Source of the DNA: Adineta vaga
Taxonomy: Eukaryota; Animalia; Rotifera
DNA length: 64,000 bases
Assembly: GCA_021613535.1 (NCBI GenBank)
Contig: CP075493.1
Coordinates: 868,001-932,000 of the forward strand
Direction of reading: 5' to 3'
Of the stretch, positions 1 through 64,000 are shown in pieces. Each line of letters starts with the position of its first letter. Position 1 is the first letter of the stretch. A program made the translations under genes and the position numbers. Below the pieces are notes generated by a model, which saw only the letters and a list, made by a program, of their open reading frames with translations, was not told the origin of the DNA and searched no databases.

Positions 1-136
1 AAAATACCGACGAATAAGAAGATTAATAAGCTTTCTCTAATCATTTTTTTCAATTGAAGTGGAATGTCTACAACAGAATGAAGAAGAACCATTTTCCATC
101 GACACTTTTATTCATACGTCAATTCTTTTCATAATA

Positions 137-1075
137 ATGGTAGTGATCCCTGACACGATCAGACTTTGGTTATCTCTTATTATTTACATTCCTTCAACAC
201 TTTGTACATTGTTTCTACTTTATCATCTTTTATTTGATCGAACATTACGACAAGCTCTTCACAATCATGTCATTATTCTTCTTCTTTTTGTTTGTCTCAT
301 TGCACAAATGACAACATATCCATGGATTCTTTATTTTTATCAACATCGTGACACATGGGATCGACCGATGCTCTTCTGTACTATTTGGGGATTTCTCGAT
401 TGGGGTCTTTATGTTGTACATACAATGTTATTTGCATGGGCAACATTCGAAAGACATATTCTCATCTTTCATGATCGATGGGTAGCAACAAGAAAACGAC
501 GTTTTTTCGTTCATTATTTCCCAATGATATTTCTTGTTGTTTATTTATTCATCTTTTATTTTGTTATTTACTTTTTTCCACCATGTGAAAATTATTCCGA
601 TTCTATATCTCCTGTTTGTATGTGGCCATGTTTCTATGATAATTATACACTTTCAATGTATGATTATATTGTGGAACAAATCGTACCAACATTTACAATT
701 GTTGTATGTAGTATTGGTTTACTTGGACGTGTTCTTTGGCAACGAGTTCGAATGCGTCGAACAGTTCAATGGCGAAAACATCGAAAGATGGCGATGCAAG
801 TTTTATCAATTTCATTTGTTTATCTTTTATTATTATTGCCGTATGCGATTGTTTATATCGTTCGTATTTGTGGTTTTTCCAGTGATTTAATTGGTGATTT
901 TTCAACATGTACGGTTTTCATTAGTTATTTCATCCTACTTTTGTTTCCTTTTGTTTGTGCATTATCATTACCAGAATTACAAAGCAAAATGAGAAGTCTT
1001 TTTGATTTACGACAACGGCGAAGACAAATTCATCCTGGAACATTATCCGTTAGAACTCATGGAACGGGAAACTAG
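137..1075 (+). CDS. Orphan rhodopsin-like (class A) GPCR, tandem copy 1
   Basis: Intronless ORF with seven hydrophobic segments, ERH in place of DRY after TM3, Cys in TM3 and ECL2, and P in TM7. The ATG at 137 aligns with the starts of the paralogs; the ORF-track start at 59 is a GTG. Confidence 0.88.
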   Translation: MVVIPDTIRLWLSLIIYIPSTLCTLFLLYHLLFDRTLRQALHNHVIILLLFVCLIAQMTTYPWILYFYQHRDTWDRPMLFCTIWGFLDWGLYVVHTMLFAWATFERHILIFHDRWVATRKRRFFVHYFPMIFLVVYLFIFYFVIYFFPPCENYSDSISPVCMWPCFYDNYTLSMYDYIVEQIVPTFTIVVCSIGLLGRVLWQRVRMRRTVQWRKHRKMAMQVLSISFVYLLLLLPYAIVYIVRICGFSSDLIGDFSTCTVFISYFILLLFPFVCALSLPELQSKMRSLFDLRQRRRQIHPGTLSVRTHGTGN

Positions 1076-2869
1076 TGGTGTAAACAGATGGTTATTATAG
1101 TTTAGACTTAGCCTCATTAGCCAAGCATGTGACGTCAGTAAAGTGGTGGCACGGAACTCATTACTGTGAACGTGTTACTACGCCCTTAGTAGAGATGGCT
1201 AGTCATATAATTAGTTTCTACTATAATTTGGTGTTTTTTTGTTGTATTATCATCGTGTAGTGGAATTTTGTTTTCAAAATAATATAAAAATGCTTTTGAT
1301 GGAAAAAATGTCACAAAGATATGTCTATGAAGAGAGAAAAACCTCGATAACTAAAACATTCTACATGATCATATAGAGCGGAAAGTTGTGTGTTTTATTA
1401 AGTGAAATCTATTTTAACAATTCTTTTGAGTGTTTTCTTGCCATATGAATGTATCTTTATTATCTAATGGTTCACTCTCCTTAGAGATAAATCAATCCTT
1501 GATGTATATATTCTAAATATAGACTCGTACTGGAAGGACAAAATTGATCATACTAAATATTTTAACTCAATATATTTTGTTATCGTTGCAATAAAGTATA
1601 TAAGAAAGCATTTAGAATGGAAATTTTCAATATTTTTATTATTTCATCGATACTTCTTGAAGACAAACAACTATTATACCATTTAGTTTTACCTTTCTAC
1701 ATCCAATTGCATTATAAAAACCGTCAGAATTACAAAAATCTATAGTGCTGCTAATTTTGACATGTTCCATTATAACGATAAAATAAAATATTTATAAAAA
1801 TTTAATTCAAATAATGTTCCATTGTATCATATAATTATCAGTTCATTCAGTGAAAATGAAAGTAAATATATAAAAATATCTTGAAAAAACATTAATAAAC
1901 CAATTATATTGTAGACGAGAACTGTCTTTTTAATATTGACATCTATTTTTAATCTAAATTGGTATATACAAATCAAAAATGACATTTGATAAACAACAAT
2001 GATTTCAATTATCATTAATATATCTAATTTATTAATGAAAAGATGAATGAAAATATATTTCATCGATCTTTTTTATGAAATCAAATAATATGACAATGTA
2101 TTTTCATATTTCCACATAATACTAATCATTTTGTGAGAGAAGATTTGTATAGAATTCTGAAATTTTATTATACAGTTATCTTTTTTGTAACCCTTCTATT
2201 AGTTGCTGTTGTATCATGTAATAAATAGTACATTTTGATGACTGAGTATAGCAGGAACATTTTTTTATTCATCTGGTTTTATTCTTTATTTTTCAAAGGA
2301 TTCTGTGAAATTTTAACAAGACTTTGGTTTTGAATTCTACTATAATTATCTGTCGTCGCATTGTCAATAATCATTATGAATCTCGTTGCTATTAATAATA
2401 CAAAAGTATAGAATCAAACATTGAGTTACCGCTCTTTAGCGTTTCATTTTACTTTTTTAATAGTCAATTCCGTTCGTATAAAATATACATTGATAACAAT
2501 TTTTTGTACCAAGAAAAAATAAACTACAAAATTCTGCATTGTCTAGAAGATTGTTTTCTTTTTCTACGTTAATATGCGATGTGACGAGTACAGAAGAAAA
2601 GAAAATAATGTGGAGCAAAAACAAACTTGTCTTCATATGTATATGATATGATCAAATTGTATATATGAAGAAAAACGAAAGTCATGAAGTAACAAAACGT
2701 GTTTGTTGTGCATATGTACTCTTGATTGTGCTTTCATGATATTCAGTTTGCAAAATGTTTCAATTGATAGACGAAGTAATAGGAAATAGTGACAAATGAT
2801 CTCAGAAGAATAGACCATAAACTCTTTTATTCAATATTCTTTCTTTATCGAGATCATTGTTATTGCTAG

Positions 2870-4604
2870 TTTATTTTAATTCAAAGTTTTTTTTTCTCAA
2901 ATACAACGATAATTTAGAAAGAACAAAGAATAAATAGTGCCTTCTCGTAATATGAGTATTTATCATGCGTACAAGAAGATATGAGCGTGGAGATTCTTTC
3001 ATCTTTTTTGACGCAATAACATCCCACTTAATGTATTCATAAACAGAGAAAAGATGTGTTTTTAGTACTACAAAACGAATGAAATGAACATCACATTATC
3101 AGCACAGTTGAAAAAAGGATTAAATCAATCAAAAATGAACAATTTGTCAAGATATCGTACACTGAATAATCCTCTCTTTCTACAAAATACTCCTACTGAT
3201 ACAACCAATATTGTAAAATATCGATCGTCTCAGCATCGAAATTGAACCTCTGATAACTTATAGTGGATTCAGTCATGTTATTTTTAAGAAAGCAACAAAA
3301 GAAGATCGAGAAGAGTAAAATAGTCGTCAATATTTTGAATGATTTCTTTATTGTATATTTAGTTTTATGTTTTCAATCACTTATTTGTTCTGTTTAATAT
3401 ATGATCAGTTCGACGTTCATTCTATAGTAATTGTGTGCTCAAAATACACCTCATTCTTCTGAAATGCCGACGAATAACAAATTAATGAGTCTCCCTCCTC
3501 ATTTTTTAATTGAAGTAGAATGTCTAGAACAGAATAAAGAGGAATCATTTTCCATCGACACGTTCACTTTCCTCTTACATCAATTCTTCTCATAATGATA
3601 GAGATAACTCAGCCGGTAAGATTTGGATTAATTCTTATTGCCTATATTCCTTCAGTACTTTGCACATTATTTCTACTTTATCATCTTTTATTTGATCGAA
3701 CATTACGACAAGCTCTTCACAATCATGTCATTATTCTTCTTCTTTTTGTTTGTTTCATTGCTCAAATGACAACATATCCATGGATTCTTTATTTTTATCA
3801 ACATCGTGACACATGGGATCGACCGATGCTCTTCTGTACTATTTGGGGATTTCTCGATTGGGGTCTTTATGTTGTACATACAATGTTATTTGCATGGGCA
3901 ACATTCGAAAGACATATTCTCATCTTTCATGATCGATGGGTAGCAACAAGAAAACGACGTTTTTTCGTTCATTATTTCCCAATGATATTTCTTGTTGTTT
4001 ATTTATTCATCTTTTATTTTGTTATTTACTTTTTTCCACCATGTGAAAATTATTCCGATTCTATATCTCCTGTTTGTATGTGGCCATGTTTCTATGATAG
4101 TTATACACTTTCAATGTATGATTATATCGTTCATCAAGTTTTGCCAACATTTACAATTGTTGTATGTAGTATTGGTTTACTTGGACGTGTTCTTTGGCAA
4201 CGAGTTCGAATGCGTCGAACAGTTCAATGGCGAAAGCATCGAAAGATGGCAATACAAGTTTTATCAATTTCATTTGTTTATCTTTTATTATTATTGCCGT
4301 ATGCGATTGTTTATATTGTTCGTATTTGTGGTTTTTCAAGTGATTTGATTGGTGATTTTTCAACATGTACGGTTTTCATTAGTTATTTCATCCTACTTTT
4401 GTTTCCTTTTGTCTGTGCATTATCATTACCAGAATTACAAAGTAAAATGAGAAGTTTTTTTGATTTACGACAACGGCGAAGACAAATTCATCCAGGAACA
4501 ATACCTGTTAGAACTCATGCAACTGGAAACGCTCGCGCATAGTTAGATGTTCTAATGAAACATAATAATTTTAGTTCTCATGTCTTTTTTGAAAAAATGT
4601 TTTA
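2870..4604 (+). repeat. Segmental duplication unit (upstream region + GPCR + 3' flank), paired with ~7482-9210
   Basis: ~2975-3594 is nearly identical to ~7581-8200. The 3' flank TAGTTAGATGTTCTAATGAAACATAATAATTTTAGTTCTCATGTC occurs after both stops. Bases 1-136 are a more diverged third copy of 3461-3594. Confidence 0.9.
3595..4542 (+). CDS. Orphan rhodopsin-like GPCR, tandem copy 2 (mosaic of copies 1 and 3)
   Basis: 315-aa 7TM ORF, near-identical over long stretches to 137-1075 and 8201-9148. Confidence 0.9.
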   Translation: MIEITQPVRFGLILIAYIPSVLCTLFLLYHLLFDRTLRQALHNHVIILLLFVCFIAQMTTYPWILYFYQHRDTWDRPMLFCTIWGFLDWGLYVVHTMLFAWATFERHILIFHDRWVATRKRRFFVHYFPMIFLVVYLFIFYFVIYFFPPCENYSDSISPVCMWPCFYDSYTLSMYDYIVHQVLPTFTIVVCSIGLLGRVLWQRVRMRRTVQWRKHRKMAIQVLSISFVYLLLLLPYAIVYIVRICGFSSDLIGDFSTCTVFISYFILLLFPFVCALSLPELQSKMRSFFDLRQRRRQIHPGTIPVRTHATGNARA

Positions 4605-5678
4605 TTGAGGGTGTGAGTCTGAAGTAAAAAAGAAAGATTCACATTCTCAGTCTCACTCAAAATATATTAGACGCTTACACTATCTATTTACATTTGGTTT
4701 TGTTTTCTCGTCCATTCAGTATTGATTGTCAAAAAAAATATCTTTGTCTTATTTATGGATTCAACTCGAAATGTTTTTTTTGTAGCGGGCAACTGTCCGT
4801 TTCCCATTTTTCCTAGATTTGATTATTTGTAATTAGAATTCTATTCAAAGAATATTTAACCATAGAATTAAATAGACTCTATTTTACAAGTTTTTTGCCA
4901 TGTTAGTTGCTTTCTAATGAGAATTCATAGAACTTGATAGAAGTCGTACCGACTTCTATTATGTGAACGAAGAATAGTTTGAACTTGTCCTTGAAATTAT
5001 TGACTCATTTTAAAACTATAGTAGGTCAAGAATGAATTGATTAGAGAGAAAGAATGTTTTACAAAAAAATGGGTATTCTTTAGAAAACTGGTTAGCGATA
5101 AATTAAACTTAGAAAATTTCATTGTATAATATTTATCTAAGCCGGTGGAAAAAAACCCTTTACGTATTTACCTTTCGTATTATCTGTCGATTCAAGTGCT
5201 TCTAAATATAAAGGTTTCTTTATCAAAGTTGGAAAAAAGAACATGTTTCATTTTATTTATTTCTTTCACACGATGATATGAGATCGGTGTGTTAAAGAGA
5301 AAACTTTATACTTATCTCGACCATTTAATGATTTTAAAGTAGGATTTATACGTAGATAATAAATAATTATTTTCTCTATTTTTCGTATATAAACATTTTA
5401 AACATGGTGCATATCTTTGAGAGTGACTATGAGAATATTCTGTATGAAAATTTAGGAAATACTCGATCTTGACCATCGATATATCATCACATAAATCTAC
5501 TTTCTTGTCGAACTGTAATAGAGTACTTTTAAATTCGAAATGATATATCCCTAGTTTGTTTTCGACTTGACTTTCCAAGTGAAAGTTCTTGGTCTCATAT
5601 AGTTTATATCCATTAGTTATAGATACAAACATGAGAAACATAATACTATTAACTGGATTGAATTTTTTTTTAGATATT

Positions 5679-6953
5679 ATGAGTACCATGGATGACTCAA
5701 CCAGTAATTCATCTATCGCTCAGAGTTTTGAGCAACCGTCACAAGAAGAAATAGATGAATGTAAAAGAATATTATCAACTGACGGTGTAAAAGGGTATGA
5801 ATCGTTTCTACGTAACAAAACAGAGCAATGGAAAGTCATTCCTCTAAATATTGGGGTTATTGGCAGTAGCGGTGCAGGCAAATCAAGTTTCATCAATGCT
5901 ATTCGAGATTTAGACGGAGATGATGAAGATGCTGCGAATGTTGGAGTCACCGAAACCACAATGGAACCAACATCATACTCTCATCCGAATAATGAAATGA
6001 TGAAGTTTTGGGATTTGCCAGGAGTTGGAACTAAATTATTTCCAAAAGAATCATATTTGGAAAAGATTGGCTTCGAAAAATTTGATTTCTTTCTTATATT
6101 GACTCATACACGATTCACTGAATTAGATACTTGGTTATCACAACAAATAAAAAGCAAAGGAAAACAGTTCTTTTTTCTGCGAACAAAAATCCAATGTGAT
6201 ATTGATAATGATCGAAAAGCTCATCCGAAAAAGTACAGAAATGACGCAAAAGCTGTCATAGAAGAAGTATTACGTCAAATACGCGCTAATTTGGAAGAAA
6301 ATCTAAATGATCTTTATGAAGCAGAAAAAGTCTTTCTCATTGATAGTTACGAACAAAATAAATATGATTTTATTTTGTTGGCACAACGCCTCGTCGAAGA
6401 TTTTCCTGATCTTAAACGTCAAGCATTTATCTTTTCGATGAACGCGTTTAGTGTACAAATGGTGCAGACAAAAGCAAGAGAACTCCGTTCAACAATGTGG
6501 AAATACGCCAGTCTATCAGCTGTGATAGCAACTATTCCTACTCTTGGTCTCTCTATTGCGGCAGATTTGGTAATTATTGCTACTGCAGGCAAAACTTTCT
6601 TTAATGGACTTGGACTCGACGATGCATCTTTACAGAAATTGTCCAATATTACACGTGCAAACCTACCGAAGTTAAAAGGTATTGTTGAACAAAATATCGA
6701 TGTAAAAAAGCTTCTTACATCACAAGGAATCAAAGAACTTTGCGTTTCCTTACCGGCAGTAATAGCTTCAGAAGCAGCAGAAGAAGGCTTACGTTTTATT
6801 CCTTTGCTCGGTTCTCTCATAGCAGCACCAATCTCATTTGGAACTACTTACTATATTCTCAATCATATCTTCACTAAAATAGAAGAAGTTGCCTTGCTTG
6901 TTGTGAAAACTGCCACCGAAAACATTTCAGTGGATATTGTAGATGATGAATAA
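5679..6953 (+). CDS. Immunity-related (IRG/IIGP-type, GKS class) GTPase
   Basis: G1 GSSGAGKS, G2 GVTETT, G3 WDLPG, G4 region FLRTKIQCD, and an IRG-like helical C-terminus with IPLLGSLIAAPISF. Probable ATG at 5679, just after an acceptor-like TTTTTTTTTAG at 5673. Confidence 0.88.
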   Translation: MSTMDDSTSNSSIAQSFEQPSQEEIDECKRILSTDGVKGYESFLRNKTEQWKVIPLNIGVIGSSGAGKSSFINAIRDLDGDDEDAANVGVTETTMEPTSYSHPNNEMMKFWDLPGVGTKLFPKESYLEKIGFEKFDFFLILTHTRFTELDTWLSQQIKSKGKQFFFLRTKIQCDIDNDRKAHPKKYRNDAKAVIEEVLRQIRANLEENLNDLYEAEKVFLIDSYEQNKYDFILLAQRLVEDFPDLKRQAFIFSMNAFSVQMVQTKARELRSTMWKYASLSAVIATIPTLGLSIAADLVIIATAGKTFFNGLGLDDASLQKLSNITRANLPKLKGIVEQNIDVKKLLTSQGIKELCVSLPAVIASEAAEEGLRFIPLLGSLIAAPISFGTTYYILNHIFTKIEEVALLVVKTATENISVDIVDDE

Positions 6954-7481
6954 CCAAATAACGAAAGGTGCATCTACGGAAAAATTATGACATTGAAGTT
7001 TTGAATAAATAAATTAAATTATAATCTTAGTTTTCGATAACTCTTGTACATATAAGCAAAGATTATTGTTGTGATCAAAAAATTTTCATCTGACATTCGA
7101 TCGTTTCTTAAGAAAATTCAAAAAAATATATTATTTATGATATGATTGATAGACAATGTTTTGTGAATCTATGCTGGACAAGTTAAGCACACTCTTATCA
7201 ATGACAATATACAAGAGAAACAGAGAATGCGATCGCAATGGATCCACATATTGAATTCTTTCAGTGTTCAATATTTATTTCTCATTTTTCATTATTGAAA
7301 TAAAATCAAACCGTAAAACAATATCCAAATTTTTATTCTTCTTATCAATTATTTGAGAATCTTTGAAAGCATAATCGAATACATTGTGAAAATATCTAAT
7401 CATATTCTTTTAGGTCTATGGAACTATGTATAGATTGATTCTTTTCTCTGATATTATCTATTTAACAAGATAATTAATAGT

Positions 7482-9210
7482 CTAGTTGTAATTCAAAGTT
7501 TTTTTTCTCTTCTAAAATAGAACAATAATTAAGAAAGATCAAAGAGTCTTCGTCGCTTTCTTGTAATATCATGCGCATATGAAGATATGAGCGTGGAGAT
7601 TCTTTCATCTTTTTTGACGCAATAACATCCCACTTAATGTATTCATAAACTGAGAAAAGATGTGTTTTTAGTACTACAAAACGAATGAAATGAACATCAC
7701 ATTATCAGCACAGTTAAAAAAAGGATTAAATCAATCAAAAATGAACAATTTGTCAAGATATCGTACACTGAATAATCCTCTCTTTCTACAAAATACTCCT
7801 ACTGATACAACCAATATTGTAAAATATCGATCGTCTCAGCATCGAAATTGAACCTCTGATAACTTATAGTGGATTCAGTCATGTTATTTTTAAGAAAGCA
7901 ACAAAAGAAGATCGAGAAGAGTAAAATAGTCGTCAATATCTTGAATGATTTCTTTATTGTATATTTAGTTTTATGTTTTCAATCACTTATTTGTTCTGTT
8001 TAATATATGATCAGTTCGACGTTCATTCTATAGTAATTGTGTGCTCAAAATACACCTCATTCTTCTGAAATGCCGACGAATAACAAATTAATGAGTCTCT
8101 CTTGTCACTTTTGAGTTCAAGCAGAATTTCTGGAACAGAATAAAGAAGAATCATTTTCCATCGACACGTTCACTTTCCTCTTACATCAATTCTTTTCATA
8201 ATGATAGAGATAACTCAGCCGGTAAGATTTGGATTAATTCTTATTGCCTATATTCCTTCAGTACTTTGCACATTGTTTCTACTTTATCATCTTTTATTTG
8301 ATCGAACATTACGACAAGCTCTTCACAATCATGTCATTATTCTTCTTCTTTTTGTTTGTTTCATTGCTCAACTGACATTTTATCCATGGATGCTTTATTT
8401 GTATCAACATCGTGACACATGGGATCGACCGATGCTCTTTTGTACTATTTGGGGATTTCTCGATTGGGGTCTTTATGTTATACATTCAATATTATTTGCA
8501 TGGGCAACATTCGAAAGACATATTCTCATCTTTCATGATCGATGGGTAGCAACAAGAAAACGACGTTTTTTCGTTCATTATTTCCCAATGATATTTCTTG
8601 TTGTTTATTTATTCATCTTTTATTTTGTTACTTATTTTTTCCCAACATGTGAAAATGCTTTTTATCCATTGTCTTCAGTTTGTATGTGGCCATGTTTCTA
8701 TGATAATTATACATTTTCAATGTATGATTATATCGTTCATCAAGTTTTGCCAACATTTACAATTGTTGTATGTAGTATTGGTTTACTTGGACGTGTTCTT
8801 TGGCAACGAGTTCGAATGCGTCGAACAGTTCAATGGCGAAAGCATCGAAAGATGTCAATACAAGTTTTATCAATTTCATTGATTTATCTTTTATTATTTT
8901 TACCATATGCGATTGTTTATATTGTTAGTATTTGTGGTGTATCGAGTTATTTGATTGATGATTTTCTTGTCTTAACAATTTTTATTTCTTTTTTTATCCT
9001 ACTTTTGTTTCCTTTTGTCTGTGTTTTATCACTGCCAGAATTACGAACGAAAATGAAAAGACCTTTTGATTTACGACAACGGCAAAGACAAATTTATCCA
9101 GGAACAATACCTGTTAGAACTCAAGCAACTGGAAATGCTCATGCATAGTTAGATGTTCTAATGAAACATAATAATTTTAGTTCTCATGTCATTTTTAAAA
9201 AAATGTTCTA
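7482..9210 (+). repeat. Segmental duplication unit, second copy
   Basis: Direct repeat of ~2870-4604, including ~620 bp of nearly identical upstream non-coding DNA. Confidence 0.9.
8201..9148 (+). CDS. Orphan rhodopsin-like GPCR, tandem copy 3
   Basis: 315-aa 7TM ORF. Differs from copy 2 mainly in ECL1, ECL2 and TM6-ECL3-TM7. Confidence 0.9.
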   Translation: MIEITQPVRFGLILIAYIPSVLCTLFLLYHLLFDRTLRQALHNHVIILLLFVCFIAQLTFYPWMLYLYQHRDTWDRPMLFCTIWGFLDWGLYVIHSILFAWATFERHILIFHDRWVATRKRRFFVHYFPMIFLVVYLFIFYFVTYFFPTCENAFYPLSSVCMWPCFYDNYTFSMYDYIVHQVLPTFTIVVCSIGLLGRVLWQRVRMRRTVQWRKHRKMSIQVLSISLIYLLLFLPYAIVYIVSICGVSSYLIDDFLVLTIFISFFILLLFPFVCVLSLPELRTKMKRPFDLRQRQRQIYPGTIPVRTQATGNAHA

Positions 9211-9611
9211 TTTTTTACAATAAAACAATGATGCGAATGATGTTGTAGAACTAAAATCTCAACATTTAGAGCTTTCATGCGATCCAGACAATGTAAAAAT
9301 AGCCATATGGTTGCTTCGAATGGGAGCTATGATAAGAGTTTCTTTTGAATATTTTCCATCTTCTCTTTACATTTCAATATACGTGTGTCATCAATTTGTT
9401 CTGTTAATTGGAGATAAATTAATTCTTGGTTTTATATTCTAAACATGACTTATAATCTTCTATCTTAAAATAAATATCAGATAGATGAACATATATTGAA
9501 GCAATTTGTAAATGATTAGAAGCATCATATTTTTGTAGAAAATCAAGACATACGTTCATAATATTTATTGCATCTAAGAAAGCATTGGTTCCTAAATAAA
9601 GTTGAAGAATT

Positions 9612-11893
9612 TCATTTCCAATCGAAGTATACGTTCTTTTTTAAGAAAGATTGATTTGAGGGCATCGAAGTATATGCAATTTCTAAACACTTTTCATAGT
9701 TTTCTAGTACTGTTGAATACTCAGACACGTAGTCATAGAGACGAGCAATGTTCCGATAAGGACTTACTAAAGTTGCTTTATTTAAGTCCATCATTTGAAC
9801 CGAAAATAATTCATCAAGTTCTTCAAACTTTAGTCTTTTTCTAAGTGTTTCAGCCAGATGAACCAACAGCATACAAGTACGAATTTGTTCTGGAAGAGAC
9901 GAAAGCATATTTGAAAGTTCAATAAAAGCAATATTTTCTTGGAATACGAAAAACTCTGAGTAATCATGTTCAAACTCACTATCGATTAATAAATTATATT
10001 TATGAGAAAATAAGAGAATATCGTAAAGACTTGGATATAATGATAGACACATATCAGTTACAAACTTGCAACAAATCAGTTTCTTTTCTTTGTCATTGGT
10101 AAGTTGAGCAAATTCATCACATCGTCTACATATGTCGGTACGATCAGGTATAAAAGCTCCTTCTACCAAATAGTTTACCCAGCTAAATAGATTCTTTCGA
10201 ATTTCAAAAGTATTTGCTGTTCTCGGATTGACTCCAACGGCAAGTACCTCGCGTGGTTATTTCGCATTTGATATTTTGTAATTATAAGTAGAATTGGAAT
10301 GAAGAATTGCTAGAAAATACTTCACCAAAATATTCCCCATTGGAATGATCATCTATATTACAACAAGCTTTGAATAGTTTATAGGAAATCTCTACAAGCA
10401 TCACCTCCTCGTCTGCCGAACCCAAAATAATCTTGTAATTTATAATAGCCAGTTCATAATCTTTTTGTGAATTAAACTTTTGTTCAGCACGTTTCATGCA
10501 AGTATCACCGATCGTTTCAAAAATATTTTTCAACCAGAAATCAGTCAAACTTACGTTTAATAGCATTGAATTCTCCGTCTTCTGTAAATATTCAAGAGCT
10601 GTTTGATATTCTCCTTTTCGCATATATTATCTTCCAAGTTTATAATCTGCCCACGAAACTGACAAGTCGTCGAATTGATTACCAGCTGACAGGACATAAA
10701 AATAAATGACAGATTCATAATCATCTAATTCAAGTAAACAATCTCCAATTATATCAACAGCGAGGATTAAACCCAAGCATCAAATTCCAACTACTGATTT
10801 CATCATTCATAAAGTTTCCGTTTATTCCTCCCGGATAGAATTTGCATTTGACATATCAAATTGTATCGATTAATTTTACAGAAAATATTTCAAATACCGA
10901 TCCGATTGCAAATAAAATTTCTTCTTCTCTACGAAAATAAGTATAGTTCGTAATATCTGCAAACGGCTTTGCATTTATTCCTGTATAATTCATCATCCGT
11001 AAATTTGTTTCAATATAGGGATGAAATTCCCAAAATATTTCGATACAGAAAACAACAGCCACACTTTTATCTTTTGTTGCTGTGTGCAAATGAAAGGAAA
11101 GACACTATACCGCCAACACTATCTTTTAGTTTTTGTAGTTCGTCCGTACGAAGCATTTGGCCCCGATAGACTTCTCGAATGGGTTGTGAATGAACTGTTT
11201 CGGTATTATAAACATGAGCCAATTGATTGTAAAGTGCTTTTAAGAAAAAACGAAATTTATAAATAAATAGAAAGTTTAGTGTTCAAAGTGTCTTATTAAA
11301 TAGTCGATAAATAAAAGAGTCTCATTGTATACCATCGAATTGCATCATTTGGAGTGAAAGTCTTTTCAAACTCACTTATTTTTGCATATTCAGTTTCATC
11401 ATCAGCATAATATTTTCGACATTCTTCCAACATTTCTGTCTTTTCAATGGATGTTTCTTGTCTTCTAATCTTGAATGTTCGAAGCACTGAAAATATTCAT
11501 CGCTGTTTCGAATGATTCAAGATCTTTCAATAGCTTCGAAAATAAAGCATCTTTATTACAGAAAATATCGCACACCTTCACATAGTTTCGAGCGCAAATG
11601 TTATGAATATTAACATTTTCACAGAATATATATATGCAAATGATTTGAGAGATGTCACAAATGAGTGGAACAAAATATTCTTCAATTAAGCCGGATGTGA
11701 TGAGTATAACTGGATGATCTTTCATCGATACAATGTAATCAATACATTCATCTGAATCGGAGAAGTTTTGGAAAGATTTAATAAGTCCATGAAGCTTAGC
11801 TTGGGTATCGAGACAATCTTCATCGTTGCTAATGTTATTGTCCAACCAAATAACTTCGATATTGTTAATGTTTGATTGATATAGCTGTGTCAT
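9612..11893 (-). pseudogene. Disrupted ADP-ribosyltransferase (R-S-E type) + TPR-like gene
   Basis: Pieces in different frames rebuild IWLDNN..DECIDYI, EMLEECRKYY..AIRWYT(R)DSFIYRLFNK, VYRGQ, REEEILF..GSVF and TPR-like helices (EYQTALEYLQK). Lesions seen: an extra base at 11324, an in-frame TGA at 11283-11285, and another shift near 11090. Confidence 0.75.
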
Positions 11894-12833
11894 AGAAATG
11901 GAACGAACTGTTGTATTCGTTCTAATTGGTAAGTGTGTGTTAGGAAAAGGTGCGCTATCGGGATTCAGAATAGGATCTTCTGAAGACTCATCGATAACAT
12001 TATCACAGCGTTAGCACCATTTAAAATTCATTGTGAAAAAAAAATTATTGTCTATTTTTATTTCTTGAATATTTCTGATATTCATATTATAATACAGTAC
12101 ATTCTAAAAAATTCCCTTTTTAAAGTACTTCGCAAGTGTAAAGATAGATTCAAAGAAGAATTTCCAAATTATAAAATATTACTTCAATAATTCTCGACGC
12201 TCAGTTATTAAACTCATGGTTTTGACATTGAATGATTTTACTTCTTATTGTTAGTAGACAACAAATTACTGTGAATATATAATGAAATTTAGGGAAAATA
12301 TGATTGTTTAATTAAATTTCTAATCATTTTCATTGTGATACCTCTGTCAGCATAAGCGATTGATAACCATTGTCAAAACAAATAATTACTGATGAAATAT
12401 TGAACCAATATTATTTCATCGTATTTATAAATCAAAAAGTATATTTAATTCTGAGCGTTGTGAAGCAATATTGTTTTTGTATAATGGTTTAGAGGTGAAA
12501 CGTGAATGTAATTTGTATATTTTGTTTTAAAAGCTTTATCTTTTTATGATACTACATTTTAGAGTGCTTCAGAGAATAAAACAACAAAAGAAACTGTTGG
12601 TCTTTCTGTTACACTAAAGTAATATGCTCTCATTTATTTTTGTGATGAATCATTCTGTCCAAATTCATATATAAATAAAGAACATAAATGCTATAGTTTT
12701 ACTCAATCACACCCAACGTTAAAATTATTTTAATACGATAGATAAATAATAGTACTATTTTTTAAAATGCCAACGTGTAGAATTTCTTCACTTTATTTCT
12801 AATAATGGATTTTAAAAATTATCAAAGTTTATA

Positions 12834-15800
12834 TTAAAATTCAGTAGTAGATGCTTTAATAGGTACTCCTTGCCAATGTGTTTCCGGAGGTATACATTCA
12901 CCTTGCATTACCAGACTAAAAGGTCCAATGTTTGCACCGTGACCTATACGTGTATTCAGAAGAATAATTGATCCACCACTGATCATTACTTCATTTTCTA
13001 TGAAAATATCACCAAGCTTCATCACCCGATCTTCAAAAAGATGCGTTTGAATACCAACATCTGTATCCATCACAACGTAATCACCAATATGAACTAAATC
13101 AAATTCCGTTATGTCAGCCGTATCCAAATAACATCCTCGACCAATATGAACACCAAAACATCGTAATATAGGAGCTAAAAAAACAGTACCATGCAAAAAA
13201 TCAAGAATTACATTACAAACTAAATTTTCATAAATCACTGTAACGAATTCTGATATCCACACAAACGGACTCCATAATGGATCTTGTCGAATACGATATT
13301 TACCGATCAGTAACCATTTGAGGGCAAGACAAAGTAAAAGTGAAGGTATCGCAAATATTACGATATAGTTTAATGGTAGTGCAAGAAGGTATAGATCCAT
13401 GTAATTATACTCTTTGCTCCAAATGAATAGTTCAACTGCAATACCAATTTCAAAGACAAATACAATTCGTGGCACAGCTATTCGTAACGTTTCAATTATA
13501 GTTCGTCCGAGAATTAGATAAATACTTGGACGATAAGTCATTTGGTCCGAAATATCCGCTCCCGTATTGTATCGATTGGTGAGAATGATAGGAGGTGATC
13601 CAACACACGATTCACCTTCTTTCAGTTGATCGGCAACTGTTGACATACATCCAATCAAACATTGATTCGGTATTTGAATTCCACTGTCTATGCATGCTGC
13701 ATTACCAATGAAGACGCGTTGACCAATAATCGTTTTCTGTATATGAATCTGACCACGAAATATATATGGATTCGCCAGTGTAACTGTATCAGCTACAAAA
13801 CTTTCGTCACCTATCTCGACTAACGAATGAATCATTCCAGATGCATACGATACTTCACAACGTTGACCAATTTTCATGCCAAATGCTCGAAGTAATGGTC
13901 TAGCATATATTGTGGCAAATACTGTATAAATATTTTCTAAAGCTACATCAAACAATTGATCGAATGTCCATTTCCGAATGAAAGTCAATGAATTTGTACT
14001 GTATACACCTTCTTTAATTGAACCAATGAAAATAAAGCGTATGACAATAATTTCTATGATGATTAAACATGTATACAGAATTCCGACAACTGGAGAAAAA
14101 CAGAGCACTTGCAACCAAGGTGACATGGATGATAATCGAACATAGTCAAAGAGAAGAAGACCTGGAAGCATTGGAAGGAAATTCATCAACGGTAAAAAGA
14201 AGGAAATTAATAGCAGAAATATGAATGAAACAAAAATAGATTTCAATTTCTCCTGATTTGATTCCATAATTATCTCTTCTGGGATTGTTTGATAACAGTA
14301 TTTTGCTGGCGAACCTTGCCAGGCTTCATTGGATGGAATACACATACCAGAAGGAAGAAATGACATCGAACACAATTTAGAATGATCTTTCATACTACTT
14401 CCACCATTTAGAACACATTGAGTACCAACATGAACATCATATCCAATACAAACTCGTCGAAATTTAAGTGTATAATCTGCGATGAAAGCTGTTCGAATAT
14501 CAACATCTGATGAAAGCGTTGATCCATCACCTACACTTAATAGATCTGCAGCTGAACAATCAATATCACCAATATGAACATTACGACCAATCTTAGCGCC
14601 AAGTAATCGATAGCAAATTGACATCCATGGTGTATCTGAGAAGTTGTCGAATGATGATAAGGCAAGAAATTGGTTCACAGTCCACCAGCGTACATACATC
14701 GAACTCCAAAGAAGGAAATCTCCTTCTCGATATCGACCAATTACAATCCACTTGACAAGTGTTGCCAAAAGATTCAATAGCACAGGCATGATGATATATG
14801 TTGCATAGGCAGCAAAAAATGCATATATGAGACCGTACTCGTGCAAAGCAATGTCAAACATGATAAAAGGTAATAGTAGATCAAGTGCTGAAATACCAAA
14901 GATAATCAGAAGAACGAAAGCTTGAATCAGACTACACAGAGTAAGTCGTAGTATCGATGGTTTATAAAATGCAGTAGCGGAGATAAATATTTTATTGGCC
15001 TTAGGATTATTATGTTCTATTGATAGGCGTTCAGCAAGTGTCTTAGCTGTTTTACATTCGTATAAGTCTTGAATAGATAAATTCGGGAACGATTCACGTA
15101 ATTTACTAATTGTTTGTGCTGCGGTTAACGAGTGTCCACCGAGATCGCGGAAGAAATCGTCGTTTTCTGTTACTTCAGCATGCGGAAACGTACTTTGAAA
15201 AGCATAATGAACAATACCCATCGTGCTTGGATTGATGGCATTATTCAAAAATACTTGTTTTTCTGCAATAAACACAAAAGGTTTTAGTGTGATTCCTAGT
15301 TGAATGACAATGTTAAGAACACCTAAACTATTGCAGAAAAATAAGTCATCTAATTTTATGGAAATGGTACATATCATTTATTATTTTCTTGATGCCTTCT
15401 GGTCAGGAGCTTTCATCACATCACTTTCCTCATCATTTTTAAACATATGTAACGAGTGAACTTACTTGAATCGGTTATTGTTCCATTAATCCTTTTCTCG
15501 CTATGATCTCGTACTGATAAGACATGAAGTGCTTTACGGTCGATTTTTCCACTACTTAAAAGAGGCATTTTTTCGTCTACTTTAATCAATCGATCAGGCA
15601 CCATATAGCGTGGTATTCGTTTTGCAAGTCTTTCACGCATTTTTGATTCGCTCAATTCGCCAACAACATAAGCAATGATTTGTTCATTTTGAACAGTAAC
15701 AGCAGCTGATAGAACGTTGCCTTTTAAATTAAGTAATTCTTCTTCGATTTCACTAAGTTCGATACGAAAACCCCGTACTTTCACCTGAGTATCAATGCGT

Positions 15801-17430
15801 TGATGATAATAAATTTGACCGTTCTCAAAGGTGACTTGATCGCCTGTACGATAACCGTATTCAGTAAATTTTTCTTTCGTCAATTCATCGGAACCGACAT
15901 AACCACGAGCAACGCCTGGTCCACGAATACATAATTCACCGGTATTTGCTGATGTTGGTTGTCCACTTATTTCGTCAAGAAGACAACATACGTAATTTGG
16001 TAATGGCACACCTATACTAATCGATTGATCCGGATGTACAAGAGATAGAGTAGCGGCAACAGTTGTTTCGGTCGGCCCATAGGAATTATAAATCAGACGA
16101 TCTTCTTTCCACCAACGATCTATCAGCGTCTATTAAATTATCATTTATTAAATTTTATTCCCTTTTCATCTTTCCTTTGCCTATACCTACTCATAGCTTT
16201 TTGACGATTTCTAGATTTCAAACTCAATATCTCCCGACGGAAGTCAGATTTTCTCTCTTCATAATGCTTTTCAATGTCATCTCAAATTTAAGATGAACCG
16301 AGGAATATATTCTAAGATAGAAAATACAACGAGAGGGAAGAAATATAAAGGGGTAGAGGAAAAGAAGATCATGTATCATTCAAAATGATGTTCGTTGTTT
16401 CTCTTGACACAATAAGTTGGGGTTTTGTATTAGAGCGACACAAGATATGATATGTAAGAAAAAAAGAGTTTCTGTTGCATTATTCTCATGAAATTCTCAA
16501 CTGAATTCAAAGGCATCAAAAATTCAATTTATCCAACTTTTTTCTTTAGATTACATACTGATATTTGAAGAGATTCAAGTATTTTTTTACCTTGGGTAAA
16601 GCTTCGCCGCCAACATTAAGTAGACGAAGTTTGAGAGCTGGATCATTATGCAGGAGAAGTAATAGAGTCGGTACCGAGAAGATAACTGTAACCGAATGAT
16701 GTATAAGAAAGAGATGAAGACGATCAGTATTTAAAACATCGGATTTCGAACCAATAACCATAGTTGCACCTACCAGATAAGTCAGGAACGTTTCTTCAAG
16801 AAATAAATCAAACGCTGCTGAAGAACCTTGATAAATAATGTCATCGTGTTTAATGTGTAAAATTTCATTGTCAGCACGTACAAAATGACAAATATTTTTA
16901 TGAGTAATAGCAATTGCTTTCGGCTTTCCCGTTGAACCAGACGTGCAAATAATATAAGCGATCGATTGATTATCTATTTCGCCTTTTAAATCAATATCAA
17001 CCGTTGATTCATTTTGAGGCAGTGTTTGAATATTGACTGCTACGGGATGATTGCAGCGAGCTTGAGAATCGACTAAAAGAAGATCTGCTTTAAGATCAGC
17101 TAATACTTCATTGACACGTTCTTCTGGAGTATCAGCATCAAAAGGTACATAAGTAGCACCAGTCATCAAAACAGCAAGAATTGATGTATGTAATAGAGCT
17201 GATCGCGTTAACCAAAGTCCCACAATGCAACCTGAACCAACCTTTCGGCTGTCACGTAAAGCATGGGCGATATTTAGAGCACGTTGATGTAATTGACCAT
17301 AAGTTATTTCTTCGTCCAACCAGCGAAGAGCAATTTTATTTGGACAACGTCTCGCAGAAATAAGAAAAATATCATGAAGATATTCGTCTTGAAGCAGATC
17401 GGGACGTTCGGCACCTAATAGCAATGTCAT
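12834..17430 (-). CDS. Single-module membrane NRPS of the epsilon-poly-L-lysine synthetase (Pls/PosA, TIGR02353-type) family; 3 exons, 1310 aa
   Basis: Exons 17430-16591, 16129-15466 and 15262-12834 join in frame through GT-AG introns (phase 0 and phase 1), giving 3933 nt. A-domain motifs YIICTSGSTGKPK, FDLFLEE, NSYGPTE, GELCIRGPGVARGY, YRTGD, QVKVRGFRIEL and SGKIDRKAL. PCP FFRDLGGHSL. Three TM-pair + hexapeptide-repeat-like domains (LGAKIG, FGMKIG, FGVHIG) ending in QTHLFEDR..WQGVP. Confidence 0.93.
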
Positions 17431-17593
17431 ATCTAAAACCAGATATCATAATGCATTACTATTGATTGTATTTGAATCAATTATTATCAACAAGAAATTC
17501 TATATCTGATCAATTCCTCACACGCAATAAGAGACCCGTTTTTTTTATAATGTCTTACCATAGAAAGTTTCTCGAGAAATCTTCTGATGTGCC

Positions 17594-17641
17594 GAGTGTG
17601 GGTGTCGGGTGAGAACTAGCTAATCACTCACACCCACCCTC
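17594..17641. repeat. Inverted telomere-like hairpin element
   Basis: GAGTGTGGGTGTCGGGTGAG, a short spacer, then TCACTCACACCCACCCTC. Confidence 0.6.
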
Positions 17642-18930
17642 AAAAATGAGCAAAAAGACAACCCTTACTTTTATGATCACTTTTTGTCATCAAAGTACGC
17701 CATCTAATTTCACCTTCATAACAAAATATTCATTCAAATAACTCTATACTTTGATAGGATACGAAGGTGATTGCAATCCAACTTCGTGGGACGATCACAT
17801 GGCGCAATAGATATCATTCATAGAAAAAGTTAAAAGTGTAAACAAAACGCCATCGCGTTACGCTTGTACATACAGAATAATATTCGTGATAGAAGGTAAA
17901 AAGCCGAGAGAACGAAAAAAGAACACAAATGATGTTACTGCTGCAGCATGTACTTATTTTCTACGATCCCAATAACAAACTGGAAGGATATCGTTGCTGA
18001 CACAATTCTACCATAACGACAAAATTAAGAATATACTTGAGTTTTTCAATCTAAAGTATAGAGTTTATAGTTAGAAGAAATTTTCTCAGATATATACCAT
18101 TAGTACAAATATACTGATAATATACAGCGTCATTAATTATTATCATCATGAGAATGATGTAAATTCTACAAATAAATATAATGCTAATCGTTCAGTTGTA
18201 GTTGCGATTCAACAACCTGATCGAACTATACAACGAAACAGATCGGCTGCTGTTGCCGGATTATTATCACTCAAACACTTCAACACCACCGAGCGCATCA
18301 TACAATGCGCTTGCGGCGCAACTATAATCGCACAGTAACGCGCAGTGGCGAAAAATAACGGCGCAAGCATGCGTAATTGCGAAATTTTCACCGCGACTCC
18401 AACGCAATCGTTAAAAATAGGCAACGTGGGCAATGATTTGTATCTTCATATTAGATTTTTATTTATATTGTAAACTTTCATATCAGTGCTATCATATATA
18501 TATATATATCAAGATAAATAATCAAAAGCGATTGAAAATCCGTCAAGAACAATGTTTATTTTTTAATAAAAATTGATTTTATACTATTTGTCTACAAAAA
18601 ATACACCTGTACACTTCCATGAAAAATTCAGTTATGTTCGTAAAACAATGGTGAATTAACAAAACGAACGTGTTTTTCTAACAAAAATCATGCGGTCTAT
18701 CTTCTTTTCTTTTTTCACAACCCACAAAACAATGTAACAAATCAATTAAGATTTAACATGTTGTGAAACATTATATCGTTCTATTCTACTTTTTTTTCTC
18801 TTTATTTTCTATAAAACTCGCGTAATAAATTCATAGCAAAAGAAACTCGATATACTTGAAAATAATCGTAGATCATTTTCAATAGAAGAAATATTTGAGT
18901 TAAAAAACACGTATATTTCTAATATTACAA

Positions 18931-19881
18931 ATGCTCTCTGATACAGTACGATTTTGGTTGCTTCTCTGTGTTTTCATTCCGTCATTTTTCTGTTCAATTT
19001 TTGTTCTTTATCATCTTCTATCAAATCGTCGATTACGTCAAACTCTTCATAATCATATCCTTATTATTCTTCTTTTCATTTGTTTAATTGCTGAAGTAAC
19101 GATTTATCCTTGGATGCTTTATTTTCATAAAAATACAGTTAATTGGAAAAGATCATTTATGTTTTGTAATTTATGGGGTTTCTTAGATTGGTTTCTTTAT
19201 GTTACACATACAATGTTATTTGCATGGACAACTATTGAACGACATATTCTTATTTTTCATGAAAAATGGATATTTACAAGAAAACAACGGTTTTTCCTTC
19301 ATTATTTTCCTCTTGTTGCACTTCCTCTCTATTTATTTATCTTCTATTCTATTATGTATTTTTTCCCACCATGTCGAAATCATCTTCAACCATCAACTCT
19401 TCTTTGTATTTTCCCATGTCTATACGATCAATATATTTTATCAATGTGGGATTTCATAGTTGATCAATTAATTCCAATTTTAACTATTGTTGCATTTAGT
19501 ACTGGTTTACTCATACGTGTGTTAAAACAAAAACATCGTATGTGTCGTACAATAAATTGGCAAAAACATCGAAAGATGACAATTCAATTGTTATCAATTT
19601 CATTCTTATATCTTATAATTCTCTTACCATATACCATAGTTTATATTGTTCGTTTATGTGGTTTTAAAGGTTCATTGAGTACTGAATTTTCTACATATAC
19701 AGTTTTCTTAAGTTATTTTATTCTTCTTCTTTTCCCATTTGTTTCCTTTTTATCATTACCTGAATTACAAACTAAAATGAAGAATATTTTTCAATTAACA
19801 CAACAACAACCACAACCCACACGAATGAATCCGATAATGTTTACTGTTATAACTCCTGACAATGATCATACACAAAATTAA
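18931..19881 (+). CDS. Orphan rhodopsin-like GPCR, older paralog of the tandem trio
   Basis: 316-aa 7TM ORF sharing LHNHI, WGFLDW, ERHILIFH, WxKHRKM and SLPELQ with copies 1-3. Confidence 0.88.
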   Translation: MLSDTVRFWLLLCVFIPSFFCSIFVLYHLLSNRRLRQTLHNHILIILLFICLIAEVTIYPWMLYFHKNTVNWKRSFMFCNLWGFLDWFLYVTHTMLFAWTTIERHILIFHEKWIFTRKQRFFLHYFPLVALPLYLFIFYSIMYFFPPCRNHLQPSTLLCIFPCLYDQYILSMWDFIVDQLIPILTIVAFSTGLLIRVLKQKHRMCRTINWQKHRKMTIQLLSISFLYLIILLPYTIVYIVRLCGFKGSLSTEFSTYTVFLSYFILLLFPFVSFLSLPELQTKMKNIFQLTQQQPQPTRMNPIMFTVITPDNDHTQN

Positions 19882-20197
19882 TTAATATTACCCTTGTTCT
19901 GAAATATTGTAAAACAAATATTTTCTTTCAATAATAATAATAATAATAATAAACACTTTCTCTAAAGACGAGACAACTATAATTCTAGAAATGTCATGAT
20001 ATATTCTGCGATATAGACATGACTTTGTAATAACAAAATATAACACGCATTGACAATGAAATCGTTAAAAAATAGTAGAACAATTATTGAATAAGATAAC
20101 TAAATGAATCTAGATAAGATTATCTGAGCATAAATTATTCCAAGTGAAAAAATACTATTTAATATAAAATATTTCACTTATTATATCATAAGAAAAC

Positions 20198-21187
20198 ATG
20201 ACATCCACTAATGGAATGATATTGAGCGACTATTTACAAATAATTGAAAAGTATATTTATGCTACTTTGGGCATTGCTTTACAGTGTATGGGAACTGTAA
20301 CTGGCATTTTAGGTATGATCATATTTTCTCGAAAACTAATGCGACAAAATCCAGGTTCTATTTATCTTCTTGCATATTATATAGTGAATATATTTACATT
20401 ATATATTGGATTATTTTTATTTATATTAGCACGATTTCATATTGATCCTTCATTGTATAATGTTCTTTATTGCAAAATTATTTTTTTTCTCCGAACAATG
20501 GCTCATATCTGTTCTCCCTACTATCTTGTCTTAGCTTCAATTGATCGAGCTTTAATCACATCATCAACAGTATCGATACGACAACGTAATTCACATCGTT
20601 TAGCTTATTGGTCTCTTTTTGGGGTGACCTTCTTTTTCATACTCTATTACTGTCATCTGATCATAATTGTCAGTATTTATTATATATATCAAAACTATCC
20701 TCTATGTTATTATACTCCAGGTGTTTATCGTATTTTTAGTGGTATTAATAGTCTTGTAATCAGAGGATTTCTTCCTTCATTTCTTTTAATTCTATTTGGT
20801 ACAATAACATTAAAAAATGTTCGTAGACGACGTATTCAACCAGTTAATGTCGCACCAAATATGAATAATATTCCTCGTTCTAAAGATCGTCAATTACTTA
20901 TTATACTTCTCGTTGAAATTCTCGGATATGTTTCTTTGGCAATTATAACAAATATATTTGGTCTATATCGACAATCGACACAATATCAATTGAAGTCTGC
21001 TCATTTACAAGCGATCGAATACTTTTTATTTAATATTCTCTATTTACTCTCGCTTGTACCAATAAGTCTCAATTTCTATATATATATATATATGATCATA
21101 TCAAAATCTTTTCGTCAAAAGACATTTGAAGTACTATTTCAAGTTTTCGAACATCGTCCAGCTCGTGCGATCATCATCCGCAATTAA
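20198..21187 (+). CDS. Orphan rhodopsin-like GPCR (second subfamily)
   Basis: 329-aa 7TM ORF with LYCK, LASIDR, DRQL and FYIY..SKSFR motifs. Confidence 0.85.
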   Translation: MTSTNGMILSDYLQIIEKYIYATLGIALQCMGTVTGILGMIIFSRKLMRQNPGSIYLLAYYIVNIFTLYIGLFLFILARFHIDPSLYNVLYCKIIFFLRTMAHICSPYYLVLASIDRALITSSTVSIRQRNSHRLAYWSLFGVTFFFILYYCHLIIIVSIYYIYQNYPLCYYTPGVYRIFSGINSLVIRGFLPSFLLILFGTITLKNVRRRRIQPVNVAPNMNNIPRSKDRQLLIILLVEILGYVSLAIITNIFGLYRQSTQYQLKSAHLQAIEYFLFNILYLLSLVPISLNFYIYIYMIISKSFRQKTFEVLFQVFEHRPARAIIIRN

Positions 21188-21707
21188 CAACAACTATCAG
21201 CATCAAGATAACTAACTACTATTATCAACAGAGAGACACATTGCGTATATGAAGTAGCATCTGGACCAATGGATCATTTTTTTTTGTACTGTTGTTATCT
21301 TATATACTGAAAGAGAAAGCAACGTATATTTACATTTTCTCTATATACGTAGTTTGATAAACACAGCGGTTTTTTCTCCTTTTTCACAATATTCATAAAA
21401 CAAGAGTAGAACGTATACATTCAATTTTTCATCAACGCTATGTTAAGTGAACCAAAGAAATTTGATGCAAGGCGATGTAAATTATTTTTGAAATTATCTA
21501 AAATATGTCACACATAAGCATTTATGTTTATACACGTGTATTCACAGTCCTTTGTTGTTAACTTGTTTATTTGCTTAACGAACTATGATAAACAATGTGA
21601 AAGAAGATATAGTTGAAAGTTTCTTGTTCGTGGTGCTTTTAAAATAAATATATAACCTTGCAAGAAACGCTAATTAATTCATTTCCGTTTCTTACGTGAC
21701 TGTGTAA

Positions 21708-22921
21708 ATGGATGTGAAACAAAGACTACTTTCTGAAGAATATGAATATATAGATGAAACTTCAATTGATCCTGAGTTGATATGTAGTATTTGTCATTTA
21801 CCTTTCCAAGATCCACGACATACTCCATCTGATGAAATATTCTGTCGTGCGTGTATTATAAAATGGATTCAAACACAAAATAAATCTTGTCCAATTTGTC
21901 GAAGTCCTTTATCCATTGATGTTCTTACACAGATAAACCGTCCATTACGCAACATGTTAGATCGACTTCGAGTTAAATGTCTCGCTTGTGGTCAAACAGG
22001 AGTACAGAGGTCTAGTTTTGAAGATCACAAAAATAAAGTATGGCCCAAAATTCACGTGCTTTGCTCATCAGTAGATGTTCAATGTCCATGGAAAGGACAA
22101 CGAGATCAGTTAGATCAACATTCATCTACATGTATGTTCAGTTCTTTGAGACATGTGATTAGTCCACTTATTATGGAGAATCAACAGCTCAAAGAACAGA
22201 TCGCACAAATGAATGATGAAATTAATCGACTTCATAATGACAACAATCAACAAATAGCACAACTCAAAACTCAACTTCACAGTCAACAAGGTGAGAAATA
22301 AAATTTCTAATGAATTTTTATGATTAATTGTTTTCTAATATTGTCAGCTAATGCGAGCAGTAATTCGCTCAGAGATATTCCAACGATTAGTAATGACATT
22401 AGAGCTTTGAAAGGCACATGGGATTATGTAAGTATAAACCGTACGGTCTTTCCAGAGAAGATCGTACATTTCATGTTTTTTCATTGTATTATAGATTGAT
22501 GGTGAAAATTGTGATTCATTCTTGAAAGAAATTGGTGTTGGTATGGCAGTACGTATGTTGTCAAAAGGTCTCAAACCGCGTCTTTATATCGATGAAATCA
22601 GAAACAAATGGATTGTACGTGAACTAAAAGTAAAAATGTTTCTTTTCATCTTTGAACATTCCAATCAACTTTACTTTGCAGTCAATTATCAATTTCAAAG
22701 AAAATAAATGGATACATACAATGATTGACAAGAATGGAAAATTAGCTTCATTCGTTCGTTATTTCGATCAAATAAAAGATTATATAAAACAAATATTGAA
22801 CAAATTAATGAAGGTACGAAAACAATTAGAATTGTCCAAAATTCAATTGTCTGTTAACATTCTTTCTTTTTCAAAGGAAAAACTAATGATGAGGATGCAG
22901 AGTATATATATATTTATATGA
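21708..22921 (+). CDS. Degenerate RING + TRAF-type zinc finger + coiled coil, spliced to a fatty-acid-binding-protein (FABP)-like domain
   Basis: Exons 21708-22290, 22348-22427, 22495-22629, 22682-22813 and a probable last exon ending at 22921, all GT-AG and in frame. N-terminus CSIC..FCRAC..CPIC. Spliced part reads LKGTWDY|IDGENCDSFLKEIGVGMAVRMLSKGLKPRL (FABP N-terminal signature). Confidence 0.7.
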
Positions 22922-23158
22922 AAGTAGAAAGTACTGTTTTTTCTTCTTTTTAGTACGTACTATCGGTTCACTGATGATAAAGATAAAGATTCTAATGAGT
23001 AGATGTAGTCTTCTTTTATCATGTTCAAAATGGAAAGAACAACAAAAACTATTTATTTAACGGTAGATTTATTTTTCTCTTTCATTATTTTAATGGAAAT
23101 AGTTTATGCAATTTCGAATAATTAAATAATTAGGAAGTAAAATATTCATTGTACTATA

Positions 23159-23267
23159 GGTGCACAAGAAATTAAAGGAATGAAAGGAGCTAAGGGAGTT
23201 AAAGGGCTAAAAAACGTGGTTAAATAGCGTAAAAGTACACCAGGATAACTTCATTTTCTTGTGGACC
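23159..23267. mobile_element. Possible tiny degenerate MITE
   Basis: GGTGCACAAGAAATTAAAG at 23159 matches the reverse complement of the right end (GGTCCACAAGAAAATGAAG) at 16 of 19 bases. No clear target-site duplication. Confidence 0.35.
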
Positions 23268-23647
23268 CCTCTCTAAATCTATACGTTGATTTACCAAACA
23301 AAAAAAATTGAACAACATCTTCACACAGTGATGTATTGATACTTGAATATAGTCGGAGTTGTTAATGGAATACGAAAATGTTTATTTGTGTTAAAGTTCC
23401 CTACGATAGATGAATCAATATGGGTTATAAACAAAGCATCAATTCATTTGATAAAACGATTTATATTCTACTGTAGTATGTAAATACATTACATTTGCCC
23501 TTTTTCTAATTCTGTTGCCGTGAATGTAATTATTTTGTTATTCTCTCTTTGATTTACGTCCACGTGGCTCGTATTTTTTCAACAAATATTATGTCTCTCT
23601 GTAGAAATTTTCTTTATTTTACTATTTAGATTTTATTTCTTCTAAGT

Positions 23648-24586
23648 ATGATACTCGAAAAAATTCTCTTTCCAGCACCAAGCCCTTCACATTACACATT
23701 AGCTTCGCACAAAGAACATCTTCTTTGGCTTCCATCTGATAAATATTCAACTGAAACACCAGCAATCCCATGTATGCTATATTCACCAACACGAGAAGCT
23801 CGAGCATTTATTATATGGTGTCATGGTAATGGTTGTGATATTGGAAGTATGGATAGGACATTTACAGCACTTAGTTGTCGACTTCAAGCTCATGTACTTG
23901 CCTTTGAATATCCTTCTTATGGTTTATTGAAGGGAATAACATCAACACCAAGTGCAACATCAATTAATAATCATGCTCAATGTGCTTATTCATTTGTTCG
24001 TGACACACTAAAATGGCCAACAAATCGAATAGTTATCTATGGACATTCAATAGGTAGTGGTGCTGCATGTTATCTTAGTGCAACTCAACCAATTGGTGGA
24101 CTCATACTCCAATCTCCTTTTACATCAATTAGCAATTTAATTCGAGAAAAAGTTGGCTTTTTGTCAAATGTAATTAGTAGCTCGTTTTGGAATAATTATC
24201 AAGCAATGCAAGATATTTCATGCCCAATACTTTTCATACACGGACAACGTGACAATTTAATACCATCACAACATTCTGAAACGTTGTATGATTCATTCAA
24301 AGATAAAGATAACAAGACAATTGTGTTGTTACCAAATGATGATCATAATTCGATCTCTGATTCAATTCTTCTCATGAATGTGGAACCATTTATCGATAAG
24401 TATTTTGAACCGACAACAAAACCAATGCCTGAAATTCGAATTGATCCAATTTTACGTGAACCACCATCTATGAAATCCAATTTAGACTCCGTTCCGTGGT
24501 GGTCTTCAGTGCTAACCAGTGCAACTAATGCGTCGACATCAATATTCAGCTCGCTTAGTGGAAAATCTAGTGACAATGAAAAATAA
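23648..24586 (+). CDS. ABHD17-like alpha/beta hydrolase (depalmitoylase family)
   Basis: LFPAP N-terminus, HGNGCDIG, EYPSYG, nucleophile GHSIG, HGQRD (Asp) and DDHN (His). Confidence 0.88.
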   Translation: MILEKILFPAPSPSHYTLASHKEHLLWLPSDKYSTETPAIPCMLYSPTREARAFIIWCHGNGCDIGSMDRTFTALSCRLQAHVLAFEYPSYGLLKGITSTPSATSINNHAQCAYSFVRDTLKWPTNRIVIYGHSIGSGAACYLSATQPIGGLILQSPFTSISNLIREKVGFLSNVISSSFWNNYQAMQDISCPILFIHGQRDNLIPSQHSETLYDSFKDKDNKTIVLLPNDDHNSISDSILLMNVEPFIDKYFEPTTKPMPEIRIDPILREPPSMKSNLDSVPWWSSVLTSATNASTSIFSSLSGKSSDNEK

Positions 24587-24883
24587 ATTTCCAACTTTCT
24601 AAATTATTATTTACTCGAGATTCTTTTTAAAATATATATTCATTTTAAACACGTGCATCTTCTTTTTTTATTCTGAATAAAAAATTCTTTGTGAGGGTGT
24701 GAATATCCATCTGTTCTCAACCTAAATCTTCATCCTACCAGTGCTTGAATGAAAGTGGTTCGACTTCGTTTTGCAAATTCAATTTAAAATGTAAAAGGCT
24801 TAAGATTCACATCATAGATTTTTTTTCTTTGTTGTCATACATATATATGATGAGTGTATATTTAACACAATATTTACGACTGA

Positions 24884-25500
24884 CGAGGGAACCTCCCGAA
24901 GTGATTAACGAGTTTAAAGCTCATCTTTTGGCCATAAGTAGACCTCGATGGTGTATGAAAAACCTCCAGAGGATTTGGGCCCTTAGGTCTTTTCTGCAGA
25001 GTTATACTCATTTTAGTAGAATTTTAGCCTGTAGGTCGATATGTATCAACAAATCGAATCACATTATTTAGAGCTGAAATTTCGCCCACAGATAGCTATA
25101 CTTGTGGCTAGAATACACTAAAAATTTCGACTAAAAAACTCGTTCTCTTCACAAAATATTTAACTCTGAAAATTACCTCGTATGCCATGAAGGGCGCCCA
25201 AATCTCGTGTATTTCTGATAATTTAATATCTCGCAAAAGGAACAATTTTTTAGTCGAAATTTTTAGTGTATTCTAGCCACAAGTATAGCTATCTGTGGGC
25301 GAAATTTCAGCTCTAAATAATGTGATTCGATTTGTTGATACATATCGACCTACAGGCTAAAATTCTACTAAAATGAGTATAACTCTGCAGAAAAGACCTA
25401 AGGGCCCAAATCCTCTGGAGGTTTTCCATACACCATCGAGGTCTACTTATGGCCAAAAGATGAGTTTTAAACTCGTTAATCACTTCGGGGGGTTCCCTCG
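24884..25500. mobile_element. Non-autonomous foldback/MITE-like element with 255-bp inverted arms
   Basis: Arms 24884-25138 and 25246-25500 are reverse complements with 3 mismatches by my reading. Termini CGAGGG...CCCTCG. TGA directly flanks both ends (24881-83, 25501-03). Confidence 0.88.
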
Positions 25501-27468
25501 TGAGAAAAAACCTCATAGGCATTCGTTTCTCCCTTGAATCAGTTTGTTCTTTCCTGCATAGTAAATGTATGCATTTGATTCATATCACATGAATAATCAA
25601 TAGAAATTTCTAACGAAAAAAATCAGATATAGATTTATCCGGCTTAATCGGATCATATACAAATGGTGAGATATTCGTGTCTTTTTTCAGATTCATATTA
25701 ACGACGGGTAAGAGTTGAAATGTAATTGGTATAACAGCCACTTCTCTTACCAAAAGTATTCCTTTTTTCTTATAGTAAATTGCGTTCTCTCTTTTTGAAT
25801 AGTAAAATCATTGGATATTTCTGTGTATCTACAGTTAAATTTAATTTTTGAGAAAAGAAAATCGAGTGGATTTGGATTTGATATGTGCAAATCACTCATC
25901 GGTTGTTGAATGAAAGAACCGTTGTCATGATGATACAACATCGATCAACAATTATTTTAAATCTAATACAAAATAGATGAATATCCTGAACACTTACTTT
26001 TGCAATCGATGTTGTGTATACACGAATCTCAGCATGATCATTTATAAGATGTGTTTTGTCCATATACTCTGAAATCTAAATAGTATCCATCAAACCATAC
26101 AGATTTCAATAAGTAAATGACAACATTCGATTATAGAAATGACTCAATATCTGTCGAGTAATAATACGACAATGGTAGTAATCGGATGGAAAGAAATAAA
26201 ACCATCTATTATTACTATAAGCTATTATCTTATAAACAGACACATGTTGTTTTGATTGATCATAATGATGTGATATGTAGTCGACAGATCACTAACCATT
26301 GGGAGCAAGTAGAATTACTATTTTTATTAACAAAAACAGTTAGAGGATTGTTACATGTTCGTCGTTTCATGTAGACATCAAGAGTAATACTCAATGTAGA
26401 AATAACATTTACGTGAGTGTTTATACAGATCGACCTTCTATTAAGATTGGATAGAAACTGTTTTTATGATCGATAACAAAACACTAGCGACATTGGCAGT
26501 AAATACGACTCGGATGATGATTACAACAGCAATGTAATGTGGTAGCGCTTATAGATGAACATTAATAAGATCGCTGCTATTGTTGCTTCTTCTATTCTAT
26601 TTTGAATTATGATGTCTAACAATTGTTTGATTGCTATAATGAAATAAATTTCCTTTAAAATAACTTTCAAGAGCAAAGATGTAGGTAAGGGAGAGATGTC
26701 TACATTTTTACACCCTATACGTATTAATTCCAAAGCGTTAGAATCTATCACAATAATTTTCTATCTTGTGAACAAAAATGTTTGTCTTCCACGTCAATTA
26801 CAACTAATTTCACCAGCGAACACATTTCCAGCTCGTTTTTCCTATCTTATTTGTTAATCTTCTCCTTCCAAGATTCTCTTTTTCCCATGTCAGACAAGAA
26901 TAAGTACTCAAAACGATCGAAAAGTGCAAATTTTCTTTGTCAGACAAAACTATTTCTTTATTTCTAAATTAAACCTATTCCATTGTGTTTCAATGAAATG
27001 TTAGATTAACCTTTCTTTTGACAAAAGATAACTGAGTTGCTGTTCTTGTCCCACATTTCTCTCTAATTTAATTCTTTTCATAAGAGATTGAATTTTTAAG
27101 TGATGGTTTATCCGATAAACATTGACATCTTTGATAGCAGTATAAAATTAAAAAATGTTTTTCAATACGCAAAAAAAAGCAAGATCTTTTTCATTATTCT
27201 GATTACTATTTTCACATTTTTGTTTTCAGCACAGTAAAGAATGTGTTATTGTTGATCTTCTTAGTAAACATTTGTCTTTGGAATCATCTTTTTTTTGTGT
27301 GATTTAATCGGCTTTTTTCCTATGTTAATTTTATTTAATTATAAATGACAAGAGACAGGTCGTAAAAGAATAATGAACCTTTTTTTTCTCTACTATATTT
27401 TTATTTCTAGAAGATAATATACATCAAAACCATTACTTCCTTTATTGTATCATTCTGTCGAAATAGAA

Positions 27469-28434
27469 ATGGATGGTTTTGTTGCCATTCTAAACAATGT
27501 TATATGTTGGTTGAATTACATTACTGTTATTCCTATTATAGTTTTGGGAACGTTTGGAAATTTATTTAATTTGATTATATTCACTCGTCGCTCTTTGCGT
27601 ACAAATCCTTGTTCATGGTACTTTGTAGCTGATTCAATTGCCAATCTGTTGTGTGTCTATGTTGTTGTCGTGGTACGATATCTTGCAATTAGTTGGAATA
27701 TCGAACCAGCAGCCACAAGCGTTTTCTGGTGTAAACTACGTGCTTTTCTCATGTATGTTTCTCTTGGTTTGAGTTCATGGTTCATTGTACTTGCAAGTAT
27801 CGATCGATATTTATCAAGCTCATATGATATTCGACTTCGTAGGTTAAGTAATTTATCAATGGCACGAAAGATTACTTTATTCATTGTTCTATTTATGTGT
27901 CTAATTCATTTGCATGTATTTATCTTTTTTGACATCTATGACAGTAGTGGTTTGATTGGTTGTTTTATTACATCATATCCATATCTCATGTTCTTCAACT
28001 TTTTCCATAGTATTTTCACATGTCTTTTACCAATTATATTCATGCTTGTATTTGGTATTTTAACCATCAGAAATATTCGTCACGTTCGTAATCGTATCGG
28101 TCCACAAGCAAACACTGCACTCAATGAACGTTGGCGAACAAATGATCGTCAACTAATTGTGATGCTTTTGTTTCAATCATTGATCGCTATTATCAACAGT
28201 ATTCCTTTTGCTTGTAGTATTTTATACAATACAATTTATCTCTATGCGCTTAATCGTACTTATTCATCAACACATTTTATTATTTATAATTTTATTTATA
28301 ATTTTTCTCGAATACTGTACTATACGTGCCCTATGGTTGGTTTTTTTGTTTATTCTCTTTCTAGTCAAAAGTTTCGTGCCGAAATGAAACGTTGTATTCG
28401 AGTTGTATTAAAATTTATTTTAACAAAAAACTGA
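27469..28434 (+). CDS. Orphan rhodopsin-like GPCR (second subfamily)
   Basis: 7TM ORF with GN in TM1, NPCS, WCK, ASIDRY, NDRQL and FFVYSLSSQKFR. ATG at 27469. The C-tail may be clipped at the A-run near 28425. Confidence 0.85.
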   Translation: MDGFVAILNNVICWLNYITVIPIIVLGTFGNLFNLIIFTRRSLRTNPCSWYFVADSIANLLCVYVVVVVRYLAISWNIEPAATSVFWCKLRAFLMYVSLGLSSWFIVLASIDRYLSSSYDIRLRRLSNLSMARKITLFIVLFMCLIHLHVFIFFDIYDSSGLIGCFITSYPYLMFFNFFHSIFTCLLPIIFMLVFGILTIRNIRHVRNRIGPQANTALNERWRTNDRQLIVMLLFQSLIAIINSIPFACSILYNTIYLYALNRTYSSTHFIIYNFIYNFSRILYYTCPMVGFFVYSLSSQKFRAEMKRCIRVVLKFILTKN

Positions 28435-29515
28435 TTTAGTATGATTTGTGCCAATGCAATTTCAACAAATACTATCAAGTGACAATCAAATAAGTAACAG
28501 CAATTTATCAAGGTTATCAATATATAGACAAGAAAATACTATTCATACAATTCAAGAACGCAAAACAAATGAATGTGAAAACCACTATTTAGAAACTTTT
28601 TTTCCGATATTTATTGGTCTTAGTTTCTTATGTATGTTGTTTAATCAATCAACGTCCATTGTACACACCCACAAAATCAACAAAATGGATACTATCTCTT
28701 CAAATATTTCTGAACTGAAACAGAAAAGACGTGATATTTGATCTTTGAAATCATCGGTGATGACACTACATTTATTTATTTATATGTTGTAATTCATTGT
28801 TTTTTATTTCAATTGAACCCCTCTATTTATCATATATCTATATAATACGGCAAACTATGAAAAACTGTGTCTGTTTTATTCGTTATGTATCTCAAGGGTA
28901 CATACTTTCAATCTTAACTGCATTCATCTCCTAATTCATCCGGACCTCTAACATTGAACAAAAAGATCAGGATGAATTCATCTTTTCTTTATCTAAGCTC
29001 ACGCTCAGCTTTACCCATACCCTCACTTATGCTAATTATTTATTATAATCAATAAGAATCTTACAGCGAGGGTGCAAAAATCAGAGTATGCCTATGAAGG
29101 TTTAAATCTATGATCAGACAATGTGAATACAAAAATGCATTGTTATATTAAACACTTAAATCTACATTCCTGATTCACATCCAGGCCTCTAAATACGAAT
29201 ATTCTGTTACTTAGATAGAAAATACTCATATATATAGTATTTCAAATTTGAAAATATAAGTCTATGTATTTTTCGCTATCATGTTGAGATATAATCCAGT
29301 TCTATGACATTCTTCCAACTAAAATATTTGTTCTTTTCATCTAATCATGTCGGCAAAAATATTTGTTTGCCAAATATAAATGAAATCCTATATAGAACAA
29401 AATAAGATATAGATATTGACAAAATGTTTGTTATAGAAAGAAAAATATTTTTAAAGACTGATTTCGAAGTTTGTATATAATCTGTTGAATATCAGGAATT
29501 TTTCAATACATCAGC

Positions 29516-30478
29516 ATGATAAAGGTCGCTATACAGTTACGACTAATTCTTTCAATCATTGTTTTCTCGAAATATTTCTCATATCCAGTTACACAGTTTC
29601 GCAGTGAACACCAATTTATAAATTATGAAAATCAAATCAATGCAAATATCATAGATCCATATAATAAAGGTTATTACCTGATGGATAATACAATTCTCGA
29701 CAAATTGCTTACATTGAATGCAACAGTAGTTGCATCGAATCATGAAATAATTATTCAAGATATGTATTGTAGTATTCTTAATATACTTTATGAATTTGAA
29801 CAAGCTGAACAAGCACGAAAATCATTGTGGGCACAGATCAATTTAGAATATCAGTATTTCGTGGAGAAAATATCAAGTACAGAAAGTGATATAACATTCA
29901 CAGATAACTATCTCAATGATTTGGATTTTGCCATAATTGTACGTCTTTATGATATAGAAGGTATGGTGGGATGGCTCAATACTTTGGGTTTATCCAGTCA
30001 ACAATACAATACTTTTATGGAAATAAAAGAAGATTTCAAAGAATTACTTACTGTTGTTACTCGACAACGTGATCATATAAGTAAAACAAACCTTGATGTA
30101 AACGATCTGTCGGTTATATTACGTACTGATTATAACCGGACAAGAATAATTCATCATCAGTTAGGAATTATTGGAATTCGTCTATCAGATATTATCACAA
30201 AAGCCGCATCTTTGAAAGCAGCTATAACCGATTTCACGGGTGACTTCAAACCATTAGTAGATCGATTACATGATTTTTATAAAATAGAATCAAACAATTC
30301 TACAGCAGACATACTCAGTTTTGAATTAAACTATTCTATAAAGTGGACTCCAACCAGTTTATTGAAATTAAATGAAATTATTCGAACTTTACCGAAAATG
30401 ATTGTCCCATCAATCAATAGACTGAGCATTAGTTGTCCTGTCTATACGAGAGAATATCGTGACCATTTTTTTTATTAA
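29516..30478 (+). CDS. Hypothetical, probably secreted, helical protein
   Basis: 320-aa ORF with a hydrophobic N-terminus and amphipathic/coiled-coil-like segments. No family recognised. Confidence 0.55.
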   Translation: MIKVAIQLRLILSIIVFSKYFSYPVTQFRSEHQFINYENQINANIIDPYNKGYYLMDNTILDKLLTLNATVVASNHEIIIQDMYCSILNILYEFEQAEQARKSLWAQINLEYQYFVEKISSTESDITFTDNYLNDLDFAIIVRLYDIEGMVGWLNTLGLSSQQYNTFMEIKEDFKELLTVVTRQRDHISKTNLDVNDLSVILRTDYNRTRIIHHQLGIIGIRLSDIITKAASLKAAITDFTGDFKPLVDRLHDFYKIESNNSTADILSFELNYSIKWTPTSLLKLNEIIRTLPKMIVPSINRLSISCPVYTREYRDHFFY

Positions 30479-31206
30479 AAAAGATTTGATTTCAAACTAT
30501 TTTAGTTGTTTTCTTCTTTTACACTACAAGAAATTCTTCATAATTATATACGTTTCTCTTTTTCTTTTAGATATTCATAGTCGATTATGTAAGTGACCAA
30601 CAGAACCAATGAAATTCTCAATAAAATATGTGAATGGCCAATAAAATTAAAGAATCAACCGTAAATAGTATAGTCTAACGGAAAGATTAATTATTGAGGA
30701 ATTAGGTTTATTAACATACTGAACAGTCGCTAAATTAGTTTAAAGAATATGGATACAAGTGAAAGATATGGTTGATTCATCAAGTCTGACACTCGCATGC
30801 AATATACTCACCCAAAACGAATAACTCATAGCTAAAAGAAAAACTACGACAGGGTAGAAGTCTAAGATAATAAACTTTTATTAACTATTTCTTATTAAAT
30901 TGACATGAGAAATAATATAGATTAGTAATTGAGGTAGTCTTGTATCTTATGCTGTATCGTGCACCTTCCCTTATCTTTATCATACAAGTATATATTAAAA
31001 AAAAAACATTTCAAATACTGACGTTGAAAATTTTGCCCTATATTATTTCCGAAAAGCTGGCCATTTATATATTTTTGTTGACTATTTAATTACTATTGTT
31101 ACACAAAAAATCGTATTCCCATATTTATATATGCTAAGTTTAGTATATTGAATACAACAAAATACAAATCAATACTACGTATTTGAAGTACTGATTTGTT
31201 TCAAAA

Positions 31207-33410
31207 ATGTTGATGTTAATCATTACAATACTGTGCTTCGGTTCGGCACTAAATTTTCAATCGACAGAAAATATTTTTCCCGTATCACTGGTGAACGATC
31301 CATTTTATGATCCGTATGTTGATAAAATTGTTCATCTGGACAGATCAGCCTTACTAGCAATACCAAGAATGGACGATGAAACATTTCTTCATAGTCTTTA
31401 TGTGCAATCACCAGTCCGAACATATCGTAAGTTTTGCACTGAATACATAGCGAAAACAGGCAGATGTCATTCTGAATCTATCGTATCTTATTTTTAACTT
31501 ATTAAAGTGCAGATATATTGCATAAGTAAACTTTTTAGGGCTATGTAAGATAATAAATTATAAAATACTATATGGAGTTGCTAAAGACCAAACTTATATA
31601 TAGAGAGCACTAACGCTGCAAACTTGTGAGCCAGTCTGTATAGATAGAAACAAATTGAAATCGATTACTCGATGTTGTTTACTTTGATATGGTTAGTTTG
31701 TTTTGTTTTAAAGTTTTTTTTTTCATGCTTTTAAAAAGGCATGATAGAATCTACATCGAACGATAAGTCGGATGATCAAATGATAGAACAAACACAAATT
31801 GACAAACAATGGGAAACTTTAGTTGTGTCTGGTCCTCTATCTATTAATTACCTTGGCGGTCTGTTAGTACTTTCCAGTCACAAAGATTTTGGTTTTGCTC
31901 GTCCAACACCTGAATTTATTTACCAATACATTCGTTATCCAAACTCTTTTCGAGCGACACTCACACAGCTCTCTGGCGAAATGTATGATGCATTTCTTAC
32001 TGCTCATACATCTATGGATCAAATACAAATGTTAACCCAACAAATTCCAAACAATATTCGCACAACATTGAAAGTAATTACTCAAGCCTCACCACGTTTG
32101 ATTCAATCTATTTTACCCGTATCGCTCACGAATATAGAACGAATAATAAACGACTGTGTTCGTTTAACTAATAATTCTGCAAATAGATTCGGCTTGGTGA
32201 TGAACTTATTGCAAGAAATCATTGAATTGACACAGAATCTTATTCATGGAACCATAATCTGACAATCGAAATTTCTTTGGCCATTAACGAATCATTTTCG
32301 CAACAAGCAAACAATGATCGAGAAAGAAATGAGACAAGAAAGAAATATGAAGAAGTACAGCAAGCTTTAAAAGAGGCACGTCAAGCATATGAAGATGCTG
32401 TAAACAATGTTCCAACACGTGCACCAGTCTCACAGATTACTATGGCTCCAACTCAACCACCAGTTCACATTCCAAACGGTCCTTCAACAGGTTCAGCTAT
32501 GGCATGTGGATTCACTTTTGGCATTTTTTGTCGTGGGTATGACCGTCAGCTTAACGCGTATAATAATGCAGTTAGACGTGAAAGAGAACGACAGGCGAAT
32601 ATTAAAGCAATAAAAGAAGCATTTGATTCTGCTAAGGAAGCTGAACGTCAACGAATTGCACGTGAAGAAAAAATAATTGCAGAGAAGCGACAAGATGCTG
32701 CAACGCGTTTGAACATGTTGGAAGCTAGTGAAAAAGCTTACGATGCATATTATAGAGAACTTCTAGAAAAAGAGAATACACTAGCTAGTAGTATAATGCG
32801 AATATCAAAGCTAAAATTGGACGAAATCTATTCAGAACAAACTATGAAAATATTGGTTAATGCAACAATAGAATTGAAAAATATTAAAGCACAATGGGAT
32901 GCTTTAACAAGATTTTTTCTTAGTTTATCAAATCAGGTCAGTTTAACACACGGTGTATTAGTTCATCAATTTGTTGAAGTAATTCGAAATGCAATACTGA
33001 CACCAGGCGAACCATTAGATAACGCTACCTTAGAATTTTTTACAGAATTATTAATTCAACCAGTGGACATAGTTGATCGTCATGCGCATTTGCTCTATGT
33101 CATGGCAAAAACGTATTATGATATATCTAGTACATATATGATGAAACAGATTGCTGGTATCACAGGTTTGTCTTCAGAAACTTCTTGATATTTTTATACA
33201 TCTGCTTCGGAGTACGTATTTATAGGCTTTCTCGCAGCACAAACAGGTGGCGAACGCGAAAATCTCCTTCAGCAAATCGGCGTCTCTGCTCTGGAAGTAT
33301 CAGCCAAAATTTCGCGATTAGCACAAGAACGAAGTGAAGAATATCATCAAAAGGTGATGGCACGCCGCCGTGAATTATCTGCCATAGCCTACGCTTCGTT
33401 CATTCGTTAA
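31207..33410 (+). CDS. Secreted long-helix protein, possibly ClyA/XaxAB-like alpha-pore-forming fold; one apparent frameshift at 32226-32260
   Basis: Signal-peptide exon at 31207 (donor GTAAGT near 31427). Core WETLVVSGPLSINYLG..IRYPNSFRATL..AHTSMDQI, coiled coils, central hydrophobic SAMACGFTFGIFC. Last intron ~33166-33226, stop at 33408-33410. The 5' exon junctions are uncertain. Confidence 0.6.
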
Positions 33411-33829
33411 GACAAAAATGATGAACTCATGAACATTATAGCAGAAAAATTTATCCTAATGCTACTGGTTTGCTTTTTAGTTAGTTGAATTCGAAAAGAA
33501 ATTTTTGCTCTTTTATAACATTTATCGTGTGTGGCTGAAATAAAATCTGTCCATATGTCATAAATGACAGAAACACTTATGAGAGTGAGGGTGTTTTAAT
33601 ACGGAAAACGATACTGTCACGAAGAAGTCGTTTATTCTTTTATCAAGAGAAATGTGAAAGTGATAGGGATGGATATGGTTACTCACACCCACAGTCAATA
33701 GTTGAACAAGAATATTTTTTTTTCTATTTTATTGTTTTATGCACTTGTGTTACTGGGATAAAACAAGACAAAGTATAAGGAAAAACGCATCGTATGTTTC
33801 GTTCGAATAATATATGAATAGATATGTAA

Positions 33830-34697
33830 TCATATTGTTTTAATTATGTTAATCCAATGTCCAAGATGATACAATCCAACTGCTGGATAGTATTTCGTCA
33901 TATTGCTACCAGGAGCGATATTGCTAAACGCTGTACCCATCATTCGTCCGTTTTTAAAAAACGTGATTGTGCGAGCTTCGAGATCTAATAAAATACCAGC
34001 TTCATCGTTGTTCTGATACAAGTTGTCAGGCGCGAATTGAAAGGACCCCCCATTTGTATATTTTGAACCATTCGAAGTGTATAGTCCGTAGTTGTTTGAA
34101 GAAGAACCTGGATATGTTTCTGCACTGATATCGAATTCATCGGTAACAACTCCAAGCACGAGACTACTGGCACCTAGATCAACCAATCTAAATGACCAGT
34201 AATGAATTCCAGAAGACCATCCAGCATTCATTAAACGACAAGAACGAAACCTATCTGCATTCGCAACTTGACGTAATTGTAAATTTTCATCAGAAATATA
34301 TAAGCCTGATCCACATACACTCGGATCAAAGCGCAACTCTGGACAATGAATACAATTATAACTGAAAAATAAGATCATTCAAACAGAAAGATAGAATTCT
34401 CACCGTTTTCAAGTATCACATTTTTTTTCCATTTCAATACTTCCGGTAGTAGTGCGCTATCATGGTCACTTGTCGTCTGTAGATCACGTTTTTTCACTGC
34501 AACATATGAGAAAACAATCAAGAAAGTTCTTTTAAATAATAATGGGGAAAAAAACATTTTATCTCGGTCATATTAGATAATATCTTACGCATACGATCTT
34601 CGACCGAAAGTTCGTTTACGGTAGTTGTGCCATCAATTGTTGTTAGTGCTATGCTGACAAACAAAAGAAAAAGAACAAAATAGCCGTATTGGTGCAT
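33830..34697 (-). CDS. Secreted SPRY/B30.2-domain protein A (3 exons)
   Basis: Exon 1 from ATG 34697 (MHQYGYFVLFLLFVSIALT, signal peptide), exon 2 34496-34404 (KKRDL..LPEVLKWKKNVILEN), exon 3 34338-33830. SPRY motifs GWSSGIHYW, LGVVT, GILLDLEARTITFFKNG and YYPAV. Confidence 0.82.
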
Positions 34698-36475
34698 CTG
34701 ATTGTTGTTCTTCTCGATATTCTTAAATTCCAAATAAAAGATGAAGTATTTCTCCGCCTGCCTCGCTGTAAAGTGGTGATAAAATAACAGACAATATTAG
34801 TAGATTATATTGACGTTCTCATTTTGGAGGAATAGAAAGAAAAGGTTTCTTATTACATATTTTCGTTTATAGGCGTGTAAAAACATTTTACCTGTCTCTT
34901 TGCTATTTTCATAGATCGGATGATATCGATTCATTTCCGCCTATTATATTAGCAGACGTTTGAAATAAAGCAATCAAATGAATAGATTTTTCTGGCAGTT
35001 TTTGAACAGCTGTATACGTTGACTATCCTTTGATGCGTAGACAAATAGCAGTGCCAACAAAATTTTCGCTACATAGTATAGTTGAGCCCTCTTAAAAGAA
35101 CTTACAAGAAAGCTCAGTTCTTTAAATCTTCGATTTATATGAGGAAATTAGAAGTGACTCAGAGAAATTCTTGGTGAGCTCAATCCCTTCTGTCTATTCT
35201 AGAAGTTTCTACCAAAGATAACATCGATATACATAATGAAGTATTATATTTATAAAGGCTTTCTGTTATTCCTTATTTCAATGTTTCCACATAGCATAAC
35301 AAAAGATCGTTTTTTATGTGTATAGAAATTATGCACAAGACGAAACTTCTCTAATTCCAATAACTATCATCTCATATTGAAGACTGTGCACATCTAGTTT
35401 TTATTCTTTTGATAATAACTGTTTTAGATTCTACAAAGTTAAACTAAAAAAAAACAAGTGAATGTGTACTGTCGTTTATTGAAAATGTAAAGTAACAGTT
35501 AATACATTTGTTTTATTTTCAACAAAAGGAAAATTATATTTACATTTAGAACATATGATAATTTAGTATAGTCTAATGACTTTAGTAAAATACAATCAAA
35601 TATAAATACGGTTACATTTAGCTGTTTTTTCTCTCTTATTAACTATGATAACAAACTCTGTTTAAAAATCTTCTCTGAAAATATTCATATAAATCTTACA
35701 AAATCCATCATAGAGTCTTATACATAACGTAATTGCTTTGAACATTCTTTAGATCAAATTCTCGAGGATATCTTATTTTCTAGGGAATTATGCAAAGAAG
35801 AATTGACTGGATAACTAGTTTTTAGTTACTTTGTTTATCATTATTATGATCATATATATATAATTCAAAATCAAATATGATCGTATATCATATATGTCTG
35901 AATTTACTTTCTTGAGTATACATACAGAAGCGATTATTCTACGAACAAATATGAATATCATGATAAATCTGAAACTTAATCCGTACACATTGAAAAAAAT
36001 ATTTGATGAACGAATAATCATGATATTTTCGTATCATTTAAGCACATAAAAAATTGCATGATTTAAATATTTATAAAGATCGAGGTTCTCGGACTGTGTC
36101 AGGCAATTTAATTTGAGTGATAGGATGTGGACATTATCGTTCTACGACAATCGCACCTTCACACTAAAATCTGTCATAGATATCTATTGTGTATATCAGC
36201 AGGGTTATATAGAGTGAACCAAGATCGAAAATGTAAACTAAATCGATATATCAAACGTTATAAATGGAAAATTTCTCAAAACTAAAGCATATGAGCATGT
36301 CGTTTTTCTATATTTTCTTATTTCTCTTCATTTATTTAACGATAAAATAAAAGGTCAGAATAGATTAATACAATCGTATAGTCTTATTCGTACTGTTAAT
36401 TTTATTTTGTTTACGATTGTGACACTACACAAGTGAACTTCTATACGGTTCATTAATAAAAGTTGTACAAGTCAG

Positions 36476-37334
36476 TTAGGATCGAGTGGTATCGATGAAA
36501 CTAACCCATTGCTGTGTTTCATAGAAGCTCACAGCTGGATAATACTTTGTAGAGCTTTTTTCTTGGAGTTCTCCAAAAATAGTTCCCATAATCAATCCAT
36601 TTTTAAAAATTGTCATTGTTCGAGCTCCTAAATCGAGTAAAAGACCCATTGTATCACCATTGACAATGCTACTACTTGTTGCTAACATATGATAGTTTCC
36701 ACTATGATACCTGTTATTATCAGAGACAGAGAACCCGTATCCATGCTCTGTTTGCCCAACATATGTTGCTGCCGACATATTGTTCTGTTCAGTGACAATA
36801 CCGATAAACATATTACCCCCAGCACCACGTTCGAAAATTTTCATTGTCCAATAATGAATTCCATTGTTCCATCCAACATTGGTTACACGACATGAACGAA
36901 ATACTGAATACGTGGAACTTTGACGAAGATGCTTGTTTTTATTGAATATATGTAAACCAGGACCACACGCTAATGGATCAAATTGAAGATCTAGCAGTTT
37001 ATCAAATATATTTTTTCTTGTATGATATTCAATAAACTTACTGTTTTCTAATATCACATTCTTTTTCCATTTCAGTACCTCAGGCAATATAATATTGTCA
37101 TTACTTTCACTACTGGATTGTTCATTATAAGATCTACGAAGTCGTGACGTATCGACTTGTAATTTAGCTTGAGAAATCCCTAATAAGTGAAGAAGAAAAG
37201 AGCTTTCGACATACATTTAATTTGATTATTTATTTACCAATTGTTTTATTATGAATGGTACTACTGTCGATTTGCAGTGAGAAACTATTGCTGACCTGAC
37301 AAATTGTTAGCAAACATACCAAATATGAATACAT
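36476..37334 (-). CDS. Secreted SPRY/B30.2-domain protein B (3 exons), paralog of A
   Basis: Exons 37334-37238, 37179-37042 and 36990-36476. Same intron phases as paralog A, shared LPEVLKWKKNVILEN, RLRR site, and SPRY motifs GIHYW, IGIV, GLLLDL and YYPAV. Confidence 0.82.
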
Positions 37335-37565
37335 TATCAGTTTCTCTGTGTGTTTCTCTCCTATTCTATATATAAGAACTATTCTCTTTTCTTTTGAATG
37401 AATTTTCTTTTTCATACCTTGAAAATGTTTGTAAATATTTAAAGATATCGACTGTTATTTCTTACAAATATTGATTCAAATCGAAAACAAAGAATTCAGT
37501 TATACACAGCATCCGCATATGATGATTTGTATACGAATGTGGATGTGAGCTAAGAGAATAGCCTC

Positions 37566-37868
37566 ATGTGCATCGACACTCTCACCCATTCTCAAGATTA
37601 TTCAGCAGCACTTTTATACCTTCAGAAGGCATTCGAAATTCAAAAGAAAAATCTTTCATCCGATCAGTCGTCACTATTGAGTACTTTGTATCATCTGTCA
37701 TTGGTGTTACAGAAGCTCTCTCGTTATGTAGAAGCTATTGAACATGCTAAGCAAGCTATTAGTATTGGTCGTCACATTCCTGAACTTGATGAATTCGAAT
37801 TGGATGAGATTCAAGATCATCTCGCTAATCTTCGGGATAGTCTTGAGGATGAGAGTATGCGAGAATAA
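37566..37868 (+). pseudogene. 5'-truncated TPR (kinesin-light-chain-like repeat) gene fragment
   Basis: DYSAALLYLQKAFEIQKKNL and LYHLSLVLQKLSRYVEAIEHAKQAI are TPR helices. There is no room for an upstream gene body before the SPRY gene at 37334. Confidence 0.55.
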
Positions 37869-37920
37869 TGAACGAAATACTCGCACTTATATCCTCACCG
37901 TTGTGATACTTATTTTCACT

Positions 37921-40618
37921 TTAGATATTTTCTGAAAATAATCCTTGGAATTGTCCGGGAGTAAGTTGTGGCAACTTTATTGAAACACGATATTCCACAT
38001 TGAGCTGTGTAACAATATTTGTTAAATCTATATAATATCCCATAAATCGTTGTACATCAATATGATCACGTGTATTATATCCTCCATGTAAAACAACGGG
38101 ATTATTATCGATCTGTGCAGTTATATTCCATTGAGCATCTGGATTGACAATGCATATGAATAATAAAAGACGATGTGGTCCTAACCATGATGCATCATTT
38201 AATTCTTTTTCAGTCCATTTAATTGGATAGTCGAATTGACGTTTTTGCAATTGTTTTAATACTAAATCACTGACAATGATAGCGTTATTTAGAACTTCAG
38301 CTGAGCGTGGTAAATATAAACCAGGAAATGATAGATTAGCATTTAAGCTAATGAATTGAAGGGTTTGTTGAAATGTCATTTCTTTTCCACTTACGTAAAC
38401 ATTCGATATAGTTCCGTTTGTTGGTAAGATAACGAAAAGAGGAAACGTTGTTTGTGTACCAGGTTCTCCACAAACACCATCAATTCTTAAAATAGAGTTT
38501 GTCTTTCTATAGAAGCATTTCTTGCTGCTCCAATAACAATTGGTTGATCAATGCTTGAAGTGATTGGAATAAATATAATTTGATAAACAGTTACACTTTG
38601 TCCATCTAATAGAAGTCGAATGCTATCATTATAATTAGCAGAATCTACAAATCTTTCTTGTGGATAAATTTCTTTTAATAATGAATAACCATTTTCCATC
38701 AAATGTAATCACTCTTTCTACTTGTTTATAACTTGAATAATAATAATAATAAAAATTCTTCATAACCATTTGATTTCATTAATGACCAATCTTCTTTTGC
38801 ATTAAATGGGATACCATTTCGAATTTCTTCAATATGTTCATCTGTCCATTTTAACCAATAAGTCAAAAATTGTATGAATTCTTCTGGTAATAATTGAAAT
38901 TCTTGTAAATCTCTTGCAGGTAACATCGTATGGACAAGATTTAAACCTGCTGTTGCTATATTTGCTAATAATGAATATGAAAAACCCAGCAGATCAAAAT
39001 CTCTCAAATCATTATCCGCCCATCGTTCTGTTTGATGGCCAATAAAACCAGGAATGACATCCATTGATGCAAAATGGTGTAAACGTAATTGCACATTTCC
39101 TCGGCGCATAAAATCTGCAGAGACTTTATCTGTATGTAGTGTTGGATTTAAAATTGGATATGTTTCAGGATTTTCATCATCTAACAATGGTGATGTGTAA
39201 CCATTGAGTGTTATCCATGACCATGGACCATCAAATTGTGATGTATAACGATGATCCATAATTAAATGAGGTAAAGCAATAATTAATTCACTACGAATCC
39301 ATTGCCAACCACGCCATTGACTATATGTTGTATGATTATAATCATAGAAAAAATTATAATCCCACGCATAGCCAGCAATACCTAAATCATTTCGAATAAT
39401 TTATTAGAATTCAAAGTTTGAATTTACCTGTCACTTGTGCAAAATCGATTAATAATTGTAAAAAATATTGTTGAAATTCAATACTTGCTAAAGATGCACA
39501 AACAGTTCTACAATGTATACTTGGATATAACCATGGTGGATAAACATAGGGAACTGATTTAACTTGTTTCAATTGTGCGTAATCTAACAATTCTTGAATA
39601 GTTGGAGGTATTGGATCACGACGAGGTTTCCATTGTTCTAGACGAGTTTTTTGACCTAATGTTAAAAAAAGAACAGATTCCCAATTCCAATCATCAGTTG
39701 ATTGATCACGACTTGATACATTTGCAATCGATGGAGCAAATGTAATACTTTTTATTCCAACTTGAGAACAACGATCAATTAAACGTTTGTATTCAGCGAT
39801 AAACTGTTGAGTCGAAATGTCGATTTGATAATCGTTACTATCCCAACCAACAGCATGTTTTATTGATTGTACACGTGGTGGAACAGGATAAAAAACGTCG
39901 TTGCTTTTTCATAAGCTGCTCTTTCAGCGTAATTGATATCGCTGGTATGCCAATATGGAGATAATTGATAAAAACCAATAAGAAAACCTTCACTTAAATA
40001 AGATGAACTGATACCGATTGAATATGAACTATTTACGATTTGATTATTAGATGCAACAGAATAATGACCATATGGATTTTGCCATGTAGCAAATATTCCT
40101 AATGCTGATGAATTAGATCGTAAAAAAATGGTATGTTGTTTATTTCCATCTTGCCAATTTTGAATAATTGAGACAGAAGGAATATTTAAATTAACAATAG
40201 TAAATGCTGTTTGGATGGATGTTATATTTCGATTATTAATATTGGCAAAATAAATTTGTTTTTCAACAAACTCCCAGTTGGATTTCAAAGTATAGATTGT
40301 TGTTAATTGATAATTTGTTGAATCCGAACATGAATAAGTAAAATTAATCGAATTTATATCTTGATTATAATTGATTAATTTCAAACAATTCAGAGGAAGA
40401 TTGTCGACGGACATAACACTTGTTTCATTATTTATTGTAATTAATTGAGATTTATAATTAAATGAAACGATTCACCCACTGGATAAATCGAACTGCACAG
40501 TTAAATATTCATTAGATAATTCAGATAAATTTTTACCATGAAAACGATTGATTACTGGATTCGAACAAGTAATAAAAGTAAATGTCAATGCAAAAATGAT
40601 ATAAAATATCACATGCAT
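37921..40618 (-). pseudogene. Decayed secreted glycoside-hydrolase-like gene (clan GH-D/GH36-like barrel suspected)
   Basis: Signal peptide at 40618. Reconstructed VGWDSNDYQIDISTQQFIAEYKRLIDR..., GIAGYAWDYNF, IMDHR and GPWSW. In-frame TGA at 40472-40474, frameshifts near 40440, 39890, 38740 and 38490, and one GT-AG intron near 39385-39428. Confidence 0.6.
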
Positions 40619-42554
40619 GTCGGAATTTACTCTAGAAGAAGTATAGAACATAAGACACTGAACGATATGATTCAATGAACGAAGGAAAAGATAAAACATC
40701 TATATCTTATCTTCGATTGCAATCTGAATAATTTTAAATAGAGAAGGAGAATATCATTGATCTATGCTTAGAGTGCTAATTACAACTCGCGGCACAACTG
40801 TAGATGCTCAACAAATTTGTTCCCGGAGCCCTATCGCCAAGGTATACTATGAGAGAGAGAGAAAAATTATCCTCATTTCTGATTCGCCTAGACTAGTGGA
40901 TAACGAGAATTGAGTGAGGGTGGGAGTGGATCTCAGAAAAACACCCACCAACAGTCACATCGAGATAGATGTTCATCAGTGTGGAGAATAGGATGACTGT
41001 TCAGCAAGCTAACGATGTGATCATGAACCTCTGTAGTTGCGTTGTGAATTGTGGCTAGTAGTGTATATTTAAGGTACACTCATTTCATGTACAATTGCAA
41101 AGACAACTTTTCCCGTTGAGAGCTTAGGACTCACCTGTTGAAAATGAATGTTCATATGTGTGATGAGAAGTTGGAGACTTGTTACCTTTATATAGGTATT
41201 TTTTTTCTTGTCTTTTTGTTCCTCAGTTATCATTTTATCTCATACGAACAACGGCATTTCAACAAAAGAAACGATGTTTATCAACATGAATTTTATCGTG
41301 CAGAATTCTTCTATCTACGTATAAGAAAGCTGTAACCAGCAATGTACTGAGACTAAAGCGTCGTTATTATAGTTTGACTTGTTTCTTTTAGAAGATTTAC
41401 ACTGTACACTAGAACAGAACCTTCTAAATTCTTTTGTTTTCTCAATAATACCGCCAGCTGGAAGAATGGAAAAACACTTTTCTAATTCATTATGCATAAA
41501 CCTTGTAATGTTTGAACTGCTACAAATGTCAGTATTTTGCATGCGAAACAAAACAAATAACGTTCGTCTGAGCCCTCGGTCAGATTTTTCTCGTAGAAGG
41601 GATGTTTTCTAACTATAAACATATCATTTATTTTCGATTAGTGTAGGTACCCGATAATGGTGAAAAACCTTCCAGTCTAAAAACTTTATATGCGAGAAAA
41701 CGACAGGAGGCGCACAGAGGTGTGCCATTGAAAATTTTCATTTATATCACAACATATCCTGACGCGCATATCTAAGATAGAACAACTTATACTATGTAGT
41801 ATTCCAGATTCACTCGTTTCCTAACAAGATCCTGCTGCAAAACCCATAATTTTCCTAATATTTTCCGATGCCAAATCTTCCCATACAGATCCCGCTTGAA
41901 CTCTATCTCAACCTCAGTTCATATCTAAAAAGCCTTAGACCTCGAGTTAAAGTTTCATCTGTCGCGAATACACCCACGATCAGATTAGGGTGAAACCATA
42001 ATAAGAGATGTATACTCTAAAGATCGATCAAATGAGCCGCCCAAAATTAGATTAAATTTCAACTATCTCTGTTTTCCACATCTCTCCACTTTTCTTTATA
42101 CATACGGAAGTGTCATGAACACTTTCGCGATGTTAGCTATCACGGAACCATCTGGGTGAAATTTCACCCACACCCTCTATTGAACGGTATATAAAACATC
42201 AAGATAAAACTTTTATTAAATTGCATAGTTGCATGTATCTTAGTTAAAATATTTAAACGAATGATAACAACATTTATTTGCAGTTCTTTGTGTGATATTT
42301 TTCTTATCACACTGGTTTATTCACGTCTAGTACATTCTATCTTCAAAGAGTTTTTTCTATTATACAGGTGTCTGTATATAGAAAGAGAATCAGAGATAGA
42401 AAGATAGATACAAAGTACCCCTCTTATGCTATCAATATATGATTAATTTAACAGCAACTTTAAATTTCATTTGATTAAGATTTTATTTTTAATTAATATA
42501 ATGTATAATGTATAACGCGTTTCGAATTTAATTCATCATCAGATACAATACAAT

Positions 42555-42630
42555 TGAGGGTGTGTGCAGGTGAATGTGAGTACGAATGAGACCATACTGT
42601 TAAACATCACCCACACTCACACCCACCCTT
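42555..42630. repeat. Inverted telomere-like hairpin element
   Basis: TGAGGGTGTGTGCAGGTGAATGTGAG ... TCACCCACACTCACACCCACCCTT. Confidence 0.6.
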
Positions 42631-42808
42631 TAAATCAGTTGACTAAAGTAGAATCACTTTTATCATGTTTCTTTGCAAGATCATGTTTTTTATCAAATAA
42701 TATTAATCATTTTCATGTGCGGAGAAGAAAAAACCTAACATGATTTTATTTCATTATCTATTCTTTATAAAAAAAAAGCTCAGCCATTTCTTACCAAAAA
42801 AGCACTAT

Positions 42809-45130
42809 TCATATAATGATTCGCTACAAGGATAAAATACATGTGAACACTTAATGCACATATTCAGAAAATGAATGTTACCTTATTTACATGAACTGTT
42901 TCAGTCAGACGCTGTTCTTTTTGTCCTCGAATTCGACTCATTCCAATAGTCAGTTTGACCAGTGCCTATATATACAAGACAACACATAGGAATACTCAAG
43001 ATGGCCTAATGCTCAAATGATTCTTACCGTATTAACCAATAGCGCATCAGCAAGATAATTTGCGACTTCCTGTTCAATTTCATTCCCAATAATACCTAGA
43101 ATCTTAAGTGTCTAAAACGAAAACAAGTGCATATGAAAGTATAAGAAAGATGATATTGCTATAGAAGTACAACCGTGTTTACACATAATGCATCAGAAAG
43201 ACAACGTATTCCTTGTCTTTCAATCCGATTCCAAGAGATATTTAGCTCAGTGAGCGTCTAAACAGGATAGATATAATTTGGATATTTCCGGAACATGAGA
43301 ATGAAACGAATATTACTGTATTTACTCGTAGCACATTAGCAAGCTGCTTTGCACCTTGATCGCCGATTTTATTCTCGCTTATAACTAGTGTGGTGAGTGA
43401 CTATACAAGAGAGAACGTTTGAATGTATAAAAAAGATGAGGACTGTATGGATATTACTGTATTGACTCGTAGTAGTTCAGCAAGAAGCTCTGTCCCATGG
43501 TCTCTAATACCATTCTCGCGGAGATCCAACGTAGTAAGTGTCTAAATAACGGTGTGCACATAGATCTGTAAGAAAGATATAAATTGAATGAAATCTAACC
43601 GTGTTAATTCGTAGTACATCAACAAGATACTCTAATCCTTGTGGTCCAATTGGATTATTGCCAAACTTTAATGTAGCGAGTGTCTAAACAGGAACATACT
43701 ATGAATATGTAAGAAAGATACAGAGGGAATAAACATTACTGTGTTGACTCGCAGTGCATCAGCAAGATACTTTACTCCTGACTGTCCAATTTGATTGGAG
43801 TAAAGATCTAGTACAACAAGGATCTATACAAGAAAATTCATGTGATTATATAGCAAAAGGTAAAGATGGAATGAACAGTACTGAATTCACTCGAAGTGCG
43901 TTAGCTAGATGTTCTGCTCCTTGATCTTTAAGATAGTTACTGTGAAAATTCAATGTGGTAAGTGTCTATAGAAGAGAGTACTTATGAATGTGAAAAAAAG
44001 ATAAAATTTCAATGAGAACTACTGTGTTATTGCGTAAAATTTCAGCAAGGTGTACTATATTTTGGTCACTGATTTGATTCATTGACATCGTTAATGTGGT
44101 CAGTGTCTAAACAAAAGATTGTATAGGAACATTTGGAACAGATAAAAAGTTAGAAGAAGTAGTACCGTGTTCAACCTTAATGCGTCAAAAATATACGTCA
44201 CACATTCGTACCTAAATTCACTATTGTAGAGATCTAGTGAAGTAAGTGTCTATAAAGAAGAATGTATAACCAAGGTAACGACTGAATGAATAATACCGTA
44301 TTGATCCGTAATAGTGCAGCGATATTTTCTGCTCCTTCATCTCGGATGTAATTGGTGCCAAGATGTAGTGTAGTGAGTGTCTGTATAAAAAAATCATTGA
44401 AAGGCATATCGGCAAAGTGATTATGAATATTACCTTGTTGATTACGAGTGCATCAACAAGTCGCTCTACTCCTTGGTCTTTTATTCCATTTGCCGAAATA
44501 TTTAGTACAATCAGTGTCTTGTTGACTCGTAATGCATCAGCGAGGTACATCACTCCTCGGTCTCCTATATCATTGTACTGAATATCTAGAGTGACGAGTG
44601 TCTATAAAAGAAATTGTCTATGAATATGTAAGCATACAAGATTAAGATGGAAGAAATAGTACAGTATTCATTCGTAATGCATTAGCAATATGGTGTGCTC
44701 CTTCACTTTTGATTCTATTGTCACGGAGAATTAGTTTCGTAAGTGTCTAGACGAGAGAATGCATATAAATGAATTACAATGATGAAGACTGAATAATTAC
44801 TACCGTGTTGGTTCGTAATGCATTAGCGAGACGCCTTGCACCTTGGGGTCCAATGGGAATGTTGTTAAGACTTAGTGTGGTGAGTGTCTATTTTACATAA
44901 GGCATGTGTTAATATCAACTTCGTTTAGATCATAATTATCTTATTTTGAAGGAAAAAAATAATAACTTGTTGATTTAATAGTACAGATTTACCTGATATC
45001 GATGATACACATTTAGAATTTGATTGAGTCGATGACACACATTCTGCATAGAACAAAAGAGAGTAAAATCATTTAAATGATCGAGAATTCGGTATACGAA
45101 TTCAACTGGTAATGTATCGAATGTCCGCAT
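42809..45130 (-). CDS. F-box-like + 15 RI/NLRC3-type 28-aa LRRs; 16 exons, ~470 aa
   Basis: Exon 1 45130-44993 (MRTFDTLPVEFVYRILDHL.., F-box-like). 84-nt phase-0 exons start at 44887, 44746, 44380, 44249, 44106, 43965, 43823, 43683, 43541, 43400, 43257, 43111 and 42965. One 168-nt exon at 44601-44434. Last exon 42823-42809. Consensus TLTTLxLxxNxIGxxGAxxLAxALxxNT. All introns GT-AG, no stops seen. Confidence 0.9.
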
Positions 45131-45722
45131 AATTTTGTAAAGACGATGATCAAATTATTCCAGATTTGATGTATCGTTGTTTATTCAACTTTCGTTCACG
45201 AATTTCTTTTAATGGTGAAATCATTTTCTTACTTATAATAAAAGAAACGATAAAGGACATATACCAATGATAAGAAAAAGCATTTTTTTCTCTACTGAAA
45301 GATGGCGTTAGCATATCTATCGCAACTGCGGAATTTGTATGTGAACATTAACTTTATAAACATTTGTAAATAATTCTTTTTTATGTCTATCGTATATCGT
45401 GAAAAGACTGAGTCCCTCAAACTGATTTCGTAATGTGTGGAACTTCGGCATATGCAATGTATTCCCATTTCAGTAATCTATATATTCCTGTCATAATTCA
45501 ACTGATTAAGATTTGCATTCGAATTGTAAAATTCAGATGATATTCTAAAATGAATGCAGACATCTACAATGAAATTCTCCACACTTTCTGCGAAACGAAC
45601 ATCAAAATAAGTTTCTCTCAAGATATGAATCATGAAAATGAGCATTTTATGATTCTAACATATATTGTATGGTTAAGATAAGAAAAAAACCCACTCTTTT
45701 TTTGTAATTTCAATCAATCCAA

Positions 45723-45741
45723 CACTGGGAAATTCCCAGTG
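45723..45741. promoter_or_regulatory. 19-bp palindrome containing a consensus NF-kappaB site (GGGAAATTCCC)
   Basis: CACTGGGAAATTCCCAGTG lies in the divergent intergenic region between the F-box/LRR gene and the 45925 ORF. Confidence 0.35.
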
Positions 45742-45924
45742 AAAATTCTAGAGAATGTCCGATAACATGATATTTATATATGATGTTTGTGACAGCAACG
45801 AAAAACATTTCAAACGCTTTGAAATTCAGAAAAACATTGAAAAAAATTCATCTACTCTTGAAAAGTATGATATAATTTCGTTTATTTCAAATGATTATTT
45901 TGTTTTTTTCTATTATAGACAATA

Positions 45925-47202
45925 TTGGCAACTAGCAGTGATAATGCTGATCGTAATGAAATCGTCGCAATGATTGATGAGTGGCGAGAAAATTGGATAA
46001 GACAAGTCAGATCGATTGCTCGTTCAGCAATAGATGATCCTGATCAAAATATAACAGCAATTGATCTCACATATCGATTACGGGAATTAGTAAATGAATT
46101 CTCTCAAGATGAAAACGATGCTTCAACAATATTCGGCGCTGACGATATCGAAAGAAATTTTTATTTTAGTGATGAATCGGAATCATTTAGTCGTAATACA
46201 TCAAGACGACAATCTGAATCATCAGATCTCACATCAACTGTTGGACAAGCATTGGTTATTAAACAAAAGCCTCGTTGTATAATTAAATGTTACAAAGATC
46301 CAGCTGGTGTAATGGCTATCGGTGAAGATCAACTTGCTTATATTGATTTTGTTTGGAATCATGAACAAGTACGTGAAATGAAAATGTATGTTGTATCAAA
46401 TATTGAATCCAATGTTCAAGAGCCCACCGCTGACCGTACTTTTGATTTTCCATATACGGGCGAACAAGTTCGTGTAGTTGATATGGATTATTGGCCAACA
46501 CATAATCGTTATGTATTAGCTGTTGTTCAAACAGGAGAACAACGCGCAAGTTGGCATTATTTGTTTAATCCATCACCGAATGAAGGCGAAGAAGCGTTCG
46601 AACGTTGGGTAAATTCTCTTCCTGGTGATACAATTTCACGTGTATGTTGTACGAAAGAAATCGTTTATGAAATTGTCAATCATTATAGAAAAGGTTTCGT
46701 TGTTCTTCTAAATGCTTATGGTGTTACACGTGCACGAAAATCAGCATTGGATCTTTTCCCACCGGATTCTGACCGTTATGATAGTGATATTTTACGATTA
46801 ATTGACATATGTTGTTCACCGTCAAACAAAAAGCTTGCTGTATCTTATAATTGTTGTTTAGGATCACAAAGAGGTCCAGTTGGTATCCATGTCTTTGATC
46901 CAACACGTGAATGGGCTCTTCTCTCACGAATTGATCTTGGATATACAAATGTCGAATATTATATGCCACGTCTTCTTCATCTTTATAAAGTTGATCTTCT
47001 TGTTGCTTTGCATGTCATGAGTGGAAATTTATTCTTTTATGATAATCTTGGTGAACGAAAAGGTAAACGATCATTTATTTTGTATGTAGAAGAATACGAA
47101 GAAAATCAACCTCATTTATATCCGGTCAATATTTGTGCGTCTCAAAAATGGGTGGCGATTCGTTTCAATCGTTATATCACGATTCATCGAATAAATGATT
47201 AA
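45925..47202 (+). CDS. Hypothetical protein: N-terminal helix, Ser-rich linker, probable beta-propeller-like C-terminus
   Basis: 425-codon open frame with a beta-strand-rich C-terminal ~300 aa. Acceptor-like site at 45917-45918. True start not resolved. Confidence 0.6.
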   Translation: MATSSDNADRNEIVAMIDEWRENWIRQVRSIARSAIDDPDQNITAIDLTYRLRELVNEFSQDENDASTIFGADDIERNFYFSDESESFSRNTSRRQSESSDLTSTVGQALVIKQKPRCIIKCYKDPAGVMAIGEDQLAYIDFVWNHEQVREMKMYVVSNIESNVQEPTADRTFDFPYTGEQVRVVDMDYWPTHNRYVLAVVQTGEQRASWHYLFNPSPNEGEEAFERWVNSLPGDTISRVCCTKEIVYEIVNHYRKGFVVLLNAYGVTRARKSALDLFPPDSDRYDSDILRLIDICCSPSNKKLAVSYNCCLGSQRGPVGIHVFDPTREWALLSRIDLGYTNVEYYMPRLLHLYKVDLLVALHVMSGNLFFYDNLGERKGKRSFILYVEEYEENQPHLYPVNICASQKWVAIRFNRYITIHRIND

Positions 47203-47575
47203 TGACATAACAATGAATTATTACATAATGAACTTTTAATTCTTTCTTCCTTTCCTATACCACGATTGTTTTTTCAATAAATATCCTATGAGAAAATGCT
47301 AAATGAATTTACTATCGACAAGTATGCCTTCCAGATTATATCACTGTATGTCTGTTATAAATGAATAAAGATAAAAAGTTCTCTTTTTTCCACACACTTC
47401 TAAAATGTGAAAATGTGTCATTACAAGCTTGACTGTATTCTGTTTATCTGTTTTATGACGAAAATCACATGTAAATGTGTAGGAGAAAAGAGATTTCGGG
47501 ATTTTATTTTTATGAAAGTAGTTAATTAAATAAAAATTGCGTTCACATTTACTCACACACCTTCAGATGTTAATT

Positions 47576-48215
47576 TCAATGATTATCAACACAAGTACAA
47601 AAAGACCTAATATCAAAGACACCATAACGATTCTCGACAGTAGAAGTAGCATGATCCAAAGAAAAACGTGTATAACCATTACTATTGTCAAAATAATAAC
47701 AACCAACACGATTAGTACCAAAATGACGATTATTAGCATCAGTACAGTCATTGTTATCATGATAACCACGACGAACAAGAGTATCATAAGAAAAAGCATA
47801 AGTAAACTCATAAGTACATGTATAACCATCACGACGCTTGAACTTTTCCCAAATTTTACCATCACGCCAACGTTGCCAATCTTTGCTCTGCCATGTATCC
47901 ACATCTTTGATCCAATTCAAAGTTGCTGAGCTACCAGTAAAGTGCCAGTCATGACATCTTTGCAGTTAGCACAAAGACGCCCTTTACAGAATTCGGAGTG
48001 TTCAATGGGTACAGCGAATCCTTGATCTTCTAAAAATGAAAATTATAAATATTCAAAGTAATTTCAAAATAGATTTGCTATATTGAGGGTAGGTGTGGGT
48101 GAGGATAATCGATATATATCTTTAGTATTGTCATTAACACCACACTCTCGCCCTCATGTGCACTCAATACGATATTACCGAGATATTGATCTCCAGCTTT
48201 GTTTGAAACTGTCAT
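47576..48215 (-). CDS. Small Cys-motif protein with an NNT-codon-rich C-terminal segment; one apparent 1-nt deletion at ~47960
   Basis: Exon 1 48215-48179 (MTVSNKAGDQYL), GT-AG intron 48178-48030, exon 2 EDQGFAVPIEHSEFCKGRLCANCK. Adding one base gives RCHDWHFTG..LNWIK.. and an open frame to FCTCVDNH* at 47576. Confidence 0.55.
48081..48169. repeat. Inverted telomere-like hairpin element (intronic)
   Basis: TATTGAGGGTAGGTGTGGGTGAG ... CACCACACTCTCGCCCTCA..CACTCAATA. Confidence 0.55.
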
Positions 48216-49342
48216 GTTTGCGTTTGATTGAAATTTACTAAAAAGAAACGAAAAATAAAACTATCATAAAAGTAAAAATATCTGCTTTTGTAAACGAAAA
48301 CTTCAAGAAACTGGTAAATAATAGTATGTACATTTGGTGTAAGGCAATGTGCAGGGTGTGGATGTGAATAGTAGATATACCTTTTATTAATGCCGACACC
48401 CGTCTGAGAAGAGAGCATGTATATATATATATGTATTGAAAAAGAATAGAAAGAAACAATATATCTATGACTCATAGGAAAAGTTCCAACTATACGTGTG
48501 AACAATACCATATACATAATGGTATATCACTGAGAAATTTTTGAAAACTGTTACGTTCGATTGTGAAAGAAATTTTTTTTTCGCAATTCGACACATATTC
48601 CTCATTCCGATAGATTGTGAGTAAATTTATTAAAAGAATCGATTTTCTACAAAGCATTATGCGTAAAATGAATATCATGATAAGAAAAATATAGAAGTTG
48701 TAAATGAAAGAGAATGATCCTTCAATTGGATTTCGAGTAGTTTTTCGTATATTATAATGTTAAAATGTAAGTTGCATCTTGTACAATAACTTTTTCGAAA
48801 GTTTTGGTTGTGATTTCAATTTTCACTGAAATTTTGCATTTGAAGTTGTTACAGAATACTCTAATATAAATATATACCAGTATGTACTTCGACCCTTCTC
48901 TTCTTCTCGTCTTATATGTATATAGGTTAATTCATTTTTTCTCTTTCACTTCGTCCGCAAGGATCTAGGGTGTCTTTTTTCTTCAACTATATAAAAAGGA
49001 GATGTTTTTCTTAAATCCAAGTGACCTGAAAACTCATTCATGGATGGGTCATTTAGACTCGGAGGAAGTTTATAAATAATGTCGGAGTAAAATTTTACTG
49101 ATGGTACGAAAAGAGATATGTACTTATTCATCAACTCATATTAATCGAATTTTGGATGACTACGCATTACGTCAGGTTGTTGAACTTGTAGTTCTACTGC
49201 TTGACGTAAAGTTCGATTAAAAGCAATGGCACTCTTAACAGCAATATTGAGTAACGAAAGCACCCACACCCTCTAGAAATAATTTCTTTTCTGATTTATT
49301 TATACGCACACTATTTACAATAAATATTAAAAAAAGACAAGA

Positions 49343-52300
49343 TTAACAATAAGCCAAAAGTACACTAACATTCTGTCCACCATAATTTGTGACAATAATA
49401 TCTGGGCGATTATCTTGATTAACATCAACGACAGCAAGAGATCTTGGTAAATATCCAGTTGGATAGGTTGTCCCAGTACTAAATATTCCTTTACCATTAT
49501 TGATAAGAATACTAACTTTACTAGCAGAATAATTTGTAACAATAATATCTGCTTGGTTATCACCATTTATATCAACTGCTGCTAATGCGATTGGATAAGG
49601 ACCCGTGGCATATGTTTCTCCCAGTATAAATATACCATTACCAATGTTCAAAAAAATAGTAACACTATCTGCATCAAAATTTGGTAAAATAAGATCAGGT
49701 TTTTTATCATAATTGACATCCGCTGCTGCTACAGAATATAATTTATATCCCGTTGAATATGTTTCTTGAGTTGCAAAGGTTCCATCACCCTTGTTCAAAA
49801 GAACACCGACATTTTTTGAACCATAATTTGCTACAATAATATCAGCATTATTATCATTATTGAGATCATTTGTCGCAACATAAATTGGATGAGAACCTGA
49901 TGTATAGGTTGTCACCACACCAAATATACCTTTACCTGCATTGAGAAAGATACCAATATTATTTGCAGCATAGTTTGCAACAATAATATCAGGTCTATTA
50001 TCATTATTAAGATCATTTGTTACAACAAAAATTGGTTCAGAATTTGAACCTGTTGCATAAAGAACTTCAACAGGAAATGTCCCATCACCATTATTGATCA
50101 ATACACCAACATTATTTGCATCCGTATTAGCGACAATAATATCAGCATAATTATTACCATCAAGATCTGCTGATGTTACTGAATGTGGATTAGCACTTGT
50201 TGAATATGTTACTTGTGGTTTGAATGTTCCATTACCAGCATTAAGAAGAACACCAACATTACTTGCATCTAAATTAGCAACGATAATATCAGGTAGATTA
50301 TCACCATTAACATCAGTTGCGACAACTGAATTGGGACTTGAACCTGATGTATAAATTGCAAGAGCACCAAATGTTCCACTACCTGCATTGAGAAAAACAC
50401 CGATGTTACTTGTATATGAATTTGCTACGATAATATCAGTTTTATTATCATTATCTACATCTGCTCCAGTTACAGAAGTTGGATTCGATATAGGACCAGT
50501 GGAATAACTCATTTGTGGAGTAAATGTACCATTACCATTATTGAAAAGAACACCAACACTATTTGCACCATAATTTGCCACAATCAGATCAGGTTTACTA
50601 TCATCATTGATGTCAACAGCGGTCAATGCATAGGGTAATTCAGCAGTTAAATATGTTTTCTGAGTTGTAAACATTCCATCACCAACATTAAGAAAAACAC
50701 CAACATTATTTGCTCCATAATTTGCAACAATAATATCGGGTTTATTATCATGATTGAGATCAGTTACAGTCACAAAGTATGGAGTCGAACTTGTTAAATA
50801 AGTTTTTTGTTGTGTAAAAGTTGCATTACCTGCATTCAAAAGAATATTAATATTTTGTGCACCTGAATTGGCAACAATAATATCCACTTTTGTATCATTA
50901 TTAATATCAACAGCTGCAACAGAAATTGGACGAGAACCAGTAGAATAATTCATATAACTTCTAAATAAACCATTTCCTGTATTGAGTAAAATTTCCACGT
51001 TATTTTTATCATAATTTGCGACAATGATATCAGATTTACCATCACCATTCATGTCACCGATGGCCACTGATCTCGGATTGGAAATAGTTTGATAAATCTG
51101 TTGAGAACGAAATGTTCCATTATCAGCATTTAAAAGAACACCAACATTACTTGCACCTGAATTTGCCACAATCAAATCTGGTTTATTGTCACCATTCATG
51201 TCACCAATTGCAAACGAAATTGGATTCGCACCAGTTGAATATGTTTTCTGAGTATTAAAAGTTCCCACGCCTGTATTCAGTAGAACTTCAACATTGTTCG
51301 CGTCAAAATTTGCAGCAACAATATCTGGTTTCATATCACCATTGATATCAACAGCCATAACAAAGATTGGATGAGCACCTGTTGCATAAGTTTTTTGTTC
51401 AGCAAATTTGATATTACAAAATTCATCTATTTACAAATAAAATCAATACGAATAGAATTTATCATATAAACATACTTAGAGTATTGCTACTCGAAGTGGA
51501 TCTTGTACCGAATACAGATGCAATAATAATTGCGACAAGTAATAATATTGTTACGAAAGTAATCGGAAAAAAAAATCTCTTTTGTCGATACCAAAGTTTT
51601 GATGGTCTATCAAAAGATTTCATTAAAAACAAATGATATCCTATCACAAAAAATAGTATACATACATAATCTTTGGATAAAGACATGCACCTAAATTCAA
51701 AATAGAAACATCTAATGTTATTGTTTTTATACATAATAGCAAACCTTCAAATGGAGGTTCAAGTAAGGTTATTTGTGGTACTATTTGTTTTAAATGAATA
51801 ATACAAAGATCAGGTGCTGATCTCATATGTGAATGAACTTCCATTAATGTTCCTGGTAACATTAACATTTCATCTTCATCACCAAAATGTGAATGAGCAC
51901 GAATATTTCTTCCATTAAATACTTCAATTGAAAATAAAGTTCTTTCACCAATCGATCCTAAATAAGTTTCATTTTCAAGAACAGTTAATGTTGTCGTACA
52001 AGATGAAAATGCCCACCATTTTATTTGTGTACCACGTGGAAATTCAATCTACTAAATGACGAACTCCACGCCAGATTGTTTGTTGTGGTGCACATGGTAA
52101 TTTAACTAATGCAGTTAGAAATAATTTTAAATATCGAAACCATGGTTGTAAATCATTTCGATTTGATTTTTTTAATGTATTATTTAAAATACTATAAAGA
52201 CTTCGTTGTCCATCAGTCCATTCCATTGTATAAAGACGAATTGATGCTGATTCATTATGAGTTAATCCGTCGGATGGATGAAGTGGAGTTTCTTTTAATG

Positions 52301-52468
52301 AAAAATAAACATAAGTAGAAAGATTTGATACGATATTAACTAATGGTGCACACATGCTTCAGTTAATGGAAGGAGTGGTTCATGTGCATAATTAATGATA
52401 GGACCAAGAAGTTCTGTACCATCGATATCTTTACTAAGAAGACGTTTTTGTAATCGCCAATGACTCAT
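49343..52468 (-). CDS. ADP-ribosyltransferase - TM - 14x FG-GAP/VCBS repeat receptor-like gene; ART part frameshifted (possible pseudogene)
   Basis: ATG 52468. ART motifs ESASIRLYTMEW, IWRGV, WWAFSSCT and EDEMLMLPG. Introns after PPFEG and after NTL. TM FFFPITFVTILLLVAIIIASVFG. 14 DxNxDxxxD Ca-binding repeats in the intact 49343-51358 frame. Shifts at ~52353 (extra TG) and ~52050. Confidence 0.78.
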
Positions 52469-53022
52469 TTGAATAAGTTCATTCATTTTTATAATAAATG
52501 ATTATATTGATCTATAAAAAAAAACAGAATAACAAGATCAAGAAGATAATCGAGTCAACATTCCATTTATTGAGAATTTCTGAGTTATAGAGGATAGCAA
52601 AAAATATAATTAAAAAGAAAAACGTAATACGATTTACCTTTTAACAGATATTCAATGACATTTGAAATGAAAAAGAAATGAGTAAATAAATATGGGAATG
52701 TGGGGAATACAAAGAAAAATAAAGGAAATCATGCGTTTATATCTATTTTTCGTATTCTTCATTCGTCATTGATAGAAAGATTATTTTTTCTTTTTAATTA
52801 ATCAGTAAAAAAACTACACTCATACCTTTCTTTTCCATCATCCAATTTCTTCATTCTCTTCTCTTTCGCAATAACATATTTAGTCGTCATTGAATATCTC
52901 TTAAAAGGTAAATATAATTACGTTTTTTTTATTAAGCACAGTTGACATTAATCAAATAATTATCTTTCGACCTTGAGTTATAAAGTAATGGATAATTTCT
53001 TCTTTTCAGAGAAACAATAAAT

Positions 53023-53466
53023 ATGATTCTTCGGTTATATTTCGTGATTTTCATCAGTTTATTAATGATTAAATTGGTAAATTGTGCGATTAGTTGGAGA
53101 GGAAATATGGGTAGATCATGTGATTTTGTAAATAATGATCTTTCAAATGCTCGAACATCATCGGAAGATTGTTTTCGAAAATGTAATGAAACAAATGGTT
53201 GTACACATTTTACTTGGACAACTTGGAATGGTGGAACTTGTTGGATGAAAAAAGGAATTGTCTATAAAGATGATGCTTTTATAACAACTGATTTAAGTAT
53301 TATGTGTGGTGTTATGAATGATAGTAATTCGACTTATATAATTGATAATTCAATAACACCAATCTATATAACGATTCTTTCAAATCAAGGACAATTAACA
53401 TCTCATTTATATATTTTACTTTTATTCTTAAATTTACATATTCTTTTTTTCTTCTCCTCTGACTGA
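53023..53466 (+). CDS. Secreted PAN/apple-domain protein with a hydrophobic C-terminal (GPI/TM-like) tail
   Basis: Signal peptide, CDFVNNDL..EDCFRKCNETNGCTHFTW..GTCWMKKG..CG, hydrophobic C-terminus. Confidence 0.82.
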   Translation: MILRLYFVIFISLLMIKLVNCAISWRGNMGRSCDFVNNDLSNARTSSEDCFRKCNETNGCTHFTWTTWNGGTCWMKKGIVYKDDAFITTDLSIMCGVMNDSNSTYIIDNSITPIYITILSNQGQLTSHLYILLLFLNLHILFFFSSD

Positions 53467-53557
53467 TATCTTTTGTAATTACACAATATGAAAAATAATC
53501 ATTCTTTATATTCGTAGAGTTCTGATGATTCACACGGTTAGCTTTGTATGTTGATTT

Positions 53558-53640
53558 CTTCGTGTAGACAAGCGGTCCAAGTCAAAAGTTTTAGGAACTT
53601 TATCCTAACGGATACGTGGGTTCAAATCCCACCTCGATAT
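53558..53640 (+). tRNA. tRNA-Leu(TAG)-like sequence, probably a pseudogene
   Basis: D-arm GAC..GTC, anticodon stem AAAGT/ACTTT with TAG at 53592-53594, variable arm ATCC-TAAC-GGAT, T-arm GTGGG-TTCAAAT-CCCAC. The acceptor stem CTTCGTG/CTCGATA pairs at only 4 of 7. Confidence 0.7.
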
Positions 53641-53905
53641 TACATCAACGACGCTTTCTAACCGTTTCTTTGTTTTTTTTAATCATTAAAAATTCTTCGT
53701 CTAATTGAGCAATTTTATGAAGAGATTGAAAATCATCTATATTATATATGTGCCTGACTTAACAAAATTTTGATTTCCTTTTTTTGTTTAATGAATTTTA
53801 TAATAAAAAAAAGAACTTCTATTTATACTTCTCTGCAGAACATTATAGCGTAACGTTCAAACAGTACGAGATATATAATTTTTTTTTAAACTATAACTTT
53901 TCGTA

Positions 53906-56900
53906 ATGATTATCAAAGATTTATTTGATTGGTTTGGTGAACAAATAAATAATTACAATCTATTTATTACTGATACTGATGAAGGTAATGATGTATCCAC
54001 GATTCGTCGTCAACGATATGCAACTCGTTTAACGTTATTTTGCTCATTGGTAAGTTTATTAAATTTATCTATAAAAAAATCGATCTATGAATTTCTTTTT
54101 CAGTCATATTTTACATATTATCATTCATTGCTTTCGTCAGTCCTCAAACACGATTCATAACAATTTCCAATATAACTCCATCTGTTTTTAATCAACTTCG
54201 TAATGAACATGGCGAAACACTTTCATGTCCATGTTCAACAACAACTATAACTTATCGTAATTTTGTTTTTAATTCAATTTCATTTCATCCTGTATGTTCA
54301 AGTATATTCATCAGTGAAGAATGGATTGATACTTTATATTTTTCAAATGCAAGTGCATTTTTAGTAATGGATTTTCGTACAACAGCTTATTCTCAAGTAA
54401 ATATTAAAAATGATGATTTTTATATAAAAGAAAATCATTTTTATTTAGTTTAAACTTCTTGCTGCTCTTTGTAAATTTTGTCAAGAGACAATATTTCAAA
54501 TTGAAATTGATTTAGATAATAATACATTAATAACTGCTAAACTTCTTTCCGAAAACGAAGTTCGATCTCAAGTGATTGGAAATATTGAACTTATTCAAAG
54601 TAGTAAACCTATTCAAGTACTTTTATCTCTTTATTTTTTACAAATTATTTCTCAATCAAATTCATTTATTTCTTCTTTGAATATCAATGCAGCTATTAAT
54701 ATCTATATTGATAAACAAGATTATATAATTGGTGGTGGTTTTACAACGTATAGAAATAAAAAATCTTCAGAATTTGCTTCAACAATCTTAACTTGTGAAT
54801 CAACAAATTCAGTTATTCCAGTTGGATTTTATCAAATATCGTATGAAGATAGTTCAGATTATCATTTATGGTGGCCTGAATATCTTCCTTACTTTGAACC
54901 AGAACCTTCTGCAATGGTTGATGGATTTTTCGGAGGATGTACTGTATTTGATTCACTTTTAATGAGTACATTGGATTGTCTTTATAAAATAGAATGTCTT
55001 GAACGTCTTCGTTATTATTTTCCTAAACTTAAATCAATGAATTCAAGTTGGATGAATATTCTTTTAATTTCTAAACAACAAAATCGATCTTTATATAATC
55101 ATTTAAATAATCTCTTAATTGAACAATGGACAACAAATATAAATTATACAACATATTTTCAAACTTGTGCTCCAATAATTTGTACATATTCCAAAACAGA
55201 TCGAATGAATTTAACTTATACAATAACACTTTTATTAAGTCTTTATGGAGGACTTATTTTTATACTTCGTCTTCTTACTCATTTATTAATTGATATTTTA
55301 TTTAAATTTAAATTACATCAAATAAATACACAATTGAATAACGGTTTGTATTATCTATTCATTACCATTAAAATGTATAATATTATAATTGAATTTTTAG
55401 AACAAAATCTCTCAATTATTCGACGAACAATTCAATGGATAATTCAATTAAATTTATTTCAATCAATTCGTCAACAAACACCAACTAATATTAAAGAACA
55501 ACGTCTTTCTACACGTATTTATTTGATTCTACTTTCAAGTATTGTAAAAAAAAATAATCATTAGAAAATCTATTGATTTGTTTTTCTTTTTATTATATAT
55601 TAAAGGTTCATATCTTATTATTATTCTTCTTACTACATTAAATACTCAAACAATAACAATAATCGAATCAAATCCTTCATTAATTGAATATAAATCTTAT
55701 GAAAAATTATATTCAAATTCACTTCAATGTCCTTGTTCAAATATAACAATATCATATTCAATATTTAATTCATTTCATCCAATTTTACATGAAATATGTT
55801 CAAGTAATTTCATAACTGATTCATGGATTATGATGATGAGACTTTTACAAGGTGATTGTAAGTATTATACTTAATTATATCGAGATCATATAATATAGTT
55901 TATAATGATCTTTTAGCTTTAATGACAGGATTTGATTTTGATTTTAATTGGCGTGGTATAAATGCTCAACAAATGCAATTATTATCCATGTCATGTCAAC
56001 GAGCGAATAAAACAATTGAAGATGCTATTCATCGATTTAATCAACGATCTTTTACAACTTCAAAAGTGTTAACACAATCAAATTTCAATGCCGTAATGAA
56101 TACAACTGTTGATCAATTTATTCGATCATTAATTATTGATTTTAATCTTCTTTTCAATACATCACATCTTTTTACTCAAGTTGATCAACCATTTACTAAA
56201 CCAAATCAAAATAATTTAATATTAAAGTCAACAACACAGGTACAATTGAATATCAATTTTTTCATCAATGATTCATTTCGTTTTTTTTTCTATTTATTTA
56301 TTCAGATGACAATTAAAATGAATAGATTAATTATGAATACTGAAATATTCAGTGAATGTATTTGTTCAACAAATCCAGATTGTCGACTTCCATTTTCTTT
56401 CATTGATTTACAAGTTAAGAAATCGAATAGAACTTCAAATTCTACATATAATCTTCGTTCAGGAATGGAACAAGGTTGTTTTGTAATTGATTCTCTTTTA
56501 CATTCAACATTAGAATGTTTTTATTCTAATGATTGTCTTTCAATTTTATATCATTACATGAATAGAACATTCTATACATATAATACAGGTGTAACTTGGT
56601 TTACTGTTCCACCACTTATCTATGAATCATCAACAATTAGTAGATTTCCACCTACTACTTCAATGAATATTATTATTAAACAAATGATGGTTGAACAATG
56701 GAATTCATTTTATTCATTTGATCATTATTATACAGCATGTTCACCTAATTACTGTACTTATTCTCAAACAACTCGTGCAGGTGCAATTGGAATAATCTTA
56801 ACATTAATATCTACAATCGGTGGTTTAACTGTTGCTTTACGTTTGATTACACCACAGATTATTAAATTAACTTCAAATTTATTTCAACCAAAAATTAATA

Positions 56901-59900
56901 AACAAATTAATAGAAGTATACAGAATCTCTTTTTTTACAATATCTAATCTATATTTCTTTGTTTTAATTAGTTCGTCCAAGATTATGTGTTCGAATTAAA
57001 ATTTTATTAACAAATATAGTTGAACGTATTTATAGAGAATTAATCGATTTAAATATGTTTCCACAAGAGAATTTCGGAAGAAATATCAATCGAATAAGAA
57101 TGAAACAGTTAGGTCAACTATCAACTCGATTATACATTATTCTTCTAATCAGTGGTCTTAGTATTTTACTTCTCTATTCCATTATTCAACCTCGAATTCT
57201 AATAAAAACATTTAATAAACCAACATTAAATAGTTATAATCATCTTATACTTGATCATAACAATTCTCTTCAATGTCCTTGTTCAATGATTTCATCAATG
57301 TATAAACAATATGTAACAATTGAACCACGATTTCATCCAGTAAGAAAAAAGCAAAGTGATTAAAAAAATTTTCTGAATCATTATGATATTTAGATTTGTT
57401 CGAGTCGATTTGCTACGAATAAATGGCGTCTGAAAATAACATCAAATTTAGCTGCTGATGTATCAATTTATCATCATCGAGATTATCGTCGTTTTCTTTC
57501 TGCACATTTACAATTTCTCATAGGTATTTGTGAACTTTCAATTCAATCTGTTAATGATTCAATTGATCAATTTCTTTCATCATTATTCATAACACCACAA
57601 CTTCAATCACTAAAAGATTTTCAAAAACATATTGATTCATTAGTAATACAAAGACAATCGATTGCTCCAATAGCTGTAGCAAATCTTATTAATTTACTTC
57701 GAAATATCAATCATGGTAATGCAATTCTATCAACTTATGAAACAAATTTTAAATATTATATTCCCAAATGGTATAATTCAACGTTTTTTTTTGGTAAAAA
57801 AACATTTTCTTTTGTTTTGTTTTTTTCTATAAAATTAATATATTCTATAGGTTACCCGGCATTGAGCTCTTTGGTACTTACTGAACCAGTTATTTATGAT
57901 GATGAATGTTCATGTGCATTTACTTCAAATTGTACAACTCAAGCTGTTTTTATAAATCAAGATTTATCGAAAAATATTTCAATAAAAGGTTTGAAAATGG
58001 GTTGTACACCAAGTGAATCATTTCTTGCTTCAACTCTCGAATGTTTTTATGATTCTTCATGTCTTCAAATAATTCAAGAACAAGTTAATTATATCAAGAC
58101 AAATTATAGTCCGATAATGTATGTTGCAAATTCCAGTCGATTTGCGCCAAATATGACTCTTGTGAATCTTGTTAATGAATTATTTATTGAAAATTGGATA
58201 ACAACAATTGATTATTCGGCATATTTTTATAATTGTTCACCGGAATTTTGTTCATATACTTATAGACAACAAGTTAATTCACTTTATACAACAACTCTTT
58301 TAATTGCTCTTTACGGTGGTTTGAGTGTTGTTCTTCAATGGATATGTCCGAACATAATCTATTTCTTTGTCAACACATTTTGGTATAGAAAAAAACGATT
58401 TAATACTGTTGGATCTATACGAACTATTGAAATAGATATAATTACAACTGATCATGCAAAACCTGTCTCTACTCCATCGACGGCTGAGTATATCTTTTGC
58501 TTTTGAATTTAATTACTTTACTATGTGTAAATTCTTTGTAGACCTAGTTTCTGTTTGGGATTATTACGTTTTCTTTTGGTTGGATTTTTGTTTTTATTAC
58601 TTTTAACTATGGCTTTTATTGGTCCATTTCTTTATCTTCGTCAACAAAACAAGGAATATACAACAAATATTACTAATGTTTTAGTTAATTCAAACAGTAC
58701 GATAATAACAAGTTCTACTACTAGTACGAATGCAATGTTAAAAATAAGTATCAGTACTTCAACAGGTATCTGTTTGTGTGTACAGACTATAGCTTTATAT
58801 AATTATTCTTTATCTTACTATAGTACCACCTTGTCAAACCACGTTTTCGTCAATTCTTTCCTATTCCACAGGTTCCGGTGTTTGGCCTAAATCTGTTGTA
58901 GTCGGTGACTTTAACATAGATGGTTATCGAGATATTGCTGTCGCTAATTTTTACGGAGATAATGTGGGTATATTTCTTGGAAAAGGTGATGGAAATTTTA
59001 GTGAACAAGTGATATACTCGACCGGAATTGGTAGTGGTCCAAACATGCTAATTCTCGCTGATATCAATAACGACAATCAACTAGATCTCGCTGTCAATAA
59101 TAACAACAACTACAGTGTAGGTTTATTTATTGGTAGTAGAGATGGAACTTTTCAAGAACAAAGAACACTTTCAACTGCATCCAATATTACTATGTATTTC
59201 TTTACAATCGCTGATTTCAATCATGATGATCAGTTAGATTTTGTCGTTATGGATACATTTCAAATTGGTATCTTATTTGGAAATGGTAATGCAACTTTTC
59301 AAAGCCAATTGACATCTTCAATTCAATCTGGATGTACACCAGTTTCAGCTGCTACAGCGGATTTTAATCATGATAATCAATTAGATCTTACTATTGTATG
59401 TTTTAGAGAAAGTATCGTAATTATCCTCTTTGGTAATGGAAATGGAAATTTCGATAGACAAATAACGTTGTCAACTGGACAATTTAGTCGACCGACTTCT
59501 ATTTCTATTGGTGATTTCAATTCTGATAATCAATGGGATCTTGCTGTTGTTAATAGTTTAACATACAACATCGGAATAATGCTTGGTAATGATAATGAAA
59601 CGTTCAATGAACAAACAATTTATTCTACGGGAGATTCAAGTCGTCCAAATGCAATGGTTATTGGTGATTTTAATCATGATAATCAATTAGATCTTGCGGT
59701 TGTTAATCGAAATACTCATAATGTAGGAATTATGTACGGGATAGGAAATGGAACTTTTCTTGAACAAATTACATTTTCAACTGGAAATCGAAGTGCACCA
59801 TTTGCCATTACAAGTGGAGATTTGAATAATGATGATAAATTAGATATCGTTATTGCAGATATGTCCTCTGCTACTATCGGTGTTCTATTAAACCAATGTG

Positions 59901-59911
59901 AGGATTATTGA
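53906..59911 (+). CDS. Large multi-exon membrane protein: three tandem 2-TM Cys-rich repeats + seventh TM + Ser/Thr stalk + 7x FG-GAP propeller; apparent 1-nt deletion in exon 1 (~54031)
   Basis: Three copies of TRxYxxLL(TM)..LxCPCS..FHPxCSS..W..GC..STLxCxY..ExW..CxPxxCxY..(TM)GGL. CPCS at 54226, 55728 and 57274; GGL near 55247, 56819 and 58315. TM at 58555-58640. Seven DFNxDxxxD repeats up to the stop at 59911. Confidence 0.8.
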
Positions 59912-60045
59912 AGATATTTAATTATAAATCCTTCGTTTTGCTTTCATTGTCATTGAGATGCTTGCTTTTATGTTTATATTTAATAATCATATAACTCATC
60001 ATCGTAGTTAAATAGCATCTTGAATAAGTTATTGTTCTATCTTCC

Positions 60046-61620
60046 ATGATTTTGCTTAAAGTCAATAATCGTTGGAGAGTTTTTTTCTTCCGAGATAAAC
60101 AAAACATTAATCACATGTATAAGCTGAATTTCAAAGACAAATTTAATGCACTAAAACAATTACGTTCATTATCAATACATTGTAATGATATCAATAAAAT
60201 ATATGTTCAAAAAGGTGTAGATGAATATTATCGTTATTCACAAATAAAATTTCAACTAATAACTATTCCTTCATATATAATAACTCAATTGAATCGATTA
60301 AATCTTCGTTATTTAACACTTGAAAAATGTGATATAGAAACTCTTCATACAATTCTATTAACAATGACACAATTAATTTCTCTTCAAATTTCTCTTGTAA
60401 TTGATTTAACAAATCTTTCTCTATCATCGTCAATCCTTTGGTTGATATTGAACATACCCTGTTTGATTTTCCCAAATGTTCGTTTTTCATTTAAAAAGAA
60501 TAATCGTTCTTTATAGATTCATCAATCACAATGAATGAAATCGAATGTTTTCTATTAAGTTTTTCTTATCTAACCCATTTAAAATTGGATATTACAGGTG
60601 AAATTGATCTTGTTAATGGAAAACGATGGGAAATATTAAGTAAAGATTGAATTAAATTTCATTTCAAATTTCATGTTAAAATTATTGATGTTAATTCTAT
60701 TCTCAACTCATTTTGTATTTTAAATAACAAACATTTCTATGTCGCTTACGTTAATGAATGTCTTTTTACAATTCCTTATTTTGCTTCAACAACTGTACAT
60801 ATTCCTTATCAACCACCAATTTATTCCACAGTATCTGATACAAAAATATTCTTTAATCATATCAATGAAATTATTATATCCGAACGAGAAAATATCATAT
60901 CAAACGATTTTCCTAATCTTGAACTAATATCATTGACATGTTCAATGTTTCCTGAACTTTTTTCTTCAAAACTTAATTTCAATCGAATTAAACATTTAAA
61001 ATTAATATCACTTGATAATATGAATATATTGATAATGAATATAAACTTAATGCCTAGTTTATTTCATTTATCAATCCATGGTCATTTAACAGAAGATTTC
61101 ATTGAACAAACAAAAGATTATCAAATAAAACAAATTCGAATATTAGACATTGATACATCAACAAAATATTTAAGATACATTATTGAAGATTTAATTCATC
61201 TCTTTCCTTATATTGAACAATTAAGTTTATCAAGAATTTATTTGAAAAAAGATCTAATTAGATTAATTGATGGTTTTGAATATTTATCAAATGGATCATT
61301 TATTTTGCAATGTTCACTAACGAATATGGAAGAAAAATTATGGTTTTTACAACCAGAATTATCTATTTCTGGAGTTCGACGATTGACAAATGGAACATTT
61401 ACATGTCGATTGAATCGTTCATTAACTGATGATATAACTTATGAAATTGATCTTTGGATTGGAAAACAGGTTCATTTGCTTTTTTTTCATATATTTTATT
61501 TCAATTGCTCGAAAAATGTTTAATTTAGATACGAAAATCTTGGTGGAGGATTCATTTACCACCTCGACCAGGATATTATTCATATCGACTGATAGCTAAA
61601 TTCTTTCATCATCCATCTTA
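60046..61620 (+). pseudogene. 5'-truncated F-box/LRR-associated-type gene fragment
   Basis: LRR-like LxxL pieces and DLVNGKRWEIL..FHFKF with an in-frame TGA at ~60648. The ORFs are fragmented and no N-terminus is visible. Confidence 0.5.
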
Positions 61621-61983
61621 TATTTATATAGAAAATACTTATCGACAATTCAAATCGAATAGAATTTTACAAAATATTTTCAAATTTCTGAAAAAAATGT
61701 TCTGCTCTTTTCCTCGTCTTCTCGTTTATATGTGCCAATTGAATATTTTTATTGTTTTAATTCTAAGCCTTTACAATGCTTCTTCTATAACTGTTGGTTT
61801 GTTGACTTTAGCGTGTTTATGTATTTTGTTTTCAAGTATTCAGCGTCCTTGATTGATCATTATCAAATTTGCACATATCCTTTTTACGGAAGGAAAACAA
61901 ATGTTATTATCGTGTAACAATCATCGCTTATATTAAAAGTTTTAGAAACCAAATTCAAACTTTAACGAATTTTTGTCTTATTA

Positions 61984-62027
61984 AAGGGTGGGTGAAGAGA
62001 ATAAACGATACTCTTACTCACACCCTT
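61984..62027. repeat. Inverted telomere-like hairpin element
   Basis: AAGGGTGGGTGAAGAGA ... TCTTACTCACACCCTT. A further G-rich arm lies at 62071-62118. Confidence 0.6.
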
Positions 62028-62276
62028 CTAAGATTGATCACTACAATCAAATCGTTCAATAAATTAGGGCATGAGTGTGGGTATCGGTATTCTTGAGGGT
62101 GTGGGTGATAGAGTGGGTTTTCTAGTAAGATCATAGTTCATTTAAAACTTGGATTCAAACTACTATTTCAGTGAGAATATACTTATGGGTTTGGAATCAG
62201 TCGAGGTTCCAGCGGATCACCTTCGACGAGTGTGATTTATTATTAACAGAAAAAATCAAAATCAAATGAACAATAT

Positions 62277-63010
62277 TTAAACAAAACGCCAAGTTATGCG
62301 AACTCGACCTTGATTTCGATTAGCGATTCGATCGAAAGCAGCTGGACTTAAATCAAGATCGCCCTGTAAAAATAAATTGATTTCACAAAATAAGTATGAT
62401 AAGATGGTTTGACTTACGCTTTTGCATCCAGGACAACGATCTACAACACTGACAGTCACTGAACCTTTAGGTCCGTTGACTGAAATACGGCGACCACAGA
62501 GTTTATTATTGTTTGGATTACCATTTGGAGTTTGTGGATCAAAGTCAGGAGAAGCCACAGCACAAACAAGTTCATTGCCACCACTATTTATTCCACAAGC
62601 ACCAAGACCAGCTATAGAAAATAAGAATCATCACATTTCATTTGTTTTTTTTTCTTTTTAAATGACTTTCAAATCACACAAGTAGGTTGAAACTTACGAT
62701 CATAATATGTTGCATCTCCAGAACGTTGATTACCGTTCGATGGTGGTGGATTTGAGCCACTGCGTTTACATGGTCCACTTTTACATCCTTCACCACAGTA
62801 AGCATCCGTAGTGCCACAGTACCCATATTTTGATAAACAGTAGCCTGGTGCACAAGACGCCGAGCGAACAGGACGATTGAAAAGTCGTAATAATTGTTTT
62901 ATATTACTCTTCCCGTCTCGAGACAGATGCTGCTGTTGCTCATAATGCGCATCAAGTGAACCAAGAAGTACAAGAATAAGAACACCAAGAAGACTAAATG
63001 AATAATGCAT
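62277..63010 (-). CDS. Secreted hevein-like chitin-binding (CBM18) + RlpA/expansin-like double-psi beta-barrel protein (3 exons)
   Basis: Exons 63010-62698, 62611-62418 and 62363-62277. Signal peptide, [33 protein letters not shown], then [48 protein letters not shown]. Confidence 0.9.
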
Positions 63011-63607
63011 GTTGATAAATATAAAACTGCTGCAAAACTCTTTTGTTTATATACACAAACAATGTCGCACGTCACCTACGATGGGATAGATGTCATCGAA
63101 GCCGCATATGTGGGTGATGTTTCCCACCTAAAAAGAAACAGAACGAAAAACATTACCTTGCTGTATATGAATCGATGGTAGGTAAAACTGAAGTGTGATT
63201 CATATGTTTTCCCCATCTAATTTATTATATCTAGCAAACAAAACAACCACCTACGCATGAAGATTTTATTTAATTTCACTAATTAATACAATGATGTACT
63301 TTACCGAATGATGGCAAGAACGACCTGTTATATTTTCATCAATCAACTATTTTCGAGTGACTATTTATTACATGGATCCGATGAAGAGTTCTCTAGAAAA
63401 TGGCAGTTTTTCAAATTCATATTTTATACAGGTATTTTACATAACGATAACAGCTTTGTAAACGTCTCAGTTACATCTTTAACATAGTGATAGAAAGGAT
63501 AAATTTCTTTAGAAAATATCGAAATAAGAAAAAGCATGACGGATGCCGGTTTCAATGACACTTCCATTCTTTTAAAAATGCAACTACTGGCGATGTTTAA
63601 AGTGAAT

Positions 63608-63660
63608 AGGGTGTGGGTGGATTTGATATGTAAATATACTAATCACACCCACCCACATTC
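63608..63660. repeat. Inverted telomere-like hairpin element
   Basis: AGGGTGTGGGTGGATTTG ... AATCACACCCACCCACA. Confidence 0.6.
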
Positions 63661-64000
63661 GATATACTCTAATGATGTACGTAAAACTTCAATAGATGGA
63701 ATCCCCTTATACTTTCTTTTCGGAATGAAAGATATTATAGTACAAACTTATCATACGACACAACATATACCAAAGAGATTGTACTCGGACATTTCGATTT
63801 CAAAATTTATAGTTCAAAAGAGTTTGTTTAATTCCTGATGCAGCACCATAGCTGCAAATTGAATAAGTATTTTGCGTATTCTTTTAGCAGAACGAAGTAG
63901 CAGCATATATTAATTATAGAATACGACCGAATAGAGAAGTACTTTAATCAGCTATATAAGAAACTACAAGCTAAACATGATAAAACTAATATATATGTGC

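Follow-up and report, generated by a model that had tools for sequence, protein, structure and literature searches.

A chromosomal, intron-bearing Pls/PosA-type synthetase of probable ornithine specificity in the rotifer Adineta vaga

To our knowledge, only microbes are known to produce cationic homopoly(amino acid)s, e.g., epsilon-polylysine. PosA, the delta-poly-L-ornithine synthetase of Acinetobacter baumannii (PDB 8G95-8G98), consists of a single A-PCP module followed by a TIGR02353 membrane domain. Its experimentally tested specificity code for ornithine is DMEHNGTVSK, while Pls, the epsilon-poly-L-lysine synthetase of Streptomyces albulus (PDB 7WEW for the A domain), has the lysine code DAESIGTVVK (PMC10522769). 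The aspartate of code position 1 and the glutamate of position 3 are indispensable to PosA and are shared by all synthetases of this kind; a PosA S313A mutant was reported to lose efficiency 183-fold (PMC10522769).

Related genes are found in fungi (Aureobasidium, Cercospora, Dothistroma, Venturia, Mollisia, Exophiala, Jaminaea, and others). The fungal PosA-like synthetases have the code DMENNGTVTK and, like the rotifer genes described here, are eukaryotic, intron-bearing and, judged by code, putatively ornithine-type. The nearest bacterial relatives of the rotifer gene belong to Acetobacteraceae/Rhodospirillales (Granulibacter bethesdensis and bog MAGs) and have the code DMEHNGT/SVTK. On the contig of one bacterial relative (P0014), an ACPS PPTase gene is next in the same operon.

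Nowell et al. (2024) list the A. vaga locus I4U23_000171 as one of the rows of their Supplementary Data 9 and do not discuss it. The fungal-induction analysis in that work covered the condensation-domain set, to which I4U23_000171 does not belong; because the expression work was filtered on condensation domains, the Pls/PosA class was left out. Under “Metazoa”, the PosA paper includes Nematostella alone (PMC10522769), and we found no literature connecting polylysine or homopoly(amino acid)s with rotifers. The locus itself is already on record.

We consider I4U23_000171 to be a functional single-module Pls/PosA synthetase of the PosA (ornithine-type) branch, acquired horizontally and long domesticated. 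We put the probability of this reading, with the mechanism proposed below by analogy with the characterised enzymes, at about 0.7.

The window analysed is a 64,000-nucleotide stretch of A. vaga contig CP075493.1. The deposited 1310-aa protein (P0001) matches exactly three spliced exons on the minus strand, as had been deduced in the earlier note from three open reading frame pieces and two GT-AG introns (Table 1). The exon translations of 280, 221, and 808 aa correspond to residues 1-280, 281-501, and 503-1310.

Table 1. Features of I4U23_000171 and its surroundings (positions in the window).
Feature	Position	Strand	Details
Exon 1, aa 1-280	16591..17430	-	start ATG 17430-17428; A-domain core; SGSTGKPK (aa 164); specificity residues D208, L209, E212, F251, N272, G274
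Intron 1	16130..16590	-	GT..AG, 461 nt, phase 0
Exon 2, aa 281-501 + first base of codon 502	15466..16129	-	A-domain C-terminal subdomain; NSYGPTE, YRTGD, RGFRIEL, SGKIDR (K475)
Intron 2	15263..15465	-	GT..AG, 203 nt, phase 1; splits Lys502 (AAA) into A and AA
Exon 3, aa 502-1310	12834..15262	-	carrier and whole TIGR02353 membrane domain; TAA stop 12836-12834
Peptidyl carrier domain, aa 528-581	15024..15185	-	S546 = TCG 15131-15129, in GGHSL
Membrane helix pair 1, aa 605-676	14739..14954	-	hydropathy and model
Tandem domain C1, aa 677-836	14259..14738	-	helical part and left-handed beta-helix
Membrane helix pair 2, aa 837-914	14025..14258	-	hydropathy and model
Tandem domain C2, aa 915-1081	13524..14024	-	model, Foldseek, internal alignment
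Membrane helix pair 3, aa 1082-1154	13305..13523	-	hydropathy and model
Tandem domain C3, aa 1155-1310	12837..13304	-	contains QTHLFEDR; H1242 = CAT 13043-13041
AATAAA, possible polyadenylation signal	12792..12797	-	37 nt past stop; weak evidence in AT-rich DNA

The gene is located at 0.88 Mb on chromosome 1 and is surrounded by animal genes: the flanking open reading frames code for rhodopsin-type GPCRs, an IIGP GTPase and a RING protein. The family is microbial, which could suggest that the assembly is contaminated with bacterial or fungal DNA. This explanation is effectively refuted by the two spliceosomal introns, the position inside an 18.1-Mb chromosome, the animal-type neighbours on either side and the grouping of rotifer copies into a clade of their own, so the genuine chromosomal context proposed earlier stands. 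Base composition argues the same way: G+C counted across all three exon stretches together is 37%, while the nearest bacterial contig has 68% and fungal contigs have 41-45%.

Pfam models AMP-binding, AMP-binding_C, PP-binding, and Hexapep match I4U23_000171. It has one A domain and one PCP, and the A-domain core motifs and the carrier serine (GGHSL, aa 543-547) are all intact. Neither condensation nor thioesterase domains were found with Pfam and NCBIfam, and Nowell et al. (2024) also record “C_domain_detected NO” for this locus. TIGR02353 (NRPS_term_dom) aligns at model positions 2-695 of 695 with 507.9 bits, exceeding the curated equivalog-domain cut-off of 423.1 bits. The earlier note had recognised the Pls/PosA architecture, complete with the carrier serine, three domains with transmembrane helix pairs, the terminal QTHLFEDR motif (aa 1240-1247) and no C or TE domain, and all of this is confirmed. 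PosA lacks C and TE domains as well and is of about the same size (1310-1330 aa for both proteins). Unlike PosA, I4U23_000171 is animal-encoded, has two introns and is not accompanied by an adjacent PPTase gene or operon.

Hydropathy analysis has located six hydrophobic helices arranged as three pairs, in agreement with the structure model. An AlphaFold2 model of aa 585-1310 (pLDDT 94.6, pTM 0.93) consists of three repeats of two long helices and a beta-helix. Internal alignment of C1, C2, and C3 shows that they are related, so the three helix pairs alternate with three related soluble domains, as expected of the Pls/PosA family. H1242 of C3 is invariant across 88 aligned Pls/PosA family members, and the internal alignment places no histidine at the equivalent position of C1 or C2. 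The best Foldseek matches to the C-terminal model are maltose and galactoside O-acetyltransferases.

We infer the substrate, polymerisation, export, and biological role of the protein as follows, by analogy with PosA and Pls, the latter sharing family, architecture and presumed iterative mechanism with I4U23_000171. The cytosolic A domain would adenylate a diamino acid, most likely L-ornithine, and load it on Ser546 of the carrier, which would first have to be primed by a PPTase. The search of the A. vaga genome suggested in the earlier note has found two AASDHPPT-type PPTases, either of which may serve this purpose; arginase loci are present as well. The C-terminal part is expected to pack its three membrane-helix hairpins and three beta-helix acyltransferase-like domains into a pseudo-trimer. 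With His1242 of C3 as the probable base, it would repeatedly link the carbonyl of the thioester to a free acceptor chain at the side-chain amine of the latter. The predicted product is a short cationic isopeptide polymer resembling delta-poly-ornithine, whose release would need no TE domain and which would probably be moved across the membrane. Its likeliest role in the animal would be in antimicrobial, particularly antifungal, chemistry.

A different activity can be envisaged for the same fold, which is that of single-turnover O/N-acyltransferases. In place of making a homopolymer, the beta-helix domain could transfer the aminoacyl residue just once, with a lipid, a sugar or a small amine as the acceptor, or the enzyme's substrate could have drifted outside those known for the family. 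Pls-type tails do terminate multi-module NRPSs in the same genome, and rotifer-specific changes at code positions 4 and 9 are combined with a long stem branch (0.73-0.84 in our trees). We regard this alternative as unlikely, though it is the one we take most seriously. The full-length TIGR02353 score exceeds the equivalog-domain cut-off, and so the columns invariant in the 88 members, including QTHLFEDR, are kept in I4U23_000171. Besides, all characterised single-module members of the family produce a homopolymer (PMC10522769).

The specificity code of I4U23_000171 is DLEFNGSVAK, and the rotifer relatives have DMEFNGSVAK/SVSK. The essential Asp and Glu of code positions 1 and 3 are present (D208 and E212). 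Six of ten positions are identical to PosA (D.E.NG.V.K), and the replacements of M by L and T by S are conservative. The code of I4U23_000171 differs further in having F for H at position 4 and A for S at position 9. Alanine is found at position 9 in the Adineta copies, and it is at this position that the S313A change strongly impairs PosA. As positions 2, 4, and 9 differ from PosA, the substrate could have shifted. Nevertheless, the trees group I4U23_000171 in one clade with genes bearing ornithine-type codes, and among solved structures its A domain matches PosA (8G95/8G96) best as a single domain, with 293.6 bits vs 179.5 bits for Pls (7WEW). Judging from the sequence, ornithine rather than lysine is most likely to be the substrate.

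The locus was initially described as encoding an “epsilon-poly-lysine-synthetase-type” enzyme. The code, the phylogeny and the scores against PDB structures point instead to the PosA (ornithine) type. A true Pls-type enzyme would have the same architecture and belong to the same family, and PosA itself is weakly active on lysine, an activity raised by a single mutation at code position 2 (PMC10522769). We nonetheless find lysine specificity improbable. I4U23_000171 does not have the lysine code DAESIGTV(V/I)K, and bulky leucine takes the place of the alanine of lysine enzymes. It also falls in the ornithine-type clade, apart from the lysine-type one, and its A-domain match to Pls is the weaker of the two.

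A careful phylogeny (a tree of 27 rows) places the rotifer copies in one clade, with a broad fungal clade as the sister group and both located within Acetobacteraceae-type bacteria. Support for the rotifer-fungal grouping is 99/97 and 97. The AU test under LG+G4 gave p = 0.010; the group tested was defined with the tree already in view. The horizontal origin proposed earlier is supported. The description of the gene as bacterial is true of its ultimate origin alone, because the nearest sister group is fungal. Rotifers are not nested inside the sampled fungi. Identity to the fungal proteins is about 35%, and 36-40% to those of Acetobacteraceae/Rhodospirillales, whose genes, unlike I4U23_000171, have no introns and a GC content of about 68%. 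Fungal introns are located elsewhere (about aa 121-166 and 213-221 of the query), and no introns shared by rotifer copies and fungi were found. The sister relation of rotifer and fungal genes provides a tractable case for studying gene movement between eukaryotes.

Orthologues or paralogues of I4U23_000171 with conserved introns are present in three Adineta species; no named Rotaria or Didymodactylos orthologue was found among its protein matches. The position of intron 1 is common to the paralogue (L001, 50% identity), where the intron is 50 nt long, and a metagenomic relative (L097). Intron 2 has the same position and phase in the A. ricciae orthologue (L015). Comparison with the latter over 1027 codons gives dN/dS of 0.18 at dS 0.82. 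I4U23_000171 is under purifying selection, and its introns are old and shared.

An unexpressed relic, i.e., a neutral horizontal insertion heading to decay, might be suspected from the location of the locus towards the chromosome end, where foreign genes accumulate. Such a fate is very improbable given the intact frame of 1310 codons with every motif present, the low dN/dS and the copies in three species with conserved introns. No conserved neighbour or partner gene was found: the open reading frames downstream of the paralogue and of I4U23_000171 are unrelated, and the A. ricciae flank gave no tblastx match to the first 32 kb of the window.

The presence of a complete, conserved and intron-bearing synthetase in an animal genome leads to a prediction that ornithine oligomers occur in rotifer tissue or medium. 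We suggest tentatively, at somewhat less than even odds, that Adineta make and export a polymer resembling delta-poly-ornithine, that the gene came from fungi or was acquired in parallel with them, and that, from a time before the Adineta species diverged, it has been retained as an antifungal defence or to protect the surface. If so, this polymer would be the first of its kind made by an animal. The gene also widens the picture of the “borrowed” chemistry of bdelloids.

The A. vaga multi-module NRPSs with Pls-type tails (“NRPS_term” rows in Supplementary Data 9 of Nowell et al., 2024) likewise carry an A-PCP unit followed by a helix-pair/beta-helix domain. In contrast to I4U23_000171, these tails belong to assembly lines and score under 135 bits on TIGR02353, sharing 16-22% identity with the single-module protein. 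Their derivation from I4U23_000171 is not supported, as the tails form a separate long branch.

The synthetase gene and the features around it (see the table, which also lists its divergent relatives in the genome) lie on A. vaga chromosome 1 (bases 868,001-932,000 correspond to the window) of an assembly of six contigs and 100.8 Mb, in DNA of about 31% G+C. The gene model was searched exon by exon. With exon 3 as the query, the deposited P0001 was found, a 1310-aa entry titled "hypothetical protein I4U23_000171 [Adineta vaga]" from a contig of 18,146,847 bp. Since its residues 1-280, 281-501 and 503-1310 are identical to the translations of exons 1, 2 and 3, the model read in the earlier note, three ORF pieces joined through two GT-AG introns, is the annotated one. 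TTTTAG (17433-17438, minus strand), seen by reading the sequence only, stands 2 nt ahead of the start ATG and might be used as a 3' splice or trans-splice acceptor at the mRNA 5' end.

Pfam places AMP-binding in exons 1 and 2, AMP-binding_C in exon 2, and PP-binding and Hexapep in exon 3; neither a condensation nor a thioesterase domain was found in the exons, as the earlier note had claimed. The TIGR02353 search which it had proposed (NCBIfam "Pls/PosA family non-ribosomal peptide synthetase", an equivalog domain with a cut-off of 423.1 bits) gave 507.9 bits over model positions 2-695 of 695. The expected A-domain core motifs are all there (SGSTGKPK, NSYGPTE, YRTGD, RGFRIEL, SGKIDR), GGHSL carries Ser546 and QTHLFEDR occupies aa 1240-1247. 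The three domains described as pairs of transmembrane segments with hexapeptide-like parts are recognisable as three pairs of long hydrophobic segments in the hydropathy plot and in an AlphaFold2 model of aa 585-1310 (88 homologs as input; mean pLDDT 94.6, pTM 0.93), which shows three copies of one unit: a pair of long helices with a helical part and a beta-helix. No solved structure of the membrane domain was found by sequence search; among solved structures, Foldseek matches it best to maltose and galactoside O-acetyltransferases, trimeric acyltransferases with a left-handed beta-helix (target TM-scores 0.5-0.6). The tandem domains C1, C2 and C3 can be aligned with each other, and only C3 has the QTHLFEDR histidine, which is invariant in 88 of 88 aligned sequences and is likely to act as the catalytic base.

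Substrate, polymer, export and role are what we infer from characterised relatives. The ten-position specificity code, extracted from an alignment of 120 homologs, is DLEFNGSVAK. DMEFNGSVAK is the code of A. steineri, of the A. vaga paralog and of a second A. ricciae copy, and a metagenomic rotifer-type contig has DMEFNGSVSK. Tested codes are DMEHNGTVSK of PosA for L-Orn, DAESIGTVVK of Pls for L-Lys, DFECLSAVTK for DAB and DFEYVGTVTK for DAP (PMC10522769, Supplementary Table 2). PosA cannot do without Asp217 and Glu221 (code positions 1 and 3), its pocket size is set by Met218 (position 2, Ala in Lys enzymes), and Thr304 and Ser313 hydrogen-bond the delta-amine, S313A lowering efficiency 183-fold (PMC10522769). 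Compared with PosA, the rotifer synthetase keeps the D and E of the code and has Leu for Met218, Ser for Thr304 and Ala for Ser313. Of the solved structures, the PosA A domain (8G95/8G96, both confirmed as PosA) matches it best as a single domain, with 293.6 bits, ahead of GrsA-PheA (210.7 bits) and the Pls A domain 7WEW (179.5 bits). On the code and this match, ornithine rather than lysine is our best guess for the substrate, with real uncertainty, and we prefer it to the epsilon-poly-lysine type proposed earlier. Ornithine supply is plausible in A. vaga, as arginase-family loci were found in its genome.

Named close matches to the synthetase come only from Adineta: A. ricciae (74% identity), A. 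steineri and the second A. vaga gene (about 50%). Against these three Adineta species, no named protein of Rotaria or Didymodactylos is among the close database matches, so the canonical gene may be limited to Adinetidae and environmental relatives. The latter include metagenome proteins with 54-57% identity whose ends fall at rotifer exon boundaries; one such contig, L097, shares the three-exon layout and has 36% G+C. The next-best matches are bacterial (36-40%). The nearest of them, P0014, lies on a dense contig of 68% G+C, and the named genomes closest to it are Acetobacteraceae and Rhodospirillales MAGs, with Granulibacter in the same neighbourhood. The ACPS-type PPTase gene that follows it (L011 11918-12505) overlaps the synthetase stop codon. 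The rotifer copies, in contrast, have no adjoining PPTase gene and must rely on AASDHPPT-type genes elsewhere; the proposed genome search for PPTases located two of these (domains AASDHPPT_N plus ACPS), on chromosomes 2 and 5.

In trees built on the PCP and the membrane region, the rotifer copies form a single clade (100/100). A eukaryotic clade is its sister (SH-aLRT 93 and 96 in quick trees, 99/97 in a careful 27-row tree), and both lie inside Acetobacteraceae-type bacteria (100/99). A second database search identified the sister clade as a wide family of fungi, covering Dothideomycetes, Leotiomycetes, Eurotiomycetes and several Basidiomycota, most members having the code DMENNGTVTK. With wider fungal sampling, fungi (99) and rotifers (100) each form a monophyletic group, and the two groups are sisters (97). 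Forcing the rotifers with bacteria to the exclusion of fungi lowers the log-likelihood by 17.1 (AU p = 0.010, LG+G4), for a group defined only once the tree was known and an alignment with many compositionally deviant rows. Fungal introns are at other places (query aa ~121-166 in contig L012 and 213-221 in L096). Since the rotifer and fungal clades are nested within Acetobacteraceae-type bacteria, the ultimate source of the gene looks bacterial. In this sense the earlier description as a bacterial gene stands, but it does not extend to the direct donor, for which, with a fungal sister clade, the candidates are a fungus, a eukaryote outside the sampling and, acting in parallel, a related bacterium.

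Chromosome 1 carries both canonical copies of the A. vaga genome, at 0.88 and 11.88 Mb. The paralog (L001/P0012) has introns at both synthetase intron positions, and in the A. ricciae ortholog (L015, truncated where its contig stops) intron 2 falls in the identical codon and phase; because of these common positions, the introns are older than the duplication and the Adineta radiation. Their sizes differ: intron 1 is 461 nt against ~50 nt in the paralog (L001 400-449), and for intron 2 the figures are 203 nt here, ~65 nt for the paralog and 79 nt for A. ricciae. Exon G+C (37%) is near that of the host and far from that of bacterial relatives. Comparison with A. ricciae (Nei-Gojobori, exon by exon, pooled, 1027 codons) gave dS 0.82, dN 0.145 and dN/dS 0.18. 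The synthetase gene is genuine, intact, conserved and horizontally acquired, an animal gene probably of the PosA type.

The locus has already been catalogued, without interpretation. Supplementary Data 9 (sheet "nrps in Av20") of Nowell et al. 2024 lists region1.2, Chrom_1 865834..900430, as intact, 1330 aa, NRPS_term, in_3_domain_set NO and C_domain_detected NO; a condensation domain was required for their analysed NRPS set, and their main text names neither Pls nor polylysine (PMC11258130). The CDS pieces 880834-883377 and 884546-885430 of that row are exactly synthetase ORFs of the window. Pls/PosA-type synthetases go unmentioned in a 2023 survey of animal NRPSs, "Metazoa" are named in the PosA paper as having family members, with only Nematostella tabulated (PMC10522769), and we found no literature linking rotifers to homopoly(amino acid)s such as polylysine. 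The synthetase is an addition to a known family and gives a clear, testable prediction.

Coordinates of the synthetase gene, its neighbours and divergent TIGR02353 loci (window positions; in the last two rows, contig:position in the A. vaga assembly)
Feature	Position	Strand	Basis or remark
Synthetase ORF pieces	17430-16546, 16009-15416, 15377-12834	-	ORF track
Exon 1	17430-16591	-	sequence reading
Intron 1	16590-16130	-	GT..AG, 461 nt, phase 0
Exon 2	16129-15466	-	sequence reading
Intron 2	15465-15263	-	GT..AG, 203 nt, phase 1, AAA Lys codon split
Exon 3	15262-12834	-	TAA at end
Rhodopsin-family 7TM ORFs, single-exon, ~315 aa, both sides of synthetase	3595-4542, 8201-9148, 18931-19881	+	domain match
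Interferon-inducible GTPase (IIGP) ORF, 454 aa	5589-6953	+	235.9 bits
Alpha/beta-hydrolase ORF, 312 aa, 6 kb upstream of synthetase	23648-24586	+	ORF
Sub-threshold TIGR02353 loci	C3:15293659-15295338, C5:699904-701454, C6:13686152-13687813, C2:15985146-15986684		60-134 bits
Sub-threshold TIGR02353 loci, continued	C5:10263544-10264824, C5:48928-50022, C3:236083-237288, others (L003-L010)		60-134 bits

The flanking ORFs code for rhodopsin-family GPCRs, an interferon-inducible-GTPase homolog and a RING protein. The 7TM ORFs look like a local GPCR array, and the IIGP ORF, an immunity-type GTPase, is 6 kb from the synthetase. No conserved partner gene was found beside either A. vaga copy. About 14 further A. 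vaga loci have sub-threshold TIGR02353 matches, with AMP-binding (A) and PP-binding (PCP) in long open frames upstream. They are 16-22% identical to the synthetase and form a separate, very divergent long-branch clade.
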